Shown one piece after another: positions 1 through 52,595 of a stretch of DNA of 52,595 nucleotides (position 1 is the first letter of the stretch; each line of letters begins with the position of its first letter). The notes under the pieces are model-generated. The model was not told the DNA's origin. It was given only the letters and a program-made list of their open reading frames with translations, and searched no databases. A program made the position numbers and the translations under genes. This DNA comes from Craspedostauros australis (Eukaryota), in NCBI GenBank assembly GCA_030167865.1, contig JALAGF010003786.1, positions 1 to 52,595 on the forward strand, given 5' to 3'.

Positions 1-347
1 TGACGATGAAATACGCCAATGCCAAGCTTCGTGTGAAGAGGGTGAAGGTTTGAGCATCCACTTTGGCAGTGGAAGTCTACATGCTGGGGCCTTCGATGTT
101 TGCGTCCGAGCAAAGCCAGAATTCCCAAACAGAGCGATTGGCAACATTGAGGATACGCCAACAGCGCCTCGGATTTAAATTGGAGGAAAGACCATGAATT
201 GGAGACGGTAAATGATATACTCTAACAATACCGATTATGCATCGTACATTCTCGAGAGCATTGTTCCTCTCTCTACAACGTAATCGGGGCGCCCCATCTG
301 TAAGCACGCAACAGAGCTGATGGCGACAACCCCTTTGCGCACACAAT

Positions 348-1478
348 TCATGGAAGCCAGCTGGATTCCTTGAGCTTCTGCGCAGCGTATGCCCCAACGA
401 TGTAGGCAGGTACCCAGAAATATGCCATCGACGTGTCTCCGGTCGCTGCAAGGAATAGCGCGGGTCCAGGACAGTACAGGCTGATGCCCCACCCCATTCC
501 GAACATCGCAGCGCCAGCGATGAGCTTGCCGTCGATGGTCTTGTTAGAGGGAACATTGAATTTCGCAGCGGGTGCATCTTTGGAAGCATCGGCGGCGTTC
601 GCCTTGGGTCGTGTTGGTGCAAGAGTGCCGCAGGGGCGCCCCTGCGCGACGCTCAGGTTGCACATCCCGTGCCCTTTCACGAATTCGTATGACACCGTGC
701 TCACGAGTAGCGCGCCGGTCAGGACAGTGGCAAGGGTGGGGTCCCAATCTCCCTTCTCGATCCCAACGACAACATCCAGGAATCCGTAGAGCTTGGTCTT
801 GAGCACCATCTGGCTGATGGCCAAACCGGCCGCGAACATGGATCCAGAAATGGCAGCAACGGAGTTTTTGCTTTGCTGTCCATCGCCAGCTGTGTCCTTG
901 CGCAATGCCAGCCTCGCCGATGCCAGCATCGTGGGCACGACGAACAGGGTTGTGAACACGAAGCCCACCGTCGGTTCCGAAGCATTCGCATTGTCCGACG
1001 AGGTCCGCAGCGGCTGCGTCATGGATGACCACGCAACCTCGGATGATGTGATGTACGTCGTGGCGATGGCCGACGCCATGAAGGTGAGGACGGCCGCCAA
1101 CGAGCGCGCACTGCGGCGTCCCAATCCGCAGACGCCGTGGCCCGATGTGCATCCGTTGGAGAGCTTCGTACCGAAACCGACAAGCAGCCCTCCCAGCGTG
1201 AACGCAAGGGTGGATGGGACTGGGACGCGCGCCTCCGGGGAGTTGATCGTGGCGGCGGTCCCGAACATCCAGGATGATGTCACGAGGAAGGATGAGATGA
1301 AGACCGGCTTCCATATCTGCGTCCCGTCGGTGAGCACCTTCTTGGGGTTGAGCGCTGTGGTGGAAAAGATTCCGGATGCTCCCATGATGTCGCCGTTGAA
1401 GAGGAGAAGGGTCGCGGCGGACAGCCCGATGATGGATCCGCCTCCGAATCCGGTGATGGGTGTGAAGCTGTCGAACAT
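348..1478 (-). CDS. YeeE/YedE family (thiosulfate/sulfur-compound transporter-like) membrane protein, two-module fused form
   Basis: Intronless 376-aa ORF with many hydrophobic helices and family motifs GGLLVGFGTKLSNGCTSGHGVCG, GLAISQM, WDPTL and FGMGWGISLYCPGP. Confidence 0.88.
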   Translation of the reverse strand: MFDSFTPITGFGGGSIIGLSAATLLLFNGDIMGASGIFSTTALNPKKVLTDGTQIWKPVFISSFLVTSSWMFGTAATINSPEARVPVPSTLAFTLGGLLVGFGTKLSNGCTSGHGVCGLGRRSARSLAAVLTFMASAIATTYITSSEVAWSSMTQPLRTSSDNANASEPTVGFVFTTLFVVPTMLASARLALRKDTAGDGQQSKNSVAAISGSMFAAGLAISQMVLKTKLYGFLDVVVGIEKGDWDPTLATVLTGALLVSTVSYEFVKGHGMCNLSVAQGRPCGTLAPTRPKANAADASKDAPAAKFNVPSNKTIDGKLIAGAAMFGMGWGISLYCPGPALFLAATGDTSMAYFWVPAYIVGAYAAQKLKESSWLP

Positions 1479-2438
1479 CTTGAAGTGTATTATATTGTTA
1501 CTATTTGTGCGAGTATGTATGGTCTCGTGGAATAGTTGTGGAGGAGGGTGATGCTGTGTTGGCTTGTTGGTTTGTTGGTTTGATTGATTTGATTTTTGTG
1601 GGAATGAATGTGTTGGTCGAGAGATGATGCCGGAGTGAGTTATTCCGATGGCAGTTGCGGCTGTGGTTGTGGTAAGAGCCGTGTCTCAGATTTGGTGGTG
1701 TTGTTGGCGTGATCTGGTTGGATTCGGTCTGATCTGATTTGATTTGATTTGATCGCCCGCATTCGCTTTCGCCGCAGTTTGTTGTGTTGCGGACATTTTG
1801 TGAGCAAAAGGAGCACAGAAAGGCCATTCCGCTGACGCAATCCATTCTTCCTTTGTGTTCTTTTTTGGTGCGAAAAGCCTGTCGCATTAAACCGAAGCCG
1901 AACGTTTCGGCTGTTCGGATTATTATTTACTCCAGCGAGTCGATCGGTCGGAAGTCGACGTGGCACGAGTCGTGGTGCAACATCATCTCGTGACTGGAAG
2001 ACGATCATTTTTTGCCGACAGTTCACGTGTGCGGATTCACGTGGCGCGCGATTCCGTGTTTGTCCACGCACACACAGTTCAACGAAGAGACAGAAAGACA
2101 CGCAAAAACACGCTCACGTTGCACGGAACGCACATGCGCCACATCAACAACAAACATCGCTCAAATCACATCACCGATCATGAGGGATGATGGAGCAACA
2201 GAGCGCCGATTCCGTCGAATCTCGCCTGCATCGTTCGATTGGAAAGCAACTCACACCCTCGTTTTCACAAACCAGCAACAGCAGCAACAACAGCAACAAC
2301 AACCACATCCTCACCAAGTCTCGTTTCGACACTGACATAAAAGTAAAGTTCTGTGCTCCGCTCAAGTCGCAGCCACAGAGTCATCCATCACATCGCACAC
2401 AACACACACATACAACATACACAACATACACAGCCAAG

Positions 2439-3719
2439 ATGAATAGACTCGCAGTTCTGTTTTTGGTGGCCGCCTCCTCCAGCGCCTCGGCATTTGTGCC
2501 AAACCAGGCACGAAGATTCGCAGCATTGCCAGCAGCCGTGTCATCGACCTTCGCGCAGATCCAGAGCCATGCCATCAGCACTAGCAGCAGTCAGCTGTTC
2601 TCGTCCAAGGCATCGGAATCCGTGCAATCCGGCACGGATCAAGCCGAGGAGGGACTGCTTCCAGAGTACGCGGCAGCTCTGGCAAAGGCAACCGCCATCA
2701 TCCAGGGCACGCTGGAGGACAAGCCGCAGCTGATCCCAGCCCTTGAACATTTCTGCAAGGAGTACCTGACCGCCAACCAGAAATCATTCGCAAAGACCGG
2801 ATCGGAAGTCGCCAAGGCCGAGCCATCGTTGAAGCGCATTCTGGAGGGCCTCCAATTCGGCTTCAAGTTCGGCATGGGGCCAGACAAGTACGTCTTCGAT
2901 GTCACGCATGACGCTCTGCGCGGCGATCCGGAGACCGAGGACGGCAACACCATTGATTTCTACGAATGGGGCAACGCGTTCTTCCGCTCCATGATCGACT
3001 CTGAGGATTCGATCGTTGGTGGCGTGGACAACCTGCAGAAGGCCATGGAGCAAGCCGCCAACGGTGACAACATCGTCTTCCTCGCCAACCATCAGTCCGA
3101 GGCCGACCCCCAGGTGGTCTCCACCATGCTGGAGAAGGCCGGATTCCCAGAGCAAGCCGATCAGGTCATCTTCGTCGCCGGCCACAAGGTCACCACGGAC
3201 GCCCTCGCCATCCCATTCTCCATGGGCCGCAACCTCATCTGCATCCACTCCAAGAAGCACATCGACGCCGATCCGGAAAAGAAGCCCATCAAGAGCCGCC
3301 AGAACCTGGCCGCCATGAGCGGCATGCTCAACAAGCTGAAGGAGGGCGGCCGTCTGCTGTGGGTGGCACCCTCCGGCGGCCGCGATCGCAGGGACGTCGA
3401 GACCGGCAAGACCCCCATCGCGCCCTTCGACAGCAAGACGGTCGACATGTTCCGTCTCATGGGCAAGAAGAGCAAGAAGACCACGCATTACTACCCCATG
3501 GCCACCGTCTCGTACGAGATGTGCCCGCCACCGGACTTCATCGAGGCCGGCGTCGGCGAGAAGAGGAATTTCCGGTTCGTGCCGGTCGGACTCACCGTCG
3601 GGGAGGAGATCACGGAGACCGACAAGGCCAAGTTCAACGAGGCCGCCTACCAGCGAACCCTCGACTCCTACGCCGAGCTGCGGGAACAGATATTCCCAGG
3701 AACCGCCCCGGAGTCATAA
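2439..3719 (+). CDS. ATS1: Plastid glycerol-3-phosphate O-acyltransferase (soluble plastidial GPAT) with bipartite targeting presequence
   Basis: ATG at 2439 begins a signal peptide MNRLAVLFLVAASSSASA|FVP (ASAFAP-type). Catalytic NHQSEAD (HX4D), plus PFSMGRNLICIHSKKH and WVAPSGGRDR motifs typical of plant/algal plastid GPAT. The ORF-track extension from 2187 is ACA-rich leader. Confidence 0.95.
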   Translation: MNRLAVLFLVAASSSASAFVPNQARRFAALPAAVSSTFAQIQSHAISTSSSQLFSSKASESVQSGTDQAEEGLLPEYAAALAKATAIIQGTLEDKPQLIPALEHFCKEYLTANQKSFAKTGSEVAKAEPSLKRILEGLQFGFKFGMGPDKYVFDVTHDALRGDPETEDGNTIDFYEWGNAFFRSMIDSEDSIVGGVDNLQKAMEQAANGDNIVFLANHQSEADPQVVSTMLEKAGFPEQADQVIFVAGHKVTTDALAIPFSMGRNLICIHSKKHIDADPEKKPIKSRQNLAAMSGMLNKLKEGGRLLWVAPSGGRDRRDVETGKTPIAPFDSKTVDMFRLMGKKSKKTTHYYPMATVSYEMCPPPDFIEAGVGEKRNFRFVPVGLTVGEEITETDKAKFNEAAYQRTLDSYAELREQIFPGTAPES

Positions 3720-4243
3720 GATATCCAGCAATACTTGCAGTTCTACTCGTAACAGTACAAATAGAAACAGTCCCACCCATGAGTAGTGGCAGCTCGCTTG
3801 ACACTTGCTGATTATCGAATAATACTCTTCTATTCTAATATCTGCCTTTGAACACAACCGACTTTCCTTCTCAATTGTTCTTTCTCCTTTCATGGTGGCT
3901 GCTCCATCCGCATCCCACGATGCATTGCGGATCCGCCTGCTCTGCCAAAACACGCACTCGCGCGCGAAGAACAAGATTGTTCCAATTCCGACCTTGTCGG
4001 TCTTGCGTTCGGTTTGAGTCACGAATTTAGTTAAATCACGGGTATGATGATTGCGTTCGTTTCCTCCAAAAACGTCACACCAACAAGTGCAACAACCACA
4101 TCGCGATGCGGAGTTGGTGGTTGGAATCCAAACTGCAACCTCGTCATCGCCAACGCCACCACCATCAGCACCACCAGATCCATAAAACCAGACATCGCAA
4201 CAAGCGCAACAACAGAATACCCCCACTCTCCAATTCCGCAACA

Positions 4244-5446
4244 ATGACCGACGATATGATGATGATCGCAGGAGCCGTCCTGGCCGTGGTGGTGCTCGCC
4301 GCAGTGTTCCTGGTGCTGCAGAAGCGCGGACCACCCACCGTGTTCCCGCACGCGGAGTTCCGCAAGTACGCCCTCATCGACAAGAAGTCGCTGTCGCACG
4401 ACACCCTCAAGTTCACCCTGGCCCTGCCCGACGGCCACGTGCTGGGCCTGCCCACCGGCCAGCATCTGACCCTGCGCTTCAAGGATGCCGACGGCAAGAC
4501 GCATCAGCGCTCCTACACGCCCGTCACCGACAACTCCTCCATCGGCAAGGTCGAGCTCGTCATCAAGGTCTACCGCGCCAACGTGCATCCCAAATTCCCC
4601 GACGGCGGAAAGATGAGTCAGCACATCGACTCCCTCAAGATCGGGGACACCATCGACATGAAGGGGCCCAAGGGACACATGGAGTACAAGAGCGGCGGTC
4701 AGCTCTCCGTCAAGCCGTTGGGCAAGCCGCGTCAGGAACGACAGACCAAGCAGATCATCATGATCGCCGGTGGAACGGGCATCACGCCCATGCTGCAGGT
4801 GCTCAACTTCATCTTCCGCAATCCGGGAGATGCCAGCATCAAGGTCAATCTCCTGTATGCCAACCAGAGTACGTCGCATTTGGGTGCATTTCCAGTGGCA
4901 CATTTGGGGGAAGAGCATGGCGTGAACTTGATATTGTCTGTTGGTCGCATCTGCGCCGTCATCACAGTCGCATTTGCTCTGCCACATTTTGCCATGCAGC
5001 TGAATACATGAATGAGTGAATGCGTGCGTGAATGAATGGTCGGTTCAACTTGATGTTCGTTTCCAATTTGGTGTTGCTGCTCTCGCTCGCTTACCCAATT
5101 CATCATTCACCCCACGCTCTTCACACGTTTCTATTTTCATTCAAACAACGTTCATATTGCAACAACAGCCGAAGACGGCATTCTCGTGCGACAAGAATTG
5201 GAGGCCATCGCAAAGGAATTCCCTGACCGATTCAGCCTCAACTATACTCTGGATCGCCCACCGTCGGGCTGGAATTTCTTCACAGGTTTCATCACGAAGG
5301 AGATGATCGAAAAGTCATGCCTCTTCAATGGATCTGTCAAGGACACGCAAGTCCTCATGTGCGGGCCACCACCCATGATCAAATTTGCTTGCACGCCCAA
5401 CCTCGTGGAATTGGGTTTCAAGGATGATCAGTTTGTAGTGTTTTAA
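4244..5446 (+). CDS. CYB5R: NADH-cytochrome b5 reductase, N-terminally membrane anchored; 2 exons (4244-4868, 5169-5446)
   Basis: N-terminal TM segment; LGLPTGQH, RSYTP (FAD binding), GGKMS, MIAGGTGITPM and CGPPPM motifs. A 300-nt GT..AG intron at 4869-5168 restores LLYANQTEDGILVRQEL. Confidence 0.95.
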
Positions 5447-5977
5447 AGTGAGTGTCGGACAACTGCGTACGAAAGTACGGACGGCATGCGAATCAATGCT
5501 GGAGCTCGCACAACGTGGTGGAACGTGGCTCCATTCCGCAGTGCTGCTACATGGCATGACAAAACCTGCGCCATGCTCTGCGAGCTGCCACCTGTCGCCA
5601 CTTGCTACTCGTATACTATTATAGTATACATTGAAACACACAATAGAATGAGGAACGGTAGAAATTATTAGAATCTCGTCCACTGCTCCGCAAGCTCACT
5701 TGAGGCATATGAACTTCTGCATTATGTAGACCAGTTGCATCACACACTAGGCACCAATACACCGATACGTACAAACCCCATGTGTTATGTCGGCATCGCC
5801 GCTGTGGTTTGCTGGGATCTCTCCGATGCACACCTGAGTCAATTGCATTTGAGAATCGAAGGTGATTCTAGTTTTAAATAGTTGAAAAGTGTCAAAGTGT
5901 ATGTACGTATAATAGCATTATACGAGCTATGGTACAAATGGTATCGCGAGTGTTTCGGAGTTGCAGAGCCTTACGAC

Positions 5978-8900
5978 CTACTTATTCACACACGACGCGG
6001 GGTTCTCCACGGGACAATCCGCAGATGCCGATGAGATCACGTAGACCTGTTGGCGTGGAATGCAGACCCGCCTCTGCACACACTCTGTGCATTGGTTGGC
6101 CCTGCAAGTGTCTCGCATCACGATCACGTCCGTGGTGGCGGCATCGGTGTTGGCCATGTCGCGACACGCGTTGGCGCCATCGCAGGCATCTTCCTGGATC
6201 TCCAAGCCGCCGCGAATTCTGCCAGTTGCGGAATGGGTGCCGGTGCAGGCGCGGCTTCCCTTGCAGGCATTGGGACCGATCTGGATGTGGCTTGTGATGG
6301 GGTTCAAGGCGAATCTGCCTTGCGTGGCACGCTTGCCGGTGCCTTGGCAGGCGCTGCGGCCGACGCAGGAGAATTCCCGGATGTGGAGCTTGCCGTAGAC
6401 GTTCACGCCGAGATCGGCGCAGCTATCGACGCTGGTGCAGGAACTTGGTCCGATGAGAATGGGGCCGGTGATGGCGTCCACGTGGGCTGCGGTGGTGGGC
6501 GTTCCCAGATTCTGGCAGGCATTTGGGCCCATACAGCTGGCGATGATGATGGCGTTCGATGCGATGTTGTCGCATGAGTTGGATCCGATGCAAGAGTTGC
6601 CGGACATGGTGGCGATGCGGTCAGGAAAGGAGCAGGCGCCGGAAGGGCAACACGTGGCGGCGCTGTTCGACGCGCAGGCGGATTCTACGAGCGGACCTGT
6701 GCCAGTGAAGAGCTCTTCGCCGGAGGTTGCTGCTGCGATCAACGAGGCGACTGCGGCGCTATCGTTCTTGACGAGATTGAATCGGGTTTGGGCATCTGCC
6801 TTCGACGCGAAGCCGAGTGCGACGCCGGTTCCCACGGCACATCCGAAGATGTTTCTGATCTTGTTGGCGTCATTGATGTCCATCGCTTCGATGGTCTCGA
6901 TGAAGCTGTTGCATGGATCCTCGGTCAAGTCACAGTACACGGTTGCTGGGATTGCTGCGGTGGCATACGTGGAGGGGTCGCCAGCTGTGGTCATGCATCC
7001 AACTTCCAGGTTCTTTCGGAAACGGGTTGGCGACAACGTAGGCGATGACGATGGGTATTCGGTCGGCGTCTCGGATGGCGCTGCGGAGTGCTTGAGGGTC
7101 GGTGCGCTCGTTGGGGCAGAAGTTGGCGCGGATGTTGGATTGAATGTCGGGTTGGCGGACGGCAGATTGGTCGGATTGTCGGTCGGCGATGACGAAGGCC
7201 TGTCCGTTGGAGCGAATGTCGGACTTTCGGTTGGCTGGTCGATCTTCTCCTCGCAGAAGGTGCCGATGCCGTACATGGCCGAAAGGCCTGCCATAGTCTT
7301 GGGACATGCTGACGCGGACGTGATCTTGTAAATCTGGGTGAACGGGTTGCAGATGGAGTTCTTCACGCACTCTGCGCATTCATACGCACCGCAAGTGTCT
7401 GCAGCAACGATGATGTCCGTGCGCATGACGTCGCTGGATCCCATCTCCTTGCATGCATTGTTGCCGTTGCAAGCACTGTGCTCGACGATGAAGCTTCCGC
7501 GGATCTTGACCGAGGACTGCGTGTGAGCGTGCTTGCAAGCATCCGTGCCTTTGCAGGCGTTCGGGCCGATCATGACATCAGAAGGGTCCTTGACGCTCCC
7601 GACCTGCGAACTGTGCGCGGCAACGTGCTTGCAGGCGTGTCTGCCCATGCAGGAACTGTCCTTGATGATAACGTCACCGTAAGAATATGCACCGACCCTT
7701 TGGCAGGCCTCGTCGGTAATGCACGCCGTGTGACCAACGAAGGTGATTCCTTTCATCTTGGGTGTCGCCGTGTCATCGTTGACGTTGATTGAAGAACAAG
7801 AACGAGTTCCGATGCAGCTGGAGTCGAGGACAAGGGGGCTATCACCCATGCTGGTGCAGGATTCTGTTCCCGTGCAGGCAAACGAAGCGATGGTCATGTA
7901 GCCATTTCCAGATGCCGTGGTGCAGGCACCCGCCGGGCAACAGTTCGATCCGCATGCCGACTCAATGCCGGCTCCAGAAAGTCCGGTGTACAACCGGATA
8001 CCACCTTCGTGCAGCTCCTTCAGATGGTCTGTGAGCACCTGGCTCGTCGCGAACTTGTTGAAGAGGGCGTTGGTGCCGTATCCGTTGCCGGAGTTAGCGC
8101 AAGCGAAGAACACCCGAAGGTCTTCATTCACCCGAAGCAACTCGAGCAATTCGACGCAGGAGTTCATGTTGATGTTGCAGTTGACGAGCATGGGCGCTGC
8201 ATTCGGCTCCGGAGTGCACCTCACTTGGACTGTCGATTCAATGTCGACTGGGGCCCTGGTTGGGGCGGATGTTGGATGGGCCGTTGGCCGAGATGTGGGC
8301 GTAGTCGTTGGGATGCTAGTTGGCGACGAGGTTGGACGAGAGGTCGGCGACGAAGTTGGAGTAGTCGTAGGCGCTCCGGTCGGTGTGCTTGTTGGCAGAT
8401 GCGTGGGTGCCGAGGTCGGGCTGCGCGTCGGTGACCTGGTTGGCGAACGAGTTGGAGTGCCTGTGGGAGCGCTCGTCGGTACGCTGGTTGGGAGGTGAGT
8501 TGGCCCGCTGGTGGGGGAAGCGGTTGGCGAATGCACCGGTGCACTCGTTGGAGCGCTGGTCGGTGCGCTGGTCGGGGTGCTGGTCGGGGTGCTGGTTGGA
8601 AAGCTGATGGGCGAACTCGACGGAGAGCGCGTTGGGGTGCTGGTCGGTGACGACGTCGGGGGTTTAGTCGGCGAGCGGGTCGGTTCGCTTGTGGCCGCAG
8701 CCTCATCGGGGTCTGTCAAGTCAAAGTCTTCGGTGTTGGATACTCCCGATATCGGATTGACCACCACGGTTGTTTGCGGGCCCGGGGTCGGGGCGCTGGT
8801 CGGGGCACTCGTGGGGGCACTCGTCGGAGATTTGGTTGGGAAGCTGGTTGGATTGCTTATCGGCGAGCTGGTGGGTGCGCTGGTTGGAAAGCTCGTTGGA

Positions 8901-9298
8901 TTGCTTATCGGCGAGCTGGTGGGTGCGCTGGTTGGAAAGCTCGTAGGGCTTTTCGTTGGCGTGTTTCGTGTCGCAGGCTGGAGGATGATTAGCTCTGGGC
9001 TGGTCCCTTGAGGCACTGGGTTTACCGTCGGGGCCGACGTGGGTGGCGAAGTTGCGTCGCTTTCTGGGCTGGCGGCGTCGTCCTTGACCTTCTTAGATCT
9101 TCCTTCCTTGCTCATCTTGGTTTCTGCCGAGCTCACGCCCTCGCCGCCCTCTCCCTTCAGCGTCCGGCTGTACTGAACCTGCACTTTGATTTCGTCGGTC
9201 CCCTGCTTTGCAGTCGCCTGAGTTTGAATGGTCGCACTGACGACTGCCATGTTGGCAATCAGGAAGGTGGCGAAAATTGCAGAGCGGAGTCTGAGCAT
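5978..9298 (-). CDS. Secreted mucin-like protein (1106 aa): signal peptide, RXL, two PTS-rich blocks alternating with two duplicated Cys-rich repeat domains
   Basis: Signal peptide MLRLRSAIFATFLIANMAVVSA; YSRTLK then K-rich stretch. PT[S/R]xPT tetrapeptide arrays at ~8250-9045 and ~7025-7245. Two homologous ~330-aa domains built of I-x-x-x-[AS]C-x-G-x-x-[AS]C repeats. Confidence 0.85.
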   Translation of the reverse strand: MLRLRSAIFATFLIANMAVVSATIQTQATAKQGTDEIKVQVQYSRTLKGEGGEGVSSAETKMSKEGRSKKVKDDAASPESDATSPPTSAPTVNPVPQGTSPELIILQPATRNTPTKSPTSFPTSAPTSSPISNPTSFPTSAPTSSPISNPTSFPTKSPTSAPTSAPTSAPTPGPQTTVVVNPISGVSNTEDFDLTDPDEAAATSEPTRSPTKPPTSSPTSTPTRSPSSSPISFPTSTPTSTPTSAPTSAPTSAPVHSPTASPTSGPTHLPTSVPTSAPTGTPTRSPTRSPTRSPTSAPTHLPTSTPTGAPTTTPTSSPTSRPTSSPTSIPTTTPTSRPTAHPTSAPTRAPVDIESTVQVRCTPEPNAAPMLVNCNINMNSCVELLELLRVNEDLRVFFACANSGNGYGTNALFNKFATSQVLTDHLKELHEGGIRLYTGLSGAGIESACGSNCCPAGACTTASGNGYMTIASFACTGTESCTSMGDSPLVLDSSCIGTRSCSSINVNDDTATPKMKGITFVGHTACITDEACQRVGAYSYGDVIIKDSSCMGRHACKHVAAHSSQVGSVKDPSDVMIGPNACKGTDACKHAHTQSSVKIRGSFIVEHSACNGNNACKEMGSSDVMRTDIIVAADTCGAYECAECVKNSICNPFTQIYKITSASACPKTMAGLSAMYGIGTFCEEKIDQPTESPTFAPTDRPSSSPTDNPTNLPSANPTFNPTSAPTSAPTSAPTLKHSAAPSETPTEYPSSSPTLSPTRFRKNLEVGCMTTAGDPSTYATAAIPATVYCDLTEDPCNSFIETIEAMDINDANKIRNIFGCAVGTGVALGFASKADAQTRFNLVKNDSAAVASLIAAATSGEELFTGTGPLVESACASNSAATCCPSGACSFPDRIATMSGNSCIGSNSCDNIASNAIIIASCMGPNACQNLGTPTTAAHVDAITGPILIGPSSCTSVDSCADLGVNVYGKLHIREFSCVGRSACQGTGKRATQGRFALNPITSHIQIGPNACKGSRACTGTHSATGRIRGGLEIQEDACDGANACRDMANTDAATTDVIVMRDTCRANQCTECVQRRVCIPRQQVYVISSASADCPVENPASCVNK
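8250..9045 (-). repeat. Coding 12-bp-period tandem repeat (PTS[A/S]-type mucin repeats)
   Basis: Long run of PTSAPTSSPTRSP-type units; also keeps antisense frames open (VGALVG ORFs). Confidence 0.85.
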
Positions 9299-10744
9299 GA
9301 TGATTCGTGAACTGTTTAGCTTGGTTGCTTGGTTGGATTTGGAGACACACTGATTTGGTTGGTGTGCGTGCCTATTCGAATGTGATACCCGTCGATTGTT
9401 CGATGTTGTATGTTCTTCGTCTTGATGGCGTTGAAGGCTGCGGTTGTCGAGCGATGGCGATTGGAATGAATAGTTCGATTGAGTATATTATCGTTGCTGT
9501 TGTTAGGAATTGTTGTGAGACGACATGAGATAAAGAAGTGTGAGAGATGCGCCTTGGGAGACACAGTGAGCATTGTACCAACTCGAATCATCTGCGGCAC
9601 GAAGAGGATGAAAGTAGACCCCGCGATGCGAGCAGGGATGACGATGGCGATGAACTTACCGGAGTTTGATGTTTATGCTCCTTGCTGTTGCTTTTGCGTT
9701 TGGGATGATGTTCGATCTTGTGAGGAGATGGAGGATCCATGCCAACCTGAGTGAACCTGGCCAAGTCGTCGCCTGATGGCCTTCCACAAGACTCCATGAG
9801 GTTGCTCACACAATCTTGTGCGCGGGGTCTTGTTGGCGTCTCGATTGCTCGCCATGTTGGATTCGTGTTGTGAACTCGGCGAATGATCGAGACGTGACTG
9901 ACGACACGATTTTGTCGAATGTTCGCCAATTCGATGCAGGAAACCTTAATTGATGACGTCTCATGGACAATAATGTTGTACTCTTCAGTGTCAAACAAGA
10001 ACGCAAACCAAACCTCGTGTTTGCGAGTGGATTGGATAGGACCGTGACGTCAGGCATTTCTCAGCGCTTGATAAATGCCATGTAAGTACGTTCTCTATTT
10101 TATGCTTCAGTTTACACGTTGTCTTTGAGACAGATATCGTTTTGTGGTACTCTTTATCAGATGGTACCATTGGTATCTGCGAAAGTGCGTACCAACAGTC
10201 ATGACGTGGAAAAACACGATCAAAACAACAACACTCTCCGCCAACCAAAACGGGAGAAATAGATTCCTCTTCGTTGCAGCCTTTCCCCAGTCGGCTCCAC
10301 GCTTTTTTCGCGCAAAGGGACGCAACCAGAAATGCGAATCGAAGATCATTGGCGCACACATCGGCACACATCACACACCAAGAATGAGAACAACCACCAG
10401 CCAATCCTCTCCAGCAAGCGTTCCGATGACGCTTGCGCTCGTCACAGCCAACCACCCAACCGAATCGAATTGAATCTGGGCAACTCTCCGCTCACTTTTC
10501 GTGCTTTCGTCTCTTTCGCTGGCCACGAAATAGTGTTCTGCGACATTTCGCTGCGTTACGATCAAGTTCCATCACAATCTGTTGCAAGTGGAGGACTCTG
10601 CTCTACCATGCGCATAGAGTAATCCACCGCAGTCCATCCGACACAACAACAGTAGCGATACAGACAGAGCAGAACACTCTTCTGTATGCACATATATCAT
10701 ACGTAGACACCGTTCATTAATCACGACGACACACAAGCCTCAGC

Positions 10745-11821
10745 ATGTTGGACGATCACGACTGTCGCACTGCCATTGCCCATTCTGCGGCACAGTGTGA
10801 GCTCAAGCATGGGCATTCACATCAGCATGAAACTGGGTACGACCACCCGCACCTGCGTGAGCATCATGCCTCCGACAAAACGAGTGTCCATGATGGTAAT
10901 GACATTGATGACGACGACAGCAGCAGCATTGCCAGCAATAACAGCTTCGATGCCGCTGCTGCGATGATGATGAGAGGCGCCTTCTTGCGCAAGCTGCGGG
11001 AGATAGAGCTGGAGGACGAGGCCGCTCGAGAGGCTGATGATACCGAGGCCACCTCATCGTCCATGTCCTCGTCATCGTCATCATCTCTAGCTGGCCACTG
11101 TGATGACACCTTGGACTACAAGTCCTACCTCGCCGATCAATCCTACTACGATGACTACAAGCATGTCAATTACAAATTCATCGATTACGGTGCGATCGTC
11201 GCATCCGATAAATCGCTCGTCATCGAGCAGGATCGAACCATCGGCAAGGGAGGATTTTGCTGGGATCCTGGTTTCATCCTCGGCCAACATTTCCTCTCCA
11301 TGCTGCCAACCATTAAGAAGAGCGACGGCAACAGAATCAACGGGATTTTGGAATTGGGAAGCGGACCGGGCGTCGCAGGACTCATGGCAGCACAGGCCTT
11401 GCCCGATGTTCCTGTCCATCTCACGGATCTGCCAGAAGTACTGCCCTTGCTGCAGCGCAACGTTGCGGCACTGCCCAATGCATCGGCGTCCACCTTGAGG
11501 TGGGGAACAACACCAGCAACATCGCAATCGTCGTTATCACCCAAATACGATGTCATTTTGGGCGGCGACGTCGTGGCGTCGATTTACAGCACATCTGCGC
11601 TCATTCAGACCTTGCGAGACATGTCGCATGCCGACACATGGATCGTCATCAGCGTGCGGGACCGATTGGCATCGACGATTGAGCCATTCGAAGCGGAGAT
11701 GCGGCGGCTCTTCCAGTATGTGGATCGTTGCGCACCGCAGAGCGATCTCAAGACACCCAACGTGTTCATCTTTGTGGCGCATGGCAAGAAGGAGGAAGGC
11801 GGAGATGCGCAGCAGCAATGA
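10745..11821 (+). CDS. Seven-beta-strand protein lysine methyltransferase (METTL21 / Methyltransf_16-like)
   Basis: IEQDRTIGKGGFCWDPG, motif I ILELGSGPGVAGL, LTDLPEVLPLLQRNV, LRWG and YDVILGGDVV; His- and acid-rich N-terminal extension. Exact start uncertain. Confidence 0.85.
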   Translation: MLDDHDCRTAIAHSAAQCELKHGHSHQHETGYDHPHLREHHASDKTSVHDGNDIDDDDSSSIASNNSFDAAAAMMMRGAFLRKLREIELEDEAAREADDTEATSSSMSSSSSSSLAGHCDDTLDYKSYLADQSYYDDYKHVNYKFIDYGAIVASDKSLVIEQDRTIGKGGFCWDPGFILGQHFLSMLPTIKKSDGNRINGILELGSGPGVAGLMAAQALPDVPVHLTDLPEVLPLLQRNVAALPNASASTLRWGTTPATSQSSLSPKYDVILGGDVVASIYSTSALIQTLRDMSHADTWIVISVRDRLASTIEPFEAEMRRLFQYVDRCAPQSDLKTPNVFIFVAHGKKEEGGDAQQQ

Positions 11822-12558
11822 AGAGAAGCAACCGGCATGGATTCGGGCGTGATGGGAGCACCGATGTTTGGCTGTTGCTGTGTGTGCTCTGCATAACAGA
11901 AGCATTTGAACTTTGACATCAACGATTTAGGTTTTACTACTTCTGTACATGGATTGAACTCTTTTCTGCTTGTGTTTGTCTTGTTGTTGTTGTTGTTGTT
12001 GTGGTGGTGGTGGTGATGCGTACCACAATGCATCAGTACGTATCCGTATGCGTGTCCTTTGCGGCCGACTGTCCCATTGGTCATCATGCCATCGTGGTTG
12101 CGCCGGTTGGTTTGCCTTGCGAGCTACGAATTCTTATTCTACAAAATCAGCAAGCAACGCCCCATGTGTGCACAAGCACACAGACACATACCGTGCACAC
12201 ATGCATGCGTTTGGTATTGGTCGGTAGGTAGATGCATGGCCGCACGATTCGGCCGGTGAGCTTGATTTCCTCATCGAGTTCTCGGTCTGACTCTGATGTG
12301 CAGGCCTTCCTTCCCTTCCTGACAAAAGGACCTTCACTTTTCTATTCCTCTCCTTTTGCTCCGCCTGTGATTTCTTGCCCCGTCTTGCCTTGCATTGCTT
12401 TGCATCGTGCCATGCCGTGCCGCGATACAATGCTGTGCATCGTGCTGCGCTGTGTGGTATTGTAGAACATGGCACTCGTACCATGCTCGTAGTAGCTCTA
12501 CGGCAGTACCATGCAAGGGCGATGCGATGCTGCAAGGCGCCCATCATCTCTCCTCTCC

Positions 12559-14457
12559 TTACTGTCTCTTGGCTCCCTTTGTGGTCTTGGATCCCTTGTG
12601 CGTTGGATCGTCGGCGTTATGCGTCGGTGATTGCATGCCCTTCAGCCCCTTCGCCATCTTGGGCGTCTTGGTGCTCTTCGTTGTTTTGGAGACCGAGGCT
12701 GTTTGTGCCGTTGTCGTCGTCTGCTTGATGGAGTCCTTGAACGCGGCGCGTCCAAACTCTTGGCCAGCAGCAAAGGCGCTGGCTGTTATGGCGATCGTCT
12801 CTTGGGTGTTCTTCTGCTCTTCCCCGGCAACGTCGAAGTCGTCTGCGAGCAGATCCTCCAGCTCGTCCAGGTCATCCAAGCCGAGACCCATGAAGACGGA
12901 GGCGGCTGTGTCCGTAGACATGGACATTGACATGGACATGGACATGGACATCGACATGGACATCATCACCGGTGGCATAGTCTGCTGCACAGGTGACAAA
13001 GTTGGCGCCGCTGAGCCAGTTGGTGCCGGCGTACCAGCGGTCGGTGCCTGGCTGTCGGTCTGCCCTGAGACTGGCATACGCGTGGGTGTTCCGCTTGGTG
13101 GTGTACTTGGCGATGCGCTTGGCATTTCGCTCGGCGTTGTACTTGGCGGCGCACTTGGCGATGCGCTTGGCGCTGCGCTGGGCGATGCACTTGGCGATGC
13201 ACTTGGTGGTGTGCTGGGCGACTGGCTTGGTGAGACCGATGGAGTGGCCGTTGGCAGGGAGGTTGGTGCGCTGGTGGGTTGGGACGTCGGCGGCAGGGTC
13301 GGTGCAGATGTTGGGACAGGGGCATCTGGACAGAAGTCTCCGTTGATTGGGCCCAGATTTTCCTACGTGGCCAGATAGAATGGAACGGAGCCGACATGGA
13401 AGGATTGAGTGCGTTCCCGGAACACGCGGTCGTTGCCGGGGTACGCAAAACGGCGTCATGGGACAGAGAGCGATGGCCATCGCGTTCGTAGTGCGGTTGG
13501 CAGTGCAGTTTGCAGTGTGAATGCGATGTGCGTCAGTTGTGTCATCCAAAGTTGGATGGTGTTGTGATTGGCAGCGCGGCGCGTGATGGCATGGCATCCG
13601 ACGGTCCCATAATCCAGCACGCAGTTTGGGCCATATGATGGAAACGGTGTCAGATATTGGGTTGTGCGTTGCACGTTGTCGCGGCACAGTGCATTCGACA
13701 AGGTTTGGCGATGCGAAACGGACGAGACAACAGAAAAAGAAACAAATGCAGTTTTGAGAGAATAGGTTGTTTTGGAATGAATCGATAAGACCAATCAATG
13801 ATCTTCAGACGCAACCATACACAAAGAATCACATTCACCGATCATCATCAGACTCTCAACCCAGGACAGCGCCACACGCACTATGCCATGCCATGCCATG
13901 CCATGCCATGCCATGTACAGCGTTTCGTTTGAACTTACGAAGACGACCCAACCGATGCTGTTTCCTGTTGTGATGACTGGGAATTGGTCGCACTCGTTGG
14001 TGAAAATGAACGAAAGGGTTTGGATGATGTTCTGATCGAACTGATTCAGACCGGTGATGTCCATCTGGATACCTCGCGGCAGCTGTAGCTGCCCGTTGAT
14101 GTTGTCGGAGTCATCAATGATGGAAATGTACGTGAACGTGTCTCCGTTCAGGAACAGTCTGTCATCCAGCAGCGTGGTCTTGACGGGACGCAAGTCTTGC
14201 CCGAGTTCTAGGATCGTGACATCACCGACGGAGATGGGAGTCAGATCGGTGGTTGTTTGCTGATTCTCTGGCGTAACGAAACAGAGGGAGGTGTCGATAC
14301 CGCGAAGATCAAGGTTGTCGATCGGAGGACATATCAGAGCAAAGTTGAACCGGAACTGGTACGTCCTGGCAGAGCAGGCGCACACATCATCCTGTGCGGC
14401 TGCTGGCGCCAGTAGGAGCGACAGCAGTATCGTCGAAAGGAATGCAGCGATGCTCAT
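12559..14457 (-). CDS. Secreted protein A (~440 aa): CAC-type N-terminal domain, PTS linker, (SM)n repeat and K-x-x periodic tail; 2 exons (14457-13939, 13362-12559)
   Basis: Signal peptide MSIAAFLSTILLSLLLAPAAA|QDDVCACS. Donor GTAAGT at 13938 after GWVVF; acceptor CGTAG at 13363; phase-0 join gives GWVVF-ENLGPINGDFCP, in frame with ORF 12559-13125. Confidence 0.8.
13882..13915. repeat. (ATGCC)n pentanucleotide microsatellite inside the intron of protein A
   Basis: atgccatgccatgccatgccatgccatgccatg read directly. Confidence 0.8.
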
Positions 14458-16502
14458 GATGTGATGGTGGCGTCTGGCTCGTCTCGTTGTCGGGTTGCGC
14501 TGTATGCGTTGTTTTGCGTCGAATGCACCCTCTTCGTCGTCGTCGTCGTCGTCGTTGTTGCCGTAGATCAACTCCACAGATTTCGGAGGAGCGTATGCAA
14601 AGCGGTGATGGGTGCTGATCTCGTGGTCGTGAGAGTACTGTTGTTGATGCCGCTGCTGTCGATGAAGCTGTTGTTGGCCGCGGTGGTGGTAGCTACGATG
14701 TTTCTGTTCGTTCTTCTCTCTCAAAGACGCGTCCAATTGCTAATCTTTCGTGTATTCAACTCCAAACAAACGGTGTTGATGAATTGGAAGCAGGGCGTGA
14801 GGTTTGTGAGCTGATGTATGCGCTATCGGTGTATGGACGGATCGTGAGTCTTTGCAATGAATTTTGTGTCTTCAGCAACATGCCCTCCAACAGCGTTTAT
14901 TCGCACAACAAGCAACTGGGCGGACAGAGACGGGAGAGAAGGAGGTACAGCAACCGAGATGTAGCTACAGGCAGTGGAAGAAGGAAGACGGAAGAGGCCA
15001 CATACATACCATGAGCACAGTGGCGTCGGCTTCTGATCCCGCTCCCTTGCGCATCCAAGGCAAACAACCTCCCTTTTTTGATGAAGCTGACCAAAAAGAT
15101 GAGGCCAACGAACAAAAATTTGCGTCGACAGGATTGAGTGTTCTATTTCTCATGTCTGACCGTTATCGAGCGCGTCGTGTTGGCGTAATTGTCAACTTTT
15201 TTGGTGACCGTCCAACTCTCTGCTCTGCCTGATGTCTCACACAAACCGATGAACAAATTGTGGCGGTGGTCTCCGTTCAGTTGCGTGATTTTGTCGTTCT
15301 TGGTTCGATCGCCATCGCAACCTTTCTCAAACCACGAACTCACGTCCGCGTTGGAGAGAGGTGTGGCCAACCTGCGGGGCAGGAGAGGACGAGGAGTACT
15401 CTTGCCATCGCTGATTGCCCCTTGGTGGACCATCGTTTGCACGTTACTGTTTTTGTTGATCATAAAGCCATCGTCTTCGATCAACAAAATCCGTGGCCAT
15501 CAACAAAAGAAGCCTCTATCGCTGAATGGTTGAGCGATTGAGAGCGGAATAGTAGGAAGACCACGTGAAGGATGAAGCTGCAGAATGGATCGACATCAGC
15601 AGGGCGCCAACATGGCTTCGGGGGACGAGCGCGGGTGCCGGTGCCGGTGCCTCTATCAGGCCTTCTTGTGGTAGGGCGAGGCGGATCATGCTTCAGGGTT
15701 CTATCTCAGGAGGGTGTGATGGAATGGAATGCCACACCCCAAGCTGGATGAGCACTCATGGGCACGTACGAGTGCAGTGGCAGTGATGACGATGGCGCAA
15801 GCGAAGATGCCAGCAACGCTGACCACGTTGGCCCTGGTCATGGACAAGACCGCGACGATGGTCGTCAAGACGATTCTTCGATCCTCATGCATGCGGTACG
15901 TTCATATGGCAAAGATGATCGACGATCAACCAGCATCGTCATCCTTCCAGACACCATCCACGCACGACGCACCATCTATCGTTTCATACTTGTTGCGACC
16001 GAGCCATTTGATCAGCTGATGAGACCTCATCATGTCCGTGGATCGAGGTACTGCCAGGCTCCACGGAAACCGCATATGCTCGGACCTGCAAGAAACAAAG
16101 CGCTGTTCATTGATTCAATGGTTCATTGGTTTACTTGTTAACTTTTGTTCTTTTGAGGATGTGAATACTATACAAACACGTGTGTATCTATGGCGTGCAG
16201 AATTGCCCGATGGAAGGGCATGTCCCGCTCTCTGGTGTGCTTCGGTGGAACTTGGCCGGCGTCAAGCCTGTGTACAATTTGGTCATGGAGATCTTCGACT
16301 GCGTGAAGAGCGTCGTCGTTGTCGGATCTCATCCTTGGCTTGCGGGTGCTGCATGGCTCATGCCCGCAAGTCTGAGCTGGATCGAGGAGGGGAAGCTCGA
16401 GATTTGGCGTGCTGCCACGACGATTGTGGCCGGATGGGCACGGTTTGACCGATGGGGCCATGCTCATGATATTGCGCGCTGTGCCCAAATCTATGCGTCA
16501 AC

Positions 16503-19500
16503 CTACTGCAGATCCTCCTGGATCGAAGCCATCGGTGTGCTCTGCATGTTGGCTGTGCTCTCGACCGTTTCTTCTCCCAAAAGCCTGTCTTTGCTTGACT
16601 TGCTGCCCTTGCCCTTGCCTTCGTCGGAATCAGAGTCAGAGCTATCGGATTTGCTGGACTTGCTGCCCTTGCCCTTGCCATCTTCGGAGGTAGTAGTCGG
16701 ACTGTCGTAGTATCCCTTGCCCTTGCCCTTTCCGTCCGCTGAGTCCGAATCAGAGCTGTCGGATTTGCTGGATTTGCTACCCTTACCCTTTCCGTCATCG
16801 GAGGTATCAGACTTATCGGACTTGCTCCCCTTGCCCTTTCCGTCGTTAGAGTCAGAGTCAGAGCTACCAGACTTGCTGGATTTGCTGCCCTTGCCCTTGG
16901 CGTCATCGGAGGTATCAGACTTGTCGGACTTGCTGGACTTGCTGCCCTTGCCCTTGCCATCTTCGGAGGTAGTAGTCGGACTGTCGTAGTATCCCTTGCC
17001 CTTGCCCTTTCCGTCCGCTGAGTCCGAATCAGAGCTGTCGGATTTGTCGGACTTGCTGGACTTGCTGCCCTTGCCCTTGCCGTCATCGGAGGTATCAGAC
17101 TTGCTGGATTTGCTGCCCTTGCCCTTGCCGTCTCCGGAAGTGTCAGATGTGGTGCCCTTGCCCTTGCCCTTGCCTTCATCAGAAGTGTCAGACTTGTCGG
17201 ACTTGCTGCCCTTGCCCTTGCCGTCATCGGAGGTATCAGACTTATCGGACTTGCTCCCCTTGCCCTTGCCATCATCAGAAGTGTCAGACTTGTCGGATTT
17301 GCTGGACTTGCCGCCCTTGCCCTTGCTGTCATCGGAAGTGTCGGACTTGCTGGATTTACTGCCCTTGCCCTTTCCGTCGCCGGAGGTATCAGACTTGCTG
17401 GATTTGCTGCCCTTGCCCTTCCCGTCTTGAGAGGTATCAGATGTAGTACCCTTTCCTTTGCCCTTGCCTTCATCGGAAGTGTCGGACTTGCTGGATTTGC
17501 TTCCCTTGCCCTTGCCGTCATCGGAGGTATCAGACTTGCTGGATTTGCCGCCCTTGCCTTTGCCGTCTTGAGAGGTATCAGATGTGGTACCCTTTCCTTT
17601 GCCCTTGCCTTCATCGGAAGTGTCGGACTTGCTGGACTTGCTGCCCTTGCCCTTGCCCTTGCCGTCATCGGAAGTGTCGGACTTGCTGGATTTGCTGCCC
17701 TTGCCCTTGCCCTTGCCGTCATCGGAGGTATCAGACTTGCTGGATTTGCTGCCCTTGCCCTTCCCGTCTTGAGAGGTATCAGATGTGGTACCCTTTCCTT
17801 TGCCCTTGCCTTCATCGGAAGTGTCGGACTTGCTGGATTTGCTGCCTTTGCCCTTGCCGTCATCGGAAGTGTCGGACTTGCTGGATTTACTGCCCTTGCC
17901 CTTGCCCTTGCCGTCATCGGAAGTGTCGGACTTGCTGGATTTGCTGCCCTTGCCCTTGCCTTTGCCATCATCGGAGGTGTCGGACTTGCTGGACTTGCTG
18001 CCCTTGCCCTTTCCATCTCCGGAGGTAGTAGTCGGGCTGTCGTAGTATCCCTTGCCCTTGCCCTTGCCGTCTCCGGAAGCGTCAGATGTGGTGCCCTTGC
18101 CCTTGCCCTTGCCTTCATCAGAAGTGTCAGACTTGTCAGACTTGCTGGATTTGCTGCCCTTGCCCTTGCCGTCATCGGAGGTATCAGACTTGTCGGACTT
18201 GCTGGACTTGCTGCCCTTGCCCTTGCCATCTCCGGAAGTATCAGATGTAGTGCCCTTGCCCTTGCCCTTGCCTTCATCAGAAGTGTCGGACTTGCTGGAT
18301 TTGCTGTCCTTGCCCTTGCCGTCTTCGGACTTGTCAGACTTGCTGGACTTGCTGCCCTTGCCATCTTCGGAGGCATCAGATGTGCTGCCCTTTCCTTTGC
18401 CTTTTCCATCGTCGGATGAGGTCGTCTTGTCCGACTTGCTGGACTTGCTGCCCTTGCCCTTGCCCTTGCCCTTGCCCTTGCCATCTTCGGATGTAGTCGT
18501 GCTTCCCTTGCCCTTGCCCTTGCCGCCACCACTCTTGTAGTAGTTACCGGCGTCGTAGTATTCGTACGAGTTCGGGTCGCCACGGGAAACCTTCCCGCGC
18601 GTGCCAACCGGCTTCGTGACAACGGTATCAGTTCCTTGGACGTCGCCGCCTCCGTTGCTTTGCTCTTGTGGTTCGTAGCTGTCCCTGTCAACAAGTGGCG
18701 TCTTTGGGATTCGGAGGTTCGTGGTGCGACCAGCTGAGTCTGCGGCTTCTCCATCCGTGACCTCCGTTGTCGTCTCGTCCTCTCTGCCGAACTCGTCCTG
18801 GAGGACGACGGGATCATCCATCTCGAGATCGACGCCGAGAGCCATAGACATCTGGCCGGAAGGATTTGACATCGATGGCGTCATGGATGGCTGGTAGGTA
18901 GGAGATGACGTGGCAGGCAACTTGGTTGGTCCTGAGGTCGGGGAGGTGGTTGGCGCAGCGGAGATGGTGGGAGGATTCGTTGCTGGGAGCCCTGGCGAGA
19001 GCGGGCAAAGAGATTTGCGTGCGTTGCCCACTTCTTCCTGCGAATGCAAATGATGACGGTTGTGAAGGCAGGAAATGCAACATAGCACGATAAGATGTCG
19101 ACGAAGAATAGCGAGAGGAATGAGTGAGTGAATGAGTGATTTAGTACCGTTCTTCATCAGATTTGGAAACCCGAGAAATCTGGGCCATGAAAGACCACAG
19201 CAACAAATCAAAACGAAGCATTGCGAGTTGATGCGGGGTGCGCGCAACCTCCAAGTTGAGACACTGCAATGCGACGCGGCGCGATCGCTCGCACAAGAAA
19301 CCCATCGTTGGCCGTACTTACGATTGTGATCCAGCCAACGCTGTCACCTGCGTTGAGGACTGGGAATGCTCCGCATTCGTTGTTGAAAACGATCGTGAGA
19401 AGATTGATGATGGATTCCTGCTCGTCGTTGTCTGCTAGGACGTCAATCTGAAGTGCACGGGGGACGTCGTTCATGTCCATGATCTGGTCCGAAAGAGCAG

Positions 19501-19858
19501 AGAGCGAAGAGTATTCAAATTCGAATCCATCCTCGAACTCTCCTTCGCGCACGTCCTTGACCAGCGGGCGGAAGTTCTGATCAAGCTCGATGATTTCGAT
19601 CTTCGTCCCGTTGACGGGCACCAAGTTCTGCACGTCATCATCGAGGTAGGGGTTGATGAAGCATCGGATTTCCTTGACGCCGTTGTTCATGGTGGCGTTG
19701 CTTGGTGGGCAGACCATGTCGAAGTCGATCTTGAATCTGTAGAAGCTTGGCGAGCAAGCGCAGATGTCTGTTCCGATTTCTTGCGCAGTCGAAAGCATCG
19801 GGGATGCAAGCAATGGCAGCATGATGGCTGCTGCCGAATGCATAACGCTCTTCATCAT
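16503..19858 (-). CDS. Secreted silaffin/cingulin-like protein B (~1023 aa): CAC-type N-terminal domain plus ~650-aa K/G/S/D repeat and C-terminal RXL; 2 exons (19858-19322, 19037-16503)
   Basis: Signal peptide MMKSVMHSAAAIMLPLLASPMLSTA|QEIGTDICACSP. Donor GTAAGT at 19321 after GWITI; acceptor TTCGCAG at 19038; phase-0 join GWITI-EEVGNARKSLCP is in frame with ORF 16503-19247. Repeat DDGKGKGSKSSKSDTS; ends KSSKDRLLGEE...DLQ. Confidence 0.85.
16590..18537 (-). repeat. Coding minisatellite array encoding GKGKG/SKSSKSD/YYDSPTTT units
   Basis: Highly repetitive cccttg / gacttgctgga units; about 24 KSSK motifs by hand count and three GKGYYDSPTTTS units (near 16704, 16983, 18039). Confidence 0.92.
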
Positions 19859-22800
19859 CAGTGTCGGTGCTCTTGTTGGTGTTGTAGTTGTTGCTGGCGG
19901 ATCAATGATCGTGAGTTGGCTGTGTGGTGGACGATAGCCGCTAACGAAGTTACCGCTGCTATTGCGATTGCTTTTGTTGTTGCTGCGGTGTAGCGAGCTC
20001 GATTGTGTGCTGCACCGATGGTTGAATGATTGTTGGAGATGTTTGGGATTTATGTCTCGAATACGTCTCTTGTTGTTGGTCTTGTGATTGCCGTTGTCCT
20101 CGGCGTCGTCATTGACCTTGCAATTAGATGTAACATAGGTTGCTATTGCCATGGATCAGCAACTACTGTGGCATGATGCTCCATCGGAACATCACATCAC
20201 CTTGCATCACTTCACTTCGTGTCACATGACATGGCATGACATGACATCGCGTGGGATCTTCTGCCTTTTGGCGTGGAAGCAACAATCTTTGTGTGGCGCA
20301 CGATTGTTCCGAGATCACACGACTTATCACCAAAAAATGTGACCAGGTTTTGGTGATCATCTGGCGCGCATTCATGCGAAGAGTTGAGGCAATTTGAATT
20401 AAGGCACTTTCAGTACGGACGTTATGTCGGACAGTCAATTTGTCCATGTTTGATTTCGCAATGAGGTTCTTCACATCGCTACAAGACTACTGCGACATGA
20501 GAAAATAAGAGACATGAATACAAACATTGTTCTATTCTTGCGAAAAACAACATGGAGGTTGACCATGCCGAAATTGAAACGTGCGAATCCCTTGTTGTTG
20601 TCTCACAAAACCCCAAAGCGCAGATCTTTTCTGCCAAAAACAGGCAGGACTGCGATCGTTTGTCGGAAACACATCCGCTGAGTTCGGGATACTTCTTGGA
20701 TGTCTCGTGGTTAGCTGCGGCCTGAACTTCAGCATTGCACGACTCCAAGCGGACAGATTGTAAGGACTTCTGATCGGTGGCCAAACGGTTGGAATTGAGT
20801 CGGACAGAGCCTCGTGCGCACAAAGCCTTCCGAAGCGGAGCAGGGAAGGGGTTGCCATCGGCATTTCTGTTTCCATTCGCGAGATCGACCACGAGCATCA
20901 TCATAATAGTAGTACGAGGACGCATTGGCATTATATGAGAGAGCATGTAGACTACACGTTGTAGCTCAAGTCGTGACTGGGCGCTGTGGCGTGTGGGCCT
21001 TGCAGAAATGCACCTTCTACCCGTACTCTTGGATGTGAGGGTTGAACGCTGGTCTTGGCGGAGCCTCCCAAGGGCAAGCATTGCCATTCGCAGCGCAATA
21101 CTCGTAGAGTGCTCGGCAAAGTCGTAGCAGGCAGTGCTCGACATGGGCGGAATGCTATTCGGTGTGGGCGATTTTGCGTTTGCCAATTCTGGATTCCAAA
21201 GACGAGACGACTTGTGTCAAGCAAAAAAGTTGGCAGGAAATGGTGAGACCAACGCGATAATCGAACACGGGCGATGCGGCCGGGCCTCCTCACGTCTACT
21301 GTGGGGGTAGAGAATCGGGTCAGAACGACAGAGAGGCGCCGAGATGCAGAGAGAGAGAGAGAGAGATCATAATTCCGCCATGCGCTGTCACGAGGCATGG
21401 TCCAGACTTGCGGAGAACTCGCACATTAGCCGCGCCTGAAGCTGAAGGAGGAGAGGAGCAGGATCACACCTTCGGCGAAGTTTGGTTTGGATTGCCGGAA
21501 GGATGGTTCTGTCATGGTGTTCCTGCATTCGTCATACTTGCAGCCTGTGGTCGTACAGGTAGATCAGGTTGATCCCTGGGGGCTGGTGCTGATTCCTGGA
21601 GGTCTTTTTGCTCCGTCTCCCTCCAGAAGTTGGCGAACGTTTCTTTTGTCTTCTTGGCTACAGACACGCACAGCGCAGATTCTCGTGGCAACTCGGACGC
21701 ACAATGGATGCTTGCGGGCACCAATTTGTGAGAATGGCCGGATAGTAGAATAGTATAAATCATCAGCAATTAGCTCGCAGAGCAATCATGTGTTGTGGCA
21801 TCCGCACAAGCGACAAGTAGACAATGGCGTTCGCAGCACAACATCACCGACCCTCTCTTGTGTGTTGCAATACCAATGCTACACAAACTCGTAGCATACT
21901 ACACATACTCATGGCGCATTCCATGTCGAAGGTGCGACGAAACGTCCAGAAAGTGCATCACACAGAAACAACACACATGACGAAAGGAGGCGATGTCCGG
22001 TCACGACCACTTTGGCCACAGAAAGTACACGACTTGCGTACGTGTGCGATCGCTGCTGTTCGTGGTTTCGTCTCCATGCGTGGGCAGAACGGTTGAACCA
22101 AGGACAAAAAGCGAAGGAAGAACTTCAATAGGAACTTCCGCGTTCGGAGAAAGACCCAGAACAAGACGACGGCAACCAGCGGTTCGCGCCAGCCGGTGCA
22201 CCGCTGCCGGCAACAATTGCGCTTCATTGTCGGCTTCTCGTGGGCCAGGGAGAGGAAAGTAGCACAGAACCGCAACGCCGTTTGATGTTGTGCTCTGTGT
22301 TCGCACGAGCTAGTTGTGTGAGTATGGGATCGCCATGACCGTAGCTGGAGTCCATAGTCCGCGGCACGAGTGCGAATAGCGTGGAGTCACCGAATAGGCT
22401 ACTATCCGGAGCGTCTCCACGAAAGCGATGTGATGGTTGTTGACACAATGAAGCCTCGCAACGACGATGTCGGAACCCGGTGCTGCTGCTGTGCCTGCTC
22501 CAGAGACGTTCGAATCCATAAGAAGCGCGCACATCTATGGATCCGTTCGCAAGTCTTCTCGCAATGCGAAATTCGCGAGGACTGTTTTGCCCAGGATGTT
22601 TCATGACATCGAATGCTTGAACTACGGTGTGTCACATTCGCCGGATTTGTGTCGTTCTGCTCTCGTGAAGTGTATCAGAGATCCAAGATAAGTATAATAG
22701 TGGATGGCGCGCCAAAGTCTCATCTCAATTCCGCGAAGCAATAGATGTTGAAAGAATGACATATTACCACCTCCATCCCACATTGAACTGCGAAGAAACT

Positions 22801-24506
22801 TGTGTGAGATGGAGTTCGTTGCGTTGTTTGCTTCCTCCAAACCTCTCATTGGCACGACATTCGATGGTCACCGTCACGCTGATGCGTCCGACAGAGAGAG
22901 AGAGGTCAAGGTTCCAGAAACGACGGATGACTTGTGCCCAACACCAGCAAGTCCTCCCAAGCCCATACTTTACTCGTAGTCGTAGTCGTACTCGTATTCG
23001 CACGAGTACTCTAAAGCGCAATCGAAGTAGCGTGCGTTATTCTGTGCTTCCATATTTTTGCCGAATTGTGGAGTTATTGAGGAGGAACGCAATGTCATGA
23101 TATAAACTGGTGTTAGCATCCATGATTATACAACCAGGAACATCGCAGCCCTGTCGGACGATTAATGACCCGACAAACACGCAAGGACATCGAACGATGC
23201 GGACTTCGGAGGTTACATAGGTCTTGTGTAAATGTTAGAGAACCATTGTCCGCGGAAACTTTAGGCCGCAAAGTCACACAAATTAGTTCGCAGGCGCGGT
23301 GTACGATGTAACTAGCAAAAGGCTACATGGGGGATTTGTTTCCACGACCAACACATATGTACGCGCTGGGAACGCGATTTGTGAACCGGCACCTCCAGTT
23401 CCACGACCAAGACAGCAAAGCATCACTGTCATGACGTCGCGGGGGAATACGATGAACGCGCACAAGACCACGCTCCGCCAAAACGAATTTCCGGATACAG
23501 CCCAGAAAGCAGAGCGCACAACAGCAACAGCAACAACCAACTCCCCCTGTTGACGAGGACAGCACTGGAAGAAACAAGGAGGGTCGACACCAGGAGTTGA
23601 TGGATTGGAAGTCCCCACAAATTACAACCACACTCTCTGCCACAGCTGCACCTACAACCACAACAGCACTCTGGGCACTCGGAAAAGACATCAGAAAGCA
23701 TTGACAGCAACAAGCTCTCACAACAACACCAACGACCAAACAAACACGGGAACGAGCCATCAGTCCACCCACCCACCCATCCAACCAACCGACCACCCAC
23801 ACTTTATCACTTGCTGCCCCTCTGGATCTCCATCGATCCACCCACCCAAGAGACCAGAAACAGCAACGACAGCAACGACAGCAACGACAGCAACGACAAC
23901 GACAACGACGACAACAACCCGAGACGGATCAGGTCGAAGAAGTGTGAGAGTTGGAAGCGCCAGAACAAGGATCAGGAACAATCCTCCGTCACATGCTCAG
24001 AACGACAGCATCCAGATAACATCCTGACAAACTCCAAACAGGCACTCCCACAAAGCAAAAGAGAGACACAAAGCACATGCACGCACATGAACATAGGCAG
24101 ACACGCGCATTGACAACTTCCCATTGATAAAACTCGGAACACTTTGGCAACCACTTCGGCAATCGCTTTCGCACTCGATTCCACACGTTTCCACCCTCCA
24201 ACATACATTCACGCACGCAGACGTGGGCACTCCCTCTCAATCTTATCAATCGGATCAAACATCTACTCTGTGATAAGACTTCACCGAGAATCACAGCGAA
24301 CACAGCTTTTGTCTCTGACAAACGAGAAATCATCCAGGGCTGGAAGTGCTTCGTTCCTGACCTTGTCACGTCCGCCAGCAACTTCTCTCCTTCCTTCACC
24401 AAGACCCATTCGTCACACGATCAACCTCGTTGCAGCCGCAACAGTCCCATCAGTCTCCACAACAGCAACAGCAACAGCAACAACAACAACAACAACAACA
24501 ACAGCC

Positions 24507-26690
24507 ATGAGCAGACCCACCTCCATTGCACCCACAACAGTCTCGTCCAGTTCGGCTCTGGACAATCCATCAGCATCCAACAACACCCAGCCGACATTAA
24601 AAAAGGACAAGCCACAAACATCAGCCGCATCCGCATCCGCACAGGCATCAGCACCAGAACCAGCCATGTCCAGCATCCCAACAGTCAGCCCGACGGCTGA
24701 GAAGCCTGCCAAGCGAAGGACATGGAAGAAACCAAAGGACAAGCCCAAGCGCCCGCTTTCGGCGTACAACATCTACTTTCGTAAGTGCATCGTCATCGCC
24801 TTGCTCTGGGTTCATGTCCATGTGTTGCTCCATGTGTTGCTCCATGTTTTGCTCCTGGTGCTACTTTGCTTAGCGTTGTTGTGCTTCAACGCAAGGGCGA
24901 TCGGCAACGATGGTAATGATGGCAATGACGGCAATGCCCCGGGTAGTCTTTTCATGGTTCTCTTTTCTTTTCTCTTGATCCATCCTCACTCACATCAAAT
25001 CATCTGTTGTGTCGTTACATCCTCAACAACAACGCATGCTCCACACGCCTTACGATGTCGTACAGAACACATGAGATTGCGCATCGTCCAAGGTCACGAA
25101 GATGTTGCCCCCACGAGGGAAGAGATCAGGCGCAGCGTCGACACCATCCTCAACAAGACGAAGGAAAAGAGGAGACACCGAAAGACGCACGGGAAGATCA
25201 GTTTCAGCGACTTGGCGAGGACGATCGCGGACAAATGGAAGACCATCGCTCCGTGGGCAAAGGCCGTGTTTGATGAGTACGCCGAGCTTGACATGCAGCG
25301 CTATCGCAGGGAGGTCAAGATATGGAAGGAAAAGAAGGAGATGGAGGGCGACATGCTCCAGGCGCAGATTCACCGCCAGCAGCAAATGATGATGTTGGCC
25401 AACAATCACGGCCTCTCCCTCAACGGCAGCAACCACGGAGCCGCAACCATGATGCAGGCTCCCTTCGGTGCGGGATCATTCCACAATCCAACCTCGAACA
25501 TGGCAGCGGCGGCATCCAACACCCCGGTCAACGTCAGAAGAACCATGGGAAGCCACTTCTCGAACAGCATGAACATGAATTCCTCGTTCTCCTCATTGGA
25601 CTCTTCGGAATCAGACCACCTCTTCGATCTGCCGTTCGATTCCAACTCTTCCAGGAACACCCGGGCGTGGCAGGCACGCAGGACAACGCCGGACACGTTC
25701 AACTCCTCCTTCTCATCGCTCAATGGCTCCAACCACAGCGCAACGAGCCGTGCGAGCAGCGTCGACTACGATACCACCCTCAACGACAACGGGTTGGATG
25801 GATCTCTGCATGTTCAGAATCTCATCATGATGCAGCAACAGCAGCAACAACAGCAGCAGCAGCATTCGTCCTCCAACTTCAACATGAGCTCGGAACAGCT
25901 GCAATCGCAACAGAGGCACCTGCAGCAGCAGCAGTTCCAGCTCTTCCTGCAACAGCAACAACTCCAGCTGCAACAGCAGCAGCTTCAGAGCAGCGGTGTC
26001 CTCAGCAACACCAACATGGCGAGCTCGAATGACGCGCTCCACAACGCCAACGCCATCATGCCAAACAACTGCGCCAGCAACAAGTCCACCACCAACAGCA
26101 ACATGCTCAACAATAACGTCAACAACATGGGCGTCAACTTCAACAATGCCATGTCCAATCTTAATCCCATGATGATGACCAACAGCAACGCTCAGAATGA
26201 CCGCAACAACGCTATGAGTGGCACCGGTGTCAACGATGACGGACAGATGGCGTATCATTCCTCGTTCTCGAGCATGAACCTGAGCCAGCACAACAACAAC
26301 AACAACAACAACAATGCAATGGGTGCGTCGTCGGCATCCCTCCTTCCATACGTGTCCAACCACACGGCAGCATCGTCGTCTAATCATGGAATGCAGGTAC
26401 TGAGCCATCACAACAACAACGGCAACAACAACATAATTCATATGAACAGCAACCACATGAACAACAACCCAAACGCGGGCATTGGCATGATGGGGGCGAG
26501 CTTCGCCAGCATCGGATCCGGATTCGAGATGGGCATGCTCAATGCAGGCAGCAACAACGACATGAACAACAACAACAACAGCAATACAAATCACATGGAT
26601 GATCCACAATCGTCGCTGGAACAATTCATGAGCAGCATGGAACTGGACCATCCGCCAGACCAGAGCAACAACAATAACCTTGCTCTTTGA
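24507..26690 (+). CDS. HMG-box transcription factor with Q/N/M-rich low-complexity C-terminus; 2 exons (24507-24780, 25066-26690), ~632 aa
   Basis: WKKPKDKPKRPLSAYNIYF then, after GTAAGT..TACAG intron 24781-25065, QHMRLRI...KRRHRKTHGKISFSDLARTIADKWK...RYRREVKIWK, the typical diatom HMG box with the RKTHGKI insert. ATG 24507 follows an (ACA)n leader. Confidence 0.9.
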   Translation: MSRPTSIAPTTVSSSSALDNPSASNNTQPTLKKDKPQTSAASASAQASAPEPAMSSIPTVSPTAEKPAKRRTWKKPKDKPKRPLSAYNIYFRKCIVIALLWVHVHVLLHVLLHVLLLVLLCLALLCFNARAIGNDGNDGNDGNAPGSLFMVLFSFLLIHPHSHQIICCVVTSSTTTHAPHALRCRTEHMRLRIVQGHEDVAPTREEIRRSVDTILNKTKEKRRHRKTHGKISFSDLARTIADKWKTIAPWAKAVFDEYAELDMQRYRREVKIWKEKKEMEGDMLQAQIHRQQQMMMLANNHGLSLNGSNHGAATMMQAPFGAGSFHNPTSNMAAAASNTPVNVRRTMGSHFSNSMNMNSSFSSLDSSESDHLFDLPFDSNSSRNTRAWQARRTTPDTFNSSFSSLNGSNHSATSRASSVDYDTTLNDNGLDGSLHVQNLIMMQQQQQQQQQQHSSSNFNMSSEQLQSQQRHLQQQQFQLFLQQQQLQLQQQQLQSSGVLSNTNMASSNDALHNANAIMPNNCASNKSTTNSNMLNNNVNNMGVNFNNAMSNLNPMMMTNSNAQNDRNNAMSGTGVNDDGQMAYHSSFSSMNLSQHNNNNNNNNAMGASSASLLPYVSNHTAASSSNHGMQVLSHHNNNGNNNIIHMNSNHMNNNPNAGIGMMGASFASIGSGFEMGMLNAGSNNDMNNNNNSNTNHMDDPQSSLEQFMSSMELDHPPDQSNNNNLAL

Positions 26691-27547
26691 GCACTAACAA
26701 GGACAACATCATAAACTATAACTAGCAAAGCAAGCAAACAAAAAATCAATAGTCTCCAACAAGGCTCTGGGGGCCAAGCTCCCAGAATGGCGGCCCATAC
26801 GCCCAGAGTATTCCGGTGGTGGTGCCATTTGGCGGTACTATTGCGTACACGCATCGCACTCTGCTACCTTCCTCTCCCTTTCGCAATAGTCCCCCTTGTT
26901 GCCAATCGCACAACAATTCTGCACGTTGCTTTTCGTGTCTTGTACTCTACTATATTCGCGATCCAAGTTGAAGAGTCATCTTCGTGGGGAGCTCTCCCTC
27001 AGCCCAGCAGAGAGGGGCACTTGCCTGAGGGGCTGACCCTCCCGAACGAGCTACGACTATGTATAGTAGTCCTCTTTGACCTTTCTGCCACATCGCACAT
27101 GGCACTGACATGGCATTTCTGTACCCGCCTTTCTCGAATCCTCTGTTCTGAGTTAAGATCGGTCTTCTATCATCGCCCTCATCCTCGCACCCACGACAGA
27201 AACGAGATGCGAATTGTTGCCGTTGTTCAAATTCCAAAGTTCCCGAAGTGTACCACTCGTCACCTCTCTGCCTTGTGGGGACCTGGGATCATACTTTGAT
27301 TCCTTCGAGTCATTAACCATGATTAGAGGCTCATCCCCAGCTGACCCGCCACCAATTCGCCACTCCCAACAGACAATCTTCGCTGCTTTCCCGCTACAAG
27401 CAGCGCCGCAGAACAACCGCATCAACACAGCACCAGCGCACAGAGGAAGGAGGTGCCAACCAAATCAAACCAGAGGCTCCCCTCTGACGCTGTGATTAGA
27501 TCCAAACGAACGTGGAGGTCGCTAGCTCCCATGTTGGAGGTGTTCAG

Positions 27548-30079
27548 ATGATGAGACATGGCCGACGCAGCGTCCAGTCCAAGCGGCTGGGAGGCGGCAA
27601 GTCATCCTCCTCGAGTACGAGTCGGGGGATGTTGGTGAACAAGTTCACGGTGCTGGCCTACTGCTCCGTGTTGATTGTCATTTGGATCGGCCTGACGAGA
27701 AGGATCCTGCCTCTCGCAGAGCCTCATGGCGCTGCGCAGCCTGATTGGCAGTTGCCAAAGATCAGTCCTCATACTGGCAAGCAACCTCCGTCGCATGGCC
27801 ACCGCCATTCCACGGTCCGCGTCTCCGATGACGGCAGCCAGATTCTGTCGCAGTGCACACCAACGCACAAGGCCTGCCATGGCTTCGACGGCGTCCTCCA
27901 CATCCGCAGCGGCGATTACGGCGGGGCATCGGGCACCATCTTCTTCCAATTCGTCATCGCGCAGCTCATGTACGCGGATGCCCACAATCTGCTGCCGTGG
28001 ATTCATCTAGACGAATTCTCCCATCTCGTCTACGATCCCATCGTGCATGGGCGCAGCGATGCCGCCGTCATGGTCCGGTTGCTCAAGGGCATGGAGGTCA
28101 GCACTATTCAGGATGCACGTCGCAATCATGCCATGTATCCCGGCAGACCGGTCAGGAACGAGACCGCGCTCACGGACCACACTTACGCGTTTGCCGGCAC
28201 CGGCGTTTGGAATCATTACTTCCAACCCATCTCAGAGTACTGTCCGGGTGATCGATCCTGCGACAACGCGGTACCGTACATCACGATGGAGAATTATCAT
28301 ATCTCGCCTGGGTTGCACCGGTACGCGCCGTGGTCGCCCAAGGTCTGGCGGTATGGCAACATGCCATCCTTCATCGCGCAACCGCACATCCCACTGTCGC
28401 GGTGGCTGCTGCCGCAACGACAACGTGCTGCGGCGATTGTCCGGAAGTACGATCAATTCCGAGTGCAACCATGGCTGGAGGAACTATCCGTCATCCATGC
28501 CGATGACAAGTGCCTGGGGATGCATATTCGATGGTCCGACAAGGCAGGGACGCGCCGGTTGTTGCAGATCGATGAATTCCTGCCGTACGTCCTAGAATAC
28601 ATGCGCCAGCGACCGACGAAGGCTTGCATCTACCTTGCCACGGATTCGACCAAGGTTATCGAATCCATCCATGCCACGTGGCCGCAGGAGGTCCAAAGCA
28701 AGCTCCAATTCTCTTCGTCGACCATCCGATCATCCGATACGACCGCGGTGTTTGACATGGAATCGCACCATCGCACCAACAGCGAAGTCCTTCGGGATAT
28801 CCTGGATTTGTCCAAATGCGCCTTTTTGATTGGTGGCAAATCGGCGGTGACCGAATCCGCGATCTACTGGAACCCAGCTCTCATCTTCCAATCCATCAAT
28901 CTGGAAGATCCGTCACATCTCTCGGTGCAAACGTTCGGCGATCTTGTCGGCAAGGTCGTGCAAGGCGAGATCACAGACGAGACCTGGTCGCGGTACAAGA
29001 GTCCGCCAGGTTGGTGGGAAGAAGGTGCAACCAAAGATTCCAATATCCACAAGGCCTGTTCTGCGACGACGAACACACTTTGGAATGTCACGCAACCGAT
29101 TTCCAACGGTGCGGAGCAATGGACACCGGCCACCAAGATCAGCCAGCGACTCTTCATCCACCTTCCCAACGCATTTCATGCGATTGAATCGAAGCAGGAA
29201 AGTGCGGCGGTCGGTTTCAACGATCCGTTGTGGAAGGCCTGGTTCCGATCGGATGCGTGGATCACTTCGAATGCTGTTGCCACTTCTGCTGAGGCATCAA
29301 TGCCATGCGGCCAGATCTTCCCATTCGGAGATGAGCAGATCACCGATCGATCCATCTTTCCGTCCACCTCGTACTTGGGTTCCAAACGAGGCAAGGCCAG
29401 TGCCGACATGACCATCCCCTACACAGAATGGATGCAGCAGATGCGACAAGTTGCACGGCCGGTCTTTCAAAAGTTCTATTCTTCCGTACGGCCATCCATC
29501 CGCAACGAAGCATCGCGCGTGATGCAACGCGTTGTGCATAATGGCACAAACGATGACGTTGCGCCATTTCCGCGGTTGCATGACGCCACTGCGCAGGCAG
29601 AACCCTCAAGCAGCAGCGCTGCCTGCCTGGGCCTTCATATTCCCGATCCCGGATACCATCGCAATCGCAAATTGAAGCAATGGATCTCCAATGCATTCCC
29701 CGAAGACACGTACTTGGACTATCTCCGCGCCTTTCGGCGTGCCGGCGGCAGCTGCGTCTACCTAGCGACGGATTCTCATTCAATGTGGGAAGACTTCCGC
29801 AACACGACGATCGTGATGCACGGACAATGGAACGCCGTGCGCAATCGGGAGCACATTCCAATTCATTACATGGAGGAGGATCTCGTGCGAATTGGCAGCG
29901 AGATGTTGGTGGACGTAATCAACCTGTCCAGAACGTTGTTCCTCGTACATGCGTCGCATCCGATGTCGGATGGGGTGCTGTTCTGGAACTCGGAGTTGGA
30001 ACATCTGCATGTGGACGATCCCAATCGGATCGGGGTGGAAGAGTTCGAAACTGAGATCCGTCGCAGGTTGGGAGAGTAA
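27548..30079 (+). CDS. Type II membrane glycosyltransferase with two tandem GT23/NodZ-like (alpha-1,6-fucosyltransferase-like) modules
   Basis: Short basic N-tail plus one TM helix. Module 1: CLGMHIRWSDK, IYLATDS, DILDLSKCAFLIGGKSAV. Module 2: CLGLHIPDPG, VYLATDS, DVINLSRTLFLVHASH. Confidence 0.72.
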   Translation: MMRHGRRSVQSKRLGGGKSSSSSTSRGMLVNKFTVLAYCSVLIVIWIGLTRRILPLAEPHGAAQPDWQLPKISPHTGKQPPSHGHRHSTVRVSDDGSQILSQCTPTHKACHGFDGVLHIRSGDYGGASGTIFFQFVIAQLMYADAHNLLPWIHLDEFSHLVYDPIVHGRSDAAVMVRLLKGMEVSTIQDARRNHAMYPGRPVRNETALTDHTYAFAGTGVWNHYFQPISEYCPGDRSCDNAVPYITMENYHISPGLHRYAPWSPKVWRYGNMPSFIAQPHIPLSRWLLPQRQRAAAIVRKYDQFRVQPWLEELSVIHADDKCLGMHIRWSDKAGTRRLLQIDEFLPYVLEYMRQRPTKACIYLATDSTKVIESIHATWPQEVQSKLQFSSSTIRSSDTTAVFDMESHHRTNSEVLRDILDLSKCAFLIGGKSAVTESAIYWNPALIFQSINLEDPSHLSVQTFGDLVGKVVQGEITDETWSRYKSPPGWWEEGATKDSNIHKACSATTNTLWNVTQPISNGAEQWTPATKISQRLFIHLPNAFHAIESKQESAAVGFNDPLWKAWFRSDAWITSNAVATSAEASMPCGQIFPFGDEQITDRSIFPSTSYLGSKRGKASADMTIPYTEWMQQMRQVARPVFQKFYSSVRPSIRNEASRVMQRVVHNGTNDDVAPFPRLHDATAQAEPSSSSAACLGLHIPDPGYHRNRKLKQWISNAFPEDTYLDYLRAFRRAGGSCVYLATDSHSMWEDFRNTTIVMHGQWNAVRNREHIPIHYMEEDLVRIGSEMLVDVINLSRTLFLVHASHPMSDGVLFWNSELEHLHVDDPNRIGVEEFETEIRRRLGE

Positions 30080-30387
30080 GTCGAGCAGAGTGGAGTACTC
30101 TGCTACGCAAGACTATAAGTAATGAGTGACACTGTTGTGAAGTGTATAAAAGGAAGACTATTGGTATGATGTTGGACGGTGACATGATGGACTGACAAGC
30201 TGTGGATGCACGATCTGCCCCAGCATGCTCGTGCTCGTCTTGTGATGCGCTGCATCTCTGATGACGATCGCCACCGAGGTTGGAACCAAAGCCAAAGTCG
30301 TGACCTGCTTCACGTCGCCAATGTCACGATCGATAGAGTAGAGAGAACGCCCTCCCCACGCCACCACAAGTCGCAAAGAAACGCAAT

Positions 30388-31116
30388 CTACGACTCGAAG
30401 AAGAAGGAGTGCACCCCAAAGACGAGGAAGATGAGACCGCCCACCAAACTGACAGTCTTTTCCGAAATCCTCGCCGCCAGCATGCGGCCACCCACGACGG
30501 CCAACCCAGTGCACATGGTGTGACCGAGGCAACCACCCAAGGTGACACCGTACGGATCCTTGGCAGCCGCCAGCGCTATCGTCGCGATCTGGGATCGATC
30601 GCCCCATTCGGCCAGGAAGGTGAGCATGAACGACTGCAGGACGACCTGCGTGAATGTTTTCTGCTTGGATTTGTTCGCGACATCTCCCGCGGCTTCCATC
30701 TGTTCCAAGGCGGTGTCATCGCCATCGTCCTTCTTGGGGTGCAGGAGCTCCTCCTCCACCTCCTCTAGCTCCTCGCTGACCTGATGCGTCTGCATGGATC
30801 GGCTGTCCCACAGCAGCTTGATGCCGAAGTAGAAGAAGAGGAAGCCTCCCATGAGATGCGTGTGCTTGGGCTCGAGGAATTGCGGCAGTACCAGCCCCAT
30901 CATCGTCGACAGCACCGTCATGACGTAGAGGCTGGAGATGGCGCCGCTGAAGACTGCCGTGCGGGGATGGCTCATGGACAGCACGGCGGCGATGAAGAAG
31001 GTCTTGTCGCCGATCTCGGTGGCCAGGATCATGGCGACGCCTCCCGTGAAGCCTTTCCAGAATCCGCCCTTGTAGGCAGGCAGGATGCTGGACAAAAGCG
31101 TGGTCACGGCGGACAT
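30388..31116 (-). CDS. GDT1: GDT1/TMEM165 (UPF0016) Ca2+/Mn2+ transporter, 242 aa
   Basis: Two signature motifs EIGDKT and EWGDRSQ, acidic loop ELEEVEEEL, and GHTMCTGLAVVGG. ATG at 31116. Confidence 0.93.
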   Translation of the reverse strand: MSAVTTLLSSILPAYKGGFWKGFTGGVAMILATEIGDKTFFIAAVLSMSHPRTAVFSGAISSLYVMTVLSTMMGLVLPQFLEPKHTHLMGGFLFFYFGIKLLWDSRSMQTHQVSEELEEVEEELLHPKKDDGDDTALEQMEAAGDVANKSKQKTFTQVVLQSFMLTFLAEWGDRSQIATIALAAAKDPYGVTLGGCLGHTMCTGLAVVGGRMLAARISEKTVSLVGGLIFLVFGVHSFFFES

Positions 31117-32120
31117 TGTGTATATGTTGTATACTATATGCAATATGCTATGTAGTGGGGTATGTAGTGGGGTAGTGGTTGTTTGGTTGGGTGGGTCGTC
31201 AGTTGGATGGAGGCTCGTCTTCACACTGCGGTACCAATGGGTCGTACTGCTGCTCTGCTGCGCTTGGACTTGTTGTGTGTGGCAGCAATTGTGACTTCCC
31301 CATCGACTCGATGAAGACACCAACAACAACCGTGAAGCGTCATCACGATGGTGGCACTCTTGTTGGTTGGAGTCGTTGTCGTCGCGTTGTCATTGGGACG
31401 TTCGCGAATGGGGAAATGTCGAAAGACCACGACTGCATCTCATACGAGTCCCGCTTTTTCTCAGCTATTGATTCGTTTGACCATTCGAAACAACAAAGAA
31501 CGATTGATTCACGAGTTCATGTTCGTGATTGACCGAGAACGAGTTTTGGGATCATACGGGTCGCATGATCTGTCAGTCGGCCGTTGCGGTCATCTGGTCT
31601 TGTGCAATGACTCCTACGCGCCAACGGTGTAGCAGTTACGTACGTGAGCATGTGTCAGCAACAGAATCCTGTCAGAGCAGGAGAGAACACACAATTTCGA
31701 GGACCACAGCTCGAAACAGCAACAACAGCAACAACAGCCACTAACGCTAGATAGGATCGTCTTCTGTGTGTCTTGAGGTCTCTCCTTTGCAGCACCTACC
31801 AGCTTGCAAGCATCAGAATTCTTCCTCACGATTCAAATTCAAGCTTGGAGGTCGCAATCGCTGGTCGCGCTCACAACCGAATCCATCAACACCACGAATT
31901 GACCGAATCAGCAATGGACAAGAGAGATTTGATGACACGCAAGAATCCAGACGAGCACCTAACATTTTGTCGATTTTCACTTTTCTAACTCATGACTTAA
32001 TATAACGGGACTTAAAACACAGCGTTGAGACAAAAAGTGAATCAGCTGAAATCCTGAAAAGCGTACTTAGGGTTGCGCTATTGCTCTTGAATTGTCGTTG
32101 GTTCAGGCCCAAAGAGAGAG

Positions 32121-32200
32121 ACCGGACAAAACCGGAGAAACTAGGTCAGACCGGACAAAACGACCGGACAAAACGGACAGATTGGTTAGACCGGACAAAA
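32121..32200 (+). repeat. Clustered ACCGGACAAA direct repeats (possible transposon subterminal repeats)
   Basis: Perfect copies at 32121, 32150, 32163 and 32190, plus variants accggagaaa and aacggacag. Confidence 0.7.
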
Positions 32201-32454
32201 CTAACGAACTTGGCGGGTATAATTAACGGACACTGTACACAAACCGGCACCAGAGAAGATGGGTACGACGACACGTGATGAATCAAATGGAAGAAACACT
32301 GTGGGTTGATGTGATTAGTACGTGGAAAGTAGACTGCGAAAGCTGTGAAGAGTGATGTTGGCTCTTATTGTTTCGTTCTCATTCTGAGACACTCTGCTCA
32401 AGTTCAATATGCTCTGCTCAAGTGAGGGTTGCTGCGCTTGGTTTCGAGATAGAA

Positions 32455-32796
32455 AAAAGCTTGATTTGTCGCACTTCCTGGTGGATGCATTCTTTGAATT
32501 TGCGTTTTCCAATTTGCGCATATATACTGGTTGGGTTTGCTGCAACTCTGATGGTGTCATCTCTGTTCATACTCTTGGATGTCTTATTGGAGGAGCATGC
32601 TTGCTGTGGACATGTTGATCACCATGCCTCCATGAGAATTCATTGTGTCTCTTGGGTGTGCTCATCTATCTTGTTCCAATGAGGCCAATTTCATCACGGG
32701 GTGCGAATCTTTCTTGCCCAATTGTTTCCGATGATTGCAAAGGTGAGCTTCAATCTGGCTGAACACAACATTGACAAATTCAGCCATGTGGAAGTA
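32455..32796 (-). pseudogene. Decayed ORF resembling a multicopy diatom protein family (probably transposon-associated)
   Basis: Manual translation: YFHMAEFVNVVFSQIEAHLCNHRKQ...EQDR*AHPRDTMNSHGGMVINMSTASMLLQ*DIQE / MTPSELQQTQPVY / AQIGKRKFKECIHQEVRQIK, with stops and frameshifts. Family resemblance is from memory, not a search. Confidence 0.5.
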
Positions 32797-33003
32797 TGTT
32801 GACAAGTTCCGTGATTGGAAACCTATGATCGTGGAAGACGGTGTTGTTGATAGTTGTTCTGTTTGCTAATTCATTACATTGGCACTCCAATCCTCTCGGT
32901 GTCCGTTTTCTTGCCCGATGCTCTTGGCGCATTTGTCTGTCTTGTAGATTGGGTCGTCCGACTATGAGTCGGTGTGTGAGATGCTCTCTCGCTACTCTTC
33001 ATA

Positions 33004-33026
33004 CTCTCTCTCTCTCTCTCTCTCTC
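33004..33026. repeat. (CT)n microsatellite
   Basis: Uninterrupted ct dinucleotide run. Confidence 0.8.
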
Positions 33027-35199
33027 AATATTGTGTACATGTGCTACACGATAATCCTTGTTCAATGCGTGCTCTGCATGATAATCAGCAATTCAATACA
33101 GAAGGGCACCAAACACTGCACTTACTACACCACCAGGGTGATCAATCCGTCCGGTGGAGTTGGAGATGTTTGGTGTGTTGTTGTTCTAAGTTAGTTGTAG
33201 TCAATTGATGATTGAGTTTGGAATTGTGAGCACAAGATCTCACTCATCCTCATCTGATGCATCATTTCTACGATCTTGCCTGATTCATCATCAGGTCTTC
33301 CTACTGATCTGCTCGATGTCTTCATGTTACATCGTGCATATTTTCTACTTTGTTGCCCAAGGATGTTGTCTGCTTTGCGCAGTAACTCGTGTTATTTCTC
33401 CTCTTGGGTCTTTCTACCTCTCTGTCTGATCTTGTCTAATCTTGTCTGGTCTTGGCTGGTCTTGGAATCTCGTAGGATTCATATATCCCAACCGTCGACG
33501 TCAGTAGATTGCTTGCATCATCCCTGACATCACAAGACTATTTCCTAATTGTTGTTACCACGTGCTCACTGATGCACCTGGCGTCACTAGACAAGTCAGC
33601 ATACCATGACTATCACTTATTCTTGATTCCTCGGACCTCAGTGATGATCCTCTGACGTCATTCTCTGATGTCAGTGCCTACGTCATATCTGATGACAATA
33701 GAACCCGAACACCATTCGCATCATCAAGACTCATTCGACTATGCTATCAATCGAGTCGAATAACGTTCCAGTCATGTGTGATGTTAGCCGAAATTTCGAT
33801 CTAGATGTTGACACTGCATTTGACACTCCGTTTGTTCACTACTGGTTCCTACTCCACGAGTACTTACCATTTGAACTTCACCTCCTGTATCCATGATCTT
33901 GTTGCCCTTCGGTCATCCGATCTTCACCTTCTGCTTCTGACATGGGAACAGATGTCAACATGGTGACATGATGACATCCTGTTGACGTCAGTAGGCGTCC
34001 TTCTGCTCTCCAGATGTCACGTTCCATCAATGATGCGATGGTCTGTCAGATGATATCGTCATCTGAGGTTTAGTTGGGAGGTACATCGAGCTTCGCTTGG
34101 TACCATACGTTTCCATTGATGGATGGACGAACGATGTTCCTGATTCTCTCAGAAATCGGTGATTGCAAATTTCCTCCAGAAATTCTGCTCATTTTCGTGT
34201 GTTCCATTTCCACTGTGATTCTGACAAATCACACCATACTATTTCCACGAATGTAGTTGTACCGTACATAAATGTATAAGAGAATAACAGGTGAACGATG
34301 CACACATACACGTACATCTTGACATATACATACATGTGCATCTCGACATGCGCTCCGTGATCCTCAAAACAACAGATCAACAAGCAAATCGAATGCAGAT
34401 TCATTCGCTGGAACAAAGCATTTCTGCGTTAAAATACTCGTCATGCCTCTTTCCCCAACAGCCGTATGCTGCGTTCTATTCCAAATGGGAAGCCAAGAAG
34501 CAGGAAACTCCCAGCATCTGTCCTACCACATCGGGCAGGTTGACTCAAAGGAATTCACACATCGATCTCGTGCATGACGCGCCCGCCAATGCCACCCAGT
34601 CGTGCATACACGACGCACTGGGTTGACGTCCCTTTGACACCGATCGAAATATGCCAGAACACCATCGTCAAAGGAGACGCCGCACTAAGCAGGCTGTGCC
34701 AGCCGTGGCAGGTTCTACGCGTTTCGCAGACCCAGTATTCTCGTAAACTCTTCAGGCTGTTCCTTCATGTTGCTCAGCAAGGGCAGACAAGTCAGTGATA
34801 AACCAAGCTCTCCTGGTGGGAAAATGCATGGAATTGAAGGGAAATAATGGATTATGGGCACAGGGCACGAGCCAATTACATCTATCATGGTCTCTACTCT
34901 GCTGCGCACGATTCAGCTTGTCGTGTTCCATTTAACGCCACATTGACCGGTAATAACGTCTGCATCTCCTTGCGTTGGTCATATCCGTGACCGAATCCAT
35001 CAACACCAACCATCGACGCACACGCCCCCGCCTCCTCCTTGTGCGTTCGCATCCACCAAACTCCACCACCTCCTTCCATTCCGTTCCGCTCATAATCCGG
35101 TGCGAACACAGGGGCCCTTGTGATCTCCATCATCGTCTTCATCTTCCACAACAACCATAACAACCACAAAAGCAAGAACAACCAACAACAACAGCGAGG

Positions 35200-37353
35200 A
35201 TGCCGGACTTGTCGTTGTTCTTCCTGACGCACGTGTGCTCAGCGCTGCTGCCGCCCATCGATCCTGAGGATCAGGACTTCTACGACGTCCTCGGAGTCTC
35301 CGGCGGAAAATCCGCCTCGAACGAAGCCATCCGCAAGGCCTACAAGAAGAAGTCCTTGCAGCTGCACCCCGACAAGGTGGCGCAGCGCGGCGCGGACCAA
35401 GCCACGCGAGACGAGGCCGCCGCCCAGTACGAGAAGGTGCAGGAGGCGTACCACGTGCTGGTCAACGACGAGAAGCGCAGCAAGTATCACGCTCTGCAGT
35501 GCGCACCGGAGCGATACCGATTCGTCGTGCAACGCAACGGGCTCAGCAACTTCCCGGCCGTGCACCAGAACTTGGCGGCAGCCTCCTTCAGCGACAAGAC
35601 GCGGCTCGTGCTCTTCGTGGGCGTCGTGCTGGCCTTCTTCTGGATTCAGCCCATCCTCATCGCGACGAAGATCAACCACGCCCTCGCGGATGATGGCGAC
35701 GACCTCGAGGACTCCAAGTGGACCGCTATCCTGGCGCCGTACTGGATCTTGCACTCGCTCTACATCCTCCTTCAGTGTCTGCTGGCAGCGATGGTGCCGG
35801 CCGGCAATGTCAAGATATCCCTGTGCGCGGGCGTCGTGGAGCACCTGCTCTGGTTGACCACCGTGGCCGTGCTGGCCAACGCGTGGGACGACGGTCCATC
35901 ACGGCGGACGGAGCCGTTCCGCAAGCTCCTCACACCGGCCTACCTGGCCATGCTCGTACGTTGGTTCCAGGCCTGCGTGTTCCTGAACCAGATCCGCACC
36001 GACATCGGGCGCATGGTCAGCGTCCATCATCTGGAGACGGTCATCCTCGAGGGACGCTCCATGGAGAGCATCGAGGATGAGGCGGAACGTGGGCGCATCC
36101 TGTCGCAATACATCATCATCACAGTGCCGGATGACTTCGACCCCATCGTGGACGAGAACGACACGCAGGCAGATCAGGAGATGGAGACCGAGCAGCAGAA
36201 GATCGAATCCAGTCCGGAATACGACGCGGCCATCATGATGTACAATTCCGCGTTCTCCAACTTGACCAATTCGGTCATCTTTGGCACTCCCTTCATCATC
36301 TTGCTGGTGCGCAAGCTCGATGGCAAGATGGACGAGAGTTGGTGGGTCGTCTTCATTCCTTTTTGGATCTACGTCGGTTTCCGTCTGCTCAGCAATTGCT
36401 TCCGGTGCATCTTCATGCCTGTCATCATCGATGACGCCGACGATCTCATCATCCCGATGGCCATGGCGGAAGGAGGTGAGGGAGGCAACGACGACGACTC
36501 GAAGAAGAAGAATGAAAATGACGAAGAGCAGGCCGACGCGGCACCGATCGACGTCACTCAAAACGCCAGCAAAGCCGAGGAGGAATCATCGAAGGAGGAC
36601 GAAGAGACAGGGGAGCATCGCAAGGGCATTCCCAGGAATGTGAGAGAAGACTCGGTTGGATTTGATACCGTTGTAGGCGATGTCAGTTCCGGTCGGAAAA
36701 CTACGACCGGAAGCGAAACGAAAGATGGCGCAAGCAACTCTGCAGCGGCAACAGAAAAGAAGACGAAGAAATCCAAACCCGACAATGGAAATGATGATGG
36801 CGAAGAAGTCAAAGACGACGACGATGATGACATTGGCATCGACGCGGATACCTTCCGGGCCTTCCAGTCAGCGTACGCCAAGGCGGAGGAAGACGCTGTC
36901 CAAAAGCAGGCAGCGGCAGGAGCCAATTGCTGCATCGCCACCGCTCAGTTGACGATCCTCTGTCTGATTGTCGCCAAGCTGGAGGCAGCAACTGAAAGCA
37001 CGGGCAGCAACGATGTCGGGTTCAATACATTTTGGATCCTCTTCCCTTTCCTCCTTGTTTTCAGTCTCATCTACTGCAATTGTGTCTGCTTCATCTACGG
37101 CGTCTCATCCGAGGAAGGCATGTATGACGAGCACGCGGCGCCAACGGATCAAGCAGCGACCGACGATGTCGAAGCGCCCACTGTCATCACACCACCACCA
37201 CAAGCCTTCGTCCCACCCCCGCCGCCAACGACGGATGCGGAGAGCGACAAGAAGGAGAAGACTGATGCTTCTTCACAGAATGAGGAAGCCAAAGAGACTG
37301 CCAAACCGGTTGCTGCGCCCGCAGTCGATGTTGACATGGAAGACCTGGACTAA
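35200..37353 (+). CDS. DnaJ-domain multi-pass membrane protein (TMEM185/Fragile-X-F-like TM repeats)
   Basis: DFYDVLGV...IRKAYKKKSLQLHPDK...EAYHVL J-domain with HPD. TM hairpins ending W-x-x-[IV]-[LF]-x-P-x-[WL] (SKWTAILAPYW, SWWVVFIPFW, TFWILFPFL) with acidic loops. Confidence 0.85.
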   Translation: MPDLSLFFLTHVCSALLPPIDPEDQDFYDVLGVSGGKSASNEAIRKAYKKKSLQLHPDKVAQRGADQATRDEAAAQYEKVQEAYHVLVNDEKRSKYHALQCAPERYRFVVQRNGLSNFPAVHQNLAAASFSDKTRLVLFVGVVLAFFWIQPILIATKINHALADDGDDLEDSKWTAILAPYWILHSLYILLQCLLAAMVPAGNVKISLCAGVVEHLLWLTTVAVLANAWDDGPSRRTEPFRKLLTPAYLAMLVRWFQACVFLNQIRTDIGRMVSVHHLETVILEGRSMESIEDEAERGRILSQYIIITVPDDFDPIVDENDTQADQEMETEQQKIESSPEYDAAIMMYNSAFSNLTNSVIFGTPFIILLVRKLDGKMDESWWVVFIPFWIYVGFRLLSNCFRCIFMPVIIDDADDLIIPMAMAEGGEGGNDDDSKKKNENDEEQADAAPIDVTQNASKAEEESSKEDEETGEHRKGIPRNVREDSVGFDTVVGDVSSGRKTTTGSETKDGASNSAAATEKKTKKSKPDNGNDDGEEVKDDDDDDIGIDADTFRAFQSAYAKAEEDAVQKQAAAGANCCIATAQLTILCLIVAKLEAATESTGSNDVGFNTFWILFPFLLVFSLIYCNCVCFIYGVSSEEGMYDEHAAPTDQAATDDVEAPTVITPPPQAFVPPPPPTTDAESDKKEKTDASSQNEEAKETAKPVAAPAVDVDMEDLD

Positions 37354-37476
37354 AATACAGTGACAGAATAGGATGTATTTACATGTGTTCGAGAGAGTAC
37401 TCGTATTGTCGTGCGTTTGTAGAATGCGCCTCCACTGCTGCAACAACTTTCGACTCTCGTAGAATAGGATTCAACA

Positions 37477-39836
37477 TTACTCGGACATGAAGATGGATAT
37501 AATGCCAGCAGTCAAAGCCAACATGCCGAACACGATGTAGAAGATGGCGAGGACAAAATCCGCTGCATTCGGCGGGATTTCCTGCGGATCGTTCTCCAGA
37601 TCGGATTCATCATCGTCGTCGTCGGTCCCAGCCGCTTTTTGCTTCACGAGCTGCGCTCCGATGGTGTCGTTGATGGACCGGAAGGGCTGCTTACCGTTGG
37701 CGCCGCCCTTGCCGTTGCCTTGCGCGAGCGGTTGCTGCAATATCTTGATGTGGTGCTGCGGTTGCTTCTGTTGCTGCTGCGGCTGTGACGTGGGATTGTG
37801 TGCTGGTGGCAACGCCAGAATTCTGCCATCTATCGTGCGGGCGGTGCCGTATCCTTTGGGGATGGAATCGGCGCGCAGGAGGGTGGATTGCGTAGGCAAC
37901 GTCGATTGGTGATGCTGCTGTTCGAGATCCTTGGTGTTGGCTGTGAGCTGCGGGGAGGCCCTGCCCGGGCTTCTCGTGGGCATCAGAACGACCCGCGTCG
38001 TGCCGCTGTTGAGCAGGGCGGTGGCGTAACGCACGTTTCCAATTCGGATGGGATGCGGCGACTTCATGGCAAGATCGTGAATATGATCTGTGAGGCAAGA
38101 CTTGCCGATCCGCGCGATGAAGCACCAGATCGGCATCAGGAGGAGGTACCACAGAATCCTCTTGAAGGCCTGCACCAACCATGAGTCCGGCGGCCCGGAA
38201 CCTACCGAACTCGCCATGCTGTCGTCATCCCCGCTGGGTTGTCGGTACAGAGGCATCCTCTCTTCGCTTTGGCTTTGCTGTTCACCGCCGGCCACAGGTC
38301 CGAAATACGATCGCGAGAGTTGCAAGAATCTCCCGCCATGGACCGCCAGGTACACCATGCCTGGTGCCACGTAGGACAAGCAGCTGCCACCAAGCGCACC
38401 CACGAGCGCGAGAACGATGCCCACATCTTGGAACATGGCAGCCGGGACGAAGGAGATGACATACAGGAATAGCGTGAGCAAGATGCGTCGGTCCCTGCGA
38501 TTGAGGACCATGCTGTCGTCACCATCATGGGCGCTACGTCCCTCGAAGAATAGGACCACGCAGCAATGTCGCGCCACGAAGCATTCCATGGGGTAGACAA
38601 AGAGCATGGTGGTTCCCAACAAGACACGCGCGATGTCGGCGGGCAAGGAATTGTCCAAGGAATTCAAGATGTTGCCTTGCGTGTCTTCCTGAAACGCGAC
38701 GAAACCGCCCAGCCCGCATATGGATGCCAGGAGGCCGCATACGATGAGCGCGCTTCTCGTGACGGTGCCCCAACGGGACTGTGTGGGTCGTTCCAGCGAC
38801 CCGGCAATGATGAAGGAGCTGTGCTGGCAGACAAAGGCAAAGGAGAGAACGCCAAGGCCGACAAAGATGGTGTCATTGTTGATCGTCGATTTTCTCCAGT
38901 CGAAGGTTTCCCATGCTTCTTGGAGTGGTGAGCAGTATAGCACCAGGAATATCATGATGATGTCGAATATGACGTTCATGCTGGATGTCTTGGCCAAGTT
39001 TGCCATATCCTGGGTGTGCATTAGGATATTTGAGTGTGTGAGTGAGTGAGCGAGTACGTGGGTGAACGAGTGAGTACATGATGAGTGGACAGACAATTTC
39101 ATGCATGGGTGGAGCAAGATGGAGTGAGAGTGTGAGGATATTACGAGGATGCCATGCAGTCGGCGGACACATCACACGAGAGGATTGATTGGCAATGGCG
39201 CCCGCTGTATGTCCGTATCTTCGCGTCTTGCGCACTCACTCTCTGACTCGACAATGGCACCATGATTGTGATGGAAATGACAAAGAGCACGGCGCGTTTC
39301 ATGGGAAGATTGTCCTCCGAGACCCCGAGTATGGCGCTGAAGGTATCCTTGACGATCATGAGGTAGGACAGCATGGCACCGTACGCCATGACGAACATGT
39401 TGAGCGCGATGAATCTAAATCCTGCGCGTCCAAATGCCGCCTCGGCCAGACGTTCGTAGGTGGGGACCTGCGCATGCTTCGCGGTTTCGATGAGGAGGCG
39501 CAACGATTTTTCCGTGAGCAGCGCACACAGGACGATGAGCACGGTGCCTGCGCAGAATCCGGCCTTTTGGATGGCATAGGGCAGCCCCACGATGCCCGAT
39601 CCGACGATGGCATTGATGAGATTGGCGGCGCAGCCGACCACGGTGGACTTTTTCTCCTTGTCGCCAGCGTCTGTGGATGATGACGAGCCGCCCGCATCTG
39701 CCGACTTGGAGGACCGTTGCTTCCTCCGGCTGACCTTGACGTGCTTGCCGCTTGGCGTTCGTGTGTAATCGTACTGCGATCGATCCGATCGCTCGGATGG
39801 TCGGAAGAACGGGGATTTGGTGGTGGATCCTACCAT
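37477..39836 (-). CDS. Amino acid/auxin permease (Aa_trans, SLC38A11-like) transporter, ~709 aa; 2 exons (39836-39240, 39009-37477)
   Basis: ANLINAIVGSGIVGLPYA, YERLAEAAFG, SFAFVCQHSSF, GNILNS and YPMECFVAR motifs. GTGAGT..CCCAG intron 39239-39010 joins PLSSQR-DMANLAKTS. Confidence 0.9.
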
Positions 39837-41315
39837 CGTGAAGAGAGAGAGAGAGAAAGATTCCCTGTTCGAATCCGTCGTTGTATTCGTCGTAGTATTT
39901 GTGTTTATGTTCGGGTGTTGCGTTGCTTCTGTCGCTGGCTGCTGCCACCGATCGGTTCTATTGTATTTCAAATGTGGTTATTTGTGGTGCGTCTGTGATG
40001 ACGACGGTGGCGACAGCGTCGTCTTGTATTGCGTTTGTGTGGGACACGAGCGCCGGCACAGATGCAACCGAAAGTGCAAAGTTCCAAGCTGAAGTTTCGG
40101 GATGATCAGGGTAGATCGTACTTTGCGGAAGTTTGTATTGGTGGCCTCCTCTCTGTTGTGGACTAGTCGTACGATTATGACCCTTGTTCTCGTTTCGCTT
40201 GCGTTGTCGTCGTCCCTGCCGTTGCTGTAACGCGTGCTTCTCAATTCGGCTGTTGTCGGAACAAATCCGCAAATCAATCAGCGATGTGGATTCGCGTTGG
40301 TTGGCTCCGCAAACTGGGCTGCCTCTTCGCGTCTGTGGTTTGTGCTTGTTGTGAGAAGACGTGAGCAGTTGGGTTCGTCGACGATCAATGTGATCAATGG
40401 AGATACGGCACAGGGTGGAGTGTGGCGCGAGAATCGTTGTGTGATGACTTCGGGTAGACTGCAATTGCACCCAAGAGAGAGCCGGAATCTAACTGCTCGT
40501 GGAGGCACCAATGAAAGAGCAGATGAACGCTATCTGTAAAAATGGTATAGAAGGGTCTATGTTGCCTTATCTCTCTCTGGAGCGCACAAGGGAGAGATGC
40601 TCTGTCTTTCCAGTCCTATTTGATGCCGTCTGTGTGTACTCGTAACCTCTCTCTGTGTCTCTCTGGGGGTACCATTCATGTGCCTTCGTATTGGTGCTGC
40701 TTCTTCCTTTGTGTCTGTCTTTGGTGATGTCTCCGTCCACAGCCAACCGTGGCCTTCGGGGCAGGATCTGACAATGCCGCGATGGACAACAGACGCCGAT
40801 AATTTTGTGGAGGTTGCCGATTTGCTTCTTGGGTCGGGAAGTTTGGTCTTGTTTGTCGCGTTGTACGTCAGCAAAGCCGGAATGGAGACCGTATCTTCGG
40901 TGTCAAGTACCACAATGCAAAGTACTACTGCATGAGAGAGTACCACCAACAACATGTCTTGCTCGTTGCGGACAAACGTACAGACACGACTTGAAACCAC
41001 GACGCAAAAAGTGATTGCAAAGAGATCAACGCGCAGTTCGTGTTGTTCGGCTCACGAATATAACCGTTGGCCGAGTATCTACGACATGCAAAATACTGGA
41101 TTACATTCGTGCATGAATACAGTTGCAATGTTCCTTTCCGCGTCTGCCACATCCAATGCAGATGACCAAAACGAAACAACTGATGAAACAACAAAGAAGC
41201 CGTAACAGCATCACATGGCACACGACATCGCGCAGCCTGCATCTTCCAACACCGACCTCCTTCTCGGAACTCTGCCATCTCTGTCTCTTGTCTTTGGTTT
41301 GGATGTGAACAACGA

Positions 41316-41356
41316 TCAACAATCAACAATCAACAATCAACAATCAACGATCAACG
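41316..41356. repeat. TCAACAA heptamer tandem repeat upstream of the PH-domain gene
   Basis: tcaacaatcaacaatcaacaatcaacaatcaacgatcaacg read directly. Confidence 0.7.
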
Positions 41357-41695
41357 ACATCATACCAACAGCAAGCAACACTGGGAGGAACTGGAGCAGT
41401 TGCAGGAAGAGCGACATCCACAACAACATTCACGATCATCATCAGGAGAACGCATCAGCATTGTTAGAATTGTTGGCATTGGTAGAATTGGTAGAATCGT
41501 CAGCATTGGTGATCACTCGACAGGAGATTCCAACAGCTGGAGAACTGCACTCCGCTGGGATTGTGCGCCCTGCAACAGAGAAGGAGAAAGAGAGAGACCC
41601 TACTCTGAAAGCATTTGTAATCGCAGACAGACATTGAGTTCGGAGCATCCCTTCCAATCGATCATTCAATCGATCGCAGAAGGAAAGAGAGAAAG

Positions 41696-44600
41696 ATGGC
41701 GGCCAAACAGGGTCTGTCGGCCCAGATCAGCCAGGCCAGCGAAGATGCCAAGCGCGCTGTGCTGAACCGCACCAACCTCAAGTCCTCGCTGTGGTTCAGC
41801 AACCTCAACACCACCTGCACGATCAAGAGCGCGCCGCCGCGATCGCCCGAGGTCCTAGAGCTGCTGGCCACGAAGACGGGCTACCTGTTCAAGCGCAACG
41901 AGCAGCACGTGTGGCAGTCGCGATGGTGCTGCGTCGTGCCGCACACCTTCCTCTACTACTTCGACGTCGTGCATCCCAACACCGTCACCAACGTATCGCC
42001 ACCCAAGCTCACGTCGAAGCAGCAGGAGATGCTCAACCAGGCCGTGCAGCACGGCTACGGCAAGCGTGGGGAGGCCAAGCAGCAGCAGCCCAGGTCCAGC
42101 CTGTACCATGTTTTAGGTGGGGGCACGGGCACCGCGGCCGTGTCCACGTCGGGGCCACCGGACGGCAGCGCGGTGGACACCGGGACCATGGATTCCGCCT
42201 CCCTGCAACCGGCCGGCATCATCGATCTGGAATGCTACACCACGATACATCGCAATTCGAAGAACAACCTGCTGCTCGAGCTGGCCGGCGATGAGACCGT
42301 CAACCCGGATTTGCGCAGCTTCTACTTCTGCTCGACGTCGGAGTCGGAGGGCGAGGACTGGACGCAGGCCCTGCTCAACCAGCGCCATTCCTCGCTCGTC
42401 GACGAGAAGGAGGCATACCAGCAGGTCTGCGAAGGCTTCTCCCAGCAGCTGCAGATCCTGCACGCGCAGCTCGACGAGGCGCAGCTCAAGGAGCAGAATC
42501 AGCATGACGAGCTCTACCGCGTCAGATCGCAGATGGAGGACACGCGACGCAACTGCTGGCGGTTGGTGCAGGACACGCTAGAGCGCAGCGAACCCAGCGC
42601 ACCGGCCGCGAAGAAGGCCTACCGAACGGATCTCGAGACGATACAGTCGCAGGATCTGGGCCTGCTTGCCGCGGTCCAGCTGCTTTGCGATTACACCAAG
42701 GTGCTAGAGGAGACCTGCGGCGACTGTACCTCCAAGGTCACCAAGCTGCAGTCCCAGCTCGAACAGCGCACGCAGGGCGACGAGACCAAGGTGCACCAGC
42801 TCGAGGCCGAACTCGCGCACGTCAAGCAGGAGATGATGCAGCAGCAGAACACCTGGCAGACGCAGCTAGAGACCTTGCAGCAGAAGTACCTCCTGTCGCA
42901 GAAGGAGTACCAGGACGTGCAGAAGGATCTGGCCAACCAGAAGGTAGAGATGACGATGTACCAATCCACGACGCGCAGCAAAATGAACCAGTGGAAGGAG
43001 CAGAAGCGCGTGCTCAAGAAGGAGGTGCTGGAGCTCCGGGGCGTCGTCAAGGATCTCAGCAAGGAGGTCCGAGGCTATCGCAGCAACCATTCGGTGGCCA
43101 AGATAGAGATCGAGCAGGAACGAAAGAACGCGAAGCGATTGGAACGATACGTGGAGAAGATGGAATCGCATGTCAAGATGCAGCAGAACATGATGGAGAT
43201 GATGTCTGCTGCGGGCAGCGTGTACGGTGGGGACGGGGAGTACGACCACATGTTCGATGCGACGAGTGCGCCTGGCATGGTCGGCCGTACCGTGCGTGCC
43301 ACGCAGTCAGTAAGTCGCGGTGACTTTGGATCAGTGAATGATGCCCCGTTGCCGCGATCCGCCTCGCCGTCTCTGCCTCCTCCTGGCAAGCCGGAATTCG
43401 ATGGCATTCTCATGAACACACCGTCGTCGGTGCAAGACAATGAAGAACCAAGCCCTGCTCCGGCTGCGTACAGCAAACCGCAACCTACGCGGGGCAGCAG
43501 CACGCGAAGGATGGTGAGCAACAGCAGCAGCAGCAACAACAACAAGGACGACGATGATAACAAATCTCACATGTCGGAGCTCACGGAAGACAGAACGCAG
43601 AAGCAGTTTGACGCTGCCTTCCTGTACCAGCAGCATCACATACAAAAGCAGACACCCAACATACAGATGATCCCGCAGCGAACGGCACCGCTTCAAACCA
43701 CTCAGGAAGGACCTCCCACAGTCATCGGAGTATCTTACGAGCAGCAACAGCTCCTGGATCGGGCTGAGAATGCATCTTCTGCGCCTAAATTGGACACCAT
43801 CATGTCCGTCCATTCCAGCAAGGCTCCGTCTTTAATGAGCAATTCGCGTTTGCGAAACGAGGTGCCTCGGTACGAGACCAGCAGCAGCAACGCCACCACG
43901 GCCGCCAACAACACAAGCACCAGCAGCAGTGGCGGTATCAGCAGCAGTGCCCCAAAGTACGTCTCATCCACTCCGCCGACGTCAGGAAGTACAACCGCAG
44001 CAACGCAAGCAGATTCGGGATCCGCGTCGAGTCTCGGTTCCAAGCCCAAGCTGAGTGTCGCTCAGCGTGCGCGACTTGAAGCTGACAGACAGACGACGCC
44101 GGTGAAAGTGCGCATGGATACGAACAGCATGAAGGTGGCGACGCCCGTTCGAAACAATACGGCGTCGCCATCGTTGGGCAGAACGATCAACACCACATCC
44201 AGCGGCGATTCATCCAAAAGGCACAAACGGCCATCGCCCAGCCGCGGTGGCTTCCTGGCCACTTTGGGACGACGCTTCGAAGATGTGTTGGACAACAGCG
44301 TTCTCGGCGTCACCATGAGTGACGATGAAACTTCCGCCCGTAGCGGGTCCTACGCGACAAGCGGATACACGAACGCTGAAAAGTTACATAGTGACGAAAA
44401 GAAGGTTGCAGATACTGCATCGGAGGCGTCGACGGTAAGTGTTGGCGTTGGCATGGTATGGCGTGATGTGATGTGACATGGTTGCAGCTTGTATCCTGTT
44501 GGATGATTGCGCAACGTACCAACCTCACAGCCTGCATACTTTTCAATTGCTTCTCTATGTACGACACCATGCTATCGGAATACTCTCTACTATACGCACT

Positions 44601-44787
44601 TCAGAATGTAAGCCTGTCGCTGGTCGAACGCCAAGCCATCCAACGAGCCCAGCAAATGCGATTCTTGAAGACACAAGGCATAATCCGAAACGAAGAGCAA
44701 GTCCGTGGAGGTGCTGGTTCGACGATGTCAGACGCCGGATCGGTCGTCTCTTCGGCCGCAAGCCCTTCGCGATCAATCCGTGGATAA
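41696..44787 (+). CDS. PH-domain protein with long coiled coil and Ser-rich disordered tail, ~973 aa; 2 exons (41696-44434, 44605-44787)
   Basis: KTGYLFKRNEQHVWQSRWCCV...YYFD...PAGIIDLECY...FYFC...EDWTQAL (PH fold with an insert), followed by heptad-rich coiled coil. GTAAGT..TTCAG phase-0 intron 44435-44604. Confidence 0.82.
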
Positions 44788-45016
44788 CGATACGATGTGT
44801 ACTATTATACTATGATGTTAGTCTTGGTACATCTGTGCAATCAATACGACTCGTTCGAGCGGGTCATACCATACATTCATCAATCATCGGCCTCCAAGCT
44901 GCATTTGTATACAATTCCTCAAGCGGTGTATGACATTGCGCTTCCTGAATCCAGGCGTGTCTCAATTGCAGTCGTAGATGTATACATACATGCAAGTCCT
45001 CATCGCCGCATGTTGC

Positions 45017-46411
45017 CTACCACAACAGTGGCACCAACGAGTCGTTGAGGAACAGATTCCCGCCACTTAGGATCCTCTCACGATACTCAAAGTCTGCGCC
45101 AGATGTGTCGTGATTGTGTTCAGCATCTTCATCGTTCTTGTCTTTGTTGTCACATCCACCATCTCGATCGTCGGCTGCCTTGTTGTCATCCTTGGGTTTG
45201 CGTTGCGGATACCTCCAATCAAACCCAATGTCCAACAGTTTCCGCTTGCGCTCTCTCTCGAAAAACGTCGGCTGGCGGTACCCATTCGTCTCTCGGAACA
45301 TCTGCCGTTGCTGCGTCACCCAGTCCGCCAAGGCCACGTTCCCCGCCCATCCCGATGGGACGTTGGCGTGGCCAAACGCCTGGCGGTATTCGAGAAGCTG
45401 CTTCCACATGGTTTGCCAATTTGTGACATTGTTCAACGGATTCTGGTACAGCGAGGTGTGGGTTGTTGTTGTTGGTGCTGGTGGCTGTTTCTGTGCGGTG
45501 GAGGCGAATGGATGTGGATAGTACTGTTGAAGCTCTTTGGCTGCACTCTTGTTGTCCGTGGAAGACGACGAGCCGGTCTCCCGCTTCCACGTTGCGGTGA
45601 CAACAGCTGACTTTGAGGCGCTCTTCGACGCCATGGTGTTGCGAATCTTGAACGTGGACGCCTTGGGCGACACCGTACTCTTCCTTGCGGTCTTGGCCTT
45701 GCGCTTTTTCGCTTTGGGATCCTTCGCTAACATCTTTTCATTCTCTATCTTGTCCAAGCGTCGCAAGTACACAAGGAGTGAGACGCCGAGATCATGAATG
45801 CGCTGTTGGATGTAGACGTCATTCTTGACGGGAATGAGGAACTTGGACGTCGCATCATCGCCAAGCTTGTTGCTCTCCGTCTCGTGACAGCAATCCGCAA
45901 AGGAACCCATCACCTTCTTGCGCAATTCATCCGTGATCTTGCGATGGTGCACGCCGCCTGCTCGCACGTATTCCATCATGTACATGGAAATGCGGTACCT
46001 GTGGGACTTGTTGGCCTTGTAGAAGCTGGTGCGATAGACCATGAAGACGTTGAAGAAGGCACCGTAGAGTGGATGGTTGATGAGATCGTCCAAGGCGACG
46101 TCGTCGTCGAGACTGTCAATCATCTCCTGGGGTGGCAAGAGCACGAGCAGGTGGCCGCTGGGATAGTCGTTGCGACATCGCCTTTCTCGCACGGCCGTTG
46201 CGGATGGCTCAAACACTTGACGGGCGAATGGTGGTTGTGGTGGCTTTCTCCGCCTTGGCTTTGCCCTCACCTCTGGCTTGGCCCTCAACTCTGGCTTGGC
46301 CCTCACCTCTGGCTTCGACTCTGCCTTCGACTTTGACTTGGATTTTGTTGATGGCTTGGGCTTCGACTTGGGCTGCGGCTGTTTCTTCGCCTTTGGCTTT
46401 GACTGAGCCAT
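45017..46411 (-). CDS. Helicase-associated (HA) domain protein with K/P-rich N-terminus and a DUF6824-like segment
   Basis: C-terminal NWQTMWKQLLEYRQAFGHANVP...LADWVTQQR...LLDIGFDW matches the HA repeat consensus. NHPLYGAF...YKANKSHRYRI...YVRAGG...RKKVMGSFAD resembles DUF6824. 18-bp KPE[VL]RA repeats. Confidence 0.75.
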   Translation of the reverse strand: MAQSKPKAKKQPQPKSKPKPSTKSKSKSKAESKPEVRAKPELRAKPEVRAKPRRRKPPQPPFARQVFEPSATAVRERRCRNDYPSGHLLVLLPPQEMIDSLDDDVALDDLINHPLYGAFFNVFMVYRTSFYKANKSHRYRISMYMMEYVRAGGVHHRKITDELRKKVMGSFADCCHETESNKLGDDATSKFLIPVKNDVYIQQRIHDLGVSLLVYLRRLDKIENEKMLAKDPKAKKRKAKTARKSTVSPKASTFKIRNTMASKSASKSAVVTATWKRETGSSSSTDNKSAAKELQQYYPHPFASTAQKQPPAPTTTTHTSLYQNPLNNVTNWQTMWKQLLEYRQAFGHANVPSGWAGNVALADWVTQQRQMFRETNGYRQPTFFERERKRKLLDIGFDWRYPQRKPKDDNKAADDRDGGCDNKDKNDEDAEHNHDTSGADFEYRERILSGGNLFLNDSLVPLLW

Positions 46412-46886
46412 GCTTTCTCCTCTCTTTGATATTATAGAATATTATACTACTATAATAGTCGTAATACTGTATTGGTACCTACTATTCTACTATGGTTGTG
46501 AGTATTGCCGTTGTCCAAGTATTGCTCCCTCCTGATTGTCGTCGACGGCGTTCATGTCATCATGGAAGTGCGAGCAGACCACAGACCAAGGGGAACGGAG
46601 TCGTGGCACAAGATGGGCGAATTTTGAGAATTCAGATCCGTGACTCGCTAGTCACGGAGTGCGCCAAGGATCGCGAAGGAAGGATCGTGTCCACAAAACG
46701 AGAGCACAAACTGCCACGATCAACATGTGGAACTCACCAAGAGAGGAGAGACCAAGCAAAACCCGAGAGGGCGTTGTTGGCACAATTGCGTGGATCGGCA
46801 GCCGCATGAATACTCGCGCAAATGCTCCCGTTCAATTCCAAACCCACAAGATAGAGAGCAATCAAAGAAAGGAACGAGTGCAAACC

Positions 46887-47996
46887 ATGAAGCGCCTTTC
46901 CGATCTGGCATGGGTGGCTGTCGCCGTTGTGTGGGTGCGCAGCGTCACGTTGATGGGTGGGGCAGAAGCCAAGCGGCCTCCGATGGACAGCAGCAATGTT
47001 ATTGGCAAGATGGCCAACCATGCAGGCAAGCAAGAAGGGGGTCGTGCATTCATCGTTGCGAGCAAGCTGCAGGGGATTGCTGTGCGGGGTGGCGGCAACG
47101 GCATTGACGGCAATGGCAGTGACGGGAATGATGATGATGATGATATTGGAAAGGCCAAGGACGAGCAAAGCGCCAAGAAGCCAAAGAAAGAGAAGAAGAA
47201 ACCGACCAAGTCCAAATCGAACAAATCGCAAAGTGCCTCGAAAGAGGGAAGCAGCAAGAAGAACAAGGCAACATCCAAGCCATCCGCATCCGACACGCAG
47301 ATGTCACCAACAGTGCGAAGAATACGGACCGAGTACAAGGATGTCGTCGACATGGGGATCGCGTATGATTGGGTCAAAGGAGAGCCAGTCCGAAATCGCA
47401 AGTCACGCGCCAAAGCAAAGAAAGGTGAGAGCCAAGACAATCCCGAAGCGCTTCCGCTGGTGCTCGGACCACTGTCGACCAACCTGAAGCATTGGCATTT
47501 CTCGTTCCGTGGGTGCGGGATATATGCGGACGGTCTGTACCACGGCGTCATCATGCTGCCGAAGGACTATCCAGCGACGCCACCTCGTGTGCAGATGTGG
47601 ACGCCCAGCGGGCGGTTTCAAACTCACCGTAACATTTGCCTGTCGGCATCGTCATTTCACCCGGAATCCTGGAGTCCCAAATGGACGATCCTGGCTTTGG
47701 TGCAATGTTTGCGACTTCACATGCTGACGAATCCGCAGGAAATCGGGTCCATGACCAGCACGTTGGATCAGATGCAGAAATGCGCAAAAGAGAGCCTGTC
47801 GTGGAAGACGACCCTCAAGACGCAATCACAGAAGCACCCAAAGGTTGTCATCGATCACGGAAAAATGATGGAGCAGAAAGTCTTCGATTTTGACGATCCT
47901 GCAGACGATACCACCGCAACCCCGAGCAGCACTATCAGTGGAGGCAGCGGTAGTGATAGTCACAGCCACAGCAAGAGCAGCGCTGAGGAACATTAA
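46887..47996 (+). CDS. UBC6: Ubiquitin-conjugating enzyme E2 of the Ubc6/UBE2J class with N-terminal signal peptide
   Basis: PLSTNLKHWHFSFRG, YADGLYHGVIMLPKDYPATPP and TPSGRF...ICLSASSFHPESWSPKW (active-site Cys in Ubc6-type context). Leader MKRLSDLAWVAVAVVWVRSVTLMGGAEA|KRPP and VRGGG. Confidence 0.85.
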   Translation: MKRLSDLAWVAVAVVWVRSVTLMGGAEAKRPPMDSSNVIGKMANHAGKQEGGRAFIVASKLQGIAVRGGGNGIDGNGSDGNDDDDDIGKAKDEQSAKKPKKEKKKPTKSKSNKSQSASKEGSSKKNKATSKPSASDTQMSPTVRRIRTEYKDVVDMGIAYDWVKGEPVRNRKSRAKAKKGESQDNPEALPLVLGPLSTNLKHWHFSFRGCGIYADGLYHGVIMLPKDYPATPPRVQMWTPSGRFQTHRNICLSASSFHPESWSPKWTILALVQCLRLHMLTNPQEIGSMTSTLDQMQKCAKESLSWKTTLKTQSQKHPKVVIDHGKMMEQKVFDFDDPADDTTATPSSTISGGSGSDSHSHSKSSAEEH

Positions 47997-48900
47997 CAGA
48001 GATGGAGCAAGCTCGTGCAATACCCTTCGATGGCGAAGTCTGACCCTGAAGAAGACGATGAGACATCAGAATCATGTGCCAGCTGCGCTTGGTTCGTCAT
48101 AACTGTACAAATGATAGAGTTGCCTGAGCTGGGGTGGATTGGAGTGGAGTGGAGTGAAGTAGAGTATGTGTTGGAATAGATCGGGTTTGGAATAGTAGTA
48201 GACCATCAGCGGAGGAATTGATCTAGCTTTGTCGCATTCTTGATAGTGGTACTTTCGGGGAGGTGGCGACGACAGGGATGTCGTTTCGGATTTAGCTCAT
48301 GGACTTCGTTTGCTCTTCTTTGAAATTCTCTCCGAACATCACGAAGCGACGTGATTGGTCCATGCGTGGCACGCGACAAAAACACGTTTCTTTGTGGGGA
48401 TGAGTCAGTTGTCATCACATTTTGCGTTTTTGATGGGTGCGTACGACTTGTTGTCCGAGGTACGTACGGCTGCGACTTGTGGATCACTGCAGCCGATGAC
48501 AACCACAACTGCCAATGCAAACGCCACAACAGAACTGATGTGTGCGTTGTTCGGTCACAACCAACACAGCAAGATAGTCGTCAGCATCACTGTTGCACTG
48601 AGGGATTCCCCCACCACCACCGCACAACAGCAACACTCTTGTGCCCAGCTCGCACTCGACTCATCTGACGTGCCCATAGTGCCATCCATCCTTTCTAACT
48701 GCGGCATCAAAAGACCCAATCCAGAAAACTTGTGAAACCGTCATCAGAAGCGCAGATGGTCTCATTCATCACTCACTCCATCACTCCATCACCACATCCA
48801 TCTCCGCGCACCTTGCATCCGTACCAATACCAGTAATACCAGCACAACAATGAAGTGCAGTAGTCATACTCTTACTCCAAATCATACCATCAAGCAGCGG

Positions 48901-50073
48901 ATGATGTTCGCCTTGCTTATCGCGGCTGTAGTCACGCAAACGCATGCCTTCGTCAACGTTGCAAACCAACATCCACACGCACCACCGACTCCGAAGCCGA
49001 CGCGAACATCCTTGTTCGGTATCGCGGAATGGCGTGACCTCCCTCTGGACGAGAGCCTGCAGTATGACGGTGTCGCAGATTCGCTGATACGGCGCAGACT
49101 TCCCATCCACATGGTGGATTCCAAAGATGTTGTGCTGCCAGGACAAGAGATGCACTTCCATTGGAACGAAGACGAGGAAGTCCGTCTCTACCAACAGATC
49201 GTCGATGTGCACCAGGGCATGTTCGCGGTGGGATTGACGAAGTACGATGCCGAGACCGACCAGACGGGCGTGCTCGATACCATGCCTTTGTTGGAAATAC
49301 AGCAGCAGAGCCTGATGGGAGGTGAACTCGGGGTCTTCTGCCGTGCACGCGTAGTGGGCAGAGTGCGCTTGGAGAGTTTCGTTCTGGATGATGAAAACGG
49401 CAATGCGGTGACATTCGAGGGCATGGACAACCTCGAACTCAACGGCATGCCGTTGGGGGCGATCGTAGCGGAGCTAGAGGATGGAGACGTCCAGGAGAAG
49501 GACCTCGTGGATGCCAACCATCTCTGCGCATCCATCATGCACCTGCTACACGACACAAACGCCATCGAACAAAACATGAGCAATGCCGATGATGACAACG
49601 ACGAATGGATGTCCATCAACTTCGCCCCATTGTGCGACGAAGTCACGAGGCCGGCAGGTCAGGTCGAGTTTGTTGCGACACCGCGGGATTCCAAGTCGGG
49701 CGACGCTACACGTGACATGAATGACGACGATGGAGAGTGCTCTAGTCCGGATGATCAAGCCAACTCGCACTCCACAAGGTGGCAGAGATTCCAGGAAGCG
49801 TTCGATGAAGCTCTTCTGGCTGATAACATCGGATATCACATATCCGCGGAACAAGCGAGGCAGTGCGAGTCAGAGGACGAGCATCTGTATTCGTGGAAGG
49901 AGCTGAGCGCCCTCAGCTGGGCAGCATTCTCGACGTCCAGTGCATTGCACATCGATTCCGTGTACCGAGAGCATGCGCTGGGCATGGACTGCGTGGTGAA
50001 CCGGCTTAAGTTGGCAAACTTTTGGCTGACGGATGTGAGGGACGATGTTGCACGTAGCATGGAACAAAATTAG
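48901..50073 (+). CDS. Plastid-targeted Lon N-terminal (substrate-binding)-like domain protein without protease domain
   Basis: Signal peptide MMFALLIAAVVTQTHA|FVN; RRLPIHMV...VVLPGQEMHFHW...VRLYQQ...GMFAVG and CRARVVGRVRL resemble the LON substrate-binding domain. Confidence 0.6.
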   Translation: MMFALLIAAVVTQTHAFVNVANQHPHAPPTPKPTRTSLFGIAEWRDLPLDESLQYDGVADSLIRRRLPIHMVDSKDVVLPGQEMHFHWNEDEEVRLYQQIVDVHQGMFAVGLTKYDAETDQTGVLDTMPLLEIQQQSLMGGELGVFCRARVVGRVRLESFVLDDENGNAVTFEGMDNLELNGMPLGAIVAELEDGDVQEKDLVDANHLCASIMHLLHDTNAIEQNMSNADDDNDEWMSINFAPLCDEVTRPAGQVEFVATPRDSKSGDATRDMNDDDGECSSPDDQANSHSTRWQRFQEAFDEALLADNIGYHISAEQARQCESEDEHLYSWKELSALSWAAFSTSSALHIDSVYREHALGMDCVVNRLKLANFWLTDVRDDVARSMEQN

Positions 50074-50114
50074 AATACTTTACTCTGGTGTCTTTTGGCT
50101 TGAGTGGAGGCCAA

Positions 50115-51945
50115 ATGTTTTGGTAACCATTTGTAACGATTGGTAACTAGTCGTATGAGTCAATTTTGACGTAGACGCTGGTACATTTTGTACGTCAGTC
50201 CCACGCGAACCGGCCCAAAAACCACCAATTTTGACACAAACCTCCTCGGCAAGTCCAAGCCGCTCCGTTTGTTTGAGCTCTCCTTTCGTGAGAACTCTCA
50301 TGTGTGGCATTTCATCACCCTCTCCAACTTTGGTGGTGATTGAATGGGTCGTTGTCGAGATCTGTTCGTTTCTCTGGAGCCGCCACTCGTCGTTGCCATT
50401 CACGAATGCCAATCACCGCGATGTATCGTGGCGAATTTCTGTGTGCCTCAGCGCGTGTTAACACATGGTTGAAATGATCACAAAACAATGTGGTGCCAAC
50501 CGGTGCGTTCCTCACATGCTATGATCAGTTCCTTACATCCTGGTATCATCCATTGTGGCTTCGTTCATCGTACAACATTGCGGTTGCTGATATGGTTGAT
50601 AAGTTCTGCAATAGCGTTTCAGCTCTACTCCGGAATACAGTGCACCAGCAACCGTCTTGGCAAAAGCAACTTGGATGTATGTGCATCATTGTATCCATCC
50701 TGCTTGGGGGAGCAATGATCCCTTGGATATCAGCAGCACACAAGAGCAGTCTAGAATAGAGCAGAGTCGACTGTTTCGCACTGAGGAGTCGAATCTCGCC
50801 ATGCTCTGACCGCTCTTCATTGGATCCTCCACATCGCTGAGCATGTGCAACTGCGCCGCGCATAATTTCCACGCAATGTGCGCGCATTTTAGCATTTATT
50901 GCGTGTGCAATGTAGAGGCCAGTGTTCGATTGGCCATAGTTGCACTGGAGATCAGTAAAGAACATGAGGCTTCCTCCACAGAACGGTTCGAACGTGGTTT
51001 GATGGGGCATGAACAGCGACTGCGTCAACGACTTCACCCATCGCATGAGCATGAGATGCGTGGTTAGTCTTTGGGAGGGTGTAGCAACTGGCGTCAATGG
51101 AGACAGTTGTGGGGCCTGATCAGGAAGCGATGTTTCCTTGCAAGGATACCACGTGACAAAGCGAAGAACACAACTTGCAGTTGGTATATCTTTGGAGGAA
51201 GTTAGGTTCGAAGACCAAGGCTACATGGGCAGGTTAAGGAGAGGATACTGCGTCTATTGAAAGCAACGACACGATGATCCGACATCAGGGCAAGGCACAA
51301 CCTCGCATAAAGTAGCCAGACTCAGGTGAACAGCACAGTCCGACTCAACAACACGTAAAAAGCACGATAATTTTTGGCGCGAACTTTTGTGCGTTCACGG
51401 ATTGATGATCATGGCTGTCACGAGCATTAGTGACTAACTTTAAACACCCAACACAACACACAAAAGCACTCTGGACCTTTGACCAACACATCACCCGAAG
51501 CAGAATGAAGCGACGAATTCAACCATGCCATCCACTTGAGCAATAGACAAAACAGAATTGGATGCGGGTCTTTGGAAGACGGTTGGTCGAGGTTGGACGA
51601 CAAAGCAACAAATTTCTGTACCAGAACGTCGTAGACTCTACGTGGTTACCAATGGTTACCAACGAAAAAATCTGAAACCACGTCCGTATGTCGTCCGTAT
51701 GAAAAAGGCCGATCAAGGGTAAAAAGAGGCATCGAGATGAACATGAAGCGGAGACCGTTTGCAGACAATGAAGACATCAACAGAGAGCTCTCACTCTCCT
51801 CTTCCTAATGATGCAAAGATGTCAGGCAACGGCCATCAACTCATCGAATGGTTGCTTGTGCCGTCGGCGATATGCCAATGGTTACCAATAATTACCAATA
51901 AGTGCCAAAAAACCGGAAATTAGCCAATAGCCACTAGTCGTAGCC
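50115..51945. mobile_element. Degenerate putative DNA-transposon-like element bounded by inverted TTGGTAACCA repeats
   Basis: ttggtaacca-type 10-bp-period repeats at 50119-50148, and the inverse (tggttaccaa) at ~51643-51662 and ~51878-51900. Patchy ~70-bp inverted similarity between 50120-50190 and 51605-51665. No intact gene inside. Confidence 0.4.
50315..51000 (-). pseudogene. Decayed SAM-dependent methyltransferase-like ORF (DOT1-like motif order)
   Basis: FFTDLQCNYGQSNTGLYIAHAINAKMRAHCVEIMRGAVAHAQ resembles motif I (F-x-D-L-G-[CS]-G-x-G) plus the post-I GVE[IK] strand. The same frame continues through TGA/TAG stops to NAPVGTTLFCD. Confidence 0.35.
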
Positions 51946-52228
51946 TGGTGCGAGAAATATAAACTTTTTAACTGCAAGACCCTGGAGCTTGTAACTTCAC
52001 TAATATAGTATCTGCAACATAATAGGATGATTTAGCCACTTCTCTTCAGAATCGGCACGATTCTACTATCGTATCCTGAATGGGCTCATCTCATGAAATG
52101 ATAGGCTAATGTGGCCACCTCCACCGACCACCTCGGTCATCCTGTGTGTTCATTGCGACCTGTGCAGCTTCCTTCACATTGTCACACGGTGGTACGTCAA
52201 TACGTAGGAGTATACTTATTACTCTACT

Positions 52229-52364
52229 NNNNNNNNNNNNNNNNNNNNNNNNNNNNNNNNNNNNNNNNNNNNNNNNNNNNNNNNNNNNNNNNNNNNNNNN
52301 NNNNNNNNNNNNNNNNNNNNNNNNNNNNNNNNNNNNNNNNNNNNNNNNNNNNNNNNNNNNNNNN
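52229..52364. other. Assembly gap (136 N)
   Basis: Run of n characters. Confidence 0.99.
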
Positions 52365-52595
52365 CCATATATTTTCCTGGATTAGCCATTTGGAACGACA
52401 GCGTCAAGTTCCCATGGTTGTCCTTTTCTGGTCAATATTGGGTGAGCGAAGATGATGGCACCTAGCTTGAATCAGCTCCAGTGTGGCAGTGTGTGTGCTG
52501 GCACAATGGAGCCGTTCTCTCCCCCCTCGTCGTCCCCGCAGATGGATCACATCTGCTTCGAGTACTCCAATACAGCAGGAAGCAGTGACTCCAGT

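What the first reader, a model, noticed from the sequence alone, without database searches (positions are those of the whole stretch)
12559..19858. Tandem paralog pair sharing an exon-encoded CAC domain and identical intron but with different low-complexity cargo tails
Seen: both genes are minus-strand and two-exon. Exon 1 encodes a signal peptide plus C-A-C-S-x-x-x-Y-x-F-x-x-[ND]F-x-x-x-CPP...CF...L-x-P...I-[LI]EL-x-Q-x-x-RP...PR-x-x-Q-x-D...F-x-NEC-x-x-FPV...G-x-S-x-GW. A phase-0 GTAAGT intron follows GW-x-x-[FI] in both, and exon 2 opens E-x-x-G-x(5-6)-CP. Both then have a PTS stalk and a shared Met/acidic motif (FMGLGLDDLDELEDLLADDF vs SMALGVDLEMDDPVVLQDEF). After that, A ends in a ~40-aa K-periodic tail while B expands to ~650 aa of K/S/D repeats. 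Inference: a modular family in which a conserved folded domain (targeting, anchoring or oligomerisation) displays variable-length lysine arrays. It could be an undescribed targeting module for frustule proteins.
Basis: partly seen in the sequence, partly recalled or inferred. Interest (0 to 1): 0.82.

Follow-up and report, generated by a model that had tools for sequence, protein, structure and literature searches.

The report
Unnamed diatom head-stalk-lysine-tail protein family
Two neighbouring diatom-type genes encode secreted proteins with a shared, so far unnamed folded head, a mucin-like stalk and a silaffin-like lysine-rich tail; they belong to a large family that could help explain how cell-wall proteins of silica-shelled algae are built.

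Summary
Two minus-strand, two-exon genes (A 12559-14457, B 16503-19858) share a signal peptide and a ~150-aa head (33% identity, E 1e-35). Both have a phase-0 GTAAGT intron at the same codon, a Pro/Thr/Ser stalk, a Met-Ser/acidic linker and Lys-rich tails (A: two overlapping pentalysine clusters; B: 647 aa of K/S/G/D repeats).

Two corrections:
- The introns match only in position and phase (576 vs 284 nt, no sequence similarity).
- The head is not purely exon-1 encoded. Its sixth invariant Cys lies in exon 2.

The head defines a large unnamed family: 676 cluster representatives, and every named member is a diatom "hypothetical protein". It has no Pfam or PDB sequence match. AlphaFold gives a confident beta-sandwich (pLDDT 89.8) with only weak C2-like structural matches (Z at most 6.1). 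The intron position is ancestral, and tandem clusters recur elsewhere.

Of 40 non-redundant full tails, 26 are K-rich and 16 carry the pentalysine silica-targeting pattern.

Best reading: secreted cell-wall or biosilica proteins in which the lysine tail, not the head, binds and targets silica, and the stalk displays the head. No localisation or expression data exist.

The parts
13939..14457 (-). Gene A exon 1. Signal peptide (about residues 1-22, 14392-14457) plus most of the beta-sandwich head (residues 23-173), with five conserved Cys (C26, C28, C43, C59, C156).
   Evidence: Translation. First in-frame ATG. Hydrophobic N-terminus with 12-aa KD 2.47. Conserved columns. AlphaFold pLDDT 89.8.
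13363..13938 (-). Gene A intron. 576 nt, GTAAGT...AG, phase 0, directly after GW-V-V-F. Contains a (CATGG) microsatellite at 13883-13915.
   Evidence: The same position is used in family members from other genomes.
12559..13362 (-). Gene A exon 2, including the stop codon. Sub-parts: ENLGPINGDFCP, the end of the head with the sixth Cys (13327-13362); PTS stalk (12967-13326, 120 aa, 65.8% P+T+S); (MS)8 plus acidic linker (12826-12966); K-periodic tail (12562-12738) with two overlapping pentalysine clusters (12640-12687).
19322..19858 (-). Gene B exon 1. Signal peptide (about residues 1-26) plus the beta-sandwich head.
19038..19321 (-). Gene B intron. 284 nt, GTAAGT...CAG, phase 0, after GW-I-T-I.
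16503..19037 (-). Gene B exon 2, including the stop codon. Sub-parts: EEVGNARKSLCP (19002-19037); PTS stalk (18855-19001, 63% P+T+S); MSMAL...DEFGRED linker (18789-18854); 647-aa K/S/G/D repeat array (16590-18530; S 26%, K 24%, G 21%, D 16%; 48-nt basic period); short non-repetitive end beginning KDRLL.
   Evidence: Two contigs of coded run X1 lie with no differences on 16312-16726, across the stop. Whether that run is RNA is a guess.

Best explanation
A and B are two anciently diverged members of a large, unnamed, apparently diatom-specific family of secreted modular proteins. All named members are diatoms.

Each protein has these parts, in order:
1. An ER signal peptide.
2. A ~165-aa, eight-stranded beta-sandwich head with six conserved Cys, presumably three disulfides. 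An ancestral phase-0 intron splits it before the last strand and Cys.
3. A Pro/Thr/Ser mucin-like stalk, presumably O-glycosylated.
4. A (Met-Ser)n plus acidic linker.
5. In most members, a Lys-rich silaffin-like tail.

Proposed mechanism (inferred, not shown): the protein enters the secretory pathway. The lysine tail is the part that interacts with silica and directs the protein into or onto biosilica; it consists of pentalysine clusters in A and a zwitterionic K/S/D array in B. The extended stalk then holds the folded head away from the mineral, where it binds an unknown partner such as a matrix protein, a polysaccharide or a cation.
For: Shown:
- Paralogy of the heads.
- Family size of 676 representatives, of which 384 at E<=1e-10.
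- All named members are diatoms annotated 'hypothetical protein': Nitzschia inconspicua, Pseudo-nitzschia multiseries and P. pungens, Epithemia clementina, Attheya sp. and Bacillariaceae MAGs.
- Six invariant or near-invariant Cys, the last encoded in exon 2.
- Confident beta-sandwich models: pLDDT 89.8 and pTM 0.80 for A; 82.4 for the full-domain member P0014, ordered to about residue 195.
- Hydrophobic N-termini, and no TM-like segment in either exon-2 product.
- Stalks with 63-66% P+T+S.
- Gene A has two overlapping matches to K..K..K.{1,2}K..K. Gene B has 160 Lys, 61 K..K, 32 KS.KS and 32 SKS.K.
- Among 40 non-redundant family tails, 26 are K-rich and 16 carry the pentalysine pattern.

From the literature (bioRxiv 10.1101/2021.09.18.460806, sections 12 and 14):
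- It occurs in 29% of silica-extracted proteins against 1.5% of background proteomes.
- KS.KS and SKS.K are more than 20-fold enriched in silica-extracted proteins, and SMSM is enriched.
- PT repeats and KXXK co-occur in Si-responsive silaffin-like proteins (PMC5501833, passages only).

Context: the next gene downstream (5978-9298, minus strand) is another secreted PTS-rich plus Cys-rich protein. It uses IGxxSC and GxxAC motifs like a class of silica-extracted proteins.
Against: - No localisation, proteomic or expression datum exists for any member. No RNA run was listed for this organism.
- 14 of 40 tails have neither a K-rich window nor a pentalysine cluster, so silica binding cannot be the universal role of the family.
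- Gene B has no strict pentalysine match.
- The background figure of 1.5% comes from three centric diatoms, not from this organism.
- The head gives no functional clue: the best structural Z is 5.7-6.1, and the tool itself says values under 8 may reflect only a common arrangement.
- Tail statistics rest on regular expressions applied to mixed-quality predicted proteins.
- K-rich tails could equally bind anionic polysaccharides.
Confidence: 0.5

Rival explanations
1. The conserved head is the targeting, anchoring or oligomerising module. It carries variable lysine arrays as functional cargo into the silica deposition vesicle or frustule.
For: - The head is the only part conserved across all members.
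- It sits directly after the signal peptide in 250 of 256 proteins, which have one domain each.
- Tails vary or are absent: 14 of 40 lack K-richness. That fits a constant 'address' carrying variable cargo.
- A quarter of silica-extracted proteins lack any known targeting sequence, so other targeting modes must exist.
Against: - No evidence of any kind links the head to silica or the SDV.
- Lysine clusters alone are sufficient for targeting in the one system tested.
- Multi-head proteins with 2-4 tandem heads separated by PT linkers (P0005, P0007, P0006, P0012, P0016, P0100) look like displayed binding modules rather than an address tag.
Confidence: 0.2
2. Precursor model. The proteins are pro-proteins. 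The head, stalk and acidic linker escort and charge-neutralise the basic tail through the secretory pathway. Proteolysis at the conserved linker or at C-terminal basic R-x-L-type sites then releases silaffin-like peptides.
For: - A conserved linear element lies exactly between stalk and tail: (MS)n followed by an acidic stretch, with 'EFG' present in 9 of 40 tails.
- 18 of 40 tails end in a basic RR[LF]-type motif such as RRRLRVHRVD. Gene B ends its repeats with KDRLL.
- RXL is described as the protease cleavage motif of silaffin-like proteins (PMC5501833 passages).
- The acidic pro-region plus basic repeats of Cylindrotheca Sil1p is a precedent (recalled, not checked here).
Against: - Gene A has no RXL-type site at its end (KGAKRQ stop).
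- A ~165-aa disulfide-bonded, strongly conserved domain is more than a chaperoning pro-piece would need.
- No cleavage data exist.
Confidence: 0.15
3. Not silica-related. These are mucin-like extracellular matrix, mucilage or adhesion glycoproteins. The basic tails bind anionic polysaccharides or surfaces, and the heads mediate adhesion or protein-protein contacts.
For: - The PTS stalk and the head-stalk layout.
- The named members are mostly raphid pennates, many of them benthic.
- Multi-head beads-on-a-string members.
- 14 of 40 members lack K-rich tails.
Against: - The tails use just those K motifs that are enriched in silica-extracted proteins.
- Planktonic Pseudo-nitzschia and the centric Attheya also have members.
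Confidence: 0.15

Closest known systems
Silaffins and silaffin-like proteins (TpSil1-4; Cylindrotheca Sil1p; SFLPs)
   Same: ER signal peptide. Lys/Ser-rich regions with KXXK and pentalysine clusters. PT-rich regions. Basic R-x-L-type motifs. A zwitterionic K/S/D composition in gene B (literature).
   Different: Silaffins are defined by composition and biochemistry, not by a folded domain. This family has a conserved ~165-aa beta-sandwich head, a conserved intron and a conserved (MS)n/acidic linker. Silica extraction, lysine modification and silica precipitation are untested.
Soluble silicome proteins (SSPs) of Thalassiosira and Cyclotella, grouped by motif clusters (bioRxiv 10.1101/2021.09.18.460806)
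   Same: Shared motif vocabulary: KS.KS, SKS.K, SMSM and S/P/T-rich regions.
   Different: No sequence homology was shown to any SSP. The SSP sequences were not at hand, and the bioRxiv supplements are closed. The SSPs come from centric species, whereas named members here are mostly raphid pennates.
C2-type beta-sandwich domains (for example the Mid1 C2, PI3K-C2alpha C2 and synaptotagmin C2 domains)
   Same: Eight-stranded beta-sandwich. C2 domains fill most of the top structural matches: Z 5.7, rmsd 3.4 A over 96 residues for 7bi4_A, and Z 6.1, rmsd 3.7 A over 107 residues for 4xoh_C.
   Different: No sequence similarity (no Pfam PF00168 hit). Foldseek found nothing at E<=1e-3. Z is below the level that the tool treats as trustworthy. 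The head is secreted and Cys-bonded.
Head-stalk-anchor cell-surface glycoproteins (mucins, fungal adhesins)
   Same: A folded N-terminal head, a long Ser/Thr/Pro stalk and a C-terminal attachment element. This is an architectural analogy recalled from general knowledge.
   Different: The presumed attachment element here is a lysine array rather than a GPI anchor or TM helix. No homology.
Frustulins and pleuralins (Cys-rich domain cell-wall proteins of diatoms)
   Same: Secreted diatom wall proteins built from Cys-containing domains plus Pro-rich regions (recalled).
   Different: Those domains (ACR, PSCD) are short and far richer in Cys. No sequence comparison could be run here because no reference sequence was available from a tool.

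Membership tests
Silaffin-like proteins (compositional/functional class) | N-terminal ER signal peptide | tested here: met
   Hydrophobic N-termini (12-aa KD 2.47 for A, 1.92 for B) ending in the family-conserved A-Q just before the head. No dedicated signal-peptide predictor was available.
Silaffin-like proteins (compositional/functional class) | Repeated KXXK motifs or a pentalysine cluster K..K..K.{1,2}K..K | tested here: met
   A: 2 overlapping pentalysine matches and 8 K..K. B: 61 K..K but no strict pentalysine match.
Silaffin-like proteins (compositional/functional class) | High Ser and Lys content within a 100-aa window (thresholds of about 18% Ser and 10% Lys are recalled from Scheffel et al. 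2011, not checked) | tested here: inconclusive
   B meets them easily (for example 33 S and 21 K in one window). A does not meet both in any single window (best K window: 13 K with 7 S).
Silaffin-like proteins (compositional/functional class) | RXL-type proteolytic processing sites | tested here: inconclusive
   B has KDRLL after the repeats. A has none at its end. 18 of 40 family tails end in RR[LF]-type motifs.
Silaffin-like proteins (compositional/functional class) | Tight association with biosilica (HF/NH4F extraction), modified lysines and phosphoserines, silica precipitation in vitro | not testable with these tools
   Needs biochemistry.
C2 domain superfamily | Sequence match to C2 profiles | tested here: not met
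   No Pfam family at E<=1 for A or B. Among 32 full-length members at E<=0.01, the only hits were PT repeats in 2 and one weak CCDC47 hit, neither a C2 profile.
C2 domain superfamily | Clear structural match to solved C2 domains | tested here: inconclusive
   Best Z 5.7 and 6.1 with C2 domains among many tied beta-sandwiches. Foldseek found nothing at E<=1e-3.
New head-domain family (as defined here) | C-x-C...C...C...N-x-C...G-W-x2-[FILVM] followed by x6-13-C-P. Six conserved Cys. | tested here: met
   Both A and B carry every conserved column.
New head-domain family (as defined here) | Phase-0 intron directly after G-W-x2-[FILVM] | tested here: met
   Present in A and B. Of 254 family proteins, 132 read into a V[SRCG] (GTA/GTG...) continuation at that point. 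11 junctions in 9 of 32 fetched loci show GTAAGT/GTGAGT, a 71-132 nt intron and an in-frame ...C-P exon.

The most novel reading that the evidence does not exclude
The beta-sandwich head is a new, diatom-specific biomineralisation module. It would be a conserved folded domain that organises or docks silaffin-like lysine tails within the silica deposition vesicle or on the nascent silica, for instance by binding a matrix component. That would make it the first widely conserved, structure-bearing handle on the otherwise unalignable silaffin-like proteome of pennate diatoms.
Probability: 0.2. Interest if true: 0.8.

Novelty: new variant of a known kind. Interest (0 to 1): 0.55.

Why it matters
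Silica-associated proteins of diatoms are notoriously unalignable. [quoted passage not shown]

A confidently folded, strongly conserved domain is different. It is physically linked to silaffin-like tails in hundreds of sequence clusters and carries a conserved intron. That gives a homology-based handle for finding candidate cell-wall proteins across pennate diatoms. It also gives a clean modular system (head, stalk, linker, tail) for testing what targets proteins to biosilica. The head is a compact secreted scaffold that could be of use for displaying proteins on diatom silica.

If the family turns out to be mucilage or adhesion proteins instead, it is still a large unannotated diatom surface-protein family.

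Tried and rejected
- Whole-genome search: no genome is held for this window.
- Word-indexed homologue searches with single domains found almost nothing: 'longer' gave none and 'near' gave one. The exhaustive HMMER search was what revealed the family.
- Earlier findings of this scan were not open.
- ESM Atlas gave no usable hit for A's head or for a family member.
- Foldseek against the PDB found nothing at E<=1e-3. The MD-1/ML-domain top hit has TM about 0.2, so I do not take it as a relationship.
- PDB sequence-profile search found no match at E<=1.
- RNA evidence: no RNA holder was listed. The single coded run X1 (kind guessed) gave only two contigs over 16312-16726. It confirms neither splicing nor expression.
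- Homodimer prediction of A's head (residues 23-173, two copies) returned 'no answer' (score 0.01 against a mark of 0.32; the partner's own fold was uncertain; my alignment was not used). This is no evidence either way on oligomerisation.
A 10-sequence alignment (A3) then worked.
- The lysine methyltransferase gene next door (10721-11821) was considered as a possible tail-modifying enzyme. It has no hydrophobic N-terminus (KD 0.53; sequence), so a lumenal role is unlikely and I draw no link.
- The (CATGG)n motif near both genes was checked: 19 matches in the window against 7.1 expected, but 5 of them are one microsatellite inside intron A. No shared regulatory element is claimed.
- Literature searches for a prior description of the head domain listed nothing that describes it. 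Only listings and abstracts were seen, apart from the two papers read in part.
Full report
**What is in the sequence**

The region holds two minus-strand genes.

| | Gene A | Gene B |
|---|---|---|
| ATG | 14457 (first in-frame ATG after a stop) | 19858 |
| Exon 1 | 14457-13939, 173 aa | 19858-19322, 179 aa |
| Intron | 13938-13363, GTAAGT...AG | 19321-19038, GTAAGT...CAG |
| Exon 2 | 13362-12562, 267 aa | 19037-16506, 844 aa |
| Stop | 12561-12559 | 16505-16503 |
| Protein length | about 440 aa | about 1023 aa |

Both introns are phase 0 and follow G-W-x-x-[FI].

The exon-1 products are 33% identical over 175 residues (E 1e-35). tblastn finds no third copy in the window. The exon-2 products resemble each other only in low-complexity stretches (best E 0.004).

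The splice sites are inferred from sequence and from homologues. No RNA run was listed for the organism.

**Two corrections to the observation**

1. The introns share position, phase and the GTAAGT donor, but nothing else. They are 576 and 284 nt long. Their best local alignment scores 22, against 18.9 +/- 2.2 (max 28) for shuffles.
2. The folded domain is not purely exon-1 encoded. In 32 full-length family members a sixth Cys is invariant. It lies in the 'x6-C-P' that exon 2 encodes in A (ENLGPINGDFCP) and B (EEVGNARKSLCP). The model of a full-domain member stays ordered through that Cys.

**The head defines a large unnamed family**

An exhaustive HMMER search with A's exon-1 product found the following among 1.84 billion 50%-identity cluster representatives:

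- 676 at E<=1e-3
- 384 at E<=1e-10
- 8 at E<=1e-30

Where a source gives a name, it is 'hypothetical protein' or 'uncharacterized protein', always from a diatom:

- Nitzschia inconspicua
- Pseudo-nitzschia multiseries and P. pungens
- Epithemia clementina
- Attheya sp.
- Bacillariaceae MAGs

Most hits are unlabelled metagenome or metatranscriptome proteins, so I cannot say the family is restricted to diatoms.

Searches for a known family found none:

- No Pfam family matches A or B at E<=1.
- Among the 32 full-length members at E<=0.01, the only Pfam hits are PT repeats in 2 and one weak CCDC47 hit.
- A profile of 116 members finds no PDB sequence at E<=1.
- The ESM Atlas gave no usable hit.

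Conserved columns, in A's numbering:

- Invariant: C26, C28, E84, N138, P160
- At least 90% conserved: P30, F39, C43, C59, P74, G105, Y110, S112, P127, Q131, N154, C156, G165, G169, W170

**Fold**

AlphaFold2 with the family alignment gives a confident all-beta model. For A it reaches pLDDT 89.8 and pTM 0.80 with seven strands. For the full-domain member P0014 it reaches pLDDT 82.4 with eight strands.

Foldseek finds no PDB match at E<=1e-3. The exhaustive structural search gives a best Z of 5.7 (7bi4_A, rmsd 3.4 A, 96 aligned) and 6.1 (4xoh_C, rmsd 3.7 A, 107 aligned). C2 domains dominate a long list of near-tied beta-sandwiches. By the tool's own calibration, Z under 8 may mean only a common arrangement.

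I therefore call the head a C2-like beta-sandwich of unknown affinity. It is not an enzyme-like fold.

**The intron is ancestral**

I examined 254 non-redundant family proteins. At the point just after G-W-x2-[FILVM]:

| Continuation after the motif | Proteins |
|---|---|
| V-[SRCG], which is what GTA-AGT or GTG-AGT gives when a gene caller reads into the intron | 132 |
| Continue with x6-13-C-[PAVTS] (spliced or intronless) | 57 |
| End there (truncated) | 39 |
| Unclear | 12 |
| Motif absent | 14 |

At the DNA level, 32 loci were fetched with a 10-member sub-alignment. They show:

- 19 continuous junctions, mostly on short transcript-like contigs.
- 11 junctions in 9 loci with GTAAGT (10) or GTGAGT (1), an intron of 71-132 nt and an in-frame exon beginning ...L-x-P-P-x4-C-P.
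- One locus (L032) with a donor but no acceptor found.
- Four loci (L011, L014, L030, L031) with no true motif match.

Read-through forms occur in both major clades of the domain tree. One genomic locus (L024) holds an intronless copy next to an intron-bearing one.

**A and B are old paralogues, and tandem clusters are typical**

Each head is 40-47% identical to members from other sources but only 33% identical to its neighbour. 94 of 254 family proteins score higher against A than B does, and 198 of 254 score higher against B than A does.

In a FastTree of 265 domains, A sits in a 67-tip clade (support 0.85) and B in a 170-tip clade (0.82). Their common ancestor spans 239 tips. The root is a midpoint root and both branches are long.

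Clustering recurs elsewhere:

- L028 has three copies in 6.5 kb.
- L027 and L024 have two copies each.
- Two Nitzschia inconspicua members carry adjacent locus tags.

Six of 256 proteins have 2-4 heads in series, separated by PT linkers.

**Stalk, linker and tails**

- **Stalks.** A's stalk is 120 aa with 65.8% P+T+S. B's is 49 aa with 63.3%.
- **Linkers.** A then has (MS)8 followed by an acidic stretch. B has MSMAL...DEFGRED.
- **Linker conservation.** Across the family, an (M-S/D)n run followed by an acidic or hydrophobic stretch recurs. 'EFG' is present in 9 of 40 tails. One subgroup instead has E-W-x-D-I-Q-Y and a C-terminal RRRLRVHRVD.
- **A's tail.** It has 13 Lys with exact K-x-x-K periodicity and two overlapping matches to the pentalysine pattern K..K..K.{1,2}K..K.
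- **B's tail.** It is a 647-aa array with S 26%, K 24%, G 21% and D 16%, a net charge of +39 before any modification, and a 48-nt basic period. It has 61 K..K, 32 KS.KS and 32 SKS.K, but no strict pentalysine match.
- **No membrane anchor.** Neither exon-2 product has a TM-like segment.

Among 40 non-redundant members with at least 80 aa after the C-P:

| Feature in the tail | Members (of 40) |
|---|---|
| PTS-rich window | 28 |
| M-x repeat | 21 |
| K-rich window (at least 8 K in 40 aa) | 26 |
| Pentalysine pattern | 16 |
| RR[LF]-type ending | 18 |
| PTS, MS and K together | 9 |
| Neither K-richness nor pentalysine cluster | 14 |

These counts come from regular expressions on predicted proteins of uneven quality. 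A few of the 40 may be mis-called.

**What the literature says about such tails**

I read the abstract, sections 11, 12 and 14, and found passages of Skeffington et al. (bioRxiv 10.1101/2021.09.18.460806). Its points that bear on this finding:

- A five-lysine 13-mer of TpSil3 plus a signal peptide suffices for silica targeting.
- The pentalysine pattern occurs in 29% of silica-extracted proteins against 1.5% of the background.
- KS.KS, SKS.K and GKS.K are more than 20-fold enriched, and SMSM is enriched in two motif clusters.
- No silica-extracted protein is shared by all three species.

I saw only passages of Brembu et al. (PMC5501833). They report that PT repeats, KXXK motifs and RXL cleavage sites co-occur in Si-responsive silaffin-like proteins.

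I did not read Poulsen et al. 2013. It is cited through these two papers. The layout of Cylindrotheca Sil1p is recalled, not checked.

None of my six searches listed a paper describing the head domain. Subscription papers and the closed bioRxiv supplements could hold one.

**Interpretation**

The shown facts are the architecture, the family, the fold class, the intron and the tail motifs. The rest is inference.

The only experimentally defined silica-targeting elements are lysine clusters of the kind found in the tails. The tail is also the optional part of the architecture. I therefore think it most likely (about 0.5) that these are secreted cell-wall or biosilica proteins in which the tail binds and targets silica, the glycosylated stalk acts as a spacer, and the head is the displayed, ligand-binding part.

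There are three rivals, and they are not mutually exclusive:

- A precursor model with proteolytic release of the tail (about 0.15).
- A non-silica mucilage or adhesion role (about 0.15).

**Context**

The next gene downstream (ATG 9298 to 5978, minus strand) encodes a protein with:

- a hydrophobic N-terminus
- 35% P+T+S
- PT repeats and DUF7640
- 52 Cys, in two modules that use IGxxSC (3 occurrences) and GxxAC (10 occurrences)

This vocabulary resembles the 'Cluster 2' silica-extracted proteins, one of which localised to fultoportulae. I did not test homology.

A Methyltransf_16 lysine-methyltransferase gene (10721-11821, plus strand) lies between that gene and gene A. It lacks a signal peptide, so I draw no link.

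**Verdict**

The family-level inference is supported. The assignment of the targeting role to the head is not.

The finding is a new variant of a known kind: silaffin-like or mucin-like diatom surface proteins that carry a previously unnamed, structurally confident head domain. It has moderate-to-good interest for diatom cell-wall biology, pending any experimental localisation.

Noticed in passing
window 5978-9298 (-): Neighbouring gene for a ~1106-aa secreted-looking protein. It has long PT/PS repeats (Pfam PT), DUF7640 and two Cys-rich modules with IGxxSC (3 occurrences) and GxxAC (10 occurrences) motifs. This motif vocabulary resembles the 'Cluster 2' silica-extracted proteins of Thalassiosira and Cyclotella. 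With genes A and B it makes three PTS-rich secreted-protein genes within 14 kb.
   Followed up: partly
window 10721-11821 (+): Methyltransf_16 (lysine methyltransferase) ORF lying between the Cys-rich gene and gene A. It has no hydrophobic N-terminus, so it is probably cytosolic. No link to the lysine-rich tails is claimed.
   Followed up: partly
window 13883-13915: Perfect (CATGG/ATGCC) pentanucleotide microsatellite, 6.6 copies, inside the intron of gene A. Looser copies lie at 12410 and 20225-20239, near the ends of the two genes.
   Followed up: yes
window 16590-18530, + strand: The repeat array of gene B produces long spurious ORFs on the opposite strand and in other frames (for example 17022-18419 +, 465 aa; 16358-18880 -, 840 aa). 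These are artefacts of the 48-nt periodicity.
   Followed up: no
L028:958-5890; L027:365-4009; L024:1099-3928: Other diatom-like contigs carry two or three family genes within 3-6 kb. L028 includes one inverted copy. L024 has an intronless copy beside an intron-bearing copy, which suggests intron loss or retro-copying within the family.
   Followed up: partly
family proteins P0051, P0058, P0098, P0103, P0140, P0147, P0150, P0172, P0177, P0178: A subgroup shares a second conserved linker motif (E-W-x-D-I-Q-Y) and an almost invariant C-terminal end, RRRLRV[HR][RP]..., after the K-rich tail. This could be a processing or sorting signal.
   Followed up: no
P0005 (Epithemia clementina, 1225 aa) and P0007 (705 aa): Members with four heads in tandem, separated by PT linkers. 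In P0005 each head is followed by the same ...PP-x4-C-P element, and the protein also ends in a G/K-rich tail.
   Followed up: partly
window 16312-16726: Two contigs of coded run X1 (kind only guessed to be RNA) match with no differences across the stop codon of gene B and about 190 nt beyond it. If the run is RNA, this marks a 3' UTR with no further intron.
   Followed up: no

Follow-up and report, generated by a model that had tools for sequence, protein, structure and literature searches.

Diatom proteins that shape silica are described as mostly species-specific and of low complexity, without detectable homologs (10.1101/2021.09.18.460806), and comparative work on them is therefore difficult. 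Silaffins are defined biochemically, by release upon silica dissolution, polyamine- or methyl-modified lysine, phosphoserine and silica precipitation; RXL is presented as a general processing motif, with RRIL/RRNL being removed from silaffin repeats (PMC4557024). A penta-lysine cluster (K..K..K.{1,2}K..K) is reported for TpSil1-4, and in soluble silica-associated proteomes motifs of the SKS.K and KS.KS types are reported at more than 20-fold enrichment, alongside an enrichment of SMSM (10.1101/2021.09.18.460806). Cingulins, for their part, are defined by experiment as belonging to the ammonium-fluoride-insoluble microrings of girdle bands. The lysine-enriched region (LER) is defined as at least two K(S/G)2K motifs no more than 4 residues apart, and two LER-bearing proteins of Thalassiosira pseudonana, Tp12162 and Tp5357, were found at the frustule; Tp12162, located at the girdle band, is described as carrying its LER near the C-terminus and then an RXL within a few residues of the end (Fattorini & Maier 2022).

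Two further genes, Thaps3_24597 and Thaps3_25838 (Shrestha et al. 2012), are described as combining MSMSM with KXXK (mostly KSSK) and as clustering with TpSil3 in expression. Thaps3_25838 is credited with an ER signal peptide and with KXXK toward its C-terminal end, and the MSMSM motif was noted in these TpSil3-co-expressed genes in 2012 and left unexplained (PMC3478156). The open literature searched contained no follow-up of either gene. AC3362 of Amphora coffeaeformis is described as a protein with a signal peptide, repeated KG dipeptides and stretches rich in Tyr, and as sitting in valves and girdle bands, in the ammonium-fluoride-insoluble matrix (PMC4220933).

We analysed a gene on the minus strand of a 52,595-nt window (the whole stretch of DNA under study) from Craspedostauros australis; all coordinates below refer to this strand. 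Its two exons, translated from 16503..19858, encode a 1023-aa product, and recomputation from exon 1 plus exon 2 reproduced the size of ~1023 aa put forward in a first-pass annotation. Exon 1 (19858..19322; 537 nt, 179 aa) is followed by a phase-0 intron (19038..19321; 284 nt, with GTAAGT from 19321 and CAG to 19038) and by exon 2 (19037..16506; 844 aa), and the stop codon lies at 16505-16503. The GTAAGT donor comes directly after the ...GWITI codons, and the frame read through it is open for 38 further codons into the intron. If the donor is kept at 19321, the long frame remains open with two acceptors only, which start exon 2 at 19151 or at 19037. Since the 19037 start alone restores the Cys spacing typical of the diatom family described below, the 19038 acceptor is favoured.

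A phase-0 intron just after the GWxx[FI] codon is a feature of this family, and it is present in the target and likewise in a tandem paralog. Among 145 database relatives with GWxx[FI], the same intron position is spliced in 30 and read through as 'V[S/R]..' in 105; as these 105 stored relatives end at the intron, the true family architecture escapes routine annotation. At 34 environmental loci, 12 read through at the intron and 22 have a contiguous ORF. In 20 of 21 spliced relatives picked by hand, a Cys lies 11 residues past GWxx[FI], and the sixth Cys of the domain, past the junction, is invariant across 31 spliced relatives. In the AF2 model of one relative (P0016), the last strand (183-188) crosses the junction with a pLDDT of 97, followed by 83 up to the Cys. 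With intron position and downstream Cys kept in relatives and paralog alike, comparison of sequences upholds the 19322/19037 junction that had been proposed, and homology indicates that this is a real two-exon diatom gene, for whose splice, expression and array length one assembly plus homology is the basis.

The start codon and a signal-peptide-like N-terminus occupy 19784..19858 (residues 1-25). The 11-residue Kyte-Doolittle (KD) mean tops at 2.05 over residues 8-19, in keeping with the signal peptide read there in the first pass, and cleavage is predicted after ..STA, before QEIG, with small residues at -3 and -1. Homologs likewise carry a hydrophobic stretch immediately upstream of Q(E/D)IG. 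A KD scan of the whole protein found no other hydrophobic segment, no transmembrane (TM) segment and no hydrophobic C-terminus (maximum 19-residue mean 1.47, at residue 5).

Downstream of the predicted cleavage site, a domain of about 165 aa (the N-domain) with six Cys is modelled as a β-sandwich. Its exon-1 part (19322..19783, residues 26-179) holds Cys 33, 35, 50, 66 and 162, and the start of exon 2 (19002..19037, EEVGNARKSLCP) completes it with the sixth conserved Cys, residue 190. These are the only Cys in the target, and the matching family columns are invariant or nearly so; C33, C35, C50 and N144 are invariant in the alignment of relatives. The sixth Cys of what appears to be a disulfide-stabilised sandwich is encoded downstream of the conserved phase-0 intron. 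An AF2 model with seven strands (pLDDT 88.3, pTM 0.79) bears out the folded Cys domain suspected in the first pass. Pfam gave no match to the N-domain at E<=1, and Foldseek with its model returned zero matches at E<=1e-3. The best structural match was the N-terminal domain of 9q05_A (Z 6.3), and many C2 chains matched with Z of 5.0-5.7 (rmsd 3.6-4.9 Å, 91-115 residues aligned); all of these scores lie below 8 and denote a common arrangement on the tool's own scale. The modelled domain resembles C2-like and Ig-like folds in being a sandwich of seven to eight strands. C2 domains, however, are cytosolic, whereas the N-domain is disulfide-rich and presumably extracellular, and we claim no C2 membership. 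The fold as modelled offers no functional clue.

A phmmer search with the N-domain retrieved 722 cluster representatives at E<=1e-3 (422 at E<=1e-10), the best matches reaching E values down to 3.6e-51 with 40-46% identity to single-domain members. The named members come only from diatoms (Epithemia, Entomoneis, Pseudo-nitzschia, Mayamaea, Nitzschia and Attheya), and all are 'hypothetical' or auto-named. Five of these six source genera we take to be raphid pennates, as we do Amphora coffeaeformis, the source of AC3362. When the A1 profile was run against the six-frame translated window by hmmsearch, two matches only were obtained, the target (E 1.5e-69) and the tandem paralog (E 5.9e-60), whose N-domains are 34% identical (E 2e-33). 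The paralog (12559..14457, recovered from profile match, sequence and ORFs) encodes 440 aa over a coding span of 14457-12562, with exon 1 at 14457-13939, an intron at 13938-13363 (GTAAGT..TAG) and exon 2 at 13362-12562. It has the same module order, a short K/T tail, and GTAAGT at the same codon as the target.

Beyond the intron position and the Cys 11 residues downstream, relatives have several modules in common: a Pro/Thr (PT) linker is followed by MSMSM and by an acidic (D/E)EFG, then comes a tail rich in KxxK, and the C-terminus carries a basic RLR(I/V). In the target, the Pro/Thr/Ser-rich linker is translated from 18894..19001 (residues 192-227), and relatives have PT-rich linkers in the equivalent position. 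It is followed by a degenerate Met/Ser motif, PSMTPSMS..QMSMA (18840..18890, residues 229-245), the counterpart of the family MSMSMSM, and by an acidic segment ending QDEFGRED (18777..18800, residues 259-266); (D/E)EFG(R) stands at the same relative place in relatives and QEFGR in the paralog. The order of PT linker, Met/Ser motif and (D/E)EFG is therefore that of the family, all three being present. Of the 22 contiguous environmental ORFs, 20 have at least 13 K in 60 aa, and the target likewise shows a KxxK-rich tail (61 K..K) and then a basic R-L near its C-terminus. The first-pass annotation had regarded the architecture as unfamiliar from characterised silaffins; a one-off is ruled out, and what we see is an expanded form of a large diatom family that shares its module order. 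By sequence, the target is a member of an unnamed diatom-specific family of non-membrane and presumably secreted proteins, ordered as putative signal peptide, six-Cys β-sandwich, Pro/Thr linker, MSMSM, acidic (D/E)EFG, KxxK-rich tail and basic R-L.

A Tyr-rich segment (NSYEYYDAGNYYKS; 18531..18572, residues 335-348) directly precedes a tandem array (16587..18530, residues 349-996). The array comprises 648 aa in 38 units of 11-25 aa, the commonest being GKGKGSKSSKSDTSDD, and its repeats suggest that the tail is one that grew by tandem duplication. Its composition is S 26.2, K 23.8, G 21.3, D 16.0 and T 8.0% (95% together), in agreement with the earlier description of ~650 aa made almost only of these five residues. 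The motif counts reported earlier were also reproduced: we counted 24 KSSK and three GKGYYDSPTTTS units (18021-18056, 16965-17000 and 16686-16721), together with 18 overlapping GKGKGK and 53 GKGK. Each unit has a basic GKGK(G)SKSSK block and then an acidic S/D/T block, so the alternation first noted recurs through all 38. With 154 K against 116 D+E, the array carries a net charge of +38 before any modification. Tandem Repeats Finder (TRF) reported a 48-nt period (26.5 copies, 72% matches) along with two longer ones of 141 and 279 nt. As a control for chance, 100-aa windows were scored in the 219 stop-to-stop frames of at least 100 aa in the 52,595-nt window. Only in the array frame did any 100-aa window reach S>=18 together with K>=10 (611 windows did), and only there were three or more K[SG][SG]K motifs found (50).

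The array ends ...KSSKD and is followed by RLL (16578..16586, residues 997-999) and by 24 mostly acidic or neutral residues (16503..16577, including the stop codon), an ending that translation confirmed as first described. Of the three RXL, at 97, 134 and 997, those at 97 and 134 belong to the β-sandwich, 134 being the conserved PRA[IL]Q motif, which makes RLL the sole R-x-L outside the folded domain. No RXL was found between array units, and so the array, unlike Sil1p, would not be cut into peptides. RLR occurs in the last 16 residues of 16 of 21 complete environmental ORFs, and one relative (L013) has ..GLRRI and then an acidic tail, resembling the 24 extra residues after the motif in the target. 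The terminal RXL of the first-pass annotation is therefore present as RLL, but the conserved C-terminal element of the family is RLR(I/V) and not a strict RXL.

Compared with silaffins (Sil1p of Cylindrotheca fusiformis and TpSil1-4), the target is alike in being a presumably secreted precursor, repetitive and rich in Lys and Ser, with clustered KXXK. Silaffins become zwitterionic once their Ser is phosphorylated, whereas the negative charge of the target is already encoded as Asp; silaffins also have no conserved folded domain. They are described as having basic R-x-L motifs that end a Lys-rich peptide and are removed on maturation (PMC4557024), and the target has one such site, RLL, outside its folded domain. 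The strict penta-lysine pattern, K..K..K.{1,2}K..K, gave 0 matches in the target, and this part of the silaffin likeness was not borne out. When the pattern was relaxed to five non-consecutive Lys in a span of 12-14 residues, 13 windows of 12 aa and 16 of 14 aa were found. For the weaker silica-targeting criterion of at least two K..K no more than 10 residues apart, 45 of 60 successive K..K gaps in the target are 10 or less. The silaffin-like screen of Brembu et al. 2017 combined a signal peptide with repeated K[SG][SG]K 1-6 residues apart; the 50 K[SG][SG]K of the target are separated by gaps of -1 (shared Lys, 23 cases) or 9-45 residues, none being 1-6.

With cingulins (CinY/CinW), Tp12162 and Tp5357, the target shares a signal peptide, which in the target is a putative one, the lack of a TM segment, K(S/G)2K clusters and Tyr-containing segments. 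It holds 23 LER-type clusters under the cingulin definition, 21 KGSKSSK and 2 KGGKSSK, where a published LER reads, for example, KSSKGSSKSSK (Fattorini & Maier 2022). It also has 32 SKS.K and 32 KS.KS, and in these features the likeness to silaffins and cingulins seen in the first pass was sustained. The layout described for Tp12162, a C-terminal LER and then RXL, parallels that of the target family. Cingulins, however, are described as alternating KXXK with Trp/Tyr-rich regions (PMC4557024), whereas the target alternates lysine clusters with acidic Ser/Asp/Thr blocks, and Asp-rich spacers within a lysine array are atypical of cingulin LERs. Only 6 Tyr (0.9%) occur in the array, YYD is found in 3 of 38 units, and the full-length product contains no more than 16 Tyr and 1 Trp. 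The CinY-like Tyr richness suggested earlier was therefore not found, nor were alternating regions rich in Trp or Tyr. A folded N-terminal Cys domain, modelled in the target, does not feature in the passages on cingulins that were consulted, the comparison being one of descriptions and not of sequences. By description, too, Thaps3_24597 and Thaps3_25838 resemble the target family in pairing MSMSM with KSSK, and AC3362 resembles the target, with its putative signal peptide, in N-terminus, KG repeats and Tyr-rich stretches. Unlike the target, AC3362 is described as Pro- and Tyr-rich (>10 mol% Y), with no N-terminal Cys domain reported. The suggested link to silica is thus one of motif and composition, not of homology to a characterised silaffin or cingulin.

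On this basis we favour, by a little over even chances, a frustule- or biosilica-associated matrix protein with a hyper-expanded zwitterionic tail. After entry into the ER, the product would be carried either to the silica deposition vesicle or to the surface of the cell. Modified as in silaffins, probably by phosphorylation of Ser/Thr and alkylation of Lys, its lysine clusters would steer the protein to forming silica and retain it there. Each unit would couple an LER-type lysine cluster (KGSKSSK) of the cingulin/silaffin kind with an acidic Ser/Asp/Thr spacer, and the alternating charge blocks could permit association between chains and with polyamines or silicic acid. Anchoring or assembly may be the task of the folded N-domain, and RLL may be a proteolytic processing site, cutting at which would free a C-terminal peptide.

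We then considered whether the protein could be a secreted glycoprotein of the cell surface or extracellular matrix (mucilage, adhesion, gliding trail or protective coat) with no part in silica or its formation. On that view the PT linker would form a stalk of the mucin type, and anionic polysaccharides, not silica, would be the ligand of the charged tail. Several features suit such a protein: the N-terminus resembles a signal peptide, the linker is PT-rich, the charged tail is disordered and there is no TM segment. The named relatives, moreover, belong mostly to genera that we take to be benthic or raphid, with which a gliding or adhesion role is compatible, and repeats rich in Lys, Gly and Tyr were first sought in Amphora as candidate adhesives (PMC4220933). 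However, the KG/Tyr-rich AC3362 was reported from the insoluble matrix of the wall and not from adhesive trails (PMC4220933). Attheya also has the family, and the SKS.K, KS.KS, LER-type clusters and MSM of the target are motifs described as enriched in silica-associated proteomes. We therefore regard this explanation as unlikely, while giving it more weight than those that follow.

A second alternative assigns the Met/Ser motif and the Lys/Asp tail to the handling of metals or polyanions at the cell surface, for example the capture of Cu(I) or other metals through Met clusters, or that of polyphosphate, sulfated glycan or nucleic acid, rather than to matrix building. Met-rich motifs of other proteins bind Cu(I), an MSMSM-type motif is kept across the family, and the array is strongly net positive before modification. 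MSM was found in all 22 contiguous-ORF environmental relatives, each having 1-2 or more, and the paralog has MMSMSMSMSMSMSMSMS. The motif of the target itself, however, is degenerate, with one MSM and no SMSM, and its tail contains no His and no Cys. The pairing of MSMSM with KSSK is also described in silaffin-co-expressed genes (PMC3478156). This possibility appears slight.

Another concern was that the N-domain gene is real and the 648-aa array a young, unstable or mis-assembled expansion without added function, or that the gene is not expressed or is decaying into a pseudogene. The array is at least 2.5 times longer than the K-rich span of 21 complete environmental relatives (4-261 aa), and some of its units are identical in DNA. 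Yet 844 codons are open, GC3 is equal in array and exon 1 (0.71 and 0.70), and most protein-identical units diverge in DNA, 6 of 8 repeated unit types having at least two DNA versions. When units of equal length were compared, differences at codon positions 1, 2 and 3 numbered 145, 133 and 617, and 471 codon differences were synonymous against 241 non-synonymous, about 2:1. The third-position excess and the synonymous surplus indicate that it is the K/G/S/D frame, rather than either of the other two left open in the array, that is under protein-level selection. An expansion of no consequence is thus marginally less probable still. Finally, an unused junction, with exon 1 yielding a ~217-aa secreted domain protein that ends in the intron and the repeat ORF untranslated or separate and lacking a signal peptide, is allowed by the 38 open codons past the donor but is very improbable, since the domain would be left without the sixth conserved Cys and with its last strand cut short, spliced cDNA-like relatives (22 of 34 loci plus MMETSP transcripts) continue exactly as modelled, the paralog shows the same pattern and the array frame varies in coding fashion.

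Returning to a frustule-associated matrix protein, a wider reading may be ventured, which as a joint claim we hold only tentatively and with more doubt than belief: in many diatoms the silaffin-type lysine-rich peptides, which are described as lacking conservation in sequence, would form the C-terminal part of a single conserved family of precursors. The six-Cys β-sandwich may then be a domain for sorting, assembly or matrix anchoring, MSMSM/(D/E)EFG may be a shared targeting or processing signal, and the basic R-L C-terminus may be a maturation site. Tp12162, the girdle-band protein of T. pseudonana, may be a family member. The target may be an extreme case, in which a built-in polyampholyte of ~650 residues combines silaffin-like and silacidin-like charges in one chain that could phase-separate alone and template silica.

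In the target, a lysine-cluster tail of the silaffin/cingulin type is joined to a well-conserved, foldable domain with hundreds of diatom relatives; the intron is conserved as well, and the short motifs follow a fixed order. If the family is frustule-associated, its profile would provide a homology handle for silica-matrix proteins in any diatom genome or metatranscriptome. The tail lengths of its members, running from ~30 to 650 residues, would offer a natural series in which to follow the effects of lysine-cluster number and built-in acidic spacers on silica targeting and morphology, and the unexplained MSMSM motif would gain a concrete candidate role.

The target gene lies on the minus strand at 19858-16503 and is predicted to comprise two exons. 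Exon 1 runs from the ATG at 19858 to ...GWITI at 19322 (179 codons) and is followed by a phase 0 intron with a GTAAGT donor at 19321, a pyrimidine-rich tract and a closing CAG at 19038. Exon 2 begins with EEVGNARKSLCP at 19037 and contains 844 open codons before the stop at 16505-16503, so that translation of the joined exons gives a product of 1023 aa. With the donor fixed, just two AG acceptors leave the long frame open, placing the start of exon 2 at 19151 or 19037. The acceptor for 19151 (a 170-nt intron) keeps the frame open with an insertion of 38 mostly hydrophobic residues, and was rejected because the conserved spacing to a Cys is lost.

The splice junction was surveyed among the best 150 of 722 family representatives, 145 of which have GWxx[FI], the motif at the end of exon 1. 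Beyond this motif, 30 of the 145 run on to a Cys-Pro 6-14 residues away. A Cys is found exactly 11 residues past the motif in 20 of 21 hand-picked spliced relatives, some spliced relatives being MMETSP transcripts, and the same spacing appears in the target once 19322 and 19037 are joined. When 31 spliced relatives are aligned, this Cys is invariant, and the spliced target possesses exactly six Cys (33, 35, 50, 66, 162 and 190), every one at a conserved column. For P0016, a spliced relative, the AlphaFold2 model has its last strand (183-188) crossing the junction uninterrupted, with a model confidence of 97, then 83 as far as the Cys, and below 50 in the tail. A 14-sequence alignment was used to gather 34 environmental loci from metagenome contigs; 22 of these are contiguous at the junction and 12 display a read-through pattern. 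Judged from these sequence comparisons, the 19322/19037 junction proposed in the first-pass annotation matches the conserved intron position and Cys spacing of the relatives, and the predicted splice is backed by homology.

The stored sequences of the relatives carrying GWxx[FI] (P0007-P0153) were also inspected. In 105 of the 145, the motif is followed by V and then S/R or similar, and the sequence is truncated or garbled just afterwards, because prokaryote-style gene callers translate the GT... intron. As gene callers read through this conserved intron, the true architecture of the family is largely hidden in sequence databases.

Neither exon of the target matched any Pfam family at E<=1. 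In a word-indexed protein search, the single domain as query gave 1 match; the family alignment A1 retrieved 50, none of them with a Pfam domain, and no match in the length range 852-2430. When exon 1 was scanned with HMMER against the full set of 1.84 billion representatives, the number of matching proteins was 722 at E<=1e-3, falling to 422 at <=1e-10 and 33 at <=1e-30. The ESM Atlas gave no usable match. The few named members come from diatoms only (Epithemia clementina, Entomoneis paludosa, Pseudo-nitzschia multiseries, Mayamaea pseudoterrestris, Nitzschia inconspicua and Attheya sp.); none is a characterised protein, and that of N. inconspicua carries the automatic name 'filamentous hemagglutinin family'. 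No description of the domain family was found in the open-access literature. Three relatives (P0004, P0005 and P0006) contain 2-4 tandem copies of the N-domain within one protein, and in P0005, from Epithemia, these are followed by GHGKKEKSGDDDDDD repeats, another zwitterionic tail.

Residues ~30-179 of the target were modelled by AlphaFold2 from a 140-sequence alignment as a seven-strand beta-sandwich (pLDDT 88.3, pTM 0.79). A Foldseek search of the PDB with this model returned nothing at E<=1e-3, and an exhaustive structural search with VIA-align 2 returned generic sandwich matches alone (best Z 6.3), many C2 domains matching at the generic-sandwich level of Z 5.0-5.7. The modelled fold class is clear; it gives no clue as to function.

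When the family profile was run against the six-frame translation of the window, exactly two matches were obtained, one being the target itself at E 1.5e-69 and the other, at E 5.9e-60, a second copy located at 14739-13798. The latter belongs to a paralog predicted at 12559-14457 on the same minus strand, 440 aa long and 1.8 kb downstream of the target stop. Its exon 1 (14457-13939) ends in GWVVF, its intron starts with GTAAGT at a codon position equal to that of the target and ends with TAG at 13363, and its exon 2 opens with ENLGPINGDFCP, placing a Cys at +11 again. The Pro/Ser/Thr linker that comes next leads to a perfect run of MMSMSMSMSMSMSMSMS; beyond it are an acidic stretch, then QEFGR and finally a tail that is short and K/T-rich. 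The duplication is old, as the two N-domains are 34% identical. Two further pairs of relatives sit on contigs of equal length (P0172 and P0180, 14809 nt each; P0201 and P0203, 23812 nt each), the members of each pair being different, which suggests that tandem pairs of this kind occur in other diatoms.

Together with a stop-to-stop frame at 9487-5978, the target and its paralog make up three minus-strand genes for putatively secreted PT-linker proteins within 14 kb. This third frame (1169 aa) is secreted-looking; besides long PT repeats (Pfam PT) it has DUF7640 and two regions rich in Cys, in which IG..SC occurs 3 times and G..AC 10 times. Both are reminiscent of Cys motifs of 'type a' (IGxxSC, GxxACxxN), reported for a cluster of soluble silica-associated proteins whose member TpSSP16 localises to fultoportulae (10.1101/2021.09.18.460806); G..AC..N in its exact form does not occur in the frame (0 matches). 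A plus-strand ORF at 10721-11821, sited among the putative wall-protein genes, encodes a Methyltransf_16 protein of the non-histone lysine methyltransferase type. It was set aside as a candidate silaffin-modifying enzyme, and a link to silaffin lysine methylation is not claimed, because its N-terminus does not start like a signal peptide. Pfam matches also identified a helicase-associated (HA) domain ORF (45017-46441, minus), a domain expanded in diatoms, and a GDT1 cation/proton antiporter ORF (30388-31389, minus), and a weak match under the Pfam cut-off pointed to a FUT8-like fucosyltransferase ORF (27500-30079, plus). These ordinary neighbours are consistent with a diatom nuclear contig.

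Next, the module order of the target was compared with that of spliced relatives. In these, a signal peptide and a domain ending xLxPPxxxxC(P) are followed by a PT-rich linker, an MSMSM-type motif, an acidic segment often with (D/E)EFG, a lysine-rich tail and a basic C-terminus. MSM is present in all 22 contiguous environmental ORFs, and in 20 of them some 60-residue window holds 13 Lys or more. RLR lies inside the last 16 residues in 16 of 21 stop-bearing environmental ORFs, typically as ...K(K/R)RLRI. The tails consist of KxxK-type repeats of varied flavour, such as KDGKAKDGKSKDGK (itself zwitterionic), GKGGKGGKG, SKGSKGSKG and, in relative L010, KSSKSSKSSKSSKSGKGKSSKSSMRL; relative L013 has an acidic tail past its R-L motif, as in the target. 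All family modules are retained in the target: the PT linker occupies residues 192-227, the Met/Ser motif, in degenerate form, 229-245, and QDEFGRED 259-266, ahead of the tail and RLL. Its K-rich span, however, measures 648 aa versus 4-261 aa in the 21 stop-bearing environmental relatives. By these sequences the architecture, which was not recognised at first pass from characterised silaffins, is a family trait, and the tail length is not. Two genomic contigs (L027 and L028) carry an insert at the intron position that is in frame and open for ~35 codons, and their ORF carries on as a long tail that contains KSSKSSKSSKSGKSGK and a run of more than 10 GKG units, the nearest seen to the expansion of the target.

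The expanded array spans residues 349-996 (648 aa, 95% S+K+G+D+T) and contains 24 KSSK, 18 overlapping GKGKGK and 3 GKGYYDSPTTTS motifs; its closing KSSKD is followed by RLL and an acidic tail of 24 residues. The recount agrees with what had been reported at first pass. It is composed of 38 units of 11-25 aa each, most frequently GKGKGSKSSKSDTSDD, with periods of 48, 141 and 279 nt by Tandem Repeats Finder. Lys (154) outnumbers Asp+Glu (116), and the KK dipeptide is absent. Several frames are open across the array, as expected of low-complexity DNA. In the K/G/S/D frame, equal-length units show 145, 133 and 617 differences at codon positions 1, 2 and 3, codon differences between them are 471 synonymous versus 241 non-synonymous, and units identical in protein are mostly unlike at the DNA level. 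It is also the sole frame that runs on from the linker, a non-repetitive stretch with motifs that relatives conserve. This continuity and the third-position type of variation single out the K/G/S/D frame as coding. On the same two grounds, an Ala/Arg-rich frame of 840 aa (16358-18880, minus) and a Leu/Ala/Gly-rich frame of 465 aa (17022-18419, plus) were rejected as separate genes, being low-complexity by-products of repeat composition. Among 219 stop-to-stop frames of at least 100 aa in the window, the target frame alone possesses Ser/Lys-rich 100-aa windows or at least 3 K[SG][SG]K.

We then asked how far the target resembles known silica-associated proteins. It has 23 clusters that fall within the definition of the lysine-enriched region (LER) of cingulins, published examples of which include KSSKGSSKSSK (Fattorini & Maier 2022). 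According to that paper, the LER-bearing Tp12162 localises to a girdle band and Tp5357 to fultoportulae, and Tp12162 has an LER near its C-terminus and an RXL five residues before the end. As described, its layout (415 aa, motif after residue 271, LER at 337-372, RXL after 410) is suggestively family-like; a search of 204 proteins for three short motifs taken from its published LER found none. KS.KS, SKS.K and GKS.K, reported as >20-fold enriched in the silica-associated proteome, occur 32, 32 and 2 times in the target, and SMSM is enriched in two motif clusters of that proteome study (10.1101/2021.09.18.460806). MSMSM together with KXXK repeats, mostly KSSK, was noted in two T. pseudonana genes whose expression clusters with that of TpSil3 (Shrestha et al. 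2012, PMC3478156). A strict penta-lysine regex gave 0 matches in the target, and looser wordings did match. Its K[SG][SG]K motifs share a Lys or have spacings of 9 residues or more, and so do not strictly match the spacing of 1-6 residues by which Brembu et al. screened. Whereas lysine regions of cingulins alternate with aromatic-rich regions, according to a review (Lechner & Becker, PMC4557024), the lysine clusters of the target alternate with acidic blocks. The silaffin/cingulin likeness seen at first pass holds for LER clusters and KS.KS/SKS.K motifs, and fails for strict penta-lysine and aromatic alternation. It is a likeness of motif and layout, not homology.

We consider a frustule- or biosilica-associated role somewhat probable, by analogy with such proteins. 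A KG-repeat, Tyr-rich protein of Amphora has been located in the ammonium-fluoride-insoluble matrix of valves and girdle bands, and not in adhesive trails (Buhmann et al. 2014, PMC4220933). Less probable, in our view, is that the target is secreted to the cell surface or into mucilage and has nothing to do with silica. What probability remains is shared by three readings: an expansion that is mis-assembled or without function, the binding of metals or polyanions, and failed splicing.

What the analysis shows is the structure of the gene, the family to which its product belongs, the class of fold, the composition, and that the reading frame is under selection; the remaining mechanism we infer from established silaffin and cingulin behaviour. 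The target would be imported co-translationally into the ER and would transit to the silica deposition vesicle or the cell surface, its KxxK clusters being recognised by lysine-modifying enzymes and its Ser/Thr-Asp blocks by secretory kinases. A chain bearing both charges could self-associate electrostatically, the lysine clusters could keep it in or on silica, and the beta-sandwich might provide anchoring or assembly. Trimming may occur at RLL; silaffin repeats lose RRIL/RRNL, and RXL may serve generally as a processing motif (Lechner & Becker, PMC4557024). The target has a silaffin/cingulin-type lysine-cluster tail with built-in acidic spacers and of extreme length, carried on a conserved, foldable and unannotated diatom domain.
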